Translations under genes and position numbers: made by a program
Shown here: positions 1 to 64,000 of the stretch, piece by piece
How positions within the stretch are numbered: the first letter of the stretch is position 1
How the letters are laid out: every line of letters begins with the position of its first letter
Assembly (NCBI RefSeq): GCF_000315625.1
Contig: NW_005434648.1
Location: 596,974-660,973, forward strand
Direction: 5' to 3'
Length of the DNA stretch: 64,000 nt
Origin: Guillardia theta CCMP2712
Taxonomy: Eukaryota > Protista > Cryptophyta
Notes under the pieces: model-generated
What the model was told of the DNA's origin: nothing
Databases searched by the model: none
Seen by the model: only the letters and a program-made list of their open reading frames with translations

Positions 1-2005
1 TTCACTTCAAGAGCTCCCGGCCACACGGTTAGCAAGGAAAGAGATGAATCCAACAGCAAGTTTGTGATTGTCGACCCTTGCCCTGCGCATGCGACTTATC
101 TTACAAGGTGTGAACTGATGTTCGATACCATGCAAGCCCTAAAGACATTACGATCAGGTTGGCAAGGGTGTTCAGACGATCGAATTATGTCGATCTTGCG
201 ATGGAATACTTGAGGGCAGCCCTCACATTCAAACCTGATCATTCTCCTGCACTGCAACTGCAGGTAAATTCCCTCCTCCACATTTTCATCGTGTCCTTGA
301 TAGAAGTCGAAGGGCGTCTGTCACTTAGACGTCGATGAACACATGTTGGCGATCAAGTGCTTCGAAGAGGTGTCAGCTTATAGTGCTCCTTCCATGTGAT
401 GTGATGTCAGGCTTTGTCGCTCTCTCCTTCTTCTCTGGATGGTAAGCTTGCGATGGCTGAAGCAAAGAAAGGTTTGAATCGTTCCTACTATCACTTTAGC
501 TTGAGATGATATCTCGGCTCGGTAGAGACTGGACAGTTCCAGGAGGTTGAAACCTTGTTCAAAGAGGCTTGCGAGAAGGAGGAAATTTGCAATTACTAAT
601 AGATCTGCAATTCTGATTGGTATGTCCGATGCAGATGGTGTACAATCCTTCTTCTTCTGCTCTAGACTTTGTAAGGTCTCTCCAGCTGAAACGTGATGAG
701 ATGCTTTTGTCGACGCCAGTCTGACGTTTCGCCTTGCAGGAGAAACTCTGGAATCGTATCATTGGAAACCTCTGTACAAGTACGCTGTGTACGCTCAGAG
801 ACACAAAGATGATATCGAACTTGCGTCTGTCTTGTTCGAGAAGGCGTATGAAGCAGCGCCGCATAATGCCGAAGTTGGTCACAAGCTGTCTTTGCCTCTG
901 ATTCATTTACATGTCATGTCAGTTGCTGGTTGGCTACACTCTATTTTGCATCCAAACTCCAGACAAGGAAAGATTTTGTTTTGCTGATGAGCCAAGAATT
1001 GTTCCCCATCATATACCATCCCATCCGAATTCCTTCCCTCTCCTCCCTTTCCTTCTCTCCTTTCGAATTTCCTAACATACCACTACAGATTTCAAAGGCA
1101 GAGAAGCTGGCTTACAAAGCCTACCAGCTACACCCGAAGGACCAGAACGTTCACAAGATCCTTGCCAATCTTCACCACAACCTCAACGACGACCGGTGAT
1201 CAAACATGATTCATCTTCCCGTTGTAAGAAGATTGATCTCAGCTCGGCCATGAAATCTCTGCTCAAAGCGCTGTGGCTGGAACCCAACGATCCTATCGCC
1301 CTCAATGATGTTGGCCATCTACTTGCAACTCAACACAAGTACGAGCATTGACTGCTTCATGTCTTTGAACGCTCTCTCTTCTTTCTCTCTACTATTGACC
1401 ACCCTGTACTTCACTTCTCCCTACTCGTTCTCTATGTGATTGTTTGTGACTTCATGGTAGCTATGACGAGGCAAGAAAGCGGTTCGAGCAGGCGAGAAGG
1501 GCGAATCCTCTCTATGTGCAGGCAGACATCTCCCTAGCAGCGCTCTACCTCGCCGTCGGTCAATATGAAGATGCGATGAAGTTTCGTGCGAGAGCTGAAA
1601 AGGTGATGGAAACATTGACGTGTACGTCTTAGTCCAGCTCTGGTGCTTTGGTACCTCGTCCTATGATGGTTGTTTGTCGGCAGCCTTGACTGCTCCACTC
1701 GTGTCTCTCCCTCACGTGCCCTCCTTGCAACGATTACAACGTGATTGACTAGTTCAGTAGACTGCGCCTGACTGCGCCCCGATGGAATTTGTCGCTGGTC
1801 TGGCAGAGCAGTATGGAGCTAAGTTCGGGGCGAGAGAAGGAGGAGGAGGTGTGGAGGTGGGGCTGGGAGAGGAGAAAGCGAGTAAGAAGCCTTGTGCTGA
1901 AGAAGGTAAAATGGTGAACTCTGCCTTGGTAAGTTCTACGGTGAGTTGGTAGAGGATGTGATTTGTGTGTCAGGGAGCGGTATCGATGGGAGATAGCAGC
2001 GAATG
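1..2005 (+). CDS. TPR-repeat protein, multi-exon, 5' end outside the window
   Basis: Successive exons separated by short GT..AG introns translate to TPR helices: LASVLFEKAYEAAPHNAE, AEKLAYKAYQLHPKDQNVHKILANLHH, AMKSLLKALWLEPNDPIALNDVGHLLA, YDEARKRFEQARRANPLYVQADISLAALYLAVGQYEDA. The 3' end is approximate. Confidence 0.75.
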
Positions 2006-2394
2006 AACGGAGGAGAGGAGCTGACTTGTCGTGGAGATATCATATTTGTAAGTTGATGTATTGAAGTAGATGTAATTGATGTAGTGAAGACTGAGAGTCA
2101 AACGTGATTAGAGAATACCAGGAATGAGAAGAATTCGCTTAATACTATCACTTTCTGTCACATCACAATCAGCTCGATCTCACATCGTTGGAAATCTCTG
2201 AGAAGAATTCGATTCTTGTTACGAGTTGGTTTCTGCTACAAAACGCTGCTGAAGATGTCAGCAAGACATTAGGATTTAAAAGCACATGCTGACAGCATCA
2301 TAGCCAGTGATTGTGTGCTGGTGAAAAGGAACAGATACATTCTGATAGCTAAACAGATTAAACAGCTCAAAAGCCCTAACACTCAGCTGTGTAT

Positions 2395-5300
2395 TTACAC
2401 CAGTCCCAGTTTCCATGCTAGATAAGATCGAATACTCTTCTTCGACATCTTGACGTCATCCCATTCGCTGGATGTTATCGCTACAATCTTATACCCCACA
2501 CAACTCAGCAGGTATCTCTGCAGCTTCAGCTCTCCTTGTTGACTGCCTGCTCGCCTCACTCGCGCGTTACCAGCACCAGCACCAGCAATATGCCTGTCCT
2601 CGCCGTGATACTGTATCAGCCATGTCTTGTCTCTGCTCTCCACAAACAAGTCGATGATGTAACCTGTTTGCTGGCAGATGGGGTTTTGCTGGACAAACAT
2701 CCCCATCTCATCGAGAGCTTGTGTGAGGTCTGACAGGACAGGAATTGTCTTCAACGTCCTCAAATTCCATCGTACAAAGTCCGACTTGAGGTTGTCGCCA
2801 TGAAGCGATGACAGTCTCTTGGCATCGGCACACAACTCGCTGTCGAGCTCCGGGCAGAGGCGGCAGGTGAGGAAGAAGAGGTGGAGCTTGCATCGCTCGA
2901 GGAAGGTGAAGGAGCTGAACGAGCGACAGACGGACGAGGAGATGGGGCCGAAGAGCATCTTGATCACGCTGTTACAGTGATAGAGGACGGAGATTGACCA
3001 GGCAATCTGAGCGACTTCGGAAGCCCTCAAGTCAGAGATGAGAGCTGAGACCTGTAGGGAGAGCGCAGCAATGAGGATGTTGCCCGGGTCTCGTGCAAAT
3101 GTTGCATGTGCCCAGAGCACGTTGGAGATGTCGAGAGAGTCGAAGCGGGAAGAGAACTTGGATGCAGCCAACTTCAACTCCTCGAACAGCTCAGAATGGG
3201 GTATGACCTCAGTCTTGGCAAGGGAGGCAAACATCAACGACACCTCCTTTGATGAAAGAACCTCCGACAGTTTCTGTTTGGCAAGAAGAGACCCGAGGGA
3301 AGAAAACAGGCTACTCGTCGAGAGATCGTCCAGATCGGCAAGGGCATTGAAGATGATACATTGAGTTTCTGTGTCGTACATGTCTACTCGAGATGAGATG
3401 AAAACTTGAATCCTTGAGAAGAAAGTTGCATCTGATACATCAAGCTGGGAGAGGCTGGAGACGATGCTTGCTGTCTGTTGAGCGTCGAAGTATGATAGCG
3501 ACTGCAAGATCTCCTCCTTCATGGTGTTCCATCCTGCTTCATCGAGCTTCTTTTGAGATTTGGCGAGAGCAGAACAAACTTGACAGAGAAGGTGTGAGTT
3601 GTTCTCGCCATGCAGAACTACCGAGCTTGACGAGAGAGCTTCAACTATCTCCGCTGAAGGCTCAAGTCCCATCTGTGAGAGACACCAGATGATACTACAG
3701 ACTTCATAGAAATCGTACTTGGCAAGGTGCCTCAATATCTGTCCTATCAGCTTGTCCAAGAAGAGCTGCTGCAATCGCCCATGGAAGGCTGCCATCGCTA
3801 GGATGATGTTGAGGACTGTCTTGGCACTGCAATCCTCCATTCTCCAAACAAGTTTCTCCTCCAGCGCCTTGATCGACTTGCCATCTGGCACGAAACCAAA
3901 CTTTGCAGAAGAGAAGAAGATCATGGAAAGGCACTCGGTGTCACAGGCATCATCTGCTATCGCGCGCTTCTCGAGAATGTCATGAGCCTCTGAGCTGAGA
4001 GGAAATTCAAACGACGCGAGGGCGAAGAGAAGGCGAGCGAGCAGGTTGACGTTCGCTGACGATACGTGCTCCTCCACCTTGTCTCGACACGCACCGAGCA
4101 TCTCATCGTTTGGCTTGGTAGGCATGACCTCGTAAGAGGACAAGATGCTCAGCAAATCTTGCAGAGAGAAGAAGTCTTTGAGTTCCATCGCCTTGTCCTC
4201 CAACGAATGAATGAAAGATAAATTTGGGCAACGCGGAAGAGCCTTGAGAGATATGAAGATGTCAACTAAATCTCCTCTTGACAACCTGAAGGATCTCTTG
4301 CGGATGAGATGTAAAAGAATTTCGAAGAATTCTTCATGAGAATCAACATCAAGATTGCAGATAATCCAAAGCGCAAGACAAAGACATTTTCCGTCCATAT
4401 CTTCTGTTTGCTCCAGAACTTTTTTCTTAAGATGAAGCAAACATTCTCTCCCGAGAGTGTTCCGATACACAGAAAGGGCATAGATCAGCGACAAGAATTT
4501 CATGCTCGGCAAAGAATCAATGGACTTGATTGCCCACTGCTCAATCTCATCCAACACGTTGTGGTGTGCATCTATGTTGATGCTGCAGAGACACATGAAC
4601 AAGGAGCAGATTTCCGCGTAAGAAAGGACCTCCTTCCTCTCCTCTATACTCCTTTCCAACGACTGCAGGATGACCGAGCCGGGATGATAGTCAAGACGGA
4701 CAAAGTCGTAGACGGCCTCGCAGATCTCCGAAGGGCTAAGAGAGCTCAGTACCTTGCAGGTCCTGTGCTTGATCGCCTGCATTAGCGCAGGTCCAGGATT
4801 CTCTCTCATCTCGGCAAATCCGAAAAGAAGGTCTTGCACGTCCCTGGCTGGCGCACTCGCCAAATCCGTCATGGCGCGGTCCTGGAATGCTGGCAGCAGC
4901 TTCACCCATTCGGGGCTCGCCGATCTTTTCAACGAAGAGATGAACTGAGAGGTTTGCAGCAAAGAGAACTCGTTGATACGCTGGTTTGCCTGCCAGAAGA
5001 GGATCTTCTCAGCTCTCCTTTCGTCCACTTTGTCCTCATGATCTTTATCTTGCAAAGAAAGCTGCACAAACTCACAGAACAAGCTCGCCAGGTCAACCGT
5101 ATCAAGGTGCGATTCATTCTTGATAACCCACTGACATAGACACTTGAAATCCATCGAGAACTTGTCGGTAATTTGACTAAGTCTCTCGTCCTTTCTCCAC
5201 CAGAGGTTTCTTTTGTGTTCTGGAATATCCAGATGCGAGCTACTTCTTCCCGTCAATGTTTCACAACATTCACACTGGAGCCCCTTGAGAGGGCTGACGT

Positions 5301-7407
5301 CACCTTCCCGCTCCCTCTTCGATCGACCGTAACCATCGTAAAACTTTTTCGGAGCATGGCATGAGCACAGGGGAAAGCTGCAGCCTCGCAGCTGAAACCT
5401 CTTCCTAGCAAAAGGTGCAAAAGAAAGATAGGAGTGTTCAGTGTGGTCTTTGACATCTCTAGAACAACTCTGGTGTCTGGGCGAGAAGCTGACCTTATCT
5501 GTCGGTTCTGGGTGCGAGGGGACTCCCGCAGATTGTGCAGGTGAGACCGTGAGAATGAAGTCATCCAGGCGAGACCGTTTGCCCTCGTTGCTGCTGTGGA
5601 GGGAAGACAGAGATGTGGACTTGTCGTCTTCCCGACATTTCTTGGAAGATTTCATCATGGGGTAGGAGTCAACATATCCTTCACTGCTCGATCCCGAGTG
5701 CTGTAGACCTCTGGATCGAGAATCAGCTCCAGAAGGCGCTATCTGTCGTTTCCTCTCCTGCTCTTGTTCTGTTGTCTGCTTCCACTTCCTGTCTCCTCTG
5801 ATCGGGTCGTCGTCTTTCATCGAAAACAGCCTTTCGCTGCTCGACTCGTCCTGACTGCTGTTGCTCTTTGTAGGCCTGACTGCCAGCTGCAGCGGCTGAG
5901 TGCGTTTGAGGATGAGAGAGTAGGCCACCTTGTCGCAATCAGCAGTCGCGCTCCTCTCGAGATGGAGATTGACAGGCGTACCGAACGGTCCCACCACCTT
6001 CATCTTGATAACATCTCTGCAGCTTCCCATGCAGCAGAAAGAATCTACTCGGAGCAGCTTGTCTCCCTCCCGGATCAGGCCCGACTTCTGGGCAGGGCCG
6101 GAGGGATGGATTGAGTCGACGTAGCAGCACTCAGTCGCTCCAGGGTCAGCGGGAGCAAGAGAAATCCCAACTCCATAGCAGATTTCAGCACCTCTTATTC
6201 GGCGAGGCTTCTGGTCAACAAGGCTACTCTCACTGCCTTTGTTGTTGTCCTCTCTCGAATCTTTAACGGTTTTTTCCTTAGAGAAGAGAGAGCCACGTGC
6301 CTGGTTCACTTCATGAGACTGATCAGATTTTGCAAAGAATTCTTTTCCCTCAGAGTCGTTCAGCAGGGGATCTGCTGTCTTAGAAACGTTCGGGCCCGAT
6401 GAGGAAATTCTGTCACAACCAGAATCTTTTGGCATGTAAGCATCTCTTTTTCCTTGCTGAGAATGTATCTGTGCTTTGCCTTTCATCTCCACCTCTTCAA
6501 GGGTGTTCAAATCCCCGACAGCCTTTTCCTCTTTAGCGTGCTTGGAGGATGCTTTTCCATTTGAAATCTCGTTCTCATCCTTTTCAATACCATCCTGGTT
6601 CTGCCTCACTTCATCACGTTCGTCAATGCTCTTTGAGGGGATGCAAGTTTCGTTCTGCTCTTTCTTCAAGGGCTCCTTGTCTTTCGACGCTCTCAAGCTT
6701 GGAATCTCTGTGCTTGTTTCTGCATCCGGCTCTACCTCGAGTAGTTTTGCTCTGCAATGAGCTGCAGTTGCCATTCCAAGATGCGGTTCTGGAGCAGATT
6801 GTCCAGCGACTCCTACCGTCTCCGAGCTCTGACCAGCTCTGGCTGGAACACTCATGCTAGCAGCTTCATGGCATTGACGTTTGCTGCTCTCAAACCTCTC
6901 GGAGCTCTTTCGATTATCTTCTGTTCGACTTCTTTTCTTGCCGTCCTTATTCAGGTCATCTCTATCTCCCGCCTTGCTTTTCATCTCCTGCCGATTTCCG
7001 TCCTTGCTCAGTCCCTCCTTCTCCAGCCGACCCCTGCTCTCTTGCGACCTTCGCTCTTGTCGCCGACGCTCGTCATTCCACCATCGCTCAGCCTCCCTTG
7101 ACCGTTCGTCATGCTGCCGGCGTTCTTCTGGCCTTTCCCGATCTTCGTGTCTTCCTCGATCCTCTGCTCGAAAGAAACCTTCCTGTCGTCCTCGCTCGTC
7201 TGGTCGCCACCATTCCCCGTACTGTCGGCTCTCGTTGTAACGACGGTGTTCGTCCTGCCTGAACATCTCTCGTTGCCACAGCGTCTCTTCCAACCTCCTC
7301 CAGTCTTCATGCCATCGTCTATCCATATGTCGCCATCGCTCTTCATGCGAGCTTCGTTCCTGCCCTCGTCGCCATCCCGGCGTTCCCTTCCAGCTCCGCT
7401 CCTCCAT
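2395..7407 (-). CDS. 1670-aa intronless protein: R/E-rich N-terminus, PDZ domain, OPR/FAST-like helical repeats, C-terminal RAP domain
   Basis: Single 5-kb ORF. PDZ-like segment YGVGISLAP...VDSIHPSGPAQKSGLIREGDKLLRVD...VVGPFGTPVNLHLER (~5955-6180). Helical repeats such as FDSLDISNVLWAHATF and LSPSEICEAVYDFVRLDYHP. RAP-like end GYIIDLFV...LIQYHGEDRH...LQRYLLSCVGYKIVAITSSEW. Confidence 0.85.
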   Translation of the reverse strand: MEERSWKGTPGWRRGQERSSHEERWRHMDRRWHEDWRRLEETLWQREMFRQDEHRRYNESRQYGEWWRPDERGRQEGFFRAEDRGRHEDRERPEERRQHDERSREAERWWNDERRRQERRSQESRGRLEKEGLSKDGNRQEMKSKAGDRDDLNKDGKKRSRTEDNRKSSERFESSKRQCHEAASMSVPARAGQSSETVGVAGQSAPEPHLGMATAAHCRAKLLEVEPDAETSTEIPSLRASKDKEPLKKEQNETCIPSKSIDERDEVRQNQDGIEKDENEISNGKASSKHAKEEKAVGDLNTLEEVEMKGKAQIHSQQGKRDAYMPKDSGCDRISSSGPNVSKTADPLLNDSEGKEFFAKSDQSHEVNQARGSLFSKEKTVKDSREDNNKGSESSLVDQKPRRIRGAEICYGVGISLAPADPGATECCYVDSIHPSGPAQKSGLIREGDKLLRVDSFCCMGSCRDVIKMKVVGPFGTPVNLHLERSATADCDKVAYSLILKRTQPLQLAVRPTKSNSSQDESSSERLFSMKDDDPIRGDRKWKQTTEQEQERKRQIAPSGADSRSRGLQHSGSSSEGYVDSYPMMKSSKKCREDDKSTSLSSLHSSNEGKRSRLDDFILTVSPAQSAGVPSHPEPTDKVSFSPRHQSCSRDVKDHTEHSYLSFAPFARKRFQLRGCSFPLCSCHAPKKFYDGYGRSKREREGDVSPLKGLQCECCETLTGRSSSHLDIPEHKRNLWWRKDERLSQITDKFSMDFKCLCQWVIKNESHLDTVDLASLFCEFVQLSLQDKDHEDKVDERRAEKILFWQANQRINEFSLLQTSQFISSLKRSASPEWVKLLPAFQDRAMTDLASAPARDVQDLLFGFAEMRENPGPALMQAIKHRTCKVLSSLSPSEICEAVYDFVRLDYHPGSVILQSLERSIEERKEVLSYAEICSLFMCLCSINIDAHHNVLDEIEQWAIKSIDSLPSMKFLSLIYALSVYRNTLGRECLLHLKKKVLEQTEDMDGKCLCLALWIICNLDVDSHEEFFEILLHLIRKRSFRLSRGDLVDIFISLKALPRCPNLSFIHSLEDKAMELKDFFSLQDLLSILSSYEVMPTKPNDEMLGACRDKVEEHVSSANVNLLARLLFALASFEFPLSSEAHDILEKRAIADDACDTECLSMIFFSSAKFGFVPDGKSIKALEEKLVWRMEDCSAKTVLNIILAMAAFHGRLQQLFLDKLIGQILRHLAKYDFYEVCSIIWCLSQMGLEPSAEIVEALSSSSVVLHGENNSHLLCQVCSALAKSQKKLDEAGWNTMKEEILQSLSYFDAQQTASIVSSLSQLDVSDATFFSRIQVFISSRVDMYDTETQCIIFNALADLDDLSTSSLFSSLGSLLAKQKLSEVLSSKEVSLMFASLAKTEVIPHSELFEELKLAASKFSSRFDSLDISNVLWAHATFARDPGNILIAALSLQVSALISDLRASEVAQIAWSISVLYHCNSVIKMLFGPISSSVCRSFSSFTFLERCKLHLFFLTCRLCPELDSELCADAKRLSSLHGDNLKSDFVRWNLRTLKTIPVLSDLTQALDEMGMFVQQNPICQQTGYIIDLFVESRDKTWLIQYHGEDRHIAGAGAGNARVRRAGSQQGELKLQRYLLSCVGYKIVAITSSEWDDVKMSKKSIRSYLAWKLGLV

Positions 7408-7450
7408 TTCCCGAGCCCTTATTGGTTCTCATCCCCCTCATTCCCGTCCG

Positions 7451-9435
7451 ATGCACCCGGTCGGGCGCTGGATGGCTTCGAACAAGGGGGTGGAACACGT
7501 GCCGCTGCTGCTGCTGCTGCTGCTATGCAGGGCTCGAGTGTCGCAGAACCTGCTCGTGGACATGGCTCGCTCCAGCTCCTCCCGTCTCCCTGTTGAACTT
7601 CCCCCGAACGGACCCAGCGGAGGGAGGCTGAAATTGAGAGGAGGTGGTCCCGCTGGTAGCACGTGGGGGAACGTGAGCTGGTTGGATCAAGGATGTGAGG
7701 GCAGAGCGCAAGCTCAGCCGACTCTGAGGATGTGGGGGGGAGTGAGGAGAATCTCAGTAAGAGCGAAGTGCGGATCAGAACCTCTCATTGAGTCTGGATA
7801 ACAGGCACTGGAATTGATCATGAAGCGGCATAGGAAGAAGATGGCGAAAGAGGAACAGCAGAACTCGAGATCTGTAACTCTGTGTGCTGCTGCTAAATCT
7901 TTATCCCGACCTTCGTACTCGATAGGAAGATGAGTCCGATACAGCTCCGGCCTTACGAGGACTGCCGCAAGAGGACAGGCAGTTGGTGAGGAGTTTGACC
8001 AGTACTGAGCTGATCTCACCCCTGTCCTGGCAGATTGTTGATGGGCAGAAAGTGAGCATATCAAAGAACGGAACATCTCATTCTGAAAACGCGACTTCAA
8101 TATCTGTGGAGGTGTTTTTTTTCGGTTGAATCTTGGAAGGTTTGACCCCTGCGATTGGTTGGCAGGGATACGACGCAGCCAAAATGATTTATAGAGGTGT
8201 TGAAGAAGAAGTTCCCATTGACTACAGGTATTACTTCTGTTCTGCTGTCTCAATTCTTGTCTGTCTTGTTGAGCATCGGGGATTCAGTATACTTCGGACA
8301 CTCCCCTGTTCGGGCGATGCATGGGCCGGTGGTGTTGGATTTCAACTCGATGCATCTCTGACGACCATGCAGGAATTTTCTTCGATGTCGAGGCAGCGAA
8401 TGATGTTGAGATCAATGCAATTGGCATTGCTTCGCATGTCTACCGGTGCTTCATCGCTTGCTCTCGCGCTTGGAGATGCCATGTAGACACTGAAACCCTC
8501 CTAGACTGGAACCGCACGTGAGCGTTCGCATCTTCTACTGCAACGGAAGCTCGATAGGTTGTCATCATGTGGGGCCCTTTGGCTGCTGGCTGATGTCTAT
8601 GACAGGCAAAGAGGTTGACTTGACTCAATGGGAGTGCGTCTTCTTCGCTCCAAACTGTTCGTTACCCAAAGTCAGCAGGTAGCTCAGCATTCCGATGCTT
8701 GCCCTCTGACACCATCCAAGATTCGACAACCACACCGAAGAGGATTCTCCCTATGCTCATGTAAGTGCTGTGACCTTACGCTGACACTGATCAAGCTTCC
8801 AAGATGCAACTATCGCACGGCATTCCGCTCAAGAGCACAGAGGTTGTGGGCTTTGCTGTCTACACCAACAGCTTGTGAGTGTACGATAGCATCCAGAGCT
8901 TAGCTTATCGGCTCATGGCAGATGCGGCGTTGCGTTGCGATGGACTTCTAGTCAGCCACGACTTGCACTTGGTCATAGTTGCGCCCAGTCAGCAATCGAG
9001 ATTAATCTTTGGGTTTAGAAGAGGACAAGGACATCTATGGGTACAAGATAGGCAACAACAGCATTCCCCTTGTTGCAGACTCAGAAAACTTCAGGTGAAA
9101 TCAAAGATTGGACGAACCTGCTTCCTCTGATGCACCTCATTTCCAGGCGCAACATGCTGAGATCGGTGAAACTGAACGAAGTAACGGATTCTAACGACGA
9201 CATTCTCATCCGAGCTGGGTAGCCTCCATCTCCTACCGTACCATGTCCAGTGTAACTCAATTCCTGACAGTCACTGCGTGGAAGTCACTGGCTCAGACCA
9301 TCCGTTCGACGAGGTGGCTTATGACGCTGCCAATCATAATGTACATGCTCTGATCGATGACTCCAGGGGGGATACACGTCGGATGAGAACGTGAGGGCTT
9401 TTGTTGGGGAGGTCGTGTACACGGCTTCAAGCTGA
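7451..9435 (+). CDS. Multi-exon hypothetical protein with signal-peptide-like N-terminus and LKLRGG motif
   Basis: Exon 1 reads VPLLLLLLLCRARVS...RLKLRGGG...LRMWGGVRRIS. It splices in frame to ALELIMKRHRKKMAKEEQQ, EDESDTAPALRGLPQ, IVDGQKVS, GYDAAKMIY and GIFFDVEAANDVEINAIGIAS. The last exon is VRAFVGEVVYTASS*. The start could be the ATG at 7451 or at 7472. Confidence 0.65.
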
Positions 9436-9778
9436 TGAATAAACTGAGGCCCGGCCGGCAGCCGGCCGAGTTACAGGCCGCCTCAAAGTGAAGTCGCCCT
9501 CTGTGTTCCGAGAATGCTATGAGCGGGGACGAGGGTAAGGGCGTATCGGGTCCTAGAACGATTAGAAAAGTAGGCCCTTCCTACTACCACAGGTCTTACG
9601 GGAACGCTATGGTGACGTGGGGTCCTAAAGTGTATGGGTGTCTAGACCAATGGGGTACATGCTAGATACAAACTGGTGGGTAGTGAAATTTGATTTGGGG
9701 GGTGTGTGCAGGAGGGGTTAGCCGATTGTGAGGGTGGGGTTGAGCGGTAGTGGTTGTGCTAGGAGGCCACGTGCTACT

Positions 9779-10647
9779 ATGGCGGACGAAGGGATTTCGC
9801 CGGCGACAATAGTAAGACATGAACATGCTGAGAAGACTTTGACGAGGAAGAGAAGAGGAAGGCAATCAGCTATGATGGGAAGAGGGGATATCTTAACAAA
9901 GCTGAATGAGGACTGCTGGAAGTGAGGTGTGAACGGGATTCAGAATCCGCGCTGTTGCTAGTGAGGCTGGATGCTAAGTCCGGTGTATCTCTGATTTTCA
10001 TACTGGCTTTGCTGCGCTTGTAGGAGGGATGTACTCTTCTCTGTTTCTGATAGCAGTCTGAATGAAATGCTACTTGGGGTGTGCAGAGGACTTTTCAGAC
10101 CAAGGATAGCTGCTTTAGTACCTCAAGGATCAAAATGGTGGAGTGATAGGGGTAGTGCTGAGAACTTGACTGTGGACTACATCAGTCCTAAGATGTTAAG
10201 ATGTTGATGACTGGAAGACAGCTGTGAAATGAAATTCCCTGTAATCCCTCTCAGACTCGTTTCTCAGGTTCTTTTGGTTATTGGGCTCCTGGTTGCAGCA
10301 ATTCTCGGGGGGTGAGCAGCAGCAATGGTTTGATTGGAATCCTTGTAATAACGTTGGTTTCAGTGCCGTCTTCTTGTGGTTTTATGCCCAGAAGCACGCC
10401 GACGAGTTGGGGATCAAGAAGAAGAAGAAGGTGAGGATTGTTCTATCGATATCACTCAGCGCACGCTCATCTTCTCCCTTCGCAAGGTTTCCAACAAGAA
10501 ATTGCAGCGAGAACGAGCCAGGTATACTCAGGTCGGAGGCGATTAATCAACATAAAACATGATGTTTCCCACCTCATCTCCTTCACGGCATCAGTCCTCG
10601 CTCCCTACACATGGTGCTCTTGTTGCAGTCTCAGAAGTAAGGGTTGA
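9779..10647 (+). CDS. S1FA-like small single-TM/basic protein (65 aa, 5 exons)
   Basis: Exons 9779-9811, 10268-10311, 10364-10430, 10487-10521 and 10629-10647 join through GT..AG introns to give MADEGISPATIVLLVIGLLVAAILGGAVFLWFYAQKHADELGIKKKKKVSNKKLQRERASLRSKG*. This resembles the plant S1FA pattern (G-x-x-P-x-x-IVLLV...YAQK...KKKPVSKKK). The last exon is the least certain. Confidence 0.75.
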
Positions 10648-10689
10648 AAGCAGCATATCCTGTACATCGTCAGACTCGGCAGCAACATC

Positions 10690-13020
10690 TTGATCATCGC
10701 TAACCAGCCCATGGAGTCTCTATGCGATGGGTTCTTGAGCTGCAATCACCATGTCAGGGTATGGGATGGGATGACTGCGGGTCCTTACCGTCCTCCAACA
10801 GTCCATGGCATCTTGGCATGAGGGCCTAAGAATCGGATCAGCATGGCCGCGGAAGTTTGACAGGAAGGGGACCATGTAGCCGAAGGACTCTTCCTCTGCT
10901 CAATCCCTTGGAGACCCCATCGTAAGGAAGTCCTTCACATGCTGTCAGTGCGACACTGGCATTCTGGTACTCACCGTGCAAGAGATCTTCTCTTCCATCC
11001 TCTCCGTGCGGGAAAGGACAGTTCCCCCTCCTGTCACGCCAGTTACACACTTGTGAGGAGAGGGGCGACGAACCAGCAGCCGGGTCTGAGGTTGACCGGC
11101 GCTCCCTTCCTCTTGTCCTTTCCAAACCTGCACGGATAGGATGAGCTAGAATGATAGACCCTCCCGACATCACGTCGTCACGGTTGAGGATTGGTTGGGC
11201 TTGCTGTTCACGATGTGGCTGTAGGGTTAAATGCTGAGCTCCTCTTACAACCGCTTCTCTTGCACACCTTCCCTTCTGGGGCCACTTCTTGGCCCCCCAG
11301 CCATCGCCCACGATTCTTGCGGGCGCAAAACCATCGGCGACGGGATGGTGTCTCTCCGAACAGTTCGTGGGGCCATTGCGCATCGATCCTCTGATTCCGC
11401 CTGGTTGATCTTCAGAGACTGAAGGAACTTGATCAGTGCAAGTCAAGCAGCTGACCTGGTTCAGCCCATGCGTTGTCTTTCCACATTCTCTTGAGCCAGC
11501 GTCCTCCCTGTCCGAGCGTCAGCTGGCCTGGTGGTGGATCTCGACATGTCACCTCCTGTTGAAAGAGCCCTCCTTCCCCAAACTTCCTTGCTGCTTGTCG
11601 GTTTCCCCTCCTTTCCTGCAAATGCATCAACGTCGCTCATTAATCTATTGGTTCACCTGGACTTCAAACATCGACCTCAGCCCGTTAATCACCAGCTTCT
11701 CTCCCCTGCATACCGATGTCAAAAGACTCTTCAATCGCTCGCCTCCTTGGCATTCCTTCCATCCACTTGCGGTGGATTCTTCAACCTCGCCACCACCGGT
11801 CGATGCGTGTCGTTGGGCTCTGGCCATTCAGGCTGCTCGCAAGTTCAGAGACCGGATACATAAGGCATGTAGCACAACATCCCAAGGAGGCTCTTCGGGC
11901 AGAATATTCCTGTTTACAGGTCCTTCGAAGTGAATCAGCGGGCCTCGATTGATCTCCCCCTACCGCCACATTTTAATCTTCCAAAACAAAGGAAAGATAT
12001 TTCGCGCACCTGCCCAGTGTACAGAGGTCTGGTCCGTCGTAGATCTGCACTGTGCGGTCTTGTTTTCCCGGGATAAAGATTTTGTATCTGAAAAGTGGCT
12101 ACAATCAATTGTTTCGCAGCAAGGACCGAGGTAATGTTCGGGTTGCAAAACCTCCTCCTCGCGTTTTCTTCACCTGTCCTCTTGCTGTCCTTGGTGGATA
12201 ATTTGCACCAGCAGATCGAAAGGGAATGTAATTCTCCTTATCCTCACGTACCCCTCTCCGCATCCATGTGGCCGTTGAGAAACCCATGCCTCCGTTCAGG
12301 TTGCGGTACAATTCAATCTCCTAATCATTCTCCAGTAAGCTCTCACTAGTGCTTCTTCACTTCTCACCTTTCGCTTCTTCTCGGCAGCCCTGTCTACATG
12401 TAGGGGCTTGCAGAGCGTCATCAATAGAACAATGAACAGCAGTGAAGCTTGTCTACCTGATGTTTGGTCAGAGGAAACCCGATCATCTCGCGGGTGTGAG
12501 CGCTGCTTCTTGGTCTGTTGTAAGCGATGTCATCGTTTGCATCCCAAGCCATGGGCCTCGGATCATAGTGCACTGTGTCCAACCCATAGTTATCAGCTCC
12601 TACGACGTAGAATTCCAGCGCTGGTTTTCTGGGATCTGGAGGATCTCCGTATCCATGATGACCATGTTTTTCAAGGAGGATGCCGTCCATCTTTGCCTGG
12701 AAGATTTCAGTCAATTCATGCAGATTTGTTATTTCTATCATCACACGTACACAGCAATTGTGAGTATCTAGAATCCCCTGCACAGTTTTGCTCTCAACAC
12801 TCCAGCATCCGCATAATGCGCATGACAGGCTCTCTTTTCATGCACAACGATTACTTCTCCCGTTCATTCTTTCCTCTATCCTGTTTCTTCTCCTTCTGGA
12901 CTCTGCTAGCTTGCTCTATACACCAATGAAGCTCCATAATCTCCTGCTGCTGCTTCGTTTCTTCTTCATATTCTCGTTCTCATGCCCCTGCTCTCCTGCT
13001 CTTGCTTTCATGCCGCACCA
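10690..13020 (-). pseudogene. Decayed coding-like region of unknown origin
   Basis: Minus-strand fragments with splice-like boundaries (10780-11130). Frameshifted or stop-interrupted protein-like frames (EYEEETKQQQEIMELHWCIEQ...; ORF 12421-12783). No coherent gene or recognisable domain. Confidence 0.3.
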
Positions 13021-13304
13021 ACGGCTCCAAAAACAAATCCTTGTAAAAGTTAAAAAACTATTTCGCGGCACCGTTTGTGATGCGGGCGGCCCAGCAATCT
13101 CCCACTACAGTCAAATACATCTCCAACAGTGATAAGTAAAATAAATACTATTGCCCTCGCATTATTATGGTACAAATGATTTCCATTTCATAAAAAATCT
13201 TGGTACTTGAATGATTGGTCAAAATGGATTCTTAGCTTGTTTGAACAGCGAACGAGAGGCGATGACGATGATAGCTGACAGAACCTGCTGAGAAGCGACA
13301 GAGA

Positions 13305-16300
13305 ATGGCAGATAGGAATCAATCTGCAGAACAACAGCAACAGACAGCAACTTGTCGGATGGTTTCTGAAGACGTCTTTGAAACTTTAAATTTGAAAGGA
13401 AACCTCTGCAAATCGGTATCATCCAGCTCTTGCAACTGTAGTATGTCTATCCACTTAGATCAAGTGCAGAGCTTGATCGCTTCAGATTCAGTTGAGACAG
13501 GTTTGTTAGAGATGTATTTCTTGAAATTCATCGTCAGCTTCAATGCGAAACTCCAAGATCCTAACCAGGAGATTCTCACACGACTGTTGAAGACTACAAT
13601 TCCTGCTGATGGAGTTGAAATCGATCCAAGAATCATGTTGCGACTATTACAAATCAGCAAGACATTCAGGTTTCGACGTTCTACTTCCGACATTGTCTTT
13701 CAGCAGAGCCAGGAGGAGATTCGTGGTCTTCTTGAGCATTGCATACAACATCTTACCATAGCTGCTAAAAAACTATCCAACAAGATAGGCAGCGACCTTA
13801 TCGTCATCAACAATGCTCTTTACAATGCAACAGTCATCAAAGATGTCCCGGAAGGCATGAAGAGTCTTGAGAGACAACACACGTTAGTGAGGAACAAGTC
13901 AAGGGAGATCCTGTCAAAGATAGAAGGATCAAGATGTGGTAAGAGTGAAGATTCAAAGTGGCTCGCCCAACGTGGGTTGTCCTGGTGTTTGCATCGTATT
14001 GCAGAGTGCTCCACACAAGACGAAAAACTTGCAAACACCCTACGACTTGTTTTTATTGAATCCTATAACGAGCTGGTTCTTTATCAGCCTGATGACTGTG
14101 CTTATATGAGCAAAGATACCTGTCGAACTTGGTTGCTGGAAGTTCTGGAGAACTTGAAACAATGCGCTGCGCAATCAACAAAAGCTTGGGCGATTTGTTT
14201 TGCTTGTTTCGAATTCATGCTGAATGCCAGCTATCGCTTTCCAGCTTTGCAAGAAGATTGCATCGAGTTTTTAGAGTCGCCTTTAGAGATCACCGACGGC
14301 AGCATGTTTCAAGGATTGAAATCATGGATCTCGCGTGAGGAGTTTTCTGTCGGTCTGATTCGTTGCAAGATGATCGAGGTTTTAATACAACTAGCTTGCT
14401 GGGGCGCAGAGAAAGTGAAGAATCAAGCTCAGCAAGTTCTTCATCGTCTACGAAGCCACTCAAAGGCTTACAGTGCAGTGATGGCTGGTCTAGAGGACAG
14501 CTCGGATGAGTATTGCAAGGTTTTGATGACTCCTGAAGCAGCGCAATGTGGGGTCATCAGGTTCTTCAAGAGTGCCTTCGAAGAGGTAATTGCAGACAGA
14601 AGCGTTGCAAACAAGACGGCAATACAAGCCCTTGTACAAAAATTGCACATTAAACATTTTGAAAACACAAGGAGTGTTTTTGAAGTCTGTCAATATCTTG
14701 ATTTTCATATTTCTTCAAAATCAGAAATGAAGCTGCGCAAGTTCCTGAAGAAAGTCTTTTATTTTGAGTTCAGACAAAGCTATTTCACAGTCTTGTGGTG
14801 TCGACTCTGGATTGCTGCATTCTCCGGCTGCTTTCCAGACATCAGAATGCCAGAGAACTTTCTTCGGCCTCTGTCCTCCAAAGTGGATTTACCTGAAGCC
14901 AACACAAGCCTTATGCCTGGAAATTTTCCTTACTACCATTTATCTGGTCCCGATCTGTTGGGTTCTCGAAACCAACAAACTATGACTTCGATGAGAGAAT
15001 CGGGCATCCCACATAACATGAAAGAACCCTTCATGTCAACATCCATAGATGACGGAAAACACGAGTCTACTCCAGTTGAGCTCATGCGGATCAAAGAGAA
15101 CGTCTCAACAACCCTCGAATCCTGTTGTGGTACTTCTCTACAATATGTCTCAGAGATGGAAGCAGTTTCGACGAACACAAATTTGAAAGCAAGAGTTTCA
15201 ACAGTCGGTGTGACCCTCAGCGAAAATGAAACAGAAGAGGTTCGCAGAAGCATTGTCAGAATCCAAGAGTTGATTTCGCACAGCAACATTAATCAGAATG
15301 ACTTTCAGCACGGGAAAAGAAATGTGATCATCCTTGGCGTGACAGGAAGTGGCAAGAGCACGTTAGTCAACAGTCTTGCTGGTTGCAAACTTCGTTGTTT
15401 GACGATAGAAGAATCCCTTGCGAAGCATCTCAATCCTTTCCCTCCCGCCCTCTGTGTTGTTCCGGTCAGTGAAGGCGGCCCTCTTGACGCGGTTTCAGAC
15501 ATCGGGTTAAGTCACGACACGTCGCAGACTGAAGTCTTGATGCCCATCAGCCTGAGAGGAGAGTCTCTGGTCCTGTGGGATGCTCCTGGCTTCGAAGACA
15601 CCAAGGGCTCCGAGGTCAACATCGCCAATGCAGTCAACCTCACCAAGCTGCTGGAGCTGTCGAGAGATCACGGCATCTCGATCCTCTGTGTGCTTGACGC
15701 TGAGTCAATGTATGCTGCCAAGGGTTCTGGAGCCCACAGGACGATACGCATCCTCAAGAATCTATTTGGAGGAGACGAGGAGAGAGTCAGAGAGAACTTT
15801 GAAAGCATCGTGTGGTGCTTGTCAAAGGTTAATGAGCAATGTCCACTGAAGATAGGAAGAACTCACTTGACGAAATTTCTTGCAGACAATGGGATGAGCA
15901 CAAGTGAGAAGCAGAACTTGATTCATATCTATGATCCCTTAGAACGACATCACGATGGAATCAAACGATCTGACTTGATCGCGTTGCTGCAGTCTGTTCC
16001 TCCTGTTGTAGCAGATGAAAACACATTTCAGACTCCCCTCAATGACACCGACAAGCTGTTAGTTTCAAAAATAGCTAAGGTGGTGAGCGAAGATGTTGTA
16101 GAAGCAATGCAAGCAGGCAGGTTCGATCAAGTCAAAGAACAATACCACACATTTCAAAGCTTGAATGTGATACGAAACCAAGAAATTGACCAGAATAAAA
16201 TCAGAATCCTTGGAGAAATCACTGAAACAGTCAGGAAATGGGAAAATATCATCAAAGAATTCAAAGGAGACTTCTCGACTGCAGGCAGGGAAACTTTGAG

Positions 16301-19300
16301 AAAGCATGTCAAGTTATTCAAAGCTGCTGAGATCTTGGACGAGATCGTGGAGATGAACGTTAGACTTCGGTTAGATAAATGTGTCGAAGACATCCACAAT
16401 CATGAAGCACAGAAGCAGCACAAAGAAAATTTGGAGTTGAACAGGTTATTTTCAACATGCTCTGCTTGTTTCAAGAAGAAGATGAATGAGCTTGCGGTTT
16501 CAAATCCTCATCGTACTTTGAAGCTTGATGTGCAAAGAAGCATGGAAAACTTGTTGAAGGAATTTCCTGATGTTGAAGAAGTTCAGAAATTCTTTGATTT
16601 TTTCTCCATAGCAAGAAGAGTTTTGCAACAAAGAAACTCAATCGAAAATTTTCTGTTTGGAGATCAGACATACCTTGCAATAACGATTCAGCTATACGAA
16701 AAAAATGTGAAGAAACTTTTCAGCGAAGTTGTGGGCTTTAGCAAGAAGGCAATCTTATTGCAAGAATGCGACGAAGCCCTAAGACAATTACGAGAGAATG
16801 CTCTCATCGTTGTGGAAAGAGATTTTGAGTCTCTATGGAAGCAGGAAATTGACGTCTCTGCCACCCCCACGGTCAGTCTGATTCTTCGCTTCGCCATCAT
16901 CTGACGTGTACACTTTACGCGCAGGTGAAGAGCTTTCAAACTTTCAACGTGTGGGAATCGCTCGAATCATTGCGATCAGAATTTCCAGAATCTTACGATA
17001 TCAAGTGTAAAGAATTGCAAAACATCTATAGAGAAATCCATGAAGCTGCTTTTTATCACAAGGGTGAGGAAATTGTCAATGACATTACTCGTTTTTTGGC
17101 GGATGTCCGTGAGGCCAATAGGAGCGAGCAGGACAAACTGATCTCTAGCATCAACGAGTTGAGAGAGCTTGATGGAGATTCTCGTCGTTATAAACGTCAG
17201 ATTTCAAATATCACTGAAGGCCTGCAACGGTTGCACAATGAAAATGAAATTCATGACCTCATTGAAAGTAAACAAATCGGCAAGGTGATAGATCGATACG
17301 ATTCCTTGGTGCATCTCTCTCAGGGCCTCGAATCTCATCTTGTCGTGGATGTCAGCGCAATCAAGAAGACAGTCTCAAACTGGATGACTATGATGCAGGA
17401 GAATTCGTTGGAAGAGATTGATCGAGACATCAAGGAACCAAATTACCTGCAGCTTCAACATCTCAACCAATTCTGGCAAGCATATACATCACTGCGGGCG
17501 AAACCAGATCTTATCATATCAGATGAGACGCTTGAGGAGAGGGCATTAAAAAGACTAGAGTCAAACATCAAGAATGTGCTAGATATTCTTCAACGACCAC
17601 AACATTTCGGGGGGATTTGCAATGTCGGGGAGATGGTTGCAAAACTGTTGATCAAGAGCTTTGGGGTCTCTGAAGTACTTGGAATGGTGGAGAAATTCAA
17701 GACATTCGTATCACAAGATTTGCTGGATCGATTGCAGTCTAGCGAAAAGTACAAGGCTGGTATCTCATTGAAGGATTACATTCGTTCTCAATCATCAGAT
17801 GAAATTGTTCGTATTTCTCAATCAATCCTCTCAACTTTCCCTCAGTTCGAGATGTTCAGCATTGAAATGTTCAACGAGAAAGCTTCTGGTATGAAGTTCG
17901 AAGATGCGTTGATGAGGATGCAATGTGAACCCGGTGACGATGTCAACAAAGATTTGCTACGGTCCTGCTATGAGGCTTACAAACAAACTTACGATTCTGT
18001 TGTGAGAAAAATCATCAGCAACCGCGACAATTATCAGAGAGAGAAAAAATCATATCTAAAGCAGATCCAAGACATCTCAAACAAGCTTCAACCATATGCG
18101 CACAGCCTGTCTCAGGCTCCTCAAGAGCTCGGAAGCTTACTCGGTTACATTTGCGGGCATTGGACCTTCATGTCGATCCCTGAGAATCAGATTGGAGTTG
18201 AGAGGAGCAGAGTACGTCAGCCTCATGACACGCAGATCCTGGGAATTCTTCGACTCCTCGGGGTTGATCAAGATCGAATGCTGAACCATCTCATTCAAAT
18301 CAACACGGGTGAAGGCAAGTCGATCGCTATTGGTTTTACCTCCGTCGTCCTAGCTAAAATAGGCTTCTTCGTAGATGCTGTTTGTTACAGTAAGTACCTT
18401 TCAGAACGCGACAGAAGGGCGTTTGCTGACCTTTTTCGAGAGTTGGAGGTTCAGGAGTATATCACATACGGTGACTTCAAGGACTTGTCAAACATGATCA
18501 TGACGGATGAAATCTTTCCCGATGACTTCCCGGATGTCAGGAAAACTTTTCTCAACTGCATACGAGGAGACGAAGAGAACGAGGGAGTCACTTCTTCGAG
18601 GAGGGGGAGACCGTCAGTGTTGCTCATGGATGAGGTCGATGTTTTCTTCGGAGACAAATTTTACGGCCACACTTATGATGCTCGCCAGCGATTGGATGCT
18701 GGTTTCAACATCCTCAAATATGTTTGGGACAATCGTCATCGTCTGAGAAGCGATGCTGGATCCATCGAAGAGCTCTTGTCTCTCAAGGAGACAGAGGATC
18801 TGTTTTCGAAGTATCCTCTCCTTTCACAAGATCTGCTCGAGCGCGAACTGAAAGAAATACTCGACTCAGTAGCATTGTTCCCTGTGGGCTCAAAACCACA
18901 TTTGGCAGCTTATCTGGACTACATCGTTGACAAGGAACGTCAATTGATTGGATATATCGATCCTCAGAGCGGCATCCCATGCTACAACATAGGTTATTGC
19001 TACATTACAGCTTTCACTTATTTGTATTGTTCCGAATCAAGTTTGGAAGGAATCGTTCTAGATCGGATCAAGCACATGATGACGATTCAACCAAGGTGTG
19101 GACGGCTACTCTACTCGCAGATCCCGAAATGTTACACATACTGTCTGGGAATGACAGGGACGCTAAATTGCCTTGATGAAGCTCAGATTCACTTGCTACG
19201 AGAGTACAACTTTCATCATAAGACATACTTGCCCTCTACGTTCAGTAAGAAGGAAATTGAGATGAGGGAGATGGAAGTGATAGTCGAAGACTATGACAGA

Positions 19301-19945
19301 TTCTTCGTGCAGGTGCGAAAAGAGATCGAAGAGATGCTCAGAAAAGGCAGAGCAATAATCATCACGTTTGCGACTCAATCGTCCCTGGATAAGTTTGCAG
19401 AGAAGCTCATGAACGAGAAGCCGAATCTGAACCAGTACAAAGGCTTCAAGACCTTGTCTGACAGTCTCGGTCTCGAAGAGAGGCAAGAGATAGTCAATCA
19501 TGCTACTCGCCCCTTCGCTGTCACCTTGATCACAAGGTTTTACGGTCGAGGGACGGACTTCGCATGCTTCGATCAAGCCTTGGTGAGGGCGGGCGGAGTG
19601 CATGTCGTAGTTACGTTTCTGCCAGAAGACAACTCTGAAGCTAAGCAGATTCTTGGTCGAACATGCCGACAAGATGATCCTGGGTCTGCAAGGTTCATCC
19701 TCTACGAACAAGACCTGAAATACTTGGGAGCAAACCACGTGGAAAAGGAATCGTCGGGGAAGGACTGGTTACCCTATCTCGAGATGAAACGAGCGGAGAA
19801 GTTGAGAGCAAAATACCAGAAGCTCGAAGAAAAGCATCATCAAGGTACTGAGGTTCACAAGAAGACTCTTGCTGTTGTAGAATTAGTCAAGAGCCACAAT
19901 TTTGACCAAGCACAACAAATCCTTCTAGGGATGGTACGGTATTAG
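13305..19945 (+). CDS. ~2195-aa P-loop GTPase + SecA-like SF2 ATPase fusion, two exons (13305-16871, 16925-19945)
   Basis: A phase-0 53-nt intron at 16872-16924 (GTCAGT...CTGAC...GCAG) joins the two long ORFs. GTPase motifs: G1 ILGVTGSGKST (~15336), G3 WDAPG (~15576), G4-like CLSKVN. SecA-type motifs: QINTGEGKS (~18296), YLSERD, MDEVD (~18626), GMTGT, GRGTD and QILGRTCRQ. Confidence 0.9.
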
Positions 19946-20116
19946 CAGCTTATGCTGCCGACTAAGGGATTGCCACCTTTGATTCAGATTCAGAGATCGA
20001 ACAAGTCGGATTTCATACTTGCTGATTCAAACGATAAGGATATTCTCCTGAGCTGCTTTGATTCGGGCAAAGCGATGCCAAAACAATCCAAGAAGCTGGC
20101 GCAAGAACTTGCATTG

Positions 20117-20129
20117 CTTCTTCTTCTTC

Positions 20130-20172
<43 letters not shown>

Positions 20173-20241
20173 GCATCAGCATCAGCATCAGCATCAGCAT
20201 CAGCATCATCAAAAGCAACATCGTCGTCGTCATCGTCATCA
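20117..20241. repeat. Compound microsatellite (CTT)n(CAT)n(CAGCAT)n
   Basis: Directly visible, between the 3' ends of two convergent genes. It generates spurious poly-H/D/M/I ORFs. Confidence 0.95.
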
Positions 20242-20430
20242 TTTACGTTTTCCAATCAAATCATCATTGTTCCCTGCAAGATCATCATCCCCATCATCGT
20301 CATTATCCCCATCTTGTCAGCGTTATTATCTTCTTTTTCTTTCACAATCATCATCACCTCTTTCTACTCCTTGTCTACATCGTTCTAGTCGATTGCTCTT
20401 GTATCTCAAGCACACTTCATTAACCTACAT

Positions 20431-23400
20431 CTAGACGACGAGGCGAGGAGTAGAGTTGGAACTTGTGAAAGAGCAAGCGAAAAAAACGATTTGTTTCTGT
20501 TCATTCTTTTTACATATCTTGAAGATGAAGTCAGTCAGTGGTAGAATGCAATGAGCTTCACACAAGATTGAATTGCTTCTTCTCAACAACCGTTTTTGCC
20601 CTTCTCTCATCAGCACGTATTCGAGGAATTTCTTCTCCTGCATTCAAGTGACTCAGCAGAAGTCACACGAGGCTGCAGGTTTCTCACCTTGCAGCAAGAA
20701 ACGTTTCCATTGCTTCTCGTGCATTGAAACAGCTTTCTCACGTGCAGACTGCAAGCGAAGAAGCAGGTTCCGCTTCAAAGTCTCGTTGCTAAACGGCCGG
20801 CTCTGTAAAAGATCTCTCGGGGTATCAGAACCATATGACAACATCTTGTCCTCCCCCCTACCATACAACCGTCAGCCTGCAGCAGGAACAGCAGCAAGAG
20901 AATACCTTGAGCTGTGATAGAAGAGCGATTGCTTGATGGAGAGGTCTTGTGGTGGAAGATACAAGCTTCTCACGTGTGGGGTTTTTAACTCGCTGCCGCA
21001 TTGACAATTCTCAAGAGACAACCAAAGAGCATAACAATCGCGTTCAAGCTTCTTCCATCTTTTCACGTTGCATGTTTTGCCCAGGGCAACTAATTTGTTT
21101 TGCACCTCTTTTTTTATGAGAGTTGTTTGCGTTCCTGATGAAATCCTTTCTGCGAATTTCAAATTGATTTCTTCTTGACTTGTGAAGTCAATATATGTCA
21201 GATCTGTTTCAAGAAGAGATAATTGCTGTATCAAGGCTTCTAAACCACTCTTTAGATGATTTTCATGATGCGAATCTGAGTCACTATCCTTTCTTGGAAC
21301 CATCTGTGCATCATGCTTGATTTCACTCTCTTCTCTCATTCGCTGCTGCAGGATCATCTCATGATATCGCACTTCTGCTAGCTCAAGAGCCTTGTTTTTG
21401 TCCTCAATGCTCAAATCTCGCTGTCGAAGTGCAAACAGATAATCTTCGTACACTGATCTGCATTCCAGTGTCGCTGCCTCTGCTTGCTTCTTCCAGTAAT
21501 TAATCTCAACATCTTTCTCACTGATTTCTTGCTCGTGCTTCAGCAATCTTTCATCTCTCTCCATCAAGTTCCGTTTGAGAGAGGATATCATTGAATTCGC
21601 TGCCTCGCGGTCCAGCAGGTTCTGGCTTCTCTCATTCTCCAAGATGTTCTTGTAGCTCATCAGATCCGACTGGGTGTGATTCAGCTGATCTCTCAAGCCA
21701 CCAGCCTCAACTTGCAGACGCTGAATGTCCTGCAGGAGCTCATTCTTGCAGTGTGAATAATCTCTCTCCAACGCCATGTAGTTCTGCTCACACTCCTCCA
21801 GCTTCTCGATCAAAGTCTTGCTGCTCCTGTCCAACACCTCCAGCTTCTCCACCTGCCACTCGAACAGCAACCACGAGCACAGCATCGCCTTCTCACGAGC
21901 CGACTCGGCGACGCCCTCCTCCCCTAGGACGATGTTTCTGAGGGGGGACCACACGCCCGTCATGTACAGCTGGAACCTGACCTCTTGCACGGTCATCAGG
22001 CACAGCAACGTGTGCAGGCAGTGCTCGAGAAGCATCTCTCCTTGCTCTCTCGACCACTGTTCGAGCACCCTGACGAGCAGGTCGGGGAGGTGAAGTTCGA
22101 CAAGGGGGATCTTGATCTCGTCCACCTCTGCCAGCCTGCTGAGAGTCTGAAGACGACTGAGCGGCGACCAGGTGATTCCTGCCCATATAATCCCATCGAG
22201 AGCACATTGCAAAGTCCACACGATTGTTTTCAAGGTTGAGATGTCAGGTAAGAATGGGAATTGCTGTTCTTCTGGAATCAGCTTGACGACGATCTCAAAG
22301 ATGCTGGCAATGGTACAGGAGACCTGTTCTGATGGATGTTTGATATCTTCTGATTGCTGGATCAGGGGCAGCAAGAGGTCTTCTAGTACTCTCCTCCTCC
22401 TCAGCACCTCTCTGCTCCGCCTGTTGGAGGTGAAGAGAATGAAAAGACCGATGATAGAATCTATCACGGCCACACGAGTCTGTGAGAAGGTTTCCAGCGA
22501 GGCCCCAGCTGAGTCATGCATCTCGTTCATCAGGGTGAGCTCGATGCTGCTCATGAGCTCATCGTAGCTCACGATGTCGTTGCATGCTCGAGAGCTGACC
22601 CAAGCACAGTTGTTCAGCGTTCGCAGAATGGCGATCTGCAGATCGCACTTTGACTCGTAACTGAGGGCGTTGAAAGCAAGAAATCGTCTCTTTAAATCGT
22701 CTTCCTGGTTCTGCATCGGACCTGAAGGAGCCAAGTTGTCATGCTGCTTGAATTTGACCTCGATGAACTCCAGGAGGTGGGCGAGAGCTGAGAGCAAGCT
22801 GGGGCTCCTACACTCCATGATCCTCAGCGCGTTACGAGAGTTGTTGAAGGCGACTTGACTCAGAGCCTCGCACGCGTGATAGATCGCGTTGGGGCTTCCA
22901 CTGCGAATGAGCCGCTCACATCCCTCGAAGAAGGTGGGAGTCGCTCCGATAACTTCTCGGTTGACAGCTGCCTGCGGGTTTGAAGGGACGCACAGGTCGC
23001 ACAAGCCTTCTGCTCCACTCGTCGCCTCGTCCATGTCGTCAAACCAGAGCTGGGAGACGAGGTCGCGGATCGATCGGTATCTTCCTCCTCCCGTGTACAT
23101 CCCGCTACTCACATCTCCTCGCATCGAGAAGAGACCTGACGTTCCACTCGCTGCAGCTCTGACCTGCTTCGATTCTCTCAAGTGTCTGCAACGCTTTCAG
23201 TTCCAAACCATTCTCCCAACTGACAGACCCTTGCGATCTCGGCATCTCTTTCCCATCAATGTCTTCGTTGCGAGCTTCTGGCTGGTACACCTTCGACAGC
23301 AGGTCAAGAGCATGCCACCATGAGCATCACTGCTCTCACTCCTCGATCCCCAGCTACATGCACACGCGCTGGGATCGCCGACCTCTCTGCTTGGAAGTCT

Positions 23401-23996
23401 ACTGGCATGTAATGATGGTAATGTTCCCCATGTCGAAGGGCATGCCTCGTTTCCCTTGTGGTTTCATGCATTCTTCTATCGCGGCAGTTAGGCATGCATA
23501 GCAGAGAACATAGCGGGAGAACTTGGCAACGAACATGGCGGAGAACATAGCAGAGCACATTTAGATAGTACAACCTCACGTCCTCGCTTCCTTCGGATTC
23601 ATGTGTCGTATAGTAACCATGCCTGCCAAGTTCCATGCCGGATTCATTGATTCGTGCGTACCTAGAATCCAAGTCAGCAGCATGCTCAGGGCTCAGGGGA
23701 AGCAGCCTCACATCTGCGATAGGCGCTCGAACGTCTCTGACAGTCTTCGCGCGCGATCGCTTGAGGCGAGTCAGGGCACTACCGGCGGAGGTTCGCGCAC
23801 CTGTGAATGTGCTGCAAGGAGCCGTCTCTTCGTTGCCGGGTGAAGTACTCGCCGAGACGATCTTGAGGGCGTCGGTGAATCCATCGAACCTGCATGCAGC
23901 CTGTCTCAGTCCAAGTTACCCGTCCTCTCGTCCTCTCGTCCTCTCGTCCTCTCGTCCTCCCGTCCTCTCGTCCTCCCTGGCATCCCCAACCGCCAT
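20431..23996 (-). CDS. Armadillo/HEAT-like repeat protein with C-terminal coiled coil, multi-exon
   Basis: Core exon ~20905-23150 contains helical repeats (ACEALSQVAFNNSRNALRI; LRTLNNCAWVSSRAC; AREKAMLCSWLL) followed by heptad-rich sequence. Two short 3' introns lead to the stop at 20431. Upstream exons and the start are tentative. Confidence 0.65.
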
Positions 23997-24729
23997 GTCG
24001 TCCCCACTCACCTCGTCCGGACTCGCCATAACGCAAGCCGAGCCCCACTACCTACCCTATCAAAAAACAGTCTGCTCCGGGCAAGATGGGGGGTGATAAG
24101 ACTAGAGGGCCTATTTCTGTCAATAATAGAAACTCATCGCCCTCCTGCTCGAGCCTCATCCCCACTCAGTTCAGCAAATTAGGGTTGTACCCGCATCCCC
24201 TCTCATTCCCCTCACTAATAAATACGATAATAATCTTTTTTGAATTTAGTAAAATAAGAACAGATACAAACGGTTTTAATCACTACTACTACACCACCCA
24301 ACGGCTGCCCTTTATCTCATGGGAAGCTACACCAATTTCAATTCATATCTTGAAAGTTGAATATTTGATAGTACATTTCAAAGTATGTTTGTACAACAAT
24401 CCAGAAGTTGAAATTTCCGGTGTTAACTTCCACATCACCCGAGTGCCCCACTGCAACTCGAAGCGACCACCAAGCGAGCAGGTAGCGAGGGGACGAGGAG
24501 CGAGCGGAAGAGGAAAGAAAAGGAGGAGCGAGAAGAGAAGAAGCAGAAGCTCAGGAAGACTAGGAGCAACAGCTTCAACGCCCAAGGAAGAATAAAGGGG
24601 AGGAGATTGACTGGTGAGCAGTCGAAACTGTCAAAAGCAGCAGTCAGATTTTGAATTGCACAGCAACAGGAGAAGGAGCACGAAAAGCACGAATACAAAC
24701 GCTATCGCCTTTGCTTTGAACTTCAAAAG

Positions 24730-26009
24730 ATGAAAGGCGCATTCCGAAGAATTGCAACGTTCTTGATCGGATGTTTTGCCTTGGTGAGCTTTTTCCTTGT
24801 CTCATTCAAATATCTGATCTTCGTTTGACTCGTTCTCAGGCTGCCGGAATAGTGATTCTTGTGTATTCCTTGAAGGAACGAGAATTTGTCAACAACTTTG
24901 TGCCCAAGACCTGCAAAACTATCAGTGTTACCGGTCGGGAATGTATGAATAATATCATAGGAAGTTACTCACAAGCTATGATCACTGCCCAAAGTTGCGA
25001 GGTTTTGCAATCATTAAGCACGAAGCGAGTCTGATGATTTGCCTTTCACAGAACAATGTTTATACACAAATGGGCTGCACCTGCCAAGCAAACTCATGCG
25101 ACTGTTCGGGTGGAACCTACGGGGAAGTGAACACGTATTGGTGGAAAGTGTTGACGTTGGTCGGTGAGCTCGTTAGGTCTGAGGGGAAGGAAGGACAGTG
25201 AAGTTCTTGTAGGCGCTATCTCGACCGGCTTGATGGGGCTCTACATGTTGTTTGCTTCATACCTCGCTTTGAGCAACAGCGCTGGTCAAGTTAGCGTGAG
25301 GATTTTCAGGTTTTTGACAGCATTCATTGCGAATTGAGGCTGATGCAAATGTTCTAGCGTGCTCTCAGGTTTTCTCTTCATCATCTTCGCAGCTGTCGGA
25401 GCGGCAATGATCTACTGTAGCTGCTGCTTGTCTCTGTGTCTGAGCTCACGTTCATCTCAGTGTCAGTGTACATCGAGAAAGATTCGACCTTCAACACCGA
25501 TCAGTCATGCCTGATGAAATCGCCTGCAATAACAGCAGAAGTGCAAGCGGAGAACTGCATCATCGAGGTTCAATGCAAGACTATCAAAGGTGAGTGCTCT
25601 CCAGTTGTGCAAAGCACCTTTCTGATCGAATGCAGACCTCAAGAGTTCGATGAAGACCATACTCTACGGTGACTTGTATCGTTTGCATCTGCTGGTTGCT
25701 GTCTCATTTGTTGATAGAGCTTGGGATCCCCTTCTTAGCCGCCGGCTTCTTCTTGTTGCTGGGAACCTTTGCATGCTGCTGCTGTGCCATACCCAAAGAA
25801 GAGGTAGTCGTTGACTTGCTATGGCTCGGTGCAACGAACTAATCTTGCCTTCTCCTCTGCAGTCCGGGCAGCCTGTACTGGGCCATCCGATACGGGGCGA
25901 GCAGAAAGGAGAAATCGTCATGCATGCGAACCCAACGGCACAGGTGCACGAGGTCAAGGAGGAGCACCAAGATGTCTTCATCTCGATGCCTTCAGCCCCG
26001 GAGTTGTGA
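24730..26009 (+). CDS. Four-TM membrane protein with Cys-rich loops, multi-exon
   Basis: Spliced hydrophobic segments IATFLIGCFALAAGIVILVYSL, GLMGLYMLFASYLAL, VLSGFLFIIFAAVGAAMIY and GIPFLAAGFFLLLGTFACCCC. Loop GCTCQANSCDCSG. Ends MPSAPEL*. Confidence 0.6.
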
Positions 26010-26061
26010 GAAGGTCGTGAAATCGTTAGGGTTGGATGAGAGAGGAGGTAGAGGTGCTTTG

Positions 26062-29000
26062 TTACTTGTTTGATTTAATTGTATGTTGCAATGAAAGGTT
26101 TGTATCCATTGACTCGTCTAGAGAGCTCCTGCTGTCAATCTCTTTATTATGCTTTTTAGGGTTAACACAAAAGGTGGAGGCTCGTCGTGCAGCTCCACGA
26201 TCAGCTGGCGAAGGAGCCGCAGCAGAGCTGACGCTCCTGGTCCGACTTGAAGAGAACTTTGCGAACAAACGCTGAGCGTGTGGCATCAGTCGAGGTCAAT
26301 CAAGAAGAGGCGCTTACAAGCAAGCTTCTGCACGCTCCTCCTCGCTTTCTCTTCCGTGTTGCTGGCGGCGATTTCCTTGAGCAGGTCACTACGGACGCCC
26401 TGAGCATCATGGATCAGTTGCTGCAGCAGGGAAGAGAATAGAAGCTGGCAGATTCAGGGAGAGGAAGAAGGGGGAGGGAAGGAAGAGGATGGAGACCGAA
26501 GTGTAGGTGTCGTTCATAGCAGAGGAAGCAAGGTTGGTCTCAAATGTCTTGAGGTGATCGCCGAACTCTTTGAGGGAGCAATCTTGAGTTGTGATCAACC
26601 CCTGCCAGCCCCAGTGACTGCACGTGCTGCCCGAGAGAAGCAACAAGTCTCACCTTCCACTTGTTGCGCGCCTTGAGGTTGAAATTGTCGACGAACGCGA
26701 TCTGAGTGAGACTGTCGCAGAGGGAGAGAGCGAGGGCGATATGGTTCAACTTCGTCTTCTGACTTCCTGCAGGTGACTTCCCACCTCCTGACTTCCTCCT
26801 CTCCTTGGTCTTCCGTGCCGGCTCTGCCGGCTCCTCCTCCTCCTCCTCCTTCCCGCCTTGTCCCGATGCCTGACAGGAATGTGAGAAAGGGCTCCGAGGA
26901 GAAGTGAGAGAGAAAGCAATGAGAAGCATTTCACCATCTTCGTATAATCTTGTGCTACTTGCCGTCCTGATCTCGAAGTCCTCGGGGTGTCTACTCACGA
27001 AGAGAAAGGATGATTTCAGCACGTCTTCCCGTCACACCCATTGCACACCTGGCGCCTTGTCTTCACCAGCCCCTTCCTCGATGCTCTTGCCAGCTTCGCC
27101 GGTGTCACTTTTCCTCGTCCTGCACGGTCGAGCATGAATGTGCGGCATCGCAAGTCTTGGTCTTCACCTCCCTCCCGTGCTCTTCGTCTCCGCCTTCTTC
27201 TCCTTGTCTTGGTTCCTGCCTCCTCTGTCACCCTCCTCCAGCAGCACAGGCTCAGTGACGCACTTCAAAAATTTCTGGAGCTGCTTCATCCTGTCCGCGT
27301 TGAACCCCCACCAACCCCACGTGCAGGCCTTGGCCACCTACAACCACAAGGTGAGGAGTGAAGTTGGACGAAGATGAGTCAGTGAAATGTTCGGTAAGGA
27401 GGGGGAGAGCAGAAGGAGGAGAGGAGAAGGAGGAGAGGAGAAGGAGGAGAGGAGCGGCAAGTCGATGGTGATAGGGGCGGGCAATGATACCTCCTCGCTC
27501 CACTGAGTAGCAATGAGGATCGCGCTGGGGTCCGGCAGGTCGACCCAGATATCCTCGCCGTCTTCGAAGCGGACGCGAATCCTGCTGGGCTTCTTGCCCT
27601 CGTCCACCTCCATCTCAACGACGATGCCGACGAACCAGAGGGTCTCGAAGAGGACTTGCACGTGCCGACCGACCGCAAACTCCCCGAGACTCTCCTGGTC
27701 AATGCGAACCTCATCGGCCTCTGTCTTGTTAGAAACTTGAACCTCAACGCCTTCGCTGCCCGCCAGACACACGCGCTGCACTCCGTCGACGTCCTTGCTG
27801 GTTATCCTTCCCTTCACCCAGCCTTCTCCCTCCGCCCCCTTGCACTCGACAGGGCAGCCCACGTAGAAGGGAACGTTGCTTCCTCTCATCTGCTCCGTGT
27901 AGCTCGCGATGGCTTCCTCGTTCTCTGATTCTGCACTCTTCTTGCCCTTGGATGGAGTCTTGCTCGGAGTGTTCTTCCCGCTAGTCTTGCTCGGAGTCTT
28001 CTTTACATTCGTCTCCTCCTCAGCTTGCCGCTTCCTCTTCTTTCCCTCGGCCTTGCCTCCCTTGGCCTCATCGTCCGGGCCGGCCTCGGCCTCTACTGCT
28101 CGCTGGCTCCTGTCCTTGTTGTATCCCCACCATCCCCACTTTCCCTTCCGCTGCACATGCTCGCTCCACTCCTGCGGCAGCAGCTCGAAACTTTCGTCGG
28201 ACGTTTCGACCTCCGCGCGGTCGCCATCTTCGAAGAACACCACGAACCTCTTGACCACCTGCTTCTCCTTCTCCACAGAGGCGACAACCCCGACGTAGAA
28301 GATGTCTCCTTCGAACATGACCAGCACGTGTCGACCCACCTCGACATTGTTCGCGCCCTCGCCTTGAAAGCGAATCTTGGAATCGACATCCCCGCTCTCG
28401 ACGGTGATCTCTCCTCCCTTCTCCAGCAGAACACTCACAGAACCATCACTGTTGGGTGGAGCGCAGACGATCCCCGAGCTCCATCCTCCTTCCTCCTTGA
28501 CTTGGACAGGCCGTCCAACATAAATCCTGCTAGAGATTCCTCTCATGACTCGCAGAAAGTCCGCCTCATTGGAGTCGCTGTCCTCGCTCTTGAACTTCTT
28601 GTCCAACAGCTTGTACCATGCGGCGGGCCAGCCCGACTTTTCCTCCTGTGACGCAGTCGACTGCAAGCAGGGTTGTCAGGGAAACGCTTCGAAACGGATG
28701 CTTTACCTTCGCTCCTTGGCTTCCTCCTCCTTTCCCGGGCGTCTCAGGCTTCTTGGCAGGGGAACTTCCGTCGGCAGTCACATCGTAAAACTGAGTTTGC
28801 TTCCTCTCCCTCTTGCTCTTCCTCTCTTCCTCATTGGGAGTAGCAGCCTGAGCAAGTGCCGTTAGGATCACATCCTCGACCATGTTCCCTCACCGCTTGC
28901 TCGCCTCCGTCCAGAGACCCTCGAGAGCTCCTGCCTGCTCGGAAGTCAGTCCATGTTGAAGCACGACAGGAGGAGAACCTCTCTTCTTTGCCGACTTCTC

Positions 29001-30825
29001 GGTAGCACCACCCTTGTCCTGTCCGATTCGTCACAAGCCACGATGAGAGAGTTGGCAATCAAAGAATCAAAGGTAGTGAAAGCTTACAGCCGGTTCTCCA
29101 TTCTCTTCAACATCCTGTCATAGATCAATCAACCCCAGGAGAGGTGCGAGAAAAAGACGAGGAGCTTACCATCTTTTCAGTGCTCTCACCCTTTTCGGAT
29201 CCAGTGCTTTTCCTGGTGTTACGACCAGGTAGTTTCGCATTTGAGGATTCTGCATCTGCCCCTGGCTTCGATTCATCTGTTGAGAAGAATGAATCCTGTC
29301 GGATTGTAGCTGTTATTTCCGGTGCCTCACCAGCCTTCTCAGTCTCTTTGCTTGCTCCGCCTTTCGAAGGGGTCGCCTTCCCTTTCTGCTTTGTTGTGGC
29401 CTCTTTCTCCGAGGACTTGGAACCTTTAGAAGCTGTCAACAAGTGTGCAACAATGAGATGAATATTGGAAACTTACCCTCAACCTCCTTCTTCTCTGCCT
29501 CCTTCTTCTCCGCCTCCTTCTTCTCGGCCTCCTTCTTCTCGGCCTCCTTCTTCTCGGCCTCCTTCTTCTCGGCCTCCTTCTTCTCTGCCTCCTTCTTCTC
29601 TGCCTCCTTCTTCTCCGCCTCCTTCTTCTCCGCCTCCTTCTTCTCTGCCTCCTTCTTCTCTGCCTCCTTCTTCTCGGCCTCCTTCTTCTCGGCCTCCTTC
29701 TTCTCCGCCTCCTTCTTCTCCGCCTCCTTCTTCTCGGCCTCCTTCTTCTCCGCCTCCTTCTTCTCTGCCTCCTTCTTCTCCGCCTCCTTCTTCTCGGCCT
29801 CCTTCTTCTCGGCCTCCTTCTTCTCGGCCTCCTTCTTCTCTGCCTCCTTCTTCTCGGCCTCCTTCTTCTCCGCCTCCTTCTTCTCTGCCTCCTTCTTCTC
29901 GGCCTCCTTCTCGGCCTCCTTCTTCTCGGCCTCCTTCTTCTCTGCCTCCTTCTTCTCGGCCTCCTTCTTCTCTGCCTCCTTCTTCTCTGCCTCCTTCTTC
30001 TCTGCCTCCTTCTTCTCGGCCTCCTTCTTCTCGGCCTCCTTCTTCTCGGCCTCCTTCTTCTCGGCCTCCTTCTTGTCGGCTTCTTGTTCTGATTTTTGGG
30101 AAGCTGGGTGATACTTTAAAAGCCATGTCACGACGCTGGGTTTTGATCGAAATCCCACCATGGTCTGTAACTTCACACATCAGGTCACAAAAATGAGGGG
30201 CAGGAAGAAAGAAAGTCTCTCCTCAACTTCAACTAGTTGTTCTGTCTATGTCTCTTTCTGCCCGTCTTTCTGTCCCTGGCTTCTAATATCACACCTCATA
30301 ACGATCCGCCACCTTATAGTTCTCGACCAACACAACGAGTCAACAACAGCCTTCTCCTCTGTCGAACTGTCTCATTCTCCTGCATCTGCATACCCGCCTA
30401 ACTTTCCGTCTGCCTAACACATTTCCCTCTGAGCCGCCTATTGTCAGCATGTCATACCTGTCAACCTTCCCTGTCAACCATCACTTTCTCGCAATCTCTT
30501 CCTCCTCACTCTCAGTCTCTCACATCTGTATATCAGTAGAGTTGCTCTTTCTCTATCCGTACAGCTCGTTCCAAATCTTAGTCTACCAGTCTGTCTCCGT
30601 GCCTGTCACATTTCACTACTGCATACTTCTTTCCGCCTATTTCCGGGTCCCTTCCTCGCACTTCCTACTCTCAGTTCCTGCCCCTCCTTCCTCCTACGTC
30701 TGAACTGCCTCCTCCTTCGCAATCGTCTCTCCTCCACCGAAATCCTGCGCTCCTGCATCCGTTGCCGAGCCTCTGCGCCTGATCTTTTCCTCTGCTACCT
30801 CAATGTCACCCTGCCTCTGCGGCAT
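26062..30825 (-). CDS. Large nuclear-type protein with KKEAE repeat exon and two tandem double-Tudor-like modules, multi-exon
   Basis: Tudor-like strands [19 protein letters not shown]...FVVFFEDGD and [18 protein letters not shown]...[12 protein letters not shown]-like KKRKR and repeated KTPSK motifs. Exon 29477-30103 carries the KKEAE array. Both termini are approximate. Confidence 0.7.
29482..30073 (-). repeat. Coding 15-bp tandem repeat (AAG AAG GAG GCN GAG), about 39 units, encoding KKEAE
   Basis: Directly visible. Variation is confined to the Ala wobble base plus one in-frame codon loss. Confidence 0.95.
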
Positions 30826-31121
30826 GATCTTGCCGTCGGCTCTATCCCTCGGATGTCCAGTGTCTCCTCTCCTCTCCTCCTCTCTCCTCCTTCTCTCCTC
30901 CTCCTCTCCTCTCCTCCTTCTCCGTCTCTCTCCCACATCGCCATCATTTCGCTCTCTTCCCTTCCCTTCCCCATCTTCGCTAGACTGCCTCGCCGTAACG
31001 TCTGTACAGGAGCTCTGAGGCAAACCTGGATTTGTTCCTTCCACGGAACTAGCATAGAATCGAGATGTTCCCCGTACGGATATAAGAAGCTGGCATGGAC
31101 TTCCGCGTGATTTAGGGGAAC

Positions 31122-31245
31122 TGAGAGGAGAGGAGAGGAGAGGAGAGGAGAGGAGAGGAGAGGAGAGGAGAGGAGAGGAGCGGAGAGGAGAGGAGAGGAG
31201 AGGAGAGGAGAGGAGAGGAGAGGCGAGGAGAGGAGAGAGGAGGAA
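31122..31245. repeat. (GAGGA)n microsatellite upstream of TOP3B
   Basis: Directly visible. Confidence 0.95.
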
Positions 31246-31388
31246 GAAACGAGCGATCTTGTGCTTGTTGCCAGACAAAGGGATCCCAACAAGACGAGTC
31301 TGGATCGAGGCTGAATTCAGTGATCCGAAGAGCACCCTTGCACTAGCAGAAAAGTTGTCAACGTCAGAGGCGACAAGCTAGAGACAAG

Positions 31389-34300
31389 ATGGTCACTGTG
31401 GTGATGGTGGCTGAGAAGCCTTCCATCTGCAACGCCATAGCCATAGCCCTCAGCGGTGGCAACCATGAGACCAAAGGAGGAACTCCTCCCGTGCACACGT
31501 TCAGGTCCAACTTCATGGGTAGCAGCGCTCTGTTCAAGGTGACGAGCGTTGTGGGGCACGTCTTCTCTACAGACTTTCCTTCTGCCTACCAGAGCTGGGA
31601 CAAGGTCGACCCCGTGACTCTGTTTGATGCGCCCGTGGAGAAGAAAGCTGAGAAGAAGGGGGTTGTACACCTGCTGCAGAATGAAGGCAAAGGCGCCGAC
31701 TACCTTGTGTTGTGGTTGGATTGTGACAGAGAAGGAGAGAACATCTGCTTCGAAGTCATCTCATGCATCATGCCAGAAGCTCTCAGCAGGAAGGAACTGA
31801 GAACGCCGGGGCCGAAGCAGCGCATCTTTCGAGCCAAGTTCAGCGCCATCAACCCGAACGACATCAAGAACGCGATGATGACCCTCGGAGCGCCGAACGA
31901 GAACGAGTCGTTGAGTGTTGAGGCAAGGCAGGAGCTGGACTTGAAGGTCGGCGTTGCATTCTCACGCTATCAGACCCGCTACTTCCAGGGCAAGTACTCG
32001 GATCTTGACTCGAGGATCGTCAGTTACGGCCCATGTCAAACTCCTACGCTCGGGTTCTGTGTGGAGCGACACATTCTGATCCAGAACTTCGTGCCCGAGC
32101 CTTACTGGGTCCTCTGCCCGACGATCAAGATCGAAGGGTATGGGGCCGTGAAGTTCGAGTGGGAGAGGGGCAGGATCTTTGACAAGCGGGTCGCCTCTGT
32201 CTTCCGATCCATCATGCTTGAGGACAGCCGACTGAAGATCCTCCGCGTCAACCAGAAGGAGGTGAAGAAAGGAAGGCCGACGCCGTTGAACACAGTTGCG
32301 ATGCTGAAGGCTTGCTCCAAGGCCCTGGGGATCGGACCTGCCAGTGCCATGCATACGGCAGAGAACTTGTACCTGCAGGGCTACATCTCGTACCCAAGGA
32401 CTGAGAGCACGGCATACCCCAAGTCCATGAACATCGAAGAGACGCTGCGGCAGTTCTCCCGACATGCGATCTGGGGCGGGTTCGTGGACGACCTGCTCCC
32501 GAGGAACTGGGTGACCCCCAAGAGCGGAGTGGACGTAGGGGACCACCCCCCCATCACTCCCTGCCGGCTCGCTCAGCCAGGTGCTCTGAGAGACTTCAAG
32601 ATGCTCCCGCTGACTTGCACGTGCAGGCGACTTGAGTAGCGACCAGGGTCGAGTCTACGATCTCATCGCCAAGCACTTCATTGCGACAGTCTCGCCGGAT
32701 GCTGTCTACCTCCAGACAAAGATCGAAGCTCAGATTGGAACCGAGAATTTCACGACGAGCGGGAGGCAGCTGAAGAGACCGGGATGGCTCGGGTTGTATC
32801 AGATGAGGTCAGTTGGAGGCATTAATCGTTTCTCGAACATGTTTGTGAGGATCCTGATTTTCCTTCATTTCAAGGTATGATTATGACAGTGAGGAGGAGG
32901 AGGAGGAGTACGAAGACGAAGAGAACTACGAGATTCGCAACCTCCCATCATTCAAAGGCGGAGAGACTTTTCAGATGACATCAGAAACCCTACCAATGGT
33001 GGAGAAGAAAACTTCGCCTCCTGGTTACCTGACTGAGTCAGAACTGATTGCTCTCATGGAAAAGAATGGGATCGGTGAATACTAGAGGTAGCTTGCCCGT
33101 TGAGATTCACCCGAGTGCAGGTACTGATGCTTCCATGGCTACCCACATCGAGAACATCTGCCAGCGAAACTATGTCAAGTATCAGCTCACCTGCTTCACT
33201 TTCTCCTTTCCCTGACAGGATCGTCAGCGTTGAGAGTGGAAGGAGGCTGGTGCCTACCCAGCTCGGTACGGTCCTGGTGCAGGTGGGGTAGTAGTTTCTT
33301 CTTCCCGTGTCTCAGTAGCAGCGGCAGGGCTACTACAGGATCGATGCAGACCTTGTACTTCCTATTGTGAGGTCAAACATCGAGAAGCAGTGCGATCTGA
33401 TCGCAAAGGGGATGGCGGACAAAGATGACGTCGTCGCTCACAGGTACCCTCCTCCTCTTGTACCTTCTGCCGATGCTCGCTGCTCTCGTCCTCCCTCTCA
33501 CTCACTCTGCCTCCTTCCTCCTTCTTCTCGATCTCAGTCCCGCTCTTCCCCTGCCTTGCTCCTTAGCTTCACTTGCAGCCTTTCAAATTTTCAAAAGAAA
33601 TTTTCCTACTTCGTGAAGAACATCGAAATGATGGACACGCTCTTCGAAGCGTCCTTCTCTCCACTCACGGCCGGCGGCAAGCCATGGTCCAAGTGCGGCC
33701 TGTCCAACAGGTCTGCTAGCCTACTCCTCCTCCTCCTCCTATTCTCACTCTGATCTTTCAGGTACTTGCAACTGATCCAGTCGAAGCCGCAGAGGCTGTA
33801 CAACAAGAACACGGAGCAAGTCTACAACCTGCCCCAAGGAGGAAGCTTCAAGCTCTGGGGGGGACGTGTCTGTCCTGTCGAGGGGTGCGGCTTTGAGCTC
33901 TCCCTCTTCGTCGTGGGGGCAGGAAAAGGTGCTAGGAGGAGGAAGAGGAGAGGGGAAAGGGGGATGGGAGGATGCAAGGTCGGGGGAGAAGAATATCTGA
34001 GCAAGCCTGCAGATCAGCGCAGCTATCCTCTCTGTCCCAACTGCTACAACAATCCTCGTCCTGAGTGGGGCCCCGCTCCGAGCTCCAAAGGGCTCATGAC
34101 TGAGTGCCCGCACGCAGATTTTCATCCTGTGGTTGGACTCGCCTGCTCGCCTGCCCGTCGTTGTGACGCTCCTGCTCAGGTAGCGAAGCTCACACTGTGC
34201 GATGACGAGGAGACAAACGGTGTCTTCATCCTCGATCCCGGTAAGCCTCAGCCTCCACTCAGTACCGTCAGGGTGACGATGGGCGGCAGGGAGCGCTCCG

Positions 34301-34791
34301 AACAACTGGAGGCTCGTCAGCACCCGTTCCAACTTCATGCTCACGTTCCCTAGCGACGTCGTCCACAAGCTGACGGTCTTGAGCGAGACAGACCCGGCCT
34401 GCGAGAACCATCACTTGCTACAGGTGCTCCCTCCTCCTGATCCAGATCAGCTCACGTAAGAGCAGGTCGAGTTTCACAAGGGCAAGGCTCCTCCTCCTCT
34501 TCCTTCCGACACAGGTAGCTGTCGTGCCGCTCCCTCGCTCCATGCTGTCTCGTGATCGCTTCCCGTGACAGTCACGCACAAGTGCTACGTGCTGGAGGAT
34601 GACGCCATGCAGGTTGGGAACGTGGCAGGTGCTCTTGTTCCTGATTGCTCATGCAGGGCATAATGGAGGCGAAGTCAGGAAGCAACAGACCATTCGGAGC
34701 AAGAAGGGGAAGGGGAAGGGGGAGAGGCCGGGGGAGAGGCCGGGGGAGAGGGAGAATGCAAGATCCTCGAATGTCCTTCAGAGATTTCTGA
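31389..34791 (+). CDS. TOP3B: DNA topoisomerase III beta (type IA), multi-exon
   Basis: TOPRIM motifs VMVAEKPS and LWLDCDREGENICFEV. SYGPCQTPTLGFCVER. Catalytic GYISYPRTES. GIGTDASMATHIENICQRNY after splicing. Cys-rich C-terminus (CPVEGCGFELSLF, YPLCPNCYNNP). RG tail ending MQDPRMSFRDF* (stop 34789-34791), as I recall for plant/algal TOP3B. Confidence 0.96.
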
Positions 34792-34879
34792 ATGTTGAGA
34801 ATGTTGGGGAGCTTCATGAAATAAACACAGATGAATGGCTTGCTGAAGTATCAGATGCCTTCTTGTACCAGCACTCCAC

Positions 34880-35045
34880 TCCTCTCCTCTCCTCTCCTCT
34901 CCTCTCCTCTCCTCTCCTCTCCTCTCCTCTCCTCTCCTCTCCTCTCCTCTCCTCTCCTCTCCTCTCCTCTCCTCTCCTCTCCTCTCCTCTCCTCTCCTCT
35001 CCCCTCCTCTCCTCTCCTCTCCTCTCCTCTCCTCTCCTCTCCTCC
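34880..35045. repeat. (CTCCT)n microsatellite
   Basis: Directly visible, intergenic. Confidence 0.95.
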
Positions 35046-35185
35046 CATCCCGTCCCTGCTCTCACCAGTGCTCTCACCCTCTCCCCGACTGCATCGGGTA
35101 CCCCTACCCCCATCATCTATAGACATCGAGCTTCCCTTATGATGGTAGGGTACTCAACGGCTTGCAGTGATCCTTCCGAGACGAG

Positions 35186-37488
35186 ATGGCAGACCAAGAC
35201 GCGGATGGGGCCATGCTGGGAGGAGGAGCAGGAGGACGAGGAGGACGAGAGGATGAGTCAGGGGTGACTGCGATGAAGATGCCGCTGACGACGATGGTGG
35301 TGGCTGGCTTCGTCCTGGGCTTGCTGATCGCGTTGCTGTGGGTGTACTTGAGTAGGGGAGAGAAGGGGAAGAAAGGGAAGAAAGACGTGGAGGTGGAGGA
35401 GGCGAGGAGCATGCTCGAGGAGATATCTCAGAGAGAGAAGGAGAAGCGCATGCAACTGGAGAAGGAGCTCGAGGCGCTTCGAGAGCTGAAGCGACGGAAA
35501 GCTGAAGAGATTGAGAACCTGAGCCGAGTGCGAGAGGAGGAGGAGATGAAGGTGAGGGAGAGGCAGGAGGAGGCGAAGTTGATCGCGGATCGGAAGAGAG
35601 ATGAGGAAAGGGAGAAGGTAGAGAGGGAGAAGCAGGAGATCAGGAAGGCCTTCGAGAAAGGTGTGCTCTGCATCTTCAAAGACATCAAAGGAGAGCATCC
35701 CGACGTGACCCTCAGGGTCCCCATGGTCGACTCCGTTGGGAATGCGACCACAGTCGAGCACATGAAGAGCAGGATCAAGGCTGTGTGGGAGGGGAGTCCG
35801 TCGGAGGAGAGGCAGAGGATCGTCCTCCATGGAAGACTGCTGGACAGCTCGGTCAAGCTCAGGGAGTTGTATCAGCAGCAGGAGAGGAGGGATCAACCGC
35901 TGGCGTTCCACGTCATTGTTGCTCTCGCAGAGCCCAAGAGGACGGGGAGGGAGACGGAGAAGGTGGCGAGGGAGGAGGGGGAGGAGAGACGGGACTCGAC
36001 CAAGGAGACGATGAAGAAACAAGTTGTCCCGGCCACGGATGCGAATGAGAAGGAGGAGGAGGAGGTTGAGCATGCATGATCTAACTGACTTGGAGCTGTC
36101 TGACGTGACTGCAATCAGGTAAAACCGCTGACAATCGTCATCAAGATTCAATCCTTAAACAAGAGCGTCAAGTTGTCGTCATCCAGACACGTAGACATCC
36201 TGACGGTCTTGCTCAACTTTCATCTTGCTATCCTTTTAGTCACGCCACCCGCACAGGTGAAGGAACAGCTGCTCTCTAAGGCATGTTTGGAGTGCCAAGT
36301 TGATGATATGAAGATTGTACACTACGGGAAAGTCTTGTCTGATAAGGTTGTCGTGCGAGAGATCTTGGAGAAAAGGTGAGTTGAGAAGAGAAGAGAATTT
36401 CAGAGGTTCTCTGACTTCAACGTTAGCTTGATTCAGAACGATCTTACTCTGTTCTGTGTGATTTCACAGCCGCAGGCACAGGTGAAGTGATTGAGAATGT
36501 TCAGGCAGTGTGTTGTGATTGAGAATGTTCAGACAGTGAGGGGCATGCCGGAAGAGATCAACGGGTTGAACTTGAACGAGCAACAACAGGCAAACGATAC
36601 GAAGAAGACGGTGAATGTTGAAGGCGGTGAAGGAACATCTCAGCGAGAGGGAAAGGATGAGATGCAAGTCGCGCGTCATGTTGACCACCGGAACTCACAT
36701 GAAGCACCCGTCGAGGAGAAGTCAACAGATGGAATGGATGTGTTTGCAGCAAGTCAAGGGATGAACGAGCATCAACAAGAACAAGCAGCAGATGAAGAAG
36801 ACGTGTTGCAAGATGCACAAGACATGTCGCAAGTGCATCAAACTGCCAGTTTGCATGAAAAAAGTTTGCTACACAGCATGACGTTCAAGATTCTTCAGAC
36901 CGATGTCAGCTTTGTTTGCAGCTTTCACGAAGACGATATCATTGCACATCTCAAGTCTCATCTGCTCCAACAGCAACCTGACTTGTCCAGCACCGATCTT
37001 TTCCACCTTGTCTTCAGCGGGAGAGTCCTCTCCGACGTCGATCGAGTCTCTTCCGTCATAGCGCAGAAAGCTTGTCCGATCATCTACATCGTCAAGAGGA
37101 AATCAAAACCTTCATCCTCTGCTTCCCCTTTTCCTCCCCCTCGTTCTTCTTCTCCTGCATCTCTACATGATCAGACATCGTCTCTCTCATATCTTCCTCC
37201 TCCTGCAGACTCGTGTGAACAGGTCGAAATTGTCGACGATGAGACAGTCAACAACCTCGCGGACTCACGAGAGAAGGAGGCCGAGCAACGTTCAACCTGT
37301 GACATGAAAACGATTGAGGAAACTGGTGGCAATGTTGAACATGAAAAGAAAGAGCCTTCGGGGCAACAGCAGCAGAAGGCGGAGCTACAGGGGGCGTTGC
37401 AGGAGGAGGTTAAGCAACAGCAGAACCATTCGGAGCAGCAGCAGCAGCAGCAGCAACAGGCTGCACAGCAGCAGCAGCAGCAGGCGGT

Positions 37489-37529
<41 letters not shown>

Positions 37530-37558
37530 CGGTACAGCAGGAGCAACACAACCATTTT

Positions 37559-37623
<65 letters not shown>

Positions 37624-38339
37624 GCAGAACTCAACCATTGTTTCGGTTCAGTTTGAGGGCACAGACAAGGGTCAGCTCTCCGTCCTTGTTCCCCTTCCTC
37701 TGCAATCTCGCACCGCCGACCTCCTCGCTGCTCTTCTCTCCTCATCTCCTTCCCACCTACGGCAGAGGATCACAGGGATACAGTATGGAGGGCGTGACCT
37801 TGACGCGGATGATACCTTGGAAGAGATTTGCTCCCTCCTCCAGCCTGACTCAAGGTTGAATCATCTCTTCTTCCCTTGTTTTATCTCCTCCCTCCTCCTC
37901 CCTTGTCGACCCCCTCCATCTCCATCGCCTCCCTCCTCCATCGCCTCCCTCCTCCATCTCCATCGCCTCCCTCCTCCATCTCCATCGCCTCCCTCCTCCA
38001 TCGCCTCCCTCCTCCATCGCCTCCCTCCTCCATCTCCATCGCCTCCCTCCTCCCTCCTCCATCGCCTCCCTCCTCCTCCTTCCGTCTTTCACCACTCACC
38101 TTTCACCTCTCTTCCTGCTCTTTCCACATTTTGAATTTCCCTTCTCCCTTCTCTTCTACATCGCACGAGAACGTTCTGCCTTCTTTGTCTTCGTTCCTTA
38201 TCCCTCCACGACAGGAACAACATCTTGAATAGGGTTCGTCCTATCCGTCTCAAGGTTCTGCTCCGTGAGGAAATCACTCAGGAAGCAAGCAGGCGAGAAG
38301 AGAAGGAGGAGAAGGAGAAGGAGGAGAAGAAGAAGAGAA

Positions 38340-38390
<51 letters not shown>

Positions 38391-39137
38391 TGGGAAGAGA
38401 GGACGAGGAGGAGAAGCTGGAGCGGGAGGTCGAGGGAAGCGAGAGAGCTGTCAATCTTGTCAAAGTAATCGACCTCTGGGGCGGACGGCCTGACATGATG
38501 CTCGAGATCCCGCGGAATTCTTCTGTCAGTGAGCTCAAGTGCAAGCTAGGTCTCGCCTCCTCTTCCTCCTCCTCCCTACTCCTCCTCCTCCCTACTCTTC
38601 CTCCCTCCTCCCTCCGCCTCCTCCCTACTCCTCCTCCCTACTCTTCCTCCCTCCTCCCTCCGCCTCCTCCCTCCTTCTTCTCCCTACTCCCCTTCCTTTC
38701 CCCCCCTCCCACCTCCACCTCCTCCCACCTCCCTCCTCTTCCCTCCTCCAGTACCGCTTCCTCCTCAACTTCTTGTTCATGCTGCTCTCACCTGCCTATC
38801 TCCATCTCTTTCTCCTTTGCTTTTCCTCCTCTTCTTCACACAGCATTTTGCAGCCCTCCAGTACCAAGACTGTCCTCCTCCAAGCAGCCAGGTCATCGTG
38901 GTGGATGGAACAGAAGTGGAGGTAAGCGAGAGGCCTTCTGGGGGAGGGATAGCAGGGGCTGAAGGAGAGGGCGGGAGAACGCGAGGGCGGAAAGGGGTTG
39001 TTGAGGGATTGGAGGAGGATAGCATGGGGACTTTACAACTGAAGGAAACGCAGGAGGACAGGAAATTGAGGAGAATTCTCAAGGAGAAGAAGGAATACGT
39101 GACGGAGATGTACATCATGATCAACCAAACGCACTAG
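35186..39137 (+). CDS. N-terminally membrane-anchored protein with 4-5 ubiquitin-like domains and poly-Q, multi-exon
   Basis: TM segment MVVAGFVLGLLIALLWVYL, then coiled coil. UBL signatures: TVEHMKSRI...PSEERQRIVLHGRLLD; VKEQLL...MKIVHYGKVLSD; IIAHLKSHL...HLVFSGRVLSD; IQYGGRDLDADDTL; SVSELKCKL. Confidence 0.75.
37433..37622 (+). repeat. Interrupted (CAG)n repeat encoding poly-Q
   Basis: Directly visible inside the open exon 36491-37853. Confidence 0.9.
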
Positions 39138-39299
39138 AAGATTGGATGAGGCGACGACAGTCGAGTAGATTTCATTTCAAACATACATATTATACAGTAC
39201 AACAGGACCAGGAACTGCATCTCAAGGAGACAGTCTGACTAGAAGCAAGTCAGGCATGGGAGACAAGATCTTCAGACCCGAACAAGTCAGACTCTGTTC

Positions 39300-40480
39300 G
39301 CGTTGCCTCGCCAAATCTCAAGATTTCTCTCCTCCTTGTTCTCTTCGAATCTCTGGACCAAAGTTACACCTTCCCTTCCCCCCCTTATCTTTCACCTCAG
39401 CCGCACAACCACTAGCAGCATGCAGCCGGCAAGCAGGACTGAGGTCAGGGTGACAAGAGCACGACTGTCTGTTGAAGTCGATGGGAGCAAACTGCCAATT
39501 TGATCACCTAGGATCGAGTCGACATCATGTCAACCTGAACGCTCTTGCCTCTCTCAAGTCAAGTTTCGAGAGTTCACGGTTGAGATCGAGAACTTGTCTA
39601 GCGGACTTGACACTCTCTCTGTGAGGTGATCAGCATATCGCACTACGATCAGAACGCCAGTCTTGCCTTCCTCGTCTTCCTTGGACTCGTTGATTCAACC
39701 TGCGGGAACAATCAGCATGAGGCATCGACATACTGCCCAACTTACTTCTCCCGCTGCTCGACGGAGAGTGACAACAACCTACAACCGAACACCGTTCAAA
39801 AGACGAATAACTCTGTTAACATCACCTTTGCACCTCCTTGGCATAGTATGGATACGTGGAGGCAGGCAAGCCGGGTCGAAGGTCGTTGACGAGGCTGGAG
39901 TGAACCCATCACTCTTGCAAGAGGAGGAGAAAGTCGCACGGGATCAAGCTCTTCTGCAAGGCATCCTTGTATGCCTCGTTCAGCTTCTCGTCGTCTAGGC
40001 TGAATGTCTCCCCTCAACGTCGATCGACAGGCGCGTCCAGTTCCTCCTTACCTCAGCCCTCCGAGAGCGATCGACACGTTCCATCGCTGCCTCAACAGCA
40101 TGTACTCCTCTCGCGCCTTGTCCAGCTCCCGATCTGTGCGTGCATGACGTCAAAGATTTCGCATGGAAGTGCTCGGCTCGACCGATCTTCTCAAGATCCT
40201 TGCTTGTATAGACCGACGACGTTCCCTGTAGCCGCCCTCCGAGAACCGGCTGCTCAATAGCGTCACTTCACTCTTGGAGAACCTCTTCTTCAGAGCTCAT
40301 CACCGGCGACCAGACGAGGGCACGGAAGTAGTCTTGGACGTACTTGCTCTCCGGTTGCCCTCCGGGGTCCGAAGTCCCTCCCAGCGGCAGCATCGCCCCT
40401 GAAGTCAACAAGACTCAAGTCAAACGATCAGATGGGGATCGCTGCTGTTGAAACACAGCAACAGTGAAAGATGGATGGCA
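39300..40480 (-). CDS. Hypothetical protein, multi-exon
   Basis: Minus-strand exon-like blocks bounded by GT..AG (PESKYVQDYFRALVW; DRELDKAREEYMLLRQRW; LDDEKLNEAYKDALQKSL; ESVKSARQVLDLNRELSKLDL). Boundaries are uncertain. Confidence 0.45.
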
Positions 40481-42791
40481 TCTATTGGGCGAATTTCGTT
40501 CATGATCAGGTATGAAGATGAACTTAGGTGCTCATGGTAGAGTTGAGATGGAGGACAGTGGTTGAGACAACTGTGAGTGGATTATACCAAGATAGCAGAC
40601 AAGGATCATGAGAGAGGAGGTGCTGTCACAAGTTGACGATGGTAGTGAACTTCCGAAGGAGTTGATGATGGCAGTGAGAGAGAGGAGGGAGGAGGTATGG
40701 TCTTACACAAGAGAACTGCAGACATCTTCCATCGCTCCCTCTCCCGACTCATCGCGCTGCTCCTACTAGGCCGCAGTCCGCTAAATCCAGGTGACTTGAT
40801 GTTCAACCGTTGTAACCGTACAGTTACTAAGTAACCGTCATAACGTTGGGAACATTCAAACATCACGAGTGGTCTTTGTAATTGTTTTGGAAGTTTCATT
40901 CTCACAGTCACGCTGATGGGTATTTGCTAAAATTGTACTTTTAGGTTTTAACAAGTCATTCTAGTGGAGACCACCTAGGAGTGACGGGGCAGAACAGTCG
41001 TTGGAGAAACGAGCTAAACATCCCCAGTAAATTTCAATAATTTAGGGAACATCTCGATGTTTGGAGGAAATTTTGAAAGTTTTATAGCTGAAAATTTGTG
41101 TAGTAAACTTCCAACCTGTCACGAGGTTTTCGTTGTAACTCCGGTAAATAAGTTATGTACAACTTTTAAACTTTTATATTGTGTTTTAACCTAATATGCT
41201 GACATCTGCTCTCTATCCACAGGGTCCGTGAGACGATCGCGGATACCACCCTCTCCATACCAGCATCCTCCGCCCTTTTAGCATGGTCACCAAATACCCC
41301 TCCCCTGCCCCATCATCCAGTAAATTCCCCATCCTTGACTAATGACCCCCTTGTCTTACGTTGTGATAAAGACTACCCCTCTGTGAGGCCAGATTGAGAC
41401 GTCAAATTTAGGTGCAGATGGAGGAAATTCGTACCCCACCCTCAATCATTCCCCCTTTCTGGACCACTACCCCCTTCATTTCTGGTTTCCTGGTGACACC
41501 CCCTGCAGGGATCTATGACACCACCTACCCCACCCGCATTAAACCTCTTTCCACCCCCTTGACCAATCATCCGCCCTTTCCGCTGGATCCCTCCGTCATA
41601 TAAAAGTGACTTGCCTGCAACATCAGCATCCCCCCCACTGCTGATTCCTCTGCTGACACTGTCCCGCTTCCACTAATTCCTCCATCCATCCATCGTGTGC
41701 ACCATTGAACCTTCGCGACTCTCTTCTCCTCACGTTTCGATCCTCCTTCTCTCTGATCCTCTGGGCTGTCAACTTTCTCGACACTTGAAACCTTTCCTGC
41801 CTGATTCGAGTTGGAATCAGTCAGATTCAGCAGCCAGTTTCTGATCTTAAAGGATCCAGCTCTTTTCTCCTTCGCCAAAGCTCATCCTTCTCTTGTTTAC
41901 TCCTAGAATCCTTGCAATGACCCGCCTTCTGGACTACAGCTTCGCCAACGATCTTGGATTTTCGAGCATCATTTTGCCTAGTCAAAAACTGCTGTTGCAG
42001 TCACCGATGGATGAAACTGACATGGATTTTGAATACGTGGATTCGAAATCAATTGTAACAAGACAAATGCAATACAACCGCTTCATTGGAGAAATTCTTG
42101 ACAAGGAAACTTTAATTGGAGGAAGTATCAAGTCACATGAAATGCCTTGACTGCATGTACATCTTCAAGGGATTTCTGATCATGGAATGGATGGGATTTG
42201 CTGTGGATGTACAAGATGTGCAACATCACTATCATGTAATAATTAGGCTCAGATGGATTTTGTAGGGTAGCCGAGCTGCGGGCTCGATAGACATATTCAC
42301 CATTAGTTTCTTGTCAACAAATTAGTTTTTCAAATACATTGTCGTTGGCTTTGAATATCGATTCCTATTTCGATTCTGCATGATTGTCTATCACATGCTA
42401 TCTTTAATCTCCATCGCAGTCTTGTCGTGACTGGAGTCAGTCTGACGACACGATCATGCGGCTGTCGAGGGAGCATTACAGCCTACACTAGACGAGTTCT
42501 AATTAGTATGGTTCTCAGTGACTAGGCGCCCGGGCCCCGGGCTGTTAGACTCCGATGGGAAAAAAACATGACTTTTGATTCGAGGGAGGCGGAGGGAAGG
42601 GGGAGAGGGGAGGGGAGAGGAGAGAGGAGAGGAGAGGAGAGGAGAGGAGAGGAGAGGAGAGGAGATTAGAGGACAAGAGGAAAGGAGAAGGACTGCGATC
42701 CTCCAACGGCGGGCTGGGAGCATCAAACACGTAAGGTTACGAAAATAAGATAAGTGAACGATCAAGATCGACCTGTTGGAGTGGATTCAAG

Positions 42792-45013
42792 ATGCCAATG
42801 GCGGTCAACTTTCAAGTGCAAGAGAGACACAGGGAAGAGTATGGCGCAGAGGGCGAGAGCCTCACGAAGGAGCAGCGCCTTGAAAGACATTCGCTGAACA
42901 AGGACATGGTTGCTACTGCCTGTTGCTTTAGGAGAAGAGTCTTCATTGATTCCTTTTTTCAGTTGCAAACACTCGAGAAGAAGAGTAGAAGGCTGCTGGA
43001 CAGTTACATGGAAGCCAATGCGCCAATAACCTGGGTGAGGCAGGAAGGGGGTACCGTCTTTACATTGCCTGACTCGACTCTTCGTAGGGCAGCGACAGCA
43101 TGCTTCATATAGCAGCGGGCTCGAGCAATGTCAGTGACGTTCTCCATTGCATTCGGATGGGTGTGGAGGTAGACGCAAGGAACAAGGTGACTTGACGTGC
43201 AACAGCGAGTCAACAGTCCCTCCAATGACCTCTGACGCCTTCAGTTCCAAGAGACTCCGTTGCATTCAGCCGCAAAGAACGGGAACGCTGCGAATGTTGA
43301 CATCCTGATCCGAGCCAGGGCAAATGTTAACTCTAGGACCCTGGTAGGACATCAGTCCTCCTCCTCCTTCAGTCACTCCTCCCGCAGAGTGGGAAGACTG
43401 CTCTCCACGAAGCAGCTGTCAACGGCGAGAATAGGTGCATAGCAGCTCTAGCAAGACACGATGCCGATCTTGATGCCGTCGATGAGGTGCCTTGCCATGT
43501 CCCAGTGTGAGAGATCACCCAGCAGCTCTAGGACGGCTGGACTGCCTTGCATGAGGCGGTTCGGGTTGGATCCATCTACAGCGTGAAAGCGCTTATCAAC
43601 AACAGAGCTTCCGTCGACATCACCAACAACGTGAGGAGAAGGGGGAGGCGTCTCTTCCTCTGACAGCTGAATGCTGCAGGACAGCGAGACGCCGCTCATG
43701 ATGGCAACTCGTCTGGCATACGCCAACATCACACCAGTGAGCTGTTGAGGATCTCGACACCTCTCACTGATCGCCCTGACGTTGGGTGCCTTGGGTGAAC
43801 GACAACAGATCCTGCTACAGAGTAGATCGAGGGCAGTTCAATCGGTTCGAGACAAGGTGAGGTCGGTTGCTCTGCGGGTGATTCGGCTGAAACATGTCAG
43901 GATGGCAACACTCCGTTCATGGTCGCAGCGCGAGATGGTAATCCTACCATTCTCTCGATCCTCCTGAATTATGGCATGATGGACATCGATACCCGAAATT
44001 CGGTAGATGCAGCGATCCTCCTCCTCCTCCTCCTCCTCCTCCTCCTCCACCACCACCACCACCACCACCACCACTCTCCTCCACTCTCCTCCACTCTCCT
44101 CCACTCTCCTCCTGCTCCTGCTCCTCTCTCTTTCTCCTCTCTCCTCCTCCTCCTCTTGCTACTCCTCCCTCCCTCCCTCCCTCCCTCCTTCCCTCCTCTT
44201 CCTTCTCGTCGTCAACCCTCCTGCTCCTCCCTCTTTCTCCTCTCTCTTCCTCCTCTCGTTTCCTCCTCCTCCTCCTCCTCCTCCTCCTCCTCCTCCTCCT
44301 CCTCTTTGGAACTCTTTTTCCTTATTAGACAGACCCAGCATCAGCTTTAATCTTGACCCTTCCCCTTCTTGCTCCTCCCCCTCACGTCATCAAGATCGTC
44401 CTCGATCTGACTTCCATCCCTCAGCAAGGACAGACTGCTCTCCATCTGGCTGTGCTGAGAGTCAGCTGGGAATGTGTCGACCTCCTTCTCAGAGCAAGAG
44501 CGACCGTCGACATCAAGGACCTTGTGAGGCATCGACGCCACATGCGGACTCGTGATGAGGGCTGTAGGACGGAGCAACGCCCCTCTACGCGGCGCTACAC
44601 AAGTTCCTTGCTGAGGGAGACATGAACCTCAGGGTGAGGAGCAAGGAGGAGGGGAGGTGGGGAGGAGGGGAGGAGGGGAGTTGGGCTGGGATGATGTGGA
44701 AGGAAGAGGTGTAGAGTCCAGAACAGAGTCAGGAGGGAGGAGGCGATGGAATGGGGGGAGGGCTGAAAGGGAGGAGAGGATGTCTTGTTAACTCACTTGA
44801 TCCAGCCGATTGTCAAGAGACTGCTGCGGGCGAAGGCAAGGATGAGCGAGGGAGATACGGTCGTCACTGACAGCCTGCGCTGCTGCTGACGATGCGAGAA
44901 ATGCAGGACATTTTCATGAAAGTGATTGCAATGATGAAGATCAGGGTATGAGCAGGAACAAAGTGAGAATTGCTGACGCTCAGATTTGTGCAGATTCGCA
45001 TGAAGAAATCTAG
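42792..45013 (+). CDS. Ankyrin-repeat protein, multi-exon
   Basis: Exons encode ETPLHSAAKNGN, GKTALHEAAVNG, GWTALHEAVRVG, ETPLMMA, GNTPFMVAARDG, GQTALHLAVLR and GATPLYAA, with roughly one repeat per exon. Confidence 0.88.
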
Positions 45014-45211
45014 CAAATGCAACATCTCATAGGAATCAACTCATCCCATGATACTGTAGGATGTCACTACTCCCTCTTGTAGCGCCCTGAACAACTGTTG
45101 ACCTGCAATGAAACCGCACAACCATTCTCGGCGTGACAGTAGTTCCCAGAAAAGGATTTAATCTAAAGAATAGCTTCTCCCCAACACCCCCATCTTCTCC
45201 TGCAGCATGCC

Positions 45212-47329
45212 CTAGATCGCACACAGTCTACTTGTATGCAACTTCCTCAAAAGTCTCCTCCTGTGATACTTGTTCTTCATGCCGAAGTCGTTGAGAAGAT
45301 CGTGCTCATTCAGCTCCATGAGCATCTCCCCATCGATCCTGTTCTGCTTGAAAGCATCGCAGTATTCTTTCAGTTCCAGCTCTACAGGACAAATTTCAGA
45401 TATGCGCACAAATGAGAAATAAAAATCTTCCTCACCTGCGAGCCAATTGACAACTTCTTCCACGGAGAAGCTCTCAACCCCTTTCGAGGAGAAAGCAGGA
45501 GCTTCTGATGACCCGGACGACGGAGAGGCCTGACCTCTTTCTGACAGCACAGACTCCGACGAGGTCGAATGGCTCGCCAGGACTGTCGAGCGATGAGACA
45601 GAGACTGAGTTGAAGAGCTGCTCCCTCCGGACAGCCGCTTCGAAACCGTCTCGTTCATCTCCTGTGGTCGGTTCATCGCCGATTTCTTCGCTCGCTGGTC
45701 CGAAGTCTGCATGAAGTGAAGAGAGAAACATCCCCTGGCATTCGAGCTCTTCACCGAGAAGCCTCCGACATTCGCGCACGTCCGCATCGCCTTCGGCTCA
45801 GGCACCCGCCTCTCCGAGGCAGGCTCGCCATTCCTTGACTTCTGCTCCACCTCGACTGTTGGTGGATCCTCACGCCCGCGTCTCCCACAGTCTGAGGACT
45901 CGGCAACCTGTTCATCGCAGGCATCCCCCAACGGAAGTTGCTGCCTCGCCAGAAAGACATGATAGGCGCTGACTTCGTCTGCACAAGACTCTATGTCCTC
46001 ACTGTCGTAGTCTGTGACGAAAGCTCTCTCAAACTCCAACCTGACCAAGGAACCTGCACGTCCCACGATCTTCTTGCGAACGTCGTCGAGAGACAATCCA
46101 TCCACCAGCTCCCCATCTACCTTGAGCAGGACATCCCCGATTTCAATCTTCCCACACTTCGAAGCTGGGCTCCCCACGACGATCTCATCAACAATGCAGA
46201 GTCCATTTTCGGGCTGGATGAAGAACAGCCCAACCCCAGCCCTCTCACTCAGCTCCATATCATTGTGCACGACGTCGTTTGCTCGTCGTCTTTGCTTGAT
46301 TTTGTCAAGAATCTCCCACTGCAAACGAAGAGTTTCCTGACAGATCCTTTCTGCTTTTGTAAGTGGTTTCCTGACCTCTCCATAGCTGTCTCTGGCATTC
46401 TCGTCACCATTCCCACTTTCTCTCGGCCTTGCCATTTGCATCTCTTCCTCCAATTCTTCTCCATTCTTGTCAGCTGAATTCCGATATCTTGAGTTGATGA
46501 ACATGTCATCCCTAGAGTATTGCATCTGCAGTGACGATCTCGGCACCCCTCGCACAATCATGGTGTTCCCCTCACGAGGTAAACTCCTCGATCTTTGCCT
46601 GCTAACCCCTGTACGAGAATGGTCAAACCTAACAGCACCTCTCCAAGGCGAAATCAAACCTGGTGAATGGACTTCCTCGCATCTCGAAACTCTCTCTTGC
46701 TCAAGGTCGAGTTCCCCATGATGATGATTGTTTGAATTCTGCTCGAGAGGCGCCTTGTCCGCATACAAGCGATGAATATGCTTGTTCACTTGTAGAAACT
46801 TGGTGAGAGCTGTACATTGCTTGTCATTGCAATGTCCCAGTACTGTGTTGATGTACGTGTGCAACCCAGTCTCTCTCGTTCTTGTCACATTCAAAAACAT
46901 AGAAAACGGAATCTTTGCGGGAAGCTCGGCCTTGACTTGGCCATATCGAGAAAGACGACTATGCAAAGTAACAAAATCATTAAACCTTCGCTTCACGTTC
47001 CAGCAGATTTCATTGTCTCCTCTCATGACGCACAACATGTTGTAAGCCTTATGTTCGCTGCCATTTTCATCTCTTTCCGTGGTTGCACGAGTACTCATCA
47101 CATGCAGAGCTCTGATCCCGTCCCCACCCGTTGGATGGGAACTTCCGCAGAGGAATACCTCTTTCGCGCCTGTCGACTGCATTGCCAGAAATCTACAAGA
47201 GGATATGAAGGTAGCTCAACAGCCTCTGACGAGACGAGAACTTTGATCACATCAGCATCACATCTGCTCCTTCGTCTTCTCTTCTTTCATCTTCTTCCTG
47301 CCCATCTTCACGGCCCTGCCTTCCACCAT
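45212..47329 (-). CDS. PX + PDZ + SAM domain protein
   Basis: PX: WNVKRRFNDFVTLHSRL...ELPAK...RETGLHTYI. PDZ: AGVGLFF...VDEIVVGSPASKCGKIEIGDVLLKVDG. SAM: FSVEEVVNWL...EYCDAFKQNRIDGEMLMEL...LLNDFGMKNKYHRRRLL. Likely 54-nt in-frame intron at 45382-45435 and a short first exon ending near 47260. Confidence 0.85.
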
Positions 47330-47359
47330 GCACAACGCGGAGTCCCGAAATAGATACAT

Positions 47360-47900
47360 CACATCCCCACCCCCTCTAGGTCATGAGTTGGAAGGGAAAC
47401 ATGGGGGTGATCAACCCCTGCGGAAGAGCACCCCCCCGTCAGTTGAACCCCTGTCTTTACTATGTTTCCACCGGTACCGAAACCCTGAAAGTACCCTACC
47501 CAGAGATCATGGAATTGATTGTACGGGGATTTGACCCTACCCTCAAGCCGACAATCACCCTACCTCCTTTTAGTTAACACCTTCTTCAAGTCACCCCTGA
47601 TCAGTACCACATACACCCACCATTTACACAGATCAATTCAAACTGATTGTACCCTACCCGTCATCTAAGTTCGATCACATCACCCCTACCCCCATTTTTC
47701 TACTCATGGGCGAAGGAAACGGTTTTAGCTCAAGGAGTTCTGATGAAGCCCGGCCAGTCCGATCACCGGGCCGAGCCGGCCCCCGGGGCCCGGTTCCGTG
47801 GATTCGGCCCACCGGGTCCCGACGTGTGAGCAGCCTAGTCACCCGGCGTCCTACTATAATCACTACTGGCCGCCGCCACCGACGGTCTGGCGGGCGGTTA
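47360..47900 (-). promoter_or_regulatory. Putative promoter module: GGCC/CCGG palindrome cluster followed by GGGGT(A) cluster
   Basis: Lies directly upstream of the ATG at 47329 and mirrors the arrangement at 9445-9760 upstream of the ATG at 9779. Function is inferred from position only. Confidence 0.4.
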
Positions 47901-47989
47901 AGAAGCCACAAATTTTTACTGAAGTATCATAATAACTGTCCGTGAGTTTGACTGTACACTGATTTACATGATCATGCTTTTGACTCGCT

Positions 47990-50031
47990 CTACTTTGTTT
48001 CTGGCAACTGCATCCGAGCCCTGAGAAGTCTGTCAGCAGCAGCTCACAGATAGCCTAGTCTCTAGGCATCCTAAGGGGAACCTGTGCGATCGCTGGCAGT
48101 CCGTCCCTTATCAATCGGGTTTTCCCTGTAGAACAATCGAAGGTCAAGGACGCTCGCAAGATGAAGGAGCGGGGAAACCTTTGCTGTCCTTTGCAAGCTC
48201 CAGCTGCGCAAGCTCAGGCTTGAGAGCCCAGAACAAGACATTGGCGCAAGTACGTTTAATGATGGCATCCTGGAAGCAGGTAGGTTGAGACTTGTAGCAC
48301 AAGTCAAGCAAGGTGACCTGAGCACAAGCCAGCTCTGTGAGCATGTCAGCGCCTCCCGAGCGGAAGAAACGGATAGCATTGGCAGGAACAGGTCGGGAGA
48401 ACTCTTTCATCTTATCTTCAACTTTCACCCAGATCTGAGTGAGGTCATTATGATTCAAGAGCAGAGCTGACTGTCTCTACCTCTATCTCTTCAGCAGCCT
48501 TGTTCATCTTGTTGAAATCCCCACTCTGTATCATCGATTTCCACGAATCTAATTTAGCTTGTTGTTCGGAATCTATTTGTACAGCCTGCAGTGCTCAAAG
48601 GTCATTGTGCCACAGGGTGAGGGTGCAATGGATGAATCATTTACCTCCAACTTTGACCTGTTCAGTTCATCTTGCCCGAAATATTTGTCTTGCAACATGT
48701 TCGCTTCAACCAAAGCTAGCTGTGATAAGATCCTGTTATCGTATCCTTGAAATCCTGGATTCTTCCTTTGTATTCTCCAGGCCTAAGTAGACGGAAATGA
48801 GGAAAGGCAGAGAGAACTTAGAAGGGGAAAACCTGTATCATCATCGCCTCAAAATACTCGTCGTCAAGGTCCTCTCCTACGATTCTGTAATACTCCTCGA
48901 ATTCCTGTGAGAAGAACAAGGAGAGAGCGAGAGGAGCAAGGAGAGTGTGAGTCAATCTAAAAATAATTGCATGTGATATCATACAAGTATAGTGAAACTT
49001 TGGTTACCTCTAGTCTCAAATCTTGATATTTCACGGTCGTGCCGGGTTCATAAACTCCTCCTTTGAACCTCGCTAGAACGCTCAAGTAAATCTGATCTTC
49101 ACTCCAATGATTCACTCCTTCTGCTGAGTATCTTGTGTTTTCATAAGTGAATGTAAGGCATACAGGGTACGCCGAGAGAATACCTTGGATGAGACTTGGC
49201 GTTGTATCCCTTGTTTCGCAAATCATCGATCGTCACTAAACCGTCCCCATCGTGATCAAGCTTGTGAAAGGCCTCACGCACAAGTTCACGCCTTGCAACA
49301 ACAACATGAGATGTTCCAAGGAGAGGGAAAAGGCTCACCTGCTCTCATTCATATCATATTTCAGCCTCATAGCCTTCATCTTCTCATCCCTCTCTTTCAA
49401 ATCTCCCCAGTACACGACCGAGGATGAAGTTCCGAACAATCCAAGCGAGCTCTTCTTTTTGGCGCTCCAGTTGTCAAATTGTGGTCTCTGCAAGTTAGCC
49501 GGGGTTCCTGTGTGGAACGGGGCACTTGGGCGATAATGATTCATATTTGACACTGCCAATCTGTTTGAATGTCCAATCAGAACGACCGGGGTGTTGCAAA
49601 CGCTTATCTTACTTGCCCTGACCATATCCAGCTGATCGTACCGCCCGAACTCTTTCAGGATACAAATTCCCCTCGGGTTTGTATCCTCCCGTGTAGCTGT
49701 TGCCACCAGTTGTCCTCTCCGACGGTCGGTTGAAATGGGAGGACCCCTTCCTATCGCCCCAAAGTTAAGCTCGGAACGTAGACTACTCCGGAGAAGCAAG
49801 CATTCAGCACTGACCTGTGCATGGGTTCACCGACAAGAGGCCTGACGGCGTTCTTGGAGCTTGCTTGAGGTCGATATGCTCCTGGAAATCTTTGTCAGGG
49901 AATTCGAAAACTGAACTACAAAAAGTGGAGGGATCAACATCTTGAAGAGGGTCATGGAGGAAGCGAAGGCGCAAGGGCAGAGAAGAGAAAGGACGAGGCA
50001 GTGGAGGCATCTTGTCTCCTACCGAAGCCAT
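47990..50031 (-). CDS. Calcyphosine-like EF-hand protein, multi-exon
   Basis: RRELVREAFHKLDHDGDGLVTIDDLRNKGYNAKSHP (EF-hand followed by the Y-x-A-x-x-HP pattern of calcyphosins). Later EFEEYYRIVGEDLDDEYFEAMM. Termini are approximate. Confidence 0.72.
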
Positions 50032-50773
50032 GGGTCGATGGCGCAACGCCCGTCGTAACATTCAACCTTCCCGCCATGACTGTGAGTGATGTGCGTTGAT
50101 TCGGAAGCTTTTTAGTCAACATTCACAGAGTCAGGGCCCGGCCGGGCCCTGCAGTGCCGAAATCCGGGCCCCGGGCTGCCCGTCATTCCGACCTTCGGGA
50201 TTCACTACCCTTGCAGGTGGCATGGCAATGGATCACGACTCGCTATGGCCCGTCAGGCGAGGTCAGGTCCAAGACGGTCAACCTTGAACACTAGCAGTAC
50301 GGTACGGTAGTTCGAAACTTCGAAACTTCGGGACGACTCGCCCGAACGTACGGTGCCGGAATTCCCGAACTTTCAAAGTTTCAAAGTTGGATGGCTCGGA
50401 TAGGCACGGCCTTGATTCGGACTTGCACTGTTGCTACTCAATCTTGCATGCTCGATAATGAGTAAATGAGCGAAGAGAACTTGAGGAAGGCGATGCGACG
50501 ACTGAGAAGAAAGGGAAGGACATGCTCAAGACTTATGACAACCAAATTCAGATGACCTCACGAGAGCCAAGCAATGCAATCTTGGCAAGATATCACATCG
50601 CGTTCGTTTGACAACTAATCTTCATCGTCTTCGCACTTGTGGGTACTTGATTCGATGCTCAAGATCTTCATGTCATGCCTCTTCAGTCCTCTTCTAAAAT
50701 CTTCTGTTGACGACGTTGATTCCATGTTTTCTCCTAACACTTGTTAATGGGGATTGATCGGCCATGACAGGCT

Positions 50774-53293
50774 ATGCCGGCAATGCAAAGGTCAAGCGAG
50801 GAGTATTATATGAGTAAGATCAGGGCACTAGAGAAGCGCTGCGAAGACCTTGAGGCTCTCAACAAGGAGATGTTCACTTACATCCATCAGCTCTCTGATG
50901 CTCAGTCCGCTGCCCATGGTAAGGAAACCGTCGACAGGCTACGATGGCGGATGCTGGAAGTGAATGATCACGGGTGCATGAGAAGGTTTGTTTCGCACTT
51001 GCAGACGATGATGTTGAGCACGGCAAGAGAAGATCAACAAGAAATTCATCGCAAACCATTTGAATTTCTTTCCTCCGAAAACATCCCAGCAGATGTTCGG
51101 GTGCAGATGAAGGGGCTTGAGAGCGAGTTGGCGAGATTGACATCAGGCAAACAACTATTTGTTGTGAATTTTGTCGTCTGACTTGTCAATTGCAGACCTG
51201 GGAAGGATGAAGAAAAGGTGTCAGAAGCTTCAAGAAGAAAAGATTCTAAGGGACTTGCAAACTTCTACATCGTCGTCCGATCATTTGAAGATGAAAGAAG
51301 ATTATCTGAGCTGTTTCATTCGGCAAACATCTGTTCAGTACCTGTCTCTTCTGTCAAAGTTGGAGATTGAATCTGTTCCCAAACTTCTCTGCGAGACGGC
51401 CAGTGGGCTTGATCTTCGCGGCATCACAAGCAACGCAGTTCTCAAGGTGATGTGGCATGGCTGGAAGGAATTCCCATGGTTTGATCCCTCGCCTTAGAAC
51501 TTCTTCGATGACCTGGACACCTCGACGTCGCACGTGTACTTCATGCTCTTTCACCGACTGACAGGTCCTCATGTCTCCATCCTCCCCCTGTTTCTCTGAC
51601 GAGTTTGCGAAGCTACCCCGAGTGTCTCCCCCATCCACTCTTTGCAGGACAGCAGGAGTTTGTCGGAAGAGGCTCGCCCAGACACAAACACCTCCTACAA
51701 GGACGAGATCGTCGGGAGAGTCATACAGCAACTGAAGCTGGAGGATAAGGTCGATCAGATCTGCTCGGGGATAAGAGCTTTCTTCTCTGCTCTGCTCCGT
51801 CACATCAGATCCCACGAGCGGTTGCAACTGACCTATAGCGTGCAAGCCGCCATAACCCGATCGCTGTCGGGATCCATTTCAAGACATCTGCAAAACATGG
51901 AGAGCAAGCTGGAGGGCTCCGTTGGATCTGCACAAGTCCTGCGAGTCTGCAGGAGGGTTCCAAGTTTGCGGGTGGTGGTGTACGCGATCTTGGCGCTTCA
52001 ACGGATTCAACGACTGGCGGTCATCGCCAGCATCAGGTTGAACATTCTAGGGAGCAGCGAGGGGGGAAGAGAAACTCTAGTCCGATGTCTCCTCGCCCTC
52101 AAAGATGCTCGACAACTCTCGCCCGGCTCAGACCGAGTCGGAGGCGTGAAGGACTTGATCGCGAGCACCTGCTGCAGATGCCTTCCTGAAGTGACTCCCC
52201 CTGACGAATCTGACGAGTTTTCCCTCCCCTCCTTTCTTCAGTCTGCGCCCACTTCAGCCCCAAGTTTGTTGATACTGCGAGATCCCAGCAGCGCTGCGAG
52301 CTGCTGGGCGCGAGCAAGGAATCTTGACAACGCCGCAGAGATGCTGAGGGTGGGACGACAGCTGGGGAGAGGAAGGGAAGCTCTGACTGTAGTGCAGGGT
52401 GAGAGCGGGAGGTTGGAAGATTATCTCCAGCACTGCGACAATTCATGGATGCAGGAGAACGTGGAAGGAAGGTTGCAGCAGCAGGAGGCGATGATAACTC
52501 TACTCCAGGAGAAGCTCCAGGTAAGACCGACCCTCCCTCCCCCTCCCTCTCTCCCTCCCTCCCCCTCCCTCCCCCTCCCTCCCTCCCTCCTCTCTCCTCT
52601 CTCCTCCCTCCCTCCCCCACTCCCTCCCTCCCTCCCCCTCCCTCCCTCCCTCCCCCTCCTCTGTCCCTCCCTCCCTCTCTCCTCCCTCCCTCCCTCCCCC
52701 TCCCTCCCTCCTCTGTCCCTCCTCTCCCCTTGCTTCCTCGTTGTCTTAGGCTGTGTTAGCGTGTTCAGGCTGAGCTCGAGGACTCAGTGCCGCGAGAGAC
52801 GTACATGAGGATGAAGCAGAAGCATCTTGAGCAGTGAGAACGCTTCGCTTTCTTCCTGCGCTCCTTGGAGCACTTGCTCTTTCCTTGTCTTCTTGTTTTC
52901 AGCTCACTCCCCTTCTCTCCTCCTCCTCTTGTCCTCACTACTACCATTGTCAGCCATCGCCATGTCTCTGCGATAGAAGACGCCATGTCGCCCTCCAGGA
53001 AGCCGAGCGCTGACGTGGAGAAGAGACTCGAGCTGCAGGCGGAGCAGCTGGCAGCAGCGCAGGAGAGCATCCGGAAGCAGGAGGAGGAGATCAGAAAGCT
53101 GCAGGATCGGCTCATTGCTAGGGGGCTGCAGACAACGACGACGTCTCGGCATGCTCTCAGCGCATCCGGAGGATCGAGCATGGGGAGTGAGCGGGGGATG
53201 TCCATCGAAGAGGAGCTGGCGCATGCGGAGGAGGAGCTGGAGTCTTGCAGGAGGCAGATATCGCAAGTCTTGAAAGGCAAACAGAGTCGATGA
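50774..53293 (+). CDS. Hypothetical coiled-coil protein, multi-exon
   Basis: Heptad-rich exons (KIRALEKRCEDLEALNKEM; LELQAEQLAAAQESIRKQEEEIRKLQ) linked by short introns. The true start may lie near 50460. Confidence 0.6.
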
Positions 53294-53310
53294 GGAAGGA
53301 GAGGGAAGAG

Positions 53311-53450
53311 GAGACGGGAGGGAGGAGAAGGGAAGAGATGGGAGGGAGGAGAAGGGAAGAGATGGGAGGGAGGAGAAGGGAAGAGACGGGAGGGAGGAGA
53401 AGGGAAGAGACGGGAGGGAGGAGAAGGGAAGAGACGGGAGGTAGGAGGAG
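53311..53450. repeat. 24-bp minisatellite GGGAGGGAGGAGAAGGGAAGAGAY, about 5-6 copies
   Basis: Directly visible, just after the stop at 53293. Confidence 0.9.
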
Positions 53451-53634
53451 GGAGAGGAGCTTTCAGCAGCTTTAACCATCCAAGTCAAAACAATAAAAAC
53501 TGTAGAATCGCCTCTCATGCTTCAAATCTGCAAAAACAATGTCAGCAGAGAGGCTGAGAAGTATCCGAAAAAAATTACCTCCGATCTCTCTCTCCGAAGG
53601 CGTCTCCTAACGATGTCAACGCCTGCAGGCAAGC

Positions 53635-55904
53635 TCACAACCTCCTCCTCCTCCTCCTCTCCTCCTCTCTTACATCCTCTTGATATGACTGATGGGCCTC
53701 TCTGAACGACAACCGAGAGACGTCCGGACCAGCCTCCTCCTCCTCCTCCGCCACCATGCTTGAGAACGCTTCCTCCACCATGGAGCATTGCGCGTTGATA
53801 CACTGCTCGCTCAGCACAGCATACCAGGACCGGCACTCGTCGTTGTTGCTAGCCTTGAGGTAGATGACTGGCCCGCTCTCCTGCGGCGGTCGCTGGACCT
53901 CGAAGTATTCGGCGCCGCGGTGCACGAGGTCGAACCGGTTTCCTCCCTTCTCCGACAGCGACACGTCCCATGCTCGCAGGTCGAGGGTGATCCCCTTAGC
54001 TCCCCGCCGCGAGTTGGGCGCTAGGATGAGCTGCCCGGTCGTGAGGGTCAGCGTGTAGGAGTTGGCCCACGAGGGGAGGAACGTGCGCTTGTGCTTCCTC
54101 TTGCAGATCCCCTGCTTCAGAATCCTCCTCTGCGCCAGCGCCTGCGCCGCCCGTTGCCGCACCATGTCGAGTTCGGCAGTCGAGATGTTCCCGTGGACGT
54201 ACTTGGGGGCGATGGTCCCGTCTTCTCGCAAGAATGGTGGCATAGAGATTCTGTTGGAGCTGCGACAAGGTCACTCGCACACGTCACCGACTTTTCCTGC
54301 TCTCACTTGTTGCTCTCATACCCGTCCGCCGCTACAGACGCCCGAAGCCTCGCCTTCGCCGTCTCCCAGCCCATCTGTGCCTCAGCTCACGTCAAGATTT
54401 CGTAAAGCGGTCGCAAGGAGGAGCTGAGAAATTGGACTCACCATGTCATGGTCAGCTTGTTCGAGGATCGGAGACACGGGCAGTGACATCGGTCTTCTGC
54501 TTGCAAGTTGCTTTCCCAGCTCGCCACGTCAGCACGTGGGCACAGAGGAGACTGAGAAAACTACCTCGTCCTCGTCCTCGTGGAAGTGAACTGCTCTTCC
54601 TGGGATGCCCTGAAGGGCCTTCATGATTTGTTTGTGCCCTGGTTTGGAGACGCTCCCTCCTATCGGATCACTCCAGGCGCTGTTGCCGGACTTTCCTGAG
54701 GAGACGAGACCATGTGAGAAGTAAGTGGTAGACGAAATGAAGCAGGACAAAAAGAAAGTTGGAGGGAACCCAAGAGGACAAGGAGGACAGGAGGACAGGA
54801 GGACAGGAGGAGGAGGAGGAGGAGAGAAGGTGATCAAGGGGAAGTGGAGGGGAGGTCATCAAGGATGCTCGTAGTGAGCTCATGACATCTCACCTTGCAA
54901 GGAGGAGGAGGAGACGGAGTTTGACTCCATGGAGTTGGAGTCTTCAGCTTCCGTGCCCTGACTTGCTGCCTCACGAATGGCGAGCTGAAAATCAACAAGT
55001 GAAAACAAAGATCAAGGTGATTCCATCACAGGGATGGGGAGGGGACGTGGGAAGGGCAGAGTAAACAGGGAAGGAGACAGACCTGTATCGCAGACGGTCC
55101 CTTGCTGGGAGTCCAACTTGCCAACGTGTTTGCAGATGGAAGTTTTGGTGTCTGCCGGGTGCTGTTGGCTTCAGGGGTAGTTTCCATCGCTGTTAGGAGG
55201 GGCATGGAGGGAGGGGACGGGTAGAAATCTCCCGGGTTGATCGTCTCCCTAATCGTGCTGTCGCGGGACCCGAGGCTGAGCCGAAGGCCCTCGCCATGGC
55301 TGCGCACGTTTTGTCGCAAGCTCTCCAGGACATTGGGGGGCGCTTCCTGCTGCGCCACCTCCTCCGCGTCGTCCTCCACGTCCTCCCGTTCTTCCCGTCC
55401 ACTTATGGCACTTGACCTCGAGTCATTCAGATTGTCATAGTCAACCTTCTGCGAGTGACTCCTCCTCAGCTTCACCCCCCAAGGTGTCAAGATCCCTTCA
55501 TCCTCTCTCCTCTCTGGCGTCTTCTCCTTCTCCTCCTCTTCCTCCTTTACGACTAGCGGGCCTCGAATGCATTGCAGCTTGAATACGTGATCCATGGTCA
55601 GCGCAAGCTCACATTGCTCAGGAATTCTCGTGAGTCCAGCAACTTTCACGCCATTGATGTAAGTCCCGTACGTGCTGAGGTCCTCGAGGATAAGATGTTC
55701 ATCTCCTTCCACTTTTTTCATGTGTATGATGCAGTGCTTGCTACTGATCTTGCTGTCTGCTACCTTCATGTTGTTGTCTCTTCCTCTCCCGATGCTGAAG
55801 GGGAACTTCCATATGATCGAGCTCTCTCCTGCCCCTCCTGCTCCTCCTGCTCCTCCTGCTCCTCCTGTCTTCTTCCTTGTAATCTTCAGCCTAATCCCCG
55901 ACAT
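53635..55904 (-). CDS. FHA + PH domain protein, multi-exon
   Basis: FHA: FSIGRGRDNNMKVADSKISSKHC...LEDLSTYGTYING. PH: LKQGICKRK...SWANSYTLTL...IYLKASNNDECRSWYAVL. Exon-like blocks on the same strand at 54270-54960 link the two. That this is one gene is an inference. Confidence 0.75.
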
Positions 55905-56349
55905 GCCGACCGTTCCAAAATTTGACCACCCCCACCACCAATTGTTCCGTCAACCAGCCACCCCCCAGTTATCCATGGTCAAAGTGAACTTATAGGGTAG
56001 GGGTACTCAGAGGAATTAGGATGGTCATACATAGGTGGTAGAGGGGGACACTTTTTGCGGACGGGTTGTCAAGGAGGGGTGGGGTGGTGGTACAGGTTTG
56101 TCGTCTTTGACCCGACGAATGAGAGAGGAGGAGGAGGAGGAGGAGGAGGAGGAGAGGAGGAGGAGAGGAGGAGGAGAGGAGGAGGAGAGGAAGAGGAGGA
56201 AGATAGAAGAGAAGGAGATGACAGGACCAGCAAGAACAGGAGGATCAGGTGTTGGAGAGAGACGCAAGGGGTGGGATGGGATTTGCGTGCTGTACGCGCA
56301 TTACCTGAGCCATTCAGTGTCTTACTTGATTGCCTGACTAGGAGCAGAA

Positions 56350-60090
<3,741 letters not shown>

Positions 60091-60236
60091 TAATCAAATA
60101 AACAAAATCTTCCACTACTCACCACAGCATCCCTCCTATCCGCATCCCTCTTCCCAATTTCCTCTTCTCCCTCCTTATCCTCTCCCCCTCTCCCCCTCCT
60201 CATCGTTCGCATCCCCCCCTCCTCTCCCCCCCCTCC

Positions 60237-60921
60237 CTACGACGCTTCCTCTGGTTTCTTCGCTCCTTCCCCGCATGGCGGTTTCTGCGCGAGCACGTAC
60301 ACGCCAAAGAACATCTGCATCATCGTCACTTCCTGCAGGGCAGACGCGCTGGGAACCGTCACTCCCTCCTCTTCGGGAACAAGCACATGCTCCAGCTCCT
60401 CCTGTTCAGCCTCGTTAGGATGCGAGAGACAGGGCAGGGAAAGGGAAAGGAGGAGAAGGAGACGTAGGAAGACTGAGAGGAGGAGGAGGAGGAGGAGGAG
60501 GAGGAGGAGGAGGAGGAGGAGGAGGAGGAGGTGGTGGTGGTGGTGGTGGAGGAGGAGGAGGAGGAGGTGGTGGTGGTGGTGGAGGAGGAGGAGGAGGAGG
60601 AGGAGGTGGAGGAGAAGGAGGAGGAGGAGGAGGAGGAGGTGGTGGTGGTGGTGGAGGAGGAGGAGGAGGAGGAGGAGGAGGTGGTGGTGGTGGTGGAGGA
60701 GGAGGAGGTGGTGGTGGAGGAGGTGGTGATGATGATAATGCGGAGGAGGAGCACGAAATGTACCTCAGTGAAATCTGCGCTGCTCATGCCCATCAGGTAG
60801 CCTGACGTCAACTGCACACGATGAGCTCAACACCGATCCTCTCCTCCCGTCCTTGCTCCCATCTCCTCTCTTTTGCTCTCCCTTCTCTTTTTCCTGCTCT
60901 TCCTTTCCCTCCTCCCTCCTC

Positions 60922-60965
<44 letters not shown>

Positions 60966-62008
60966 GCTCATCACCAGCGGGTTTCCTGCTAGTTTGATGC
61001 TGACGATGCACAATCCTCCCTGCCGTTCTCTGTCCTGAGAGTCAGCTGATGGTGCTGCAAGGAGGAGAAGCGGAGAGGAAAACGGGAGGCGGGGGATGAA
61101 AGAGAAGAGGATCCGGAACCATGCACAACAGGGAAGACTGGAGGAAGTTGAGGAGAAAGAGGAGGAAGCGAGGACGGAGGAACAGATTGAGCAGGGAAAC
61201 GAGATGCAGGAGGAGGAAGGGGGAGGGATTCGGATGAGGAGGACAGGGAGGAAGAAAGAGGAGGAAGGAAGGAGGGTGAGATAGGAGGACGGGGAGGGAG
61301 AGAGAGGAAGCAGAGAGGAGGGTGAGGTAGGAGGAGAGGAGGAGGAGGAGGAGGAGGAGCAGGAGGAGGAGGAGGAGGAGGAGAAGGAAGAAGAGGAGGA
61401 GACGTCACAAGAGATCTCGAGCCGACTCGTTGGTGTAGCGCCGGAAATCAACAGGAGCGCGATGAAACTTCTCAAGGAAGGGTGCGGTCCAGAGGAGGTA
61501 TCCTCCTGCAGCATGAGGTAAGAGGAGAAGAGACGTGTAGGGAAAGGTCAGGAGGGCAACAGGAAAGAGGAAGCGATGAGGAAGGACGGAGAAGAGAAGC
61601 AAGAAGAGCGCGGAAGAGCGGAGGAAGAAGAGGAGGAGGATGCAGAGGCAGCGAGGGAGGAGGAGTGGAGTAGAGACCAGGAGCCATGACTTCCACAAGG
61701 CTTCCAATGGCCTCCACGTCATTCTCCAGGTGCTCGAAGACCTGAGAAGAACATGAGAGGAGGAGGAGGAGGAGGAGGAGGAGGAGGAGGAGGAGGAGGA
61801 GGAGGAGGAGGAGGAGGAACAGTAGGGAAAAGATGGGAGACAGCGAGCGGAANNNNNNNNNNNNNNNNNNNNNNNNNNNNNNNNNNNNNNNNNNNNNNNN
61901 NNNNNNNNNNNNNNNNNNNNNNNNNNNNNNNNNNNNNNNNNNNNNNNNNNNNTATTATGATCTTTCCTCTCCTCTCCTCTCCATCTCCATCTCCTCTCCT
62001 CTCCTCTC

Positions 62009-62039
<31 letters not shown>

Positions 62040-64000
62040 CGTCTCTCTGTCTCTCTCTCTCTTCTCGTTACTCGTGTCCTTCTTGTTCCTCCCCTCCCTT
62101 CCCCCCTCCTTTCCTCCTCTCTTCTTCTGCTCTGCTCTCTCTTCCTCATTTCGCTTCAGACGTTCATGATCCACTTACTCTGTCGAGATCGCTGTCTTCC
62201 CTCCACAGATGAGGTCAGATGGGTAGCTGAAACAAAGGCGATGAGCGCAGCAACCAGATTGAAATACAGGACAGACAAACAAGAGAATCCGAAAAAACAC
62301 AGAGATAAGACACAGCGAGAAAATACAGTAATAAGACAAAGAGCGTGAAAACAATAAGACAGAGGATAGAAACTGAGCAAGAGGATAGAAACTGAGCAAG
62401 GGAGATGAGACCATGATGGAATGGTACAGGAGGAGAGGTTATAGAAAGAATATTCATCTCATCCTCACATCATCATAAACATCCTCACATCCACACCCTT
62501 CTAATGAGCAGCAGCAGCAGCAGCATCAGCATCTTCAGCAGCAGAAACAACAACTACCGGATATCCCATTTCTCATCACAGATGCTTGCAAGGATCGATG
62601 TACTGTAATCTTGCCCCCACTCGAGGCACCTTCCTTTCTGCACAGCATTCTTGTCAACGCATCTCCTCTCCCTTCCTCCCAGCCCGCTGCATCCTGCCAC
62701 TCTTCCTGCCCCTCCTCTTTCCTCTCCTCCTGCCCATGCTCGAGCTCGAGCTCGACCTCCTGCCCTTGCCCTTGCCCCTACTCGTGCTCCTGCTCGGGCG
62801 CTACCGGGATCAAGTGTTCGACTTGGCGCATGAAGCGCATGATTGCATATCGAGGAAGCACAAGGAGGTTGAGTGGACCTCCGAGCTTCACTTCCTCGCT
62901 GCGCTCCTCCCGCTCGTTGCCCCAGGTTGAGTTCTCTCCTGCCGTCTTGTCAACTGAAAAGAGAGATGGTGAATGTGATGATGACGACGATGATGATGGT
63001 AATGATGATGGCGGTGATAATGATGATGCAATGTATTACCTATTGGAAGTAACCTTGCTCGGAAGAGGGCACGATGGAGTCGCAAGTACACCTTGGAGGT
63101 ACAATGAGGATTTGAACAAGAATGTCAAGAGAAATCAAGCACAATCGTATCGCTTTACACTCTGAAGACTGTTGATGTCATGGGTACACATTCATCATCT
63201 CTTTCGTCAGCTTTGTCATCATCATTTTCATCATCATTTAAGTTCAAAAACTAATCCTTATCATCATATGTCGCAGTCATCATCATCGTCATCGTCATCA
63301 TCGTCATCAACATCATCATTTTCATCATCATCATCGTCATCGTGAACATCATCAGCAAGTAGCATGAAACTAATTTTCACATCATCGCTTCGCAGTTTCA
63401 CCTCTTGCAACAGATTCTTAGTGTTTGCTCTTGGCACTAGAGGACTTCCGTCCAGCACAGTAGACAGTTTCCCAGGAAGCGCCGCCATGATCTCAGTCAT
63501 GTCTTCCTTCCTCAGTCCCAACGCTTTCTCCAGCTCTCCTCTTGCAGAGCTTTCACGTTGTTCGTTCTTGCACGTCTTGGTGGACAAGTCGTCGATGATA
63601 GCCCTGAGCTCTTCAGCTTCTCCTTCTATGTCTCTCAGTCGCTGAAGCAGCTCGTCGTATTTCTCTTGGGACGCTCCAGCCGCCGCTGGTTCCTCCTTGT
63701 GAGATTTCTGACATGTTTTCAGTGCATTCGGACGAGAAGCTCTCTGCTCACCCGATCGTTGTTGCTCCTCACCACCCTCACGAGGTTGACCGCCTTTGAC
63801 AATCGAACTCGTGAGCGAACATGAAAGATGAAAACAACCGACTCACTTGCTGTGGTGAAGTCACACCGTTGGGCAGCGCGGGACAGAGAGTGATGTTGTA
63901 TACACCTTGAAAGGTTCAGTCGACACAGCAGATTCCTCACATGTTCTCAGACCAACACTCAATGCAAACAGCTGCACTCGGACGATGCGAGAGTCGGGAT
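60237..64000 (-). CDS. Hypothetical protein, multi-exon with microsatellite-inflated introns, 5' end outside the window
   Basis: Short unique exons (RGELEKALGLRKEDMTEIMAAL; VFEHLENDVEAIGSLVEVM; LRSFIALLLISG; MMQMFFGVYVLAQ) between long simple-repeat tracts. The assembly gap interrupts it, and it may be more than one gene. Confidence 0.4.
60475..60735. repeat. Compound (GAG)n/(GTG)n microsatellite
   Basis: Directly visible. Confidence 0.93.
61853..61952. other. Assembly gap (100 N)
   Basis: Run of N flanked by (GGA)n and (CT)n repeats. Confidence 1.

Follow-up and report, generated by a model that had tools for sequence, protein, structure and literature searches.

One real two-exon nuclear gene of eukaryotic type was identified in the window, that is, the whole 64,000-nucleotide stretch of Guillardia theta CCMP2712 DNA that was analysed, and it encodes a soluble protein of 2195 residues in which a GTPase domain is followed by a long stalk and a predicted SecA-derived motor. 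Taken as a whole, the gene was best explained as joining this motor to the GTPase in a switch-gated polypeptide motor with a role in conflict between host and symbiont or pathogen, a complete reading to which we give a probability of about 0.5. The coordinates of the features are listed in Table 1.

Table 1. Features of the gene and its product, with positions in the window
Feature	Position	Strand	Description
Exon 1	13305..16871	+	codons 1-1189, ATG at 13305
N-terminal region	13305..15221	+	residues 1-639
GTPase domain	15222..16019	+	residues 640-905, TRAFAC-class
G1 GVTGSGKST	15336-15362	+	one copy
G2 Thr in SQT	15522-15530	+	
G3 WDAPG	15576-15590	+	one copy
Family motif NIANAVN	15618-15638	+	
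Degenerate G4 LSKVN	15819-15833	+	SKVN within, one copy
Linker/stalk	16020..18121	+	residues 906-1588, split by intron
Intron	16872..16924	+	53 nt, GT..AG, phase 0
Exon 2	16925..19945	+	codons 1190-2195 and TAG stop
NBD1, first part, SecA-like	18122..18661	+	Walker A TGEGKS, YLSERD, DEVD
TGEGKS	18305-18322	+	one copy
YLSERD	18395-18412	+	one copy
DEVD	18629-18640	+	one copy
Insert at SecA PPXD site	18662..19126	+	155 residues
Rest of NBD1 and NBD2	19127..19756	+	GMTGT, PSTF, GRGTD, QILGRTCRQDDPGS
GMTGT	19148-19162	+	one copy
GRGTD	19544-19558	+	one copy
QILGRTCRQDDPGS	19646-19687	+	one copy
Long helix (~42 residues) and short helix	19766..19936	+	start of SecA helical scaffold
3' tail	19946..20440	.	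non-coding, CAT/CAG microsatellite

The ORF list gave two open reading frames on the forward strand, 13305..16904 and 16925..19945. Without splicing, a stop was met at 16902-16904, and removal of 16872-16924 joined 1189 and 1006 codons in one frame of 2195 codons, whose single stop was the terminal TAG (19943-19945). Only about 10 open codons lay upstream of the ATG at 13305. In the paralogues on contigs C50 and C34, GT..AG introns of 57 nt and 56 nt were found at the identical codon and phase, and comparison with the window copy at the junction showed that the exon flanks were conserved but the intron sequence was not. In addition, the continuous ORFs P0039 and P0007 crossed the junction without indel in collinear alignment. 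When the 190 junction residues alone were used as phmmer query, no match was found among the fetched relatives, and the alignments spanning the junction were exclusively the longer collinear ones. The phase-0 intron had been proposed in the initial annotation, and the frame, the paralogue introns and the collinear continuous ORFs all bore it out. In the RNA check proposed with it, which covered about 6% of one raw RNA run, 4 raw reads and a few small contigs were placed within the two exons and none spanned 16872-16924, a result that speaks neither for nor against splicing. The junction is more than chance, and the fusion is supported by sequence comparison, not by RNA. Two separate genes, one for a GTPase protein that stops at 16904 and another for a SecA-like protein with a start of its own after 16925, would agree with the absence of a spanning read and with the length of each ORF by itself, but this arrangement is very unlikely, since intron position, phase and flanks are shared by two diverged paralogues, the second ORF has no nearby ATG (its first listed start is a GTG at the acceptor), and homologues hold both halves in one ORF.

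Beyond the stop codon, a vWA remnant was sought in 19946..20440 and was absent, unlike paralogues C50 and C34, which carry a C-terminal vWA domain. The locus was present in contigs of DNA run X3, which may be the assembly's own sample; the genome assembly comprised 87.1 Mb in 669 contigs. The neighbouring genes were eukaryotic, for example one encoding a PX-PDZ-SAM protein.

In the GTPase domain, G1, G2 and G3 were invariant in family alignment A2. Compared to the TRAFAC G4 consensus [NT]KxD, G4 read [ST][KRQH]xx across the family, with Asp in 1 of 20 sequences, and GTP specificity is uncertain because this base-specificity motif is degenerate. The best 15 Foldseek matches of the domain were GIMAP7/2/5/4/1, and the longest VIA alignments were obtained with Toc34 and GIMAP2 (182-190 residues). 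Pfam AIG1 scored 18.9 bits on the window protein, below its cut-off of 27; over 20 family members, AIG1 was weak in 8 and MMR_HSR1 was detected in all 20. The domain is a TRAFAC-class GTPase, probably nearest to GIMAP, Toc34 and EngB with no firm subfamily, and it is alike in G1, the G2 Thr and G3 to GIMAP/AIG1, Toc34/33 and EngB/Era-type GTPases. From the earlier description of a TRAFAC-type GTPase of IRG/AIG1/GBP-like character, the TRAFAC fold was confirmed.

No Pfam family, signal peptide or TM segment was found in residues 1-639, and the Atlas feature search of this region returned sub-threshold ARM/HEAT/TPR-like leads only. The region was common only to the C50 paralogue, with 38% identity. 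The residues E/K/Q/R/L made up 41% of the linker, whose order was kept among relatives while its length varied; in the paralogues and P0001 it was about 350-450 residues longer than in the window copy.

In several searches, the motor was matched to SecA. Pfam SecA_DEAD and P-loop_SecA scored 31.8 bits (cut-off 24.6) and 31.4 bits (cut-off 27), SecA and SecA2 were the sole matches of the motor in the PDB profile search, the best 36 Foldseek matches were all SecA, and hhalign against SecA reached E 8e-26 and was collinear through the PPXD region. Both arginines were present in QILGRTCRQDDPGS. All GTPase and motor motifs quoted in the initial annotation were recovered, each in one copy, and its assignment of the SF2 motifs to the SecA motor agreed with Pfam, PDB profile, Foldseek and hhalign alike; in VIA, too, SecA ranked first. 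The resemblance of the C-terminal 607 residues is specifically to SecA, and on these sequence and fold matches they are predicted to be a SecA-derived ATPase. The insert aligned with PPXD in hhalign, including the Y-I-V-D..I-G-Y-I-D..S-G hairpin (18920-18973), and Pfam SecA_PP_bind gave no match to it. In VIA, the aligned length was 337 against 3bxz (motor only) and rose to 511 against 6itc. From the profile alignment and this partial superposition, a PPXD-like clamp insert may have been retained. A nucleic-acid-dependent SF2 ATPase, which would have kept or regained a helicase- or sensor-like action on RNA or DNA and be gated by the GTPase in a RIG-I-like manner, is improbable, as SecA ranked far above helicases in all sequence and fold searches, and the SecA-specific motifs and the PPXD-site insert were kept.

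SecA is known for driving proteins through SecY. The window protein resembles SecA and SecA2 in its DEAD-type motor with motifs I, Ia, II (DEVD), III (GxTGT), V (GRGTD) and VI (Q..GR..RQ.DPG), in the domain inserted at the PPXD site and in the long helix after NBD2, with an identity of about 17%. Differently from SecA, its motor is C-terminal in 2195 residues, and it has no targeting peptide, wing domain, two-helix finger, C-terminal linker or Zn tail. The protein ended about 60 residues past NBD2, where most family members stop likewise, and Pfam detected neither SecA_SW nor SEC-C in it. No hydrophobic leader was found, the maximum Kyte-Doolittle 19-residue score being 0.44 in the first 60 residues. 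In the tree, the family formed a clade (100*) on a stem of 3.15, apart from five canonical SecA sequences, which included this genome's own, and two SecA2-like sequences. A canonical SecA was encoded separately in the genome, at C232, with a targeting leader consisting of a signal peptide followed by Phe. Because it lacks the wing, two-helix finger, C-tail and targeting peptide, and because the genome has this separate canonical SecA, the window protein is not a Sec translocase. A plastid translocase had earlier been judged unlikely from the C-terminal motor and the missing leader; that judgement was strengthened by the separate clade and the C232 gene, and the separate phylogeny suggested for the SecA-like domain placed it outside canonical SecA rather than nested in it. 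The best NCBIfam matches were SecA2 models, which would favour a divergent organellar SecA2-like paralogue working with SecY in the plastid or periplastid compartment. This is extremely unlikely, given 60 bits against cut-offs of 725-1085, the lack of any leader or TM segment, the C-terminal motor without finger, wing or tail, the clade apart from both SecA and SecA2-like sequences, and the leader-bearing SecA at C232.

The GTPase-stalk-SecA-like core was found in hundreds of giant proteins. The family signatures were TGEGKS, CYSxYLSxRD, DEVDVFF, GRGTDF and GRTCRQDDPGS in the motor and GxTGSGKST, DxPG and NIANAVN in the GTPase, and by its domain order and signatures the window protein is assigned to this family. 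It was represented in protists and intracellular bacteria and, by the SecA-like module, in some animals. The eukaryotic members were fused to vWA or PARP, the latter in close relatives, and the bacterial members (Chlamydiae and Legionellales MAGs) to ankyrin, LRR and SidM_N. In the Chlamydiota sample, the family is sporadic, because only 2 of 151 genomes gave a match at E<=1e-30. Genome contigs searched with a single protein yielded no loci, and an alignment-based scan was needed. The similar architecture of proteins from the Chlamydiae and Legionellales MAGs could point to bacterial contamination, or to a recent gene transfer from a symbiont with no function in the host. Such an origin is hardly credible, since paralogues on three scaffolds share the spliceosomal-type intron, the neighbours are eukaryotic, the window protein's closest relatives are eukaryote-like ORF fragments and not bacterial, and the 2195-codon frame is intact with all catalytic motifs.

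Lineage-specific paralogues and one pseudogene were present in the genome, and the gene is not single-copy. The paralogues were old, with saturated synonymous sites (pS 0.70-0.83) and dN of 0.31-0.46; dN/dS was not estimable because of this saturation. Several results counted against the conflict reading: the paralogues gave no sign of an arms-race rate at these dN values, expression was very low in the culture RNA runs examined, no relative was found in the viral contigs scanned with A1, the bacterial members had no conserved operon partner, the PADLOC models of defence against phage gave P-loop-level matches only (LeoBC E 1e-4, mad8, mad3) and none for the SecA-like part, and neither literature nor experiment gave a function for any family member. 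A large housekeeping NTPase of the cytosol, engaged in membrane remodelling, organelle biogenesis or protein quality control with no link to conflict, would have the GTPase and stalk act in a dynamin- or atlastin-like manner and the motor extract or unfold proteins. The long stalk after the GTPase, the catalytic motifs kept over very long times in old, conserved paralogues and the wide eukaryotic occurrence are consistent with it, but the patchy distribution, the lineage-specific paralogues and pseudogene, the shuffled conflict-type terminal domains (vWA, PARP, Ank, LRR, SidM_N) and the very low culture expression make it unlikely.

In the preferred reading of a switch-gated polypeptide motor, the GTPase would be a nucleotide-gated switch or an assembly module. 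The motor, whose Walker A, DEVD and arginine-finger motifs are intact and which has the clamp-like insert, would spend ATP on gripping a polypeptide and moving or unfolding it, either in the cytosol or on the surface of a membrane, with no need of SecY. The choice of target or partner may lie with the variable ends: the window protein has its N-terminal region, two paralogues have vWA, close relatives have PARP, and the bacterial members have ankyrin, LRR or SidM_N. The eukaryotic proteins would then be a cellular machine in host-symbiont or host-pathogen conflict, and those of Chlamydiae and Legionellales would be versions deployed inside host cells. A role in immunity or conflict is plausible. 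A more specific proposal is a cytosolic, SecY-independent SecA descendant of eukaryotes, gated by GTP, that would grip or unfold polypeptides in cell-autonomous immunity to intracellular bacteria or viruses, and that Chlamydiae, Legionellales and similar symbionts would have captured or donated and would inject in Ank-, LRR- or AMPylase-headed forms to act on host proteins. This proposal is doubtful; if true, protein-remodelling motors of a new class would stand on both sides of an ancient conflict. A motor with an apparent substrate clamp, without the parts that dock on or reach into the channel, appears hard-wired to a GTPase. Should the motor still handle polypeptides, the SecA engine would have a second use that needs no channel, and large eukaryotic NTPases of a new class, perhaps with an immune role, would be defined. 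The bacterial ankyrin, LRR and SidM-type fusions would be candidates for a novel type of effector. Testing the family is easy, as the two enzymatic modules are separately expressible and members occur in culturable algae.

GIMAP-type GTPase and SecA-like helicase-related domains have been described among the host-directed effectors of amoeba endosymbionts, where they are listed with the variable modules at the C-terminus of Amoebophilus proteins (Zhang et al. 2012, PMC3482391). Likened by description, those effectors have the same two domain types and also belong to intracellular bacteria; the passages of that paper on these domains describe neither a conserved GTPase-stalk-SecA-like core nor eukaryotic members. 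The ankyrin, LRR and SidM_N modules of the bacterial relatives found here are typical of endosymbiont effectors. Eukaryotic proteins named "SecA DEAD-like domain-containing" or "VWFA domain-containing" contained the SecA-like module at E 1e-33 to 1e-64, frequently together with vWA at the C-terminus as in paralogues C50 and C34; the window copy differs from these hypothetical proteins, found for example in Calcidiscus leptoporus and Brachionus calyciflorus, in having no vWA and a lineage-specific N-terminus. Atlas clusters with the SecA-like module were commonest in Chordata and Arthropoda, these animal clusters being known from their Atlas summaries.

The initial annotation had read the two long ORFs at 13305-19945 as one gene joined across a short phase-0 intron, and this reading was upheld by the frame, the GT..AG ends, the introns of the paralogues and the collinear ORFs of relatives; each motif it had quoted was found once, at the expected position, in the window protein. 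After excision of the intron, codon 1189 met codon 1190 and a frame of 2195 codons was obtained, with the terminal TAG (19943-19945) as its sole stop. The genome (87.1 Mb, 669 contigs), in which the window occupies G000:C26:596974-660973, contained two intact paralogues, on contigs C50 and C34, with 60% and 52% identity in the motor. In both, similarity to the window protein was interrupted at the same residue, and a GT..AG intron of phase 0 was located there (57 nt, in frame and holding a TGA in C50; 56 nt in C34). The flanks were kept among the three copies (..SATP[TS] before the intron and V[KS].FQTF.VWE after it), and the intron sequences were unrelated. In two continuous ORFs from other organisms (P0039 and P0007), a single HMMER domain spanned the junction with no indel at that point, and the GTPase and motor were found in one ORF and in the same order in 68 of the 157 relatives examined. 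The sole raw RNA run (X7, ~6% of reads covered) gave 4 reads on 13000-18999, none across the intron. Small contigs from two probable RNA assemblies (X1 and X2) fell within each exon, none spanning the junction, and a run that behaves as DNA (X3) was unbroken across the intron. The comparative evidence for the intron is strong, and the GTPase-motor fusion is considered established short of a cDNA. At 16864, just before the splice donor, the X3 contig was one base short in a C5 run, which is most likely a homopolymer read error, as the paralogues match the frame of the reference.

Coordinates of the gene, its neighbours and related features (window positions unless a contig or locus is named)
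Feature	Location	Strand	Remark
ORF 1	13305..16904	+	1199 aa up to first stop
Intron	16872-16924	+	53 nt, GT at start, AG at end, phase 0
ORF 2	16925..19945	+	1006 aa
1670-aa ORF	2398-7407	-	weak PDZ/FAST_1 matches; ordinary eukaryotic neighbour
PX-PDZ-SAM protein ORF	45215-47182	-	ordinary eukaryotic neighbour
C-terminal vWA of paralogue C50	L007 2350-3060	minus	VWA_4 E 2e-11
C-terminal vWA of paralogue C34	L008 2679-3122	minus	VWA_2 E 4e-11
Broken fourth family copy	G000:C145:117148-121029 (L009)		motor and GTPase pieces in different frames, with a TGA
Motor-less GTPase ORFs	G000:C126:158933-164016 (head-to-head pair); G000:C3:1106436-1107161		E 1e-33 to 1e-35
Canonical SecA gene	G000:C232:38810-42913 (L025:1-2883:-)	-	SecA_DEAD E 3e-122; gene extends beyond locus

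The C-terminal module (residues 1589-2195) scored above the Pfam cut-offs of both SecA_DEAD and P-loop_SecA, and was matched by the NCBIfam SecA/SecA2 models at E 1e-17, far under the thresholds of those families. An alignment of 12 motor sequences showed invariant TGEGKS, C-Y-x-x-Y-L-x-x-R-D, D-E-x-D-x-F-F, T..L (motif III), P-x-T-x-x-K, G-R-G-x-D-F and Q..G-R-T-x-R-Q. Its profile matched SecA and SecA2 as the sole hits among 177,635 PDB sequences. When the AF2 model of the module (pLDDT 84, pTM 0.81) was searched with Foldseek, ranks 1-36 were all SecA (E 1e-19 to 8e-12), followed by DinG and UvrB at 6e-8. The alignment was paired with five canonical SecA by hhalign (probability 99.7, E 8e-26) over 431 collinear columns running through the PPXD, in which the SecA hairpin Y-V-V-K..V-x-I-V-D-E-x-T-G-R was matched to Y-I-V-D-K-E..I-G-Y-I-D-P-Q-S-G of the family. 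Past NBD2, the model consisted of one 42-residue helix and a short helix before the protein end, and most relatives ended likewise; the wing domain, two-helix finger and C-tail were absent. Based on the profile, model and hhalign results, the module is assigned as NBD1, a PPXD-like insert, NBD2 and the first scaffold helix, and the motor is SecA-derived and truncated, in agreement with the SecA correspondence of the initial annotation.

No hydrophobic leader or TM-like segment was found in the window protein. Contig C232 encoded a separate canonical SecA, whose N-terminus resembled a signal peptide with a Phe and then a transit-like stretch after it; this is a nucleus-encoded SecA, probably plastid-targeted. 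A tree was built from 69 motor sequences by a quick method, with long branches and an unresolved family base. In it the family was a clade with support 100, on a stem 3.15 substitutions per site long, and was separate both from the canonical SecA (five sequences, C232 among them) and from the two SecA2-like ones; all three copies in this genome grouped together with support 99. Judged on these features, the window protein is not the translocase, which had already been thought unlikely.

In the GTPase domain (residues 640-905), G-x-x-G-x-G-K-S-T, S-x-T at G2 and D-x-P-G were invariant in the family alignment, which also showed N-I-A-N-A-V-N as a motif of the family. G4 was degenerate ([ST][KRQH]xx, with Asp in 1 of 20 sequences), so specificity for GTP is uncertain. 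The first 15 Foldseek matches of the AF2 model (pLDDT 87) were GIMAP7/2/5/4/1; in Pfam the generic MMR_HSR1 matched 20 of 20 members and AIG1 matched 8, every one under cut-off. Sequence and model place the domain in the TRAFAC class, as first proposed with an IRG/AIG1/GBP-like flavour, and do not point to one subfamily.

The N-terminal 639 residues had no match in Pfam, were common to the window protein and the C50 paralogue only, and gave at most weak ARM/HEAT-like leads. The order of the linker was kept among relatives and its length was not: C50, C34 and P0001 (a relative) carried about 350-450 extra residues near the junction; in C50 and C34 some 450 of them were placed after the shared intron. 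The C-terminal vWA of these two paralogues was lacking in the window copy. Just 3' of the gene was a CTT/CAT/CAG microsatellite (20110-20240), which read as His/Gln runs in the gene's frame past the stop. The fourth copy, on C145, is a pseudogene because its pieces are in different frames with a TGA. The GTPase type was also present in other large motor-less ORFs on C126, C3 and C7.

At E<=1e-30, a HMMER search of 1.84 billion representatives returned 571 proteins; many were 2000-3700 aa long and had a C-terminal motor. Labelled bacterial members came from MAGs (2.1-2.6 Mb) of Legionellales, Parachlamydiaceae/Chlamydiae, Margulisiibacteriota and Gammaproteobacteria, some multicopy; among the Chlamydiota genomes sampled, 2 of 151 had a member. 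Their N-termini carried ankyrin repeats, LRR, SidM_N or DUF294_C, and no conserved operon partner was seen at the loci examined. In two MAGs that are unrelated, of Chlamydiae and Legionellales, the giant gene was followed within 2.5 kb by an AAA_14/DUF4143 ATPase gene (L012 17305-18465; L013 12002-13192), which may be coincidence; at L013 a Fic-domain gene lay upstream. On a 2.05 Mb Chlamydiae chromosome (G003:C1) there were a canonical SecA, a 921-aa SecA2-like gene and several giant ORFs (1420-3483 aa) matching SecA_DEAD, of which one alone matched the family profile at E<=1e-30. Eukaryotic members included an MMETSP transcript, EukProt entries, a haptophyte VWFA protein and a rotifer protein, with vWA fusions in many and PARP fusions in two clusters. 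Chordata and Arthropoda were commonest among the Atlas clusters of SecA-DEAD proteins. The nearest non-paralogous clade included metagenomic proteins of ~1190 aa (P0004, P0182) combining a PARP catalytic domain (PF00644) with the SecA-like motor.

The core architecture of the family is conserved, and GTPase and motor both retain their catalytic residues. The GTPase may gate or assemble the protein. The motor, which has a clamp-like insert but no channel-directed finger, would act on polypeptide independently of SecY, and targets would be chosen by the variable ends. The case for a role of the family in conflict is circumstantial. Against it, no defence-family match was obtained beyond P-loop-level hits in PADLOC, no viral relatives were found, and the paralogues are old and conserved; in its favour stand the paralogues and pseudogene in the genome, the vWA, PARP, Ank, LRR and SidM_N partner domains, and the confinement of bacterial members to host-associated lineages. 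A keyword search of the literature found no characterisation of the GTPase-stalk-SecA-like family. Three reports describe proteins that may be related to it: host-directed effectors of Amoebophilus, whose listed domains include GIMAP-type GTPases and SecA-like, helicase-related modules (Zhang et al. 2012, PMC3482391), lfa2470 (SecA DEAD-like) of L. fallonii, listed with genes gained from eukaryotes (Gomez-Valero et al. 2014, PMC4256840, Table 5), and 20 giant Omnitrophota proteins with PF07517 in a 2026 preprint.
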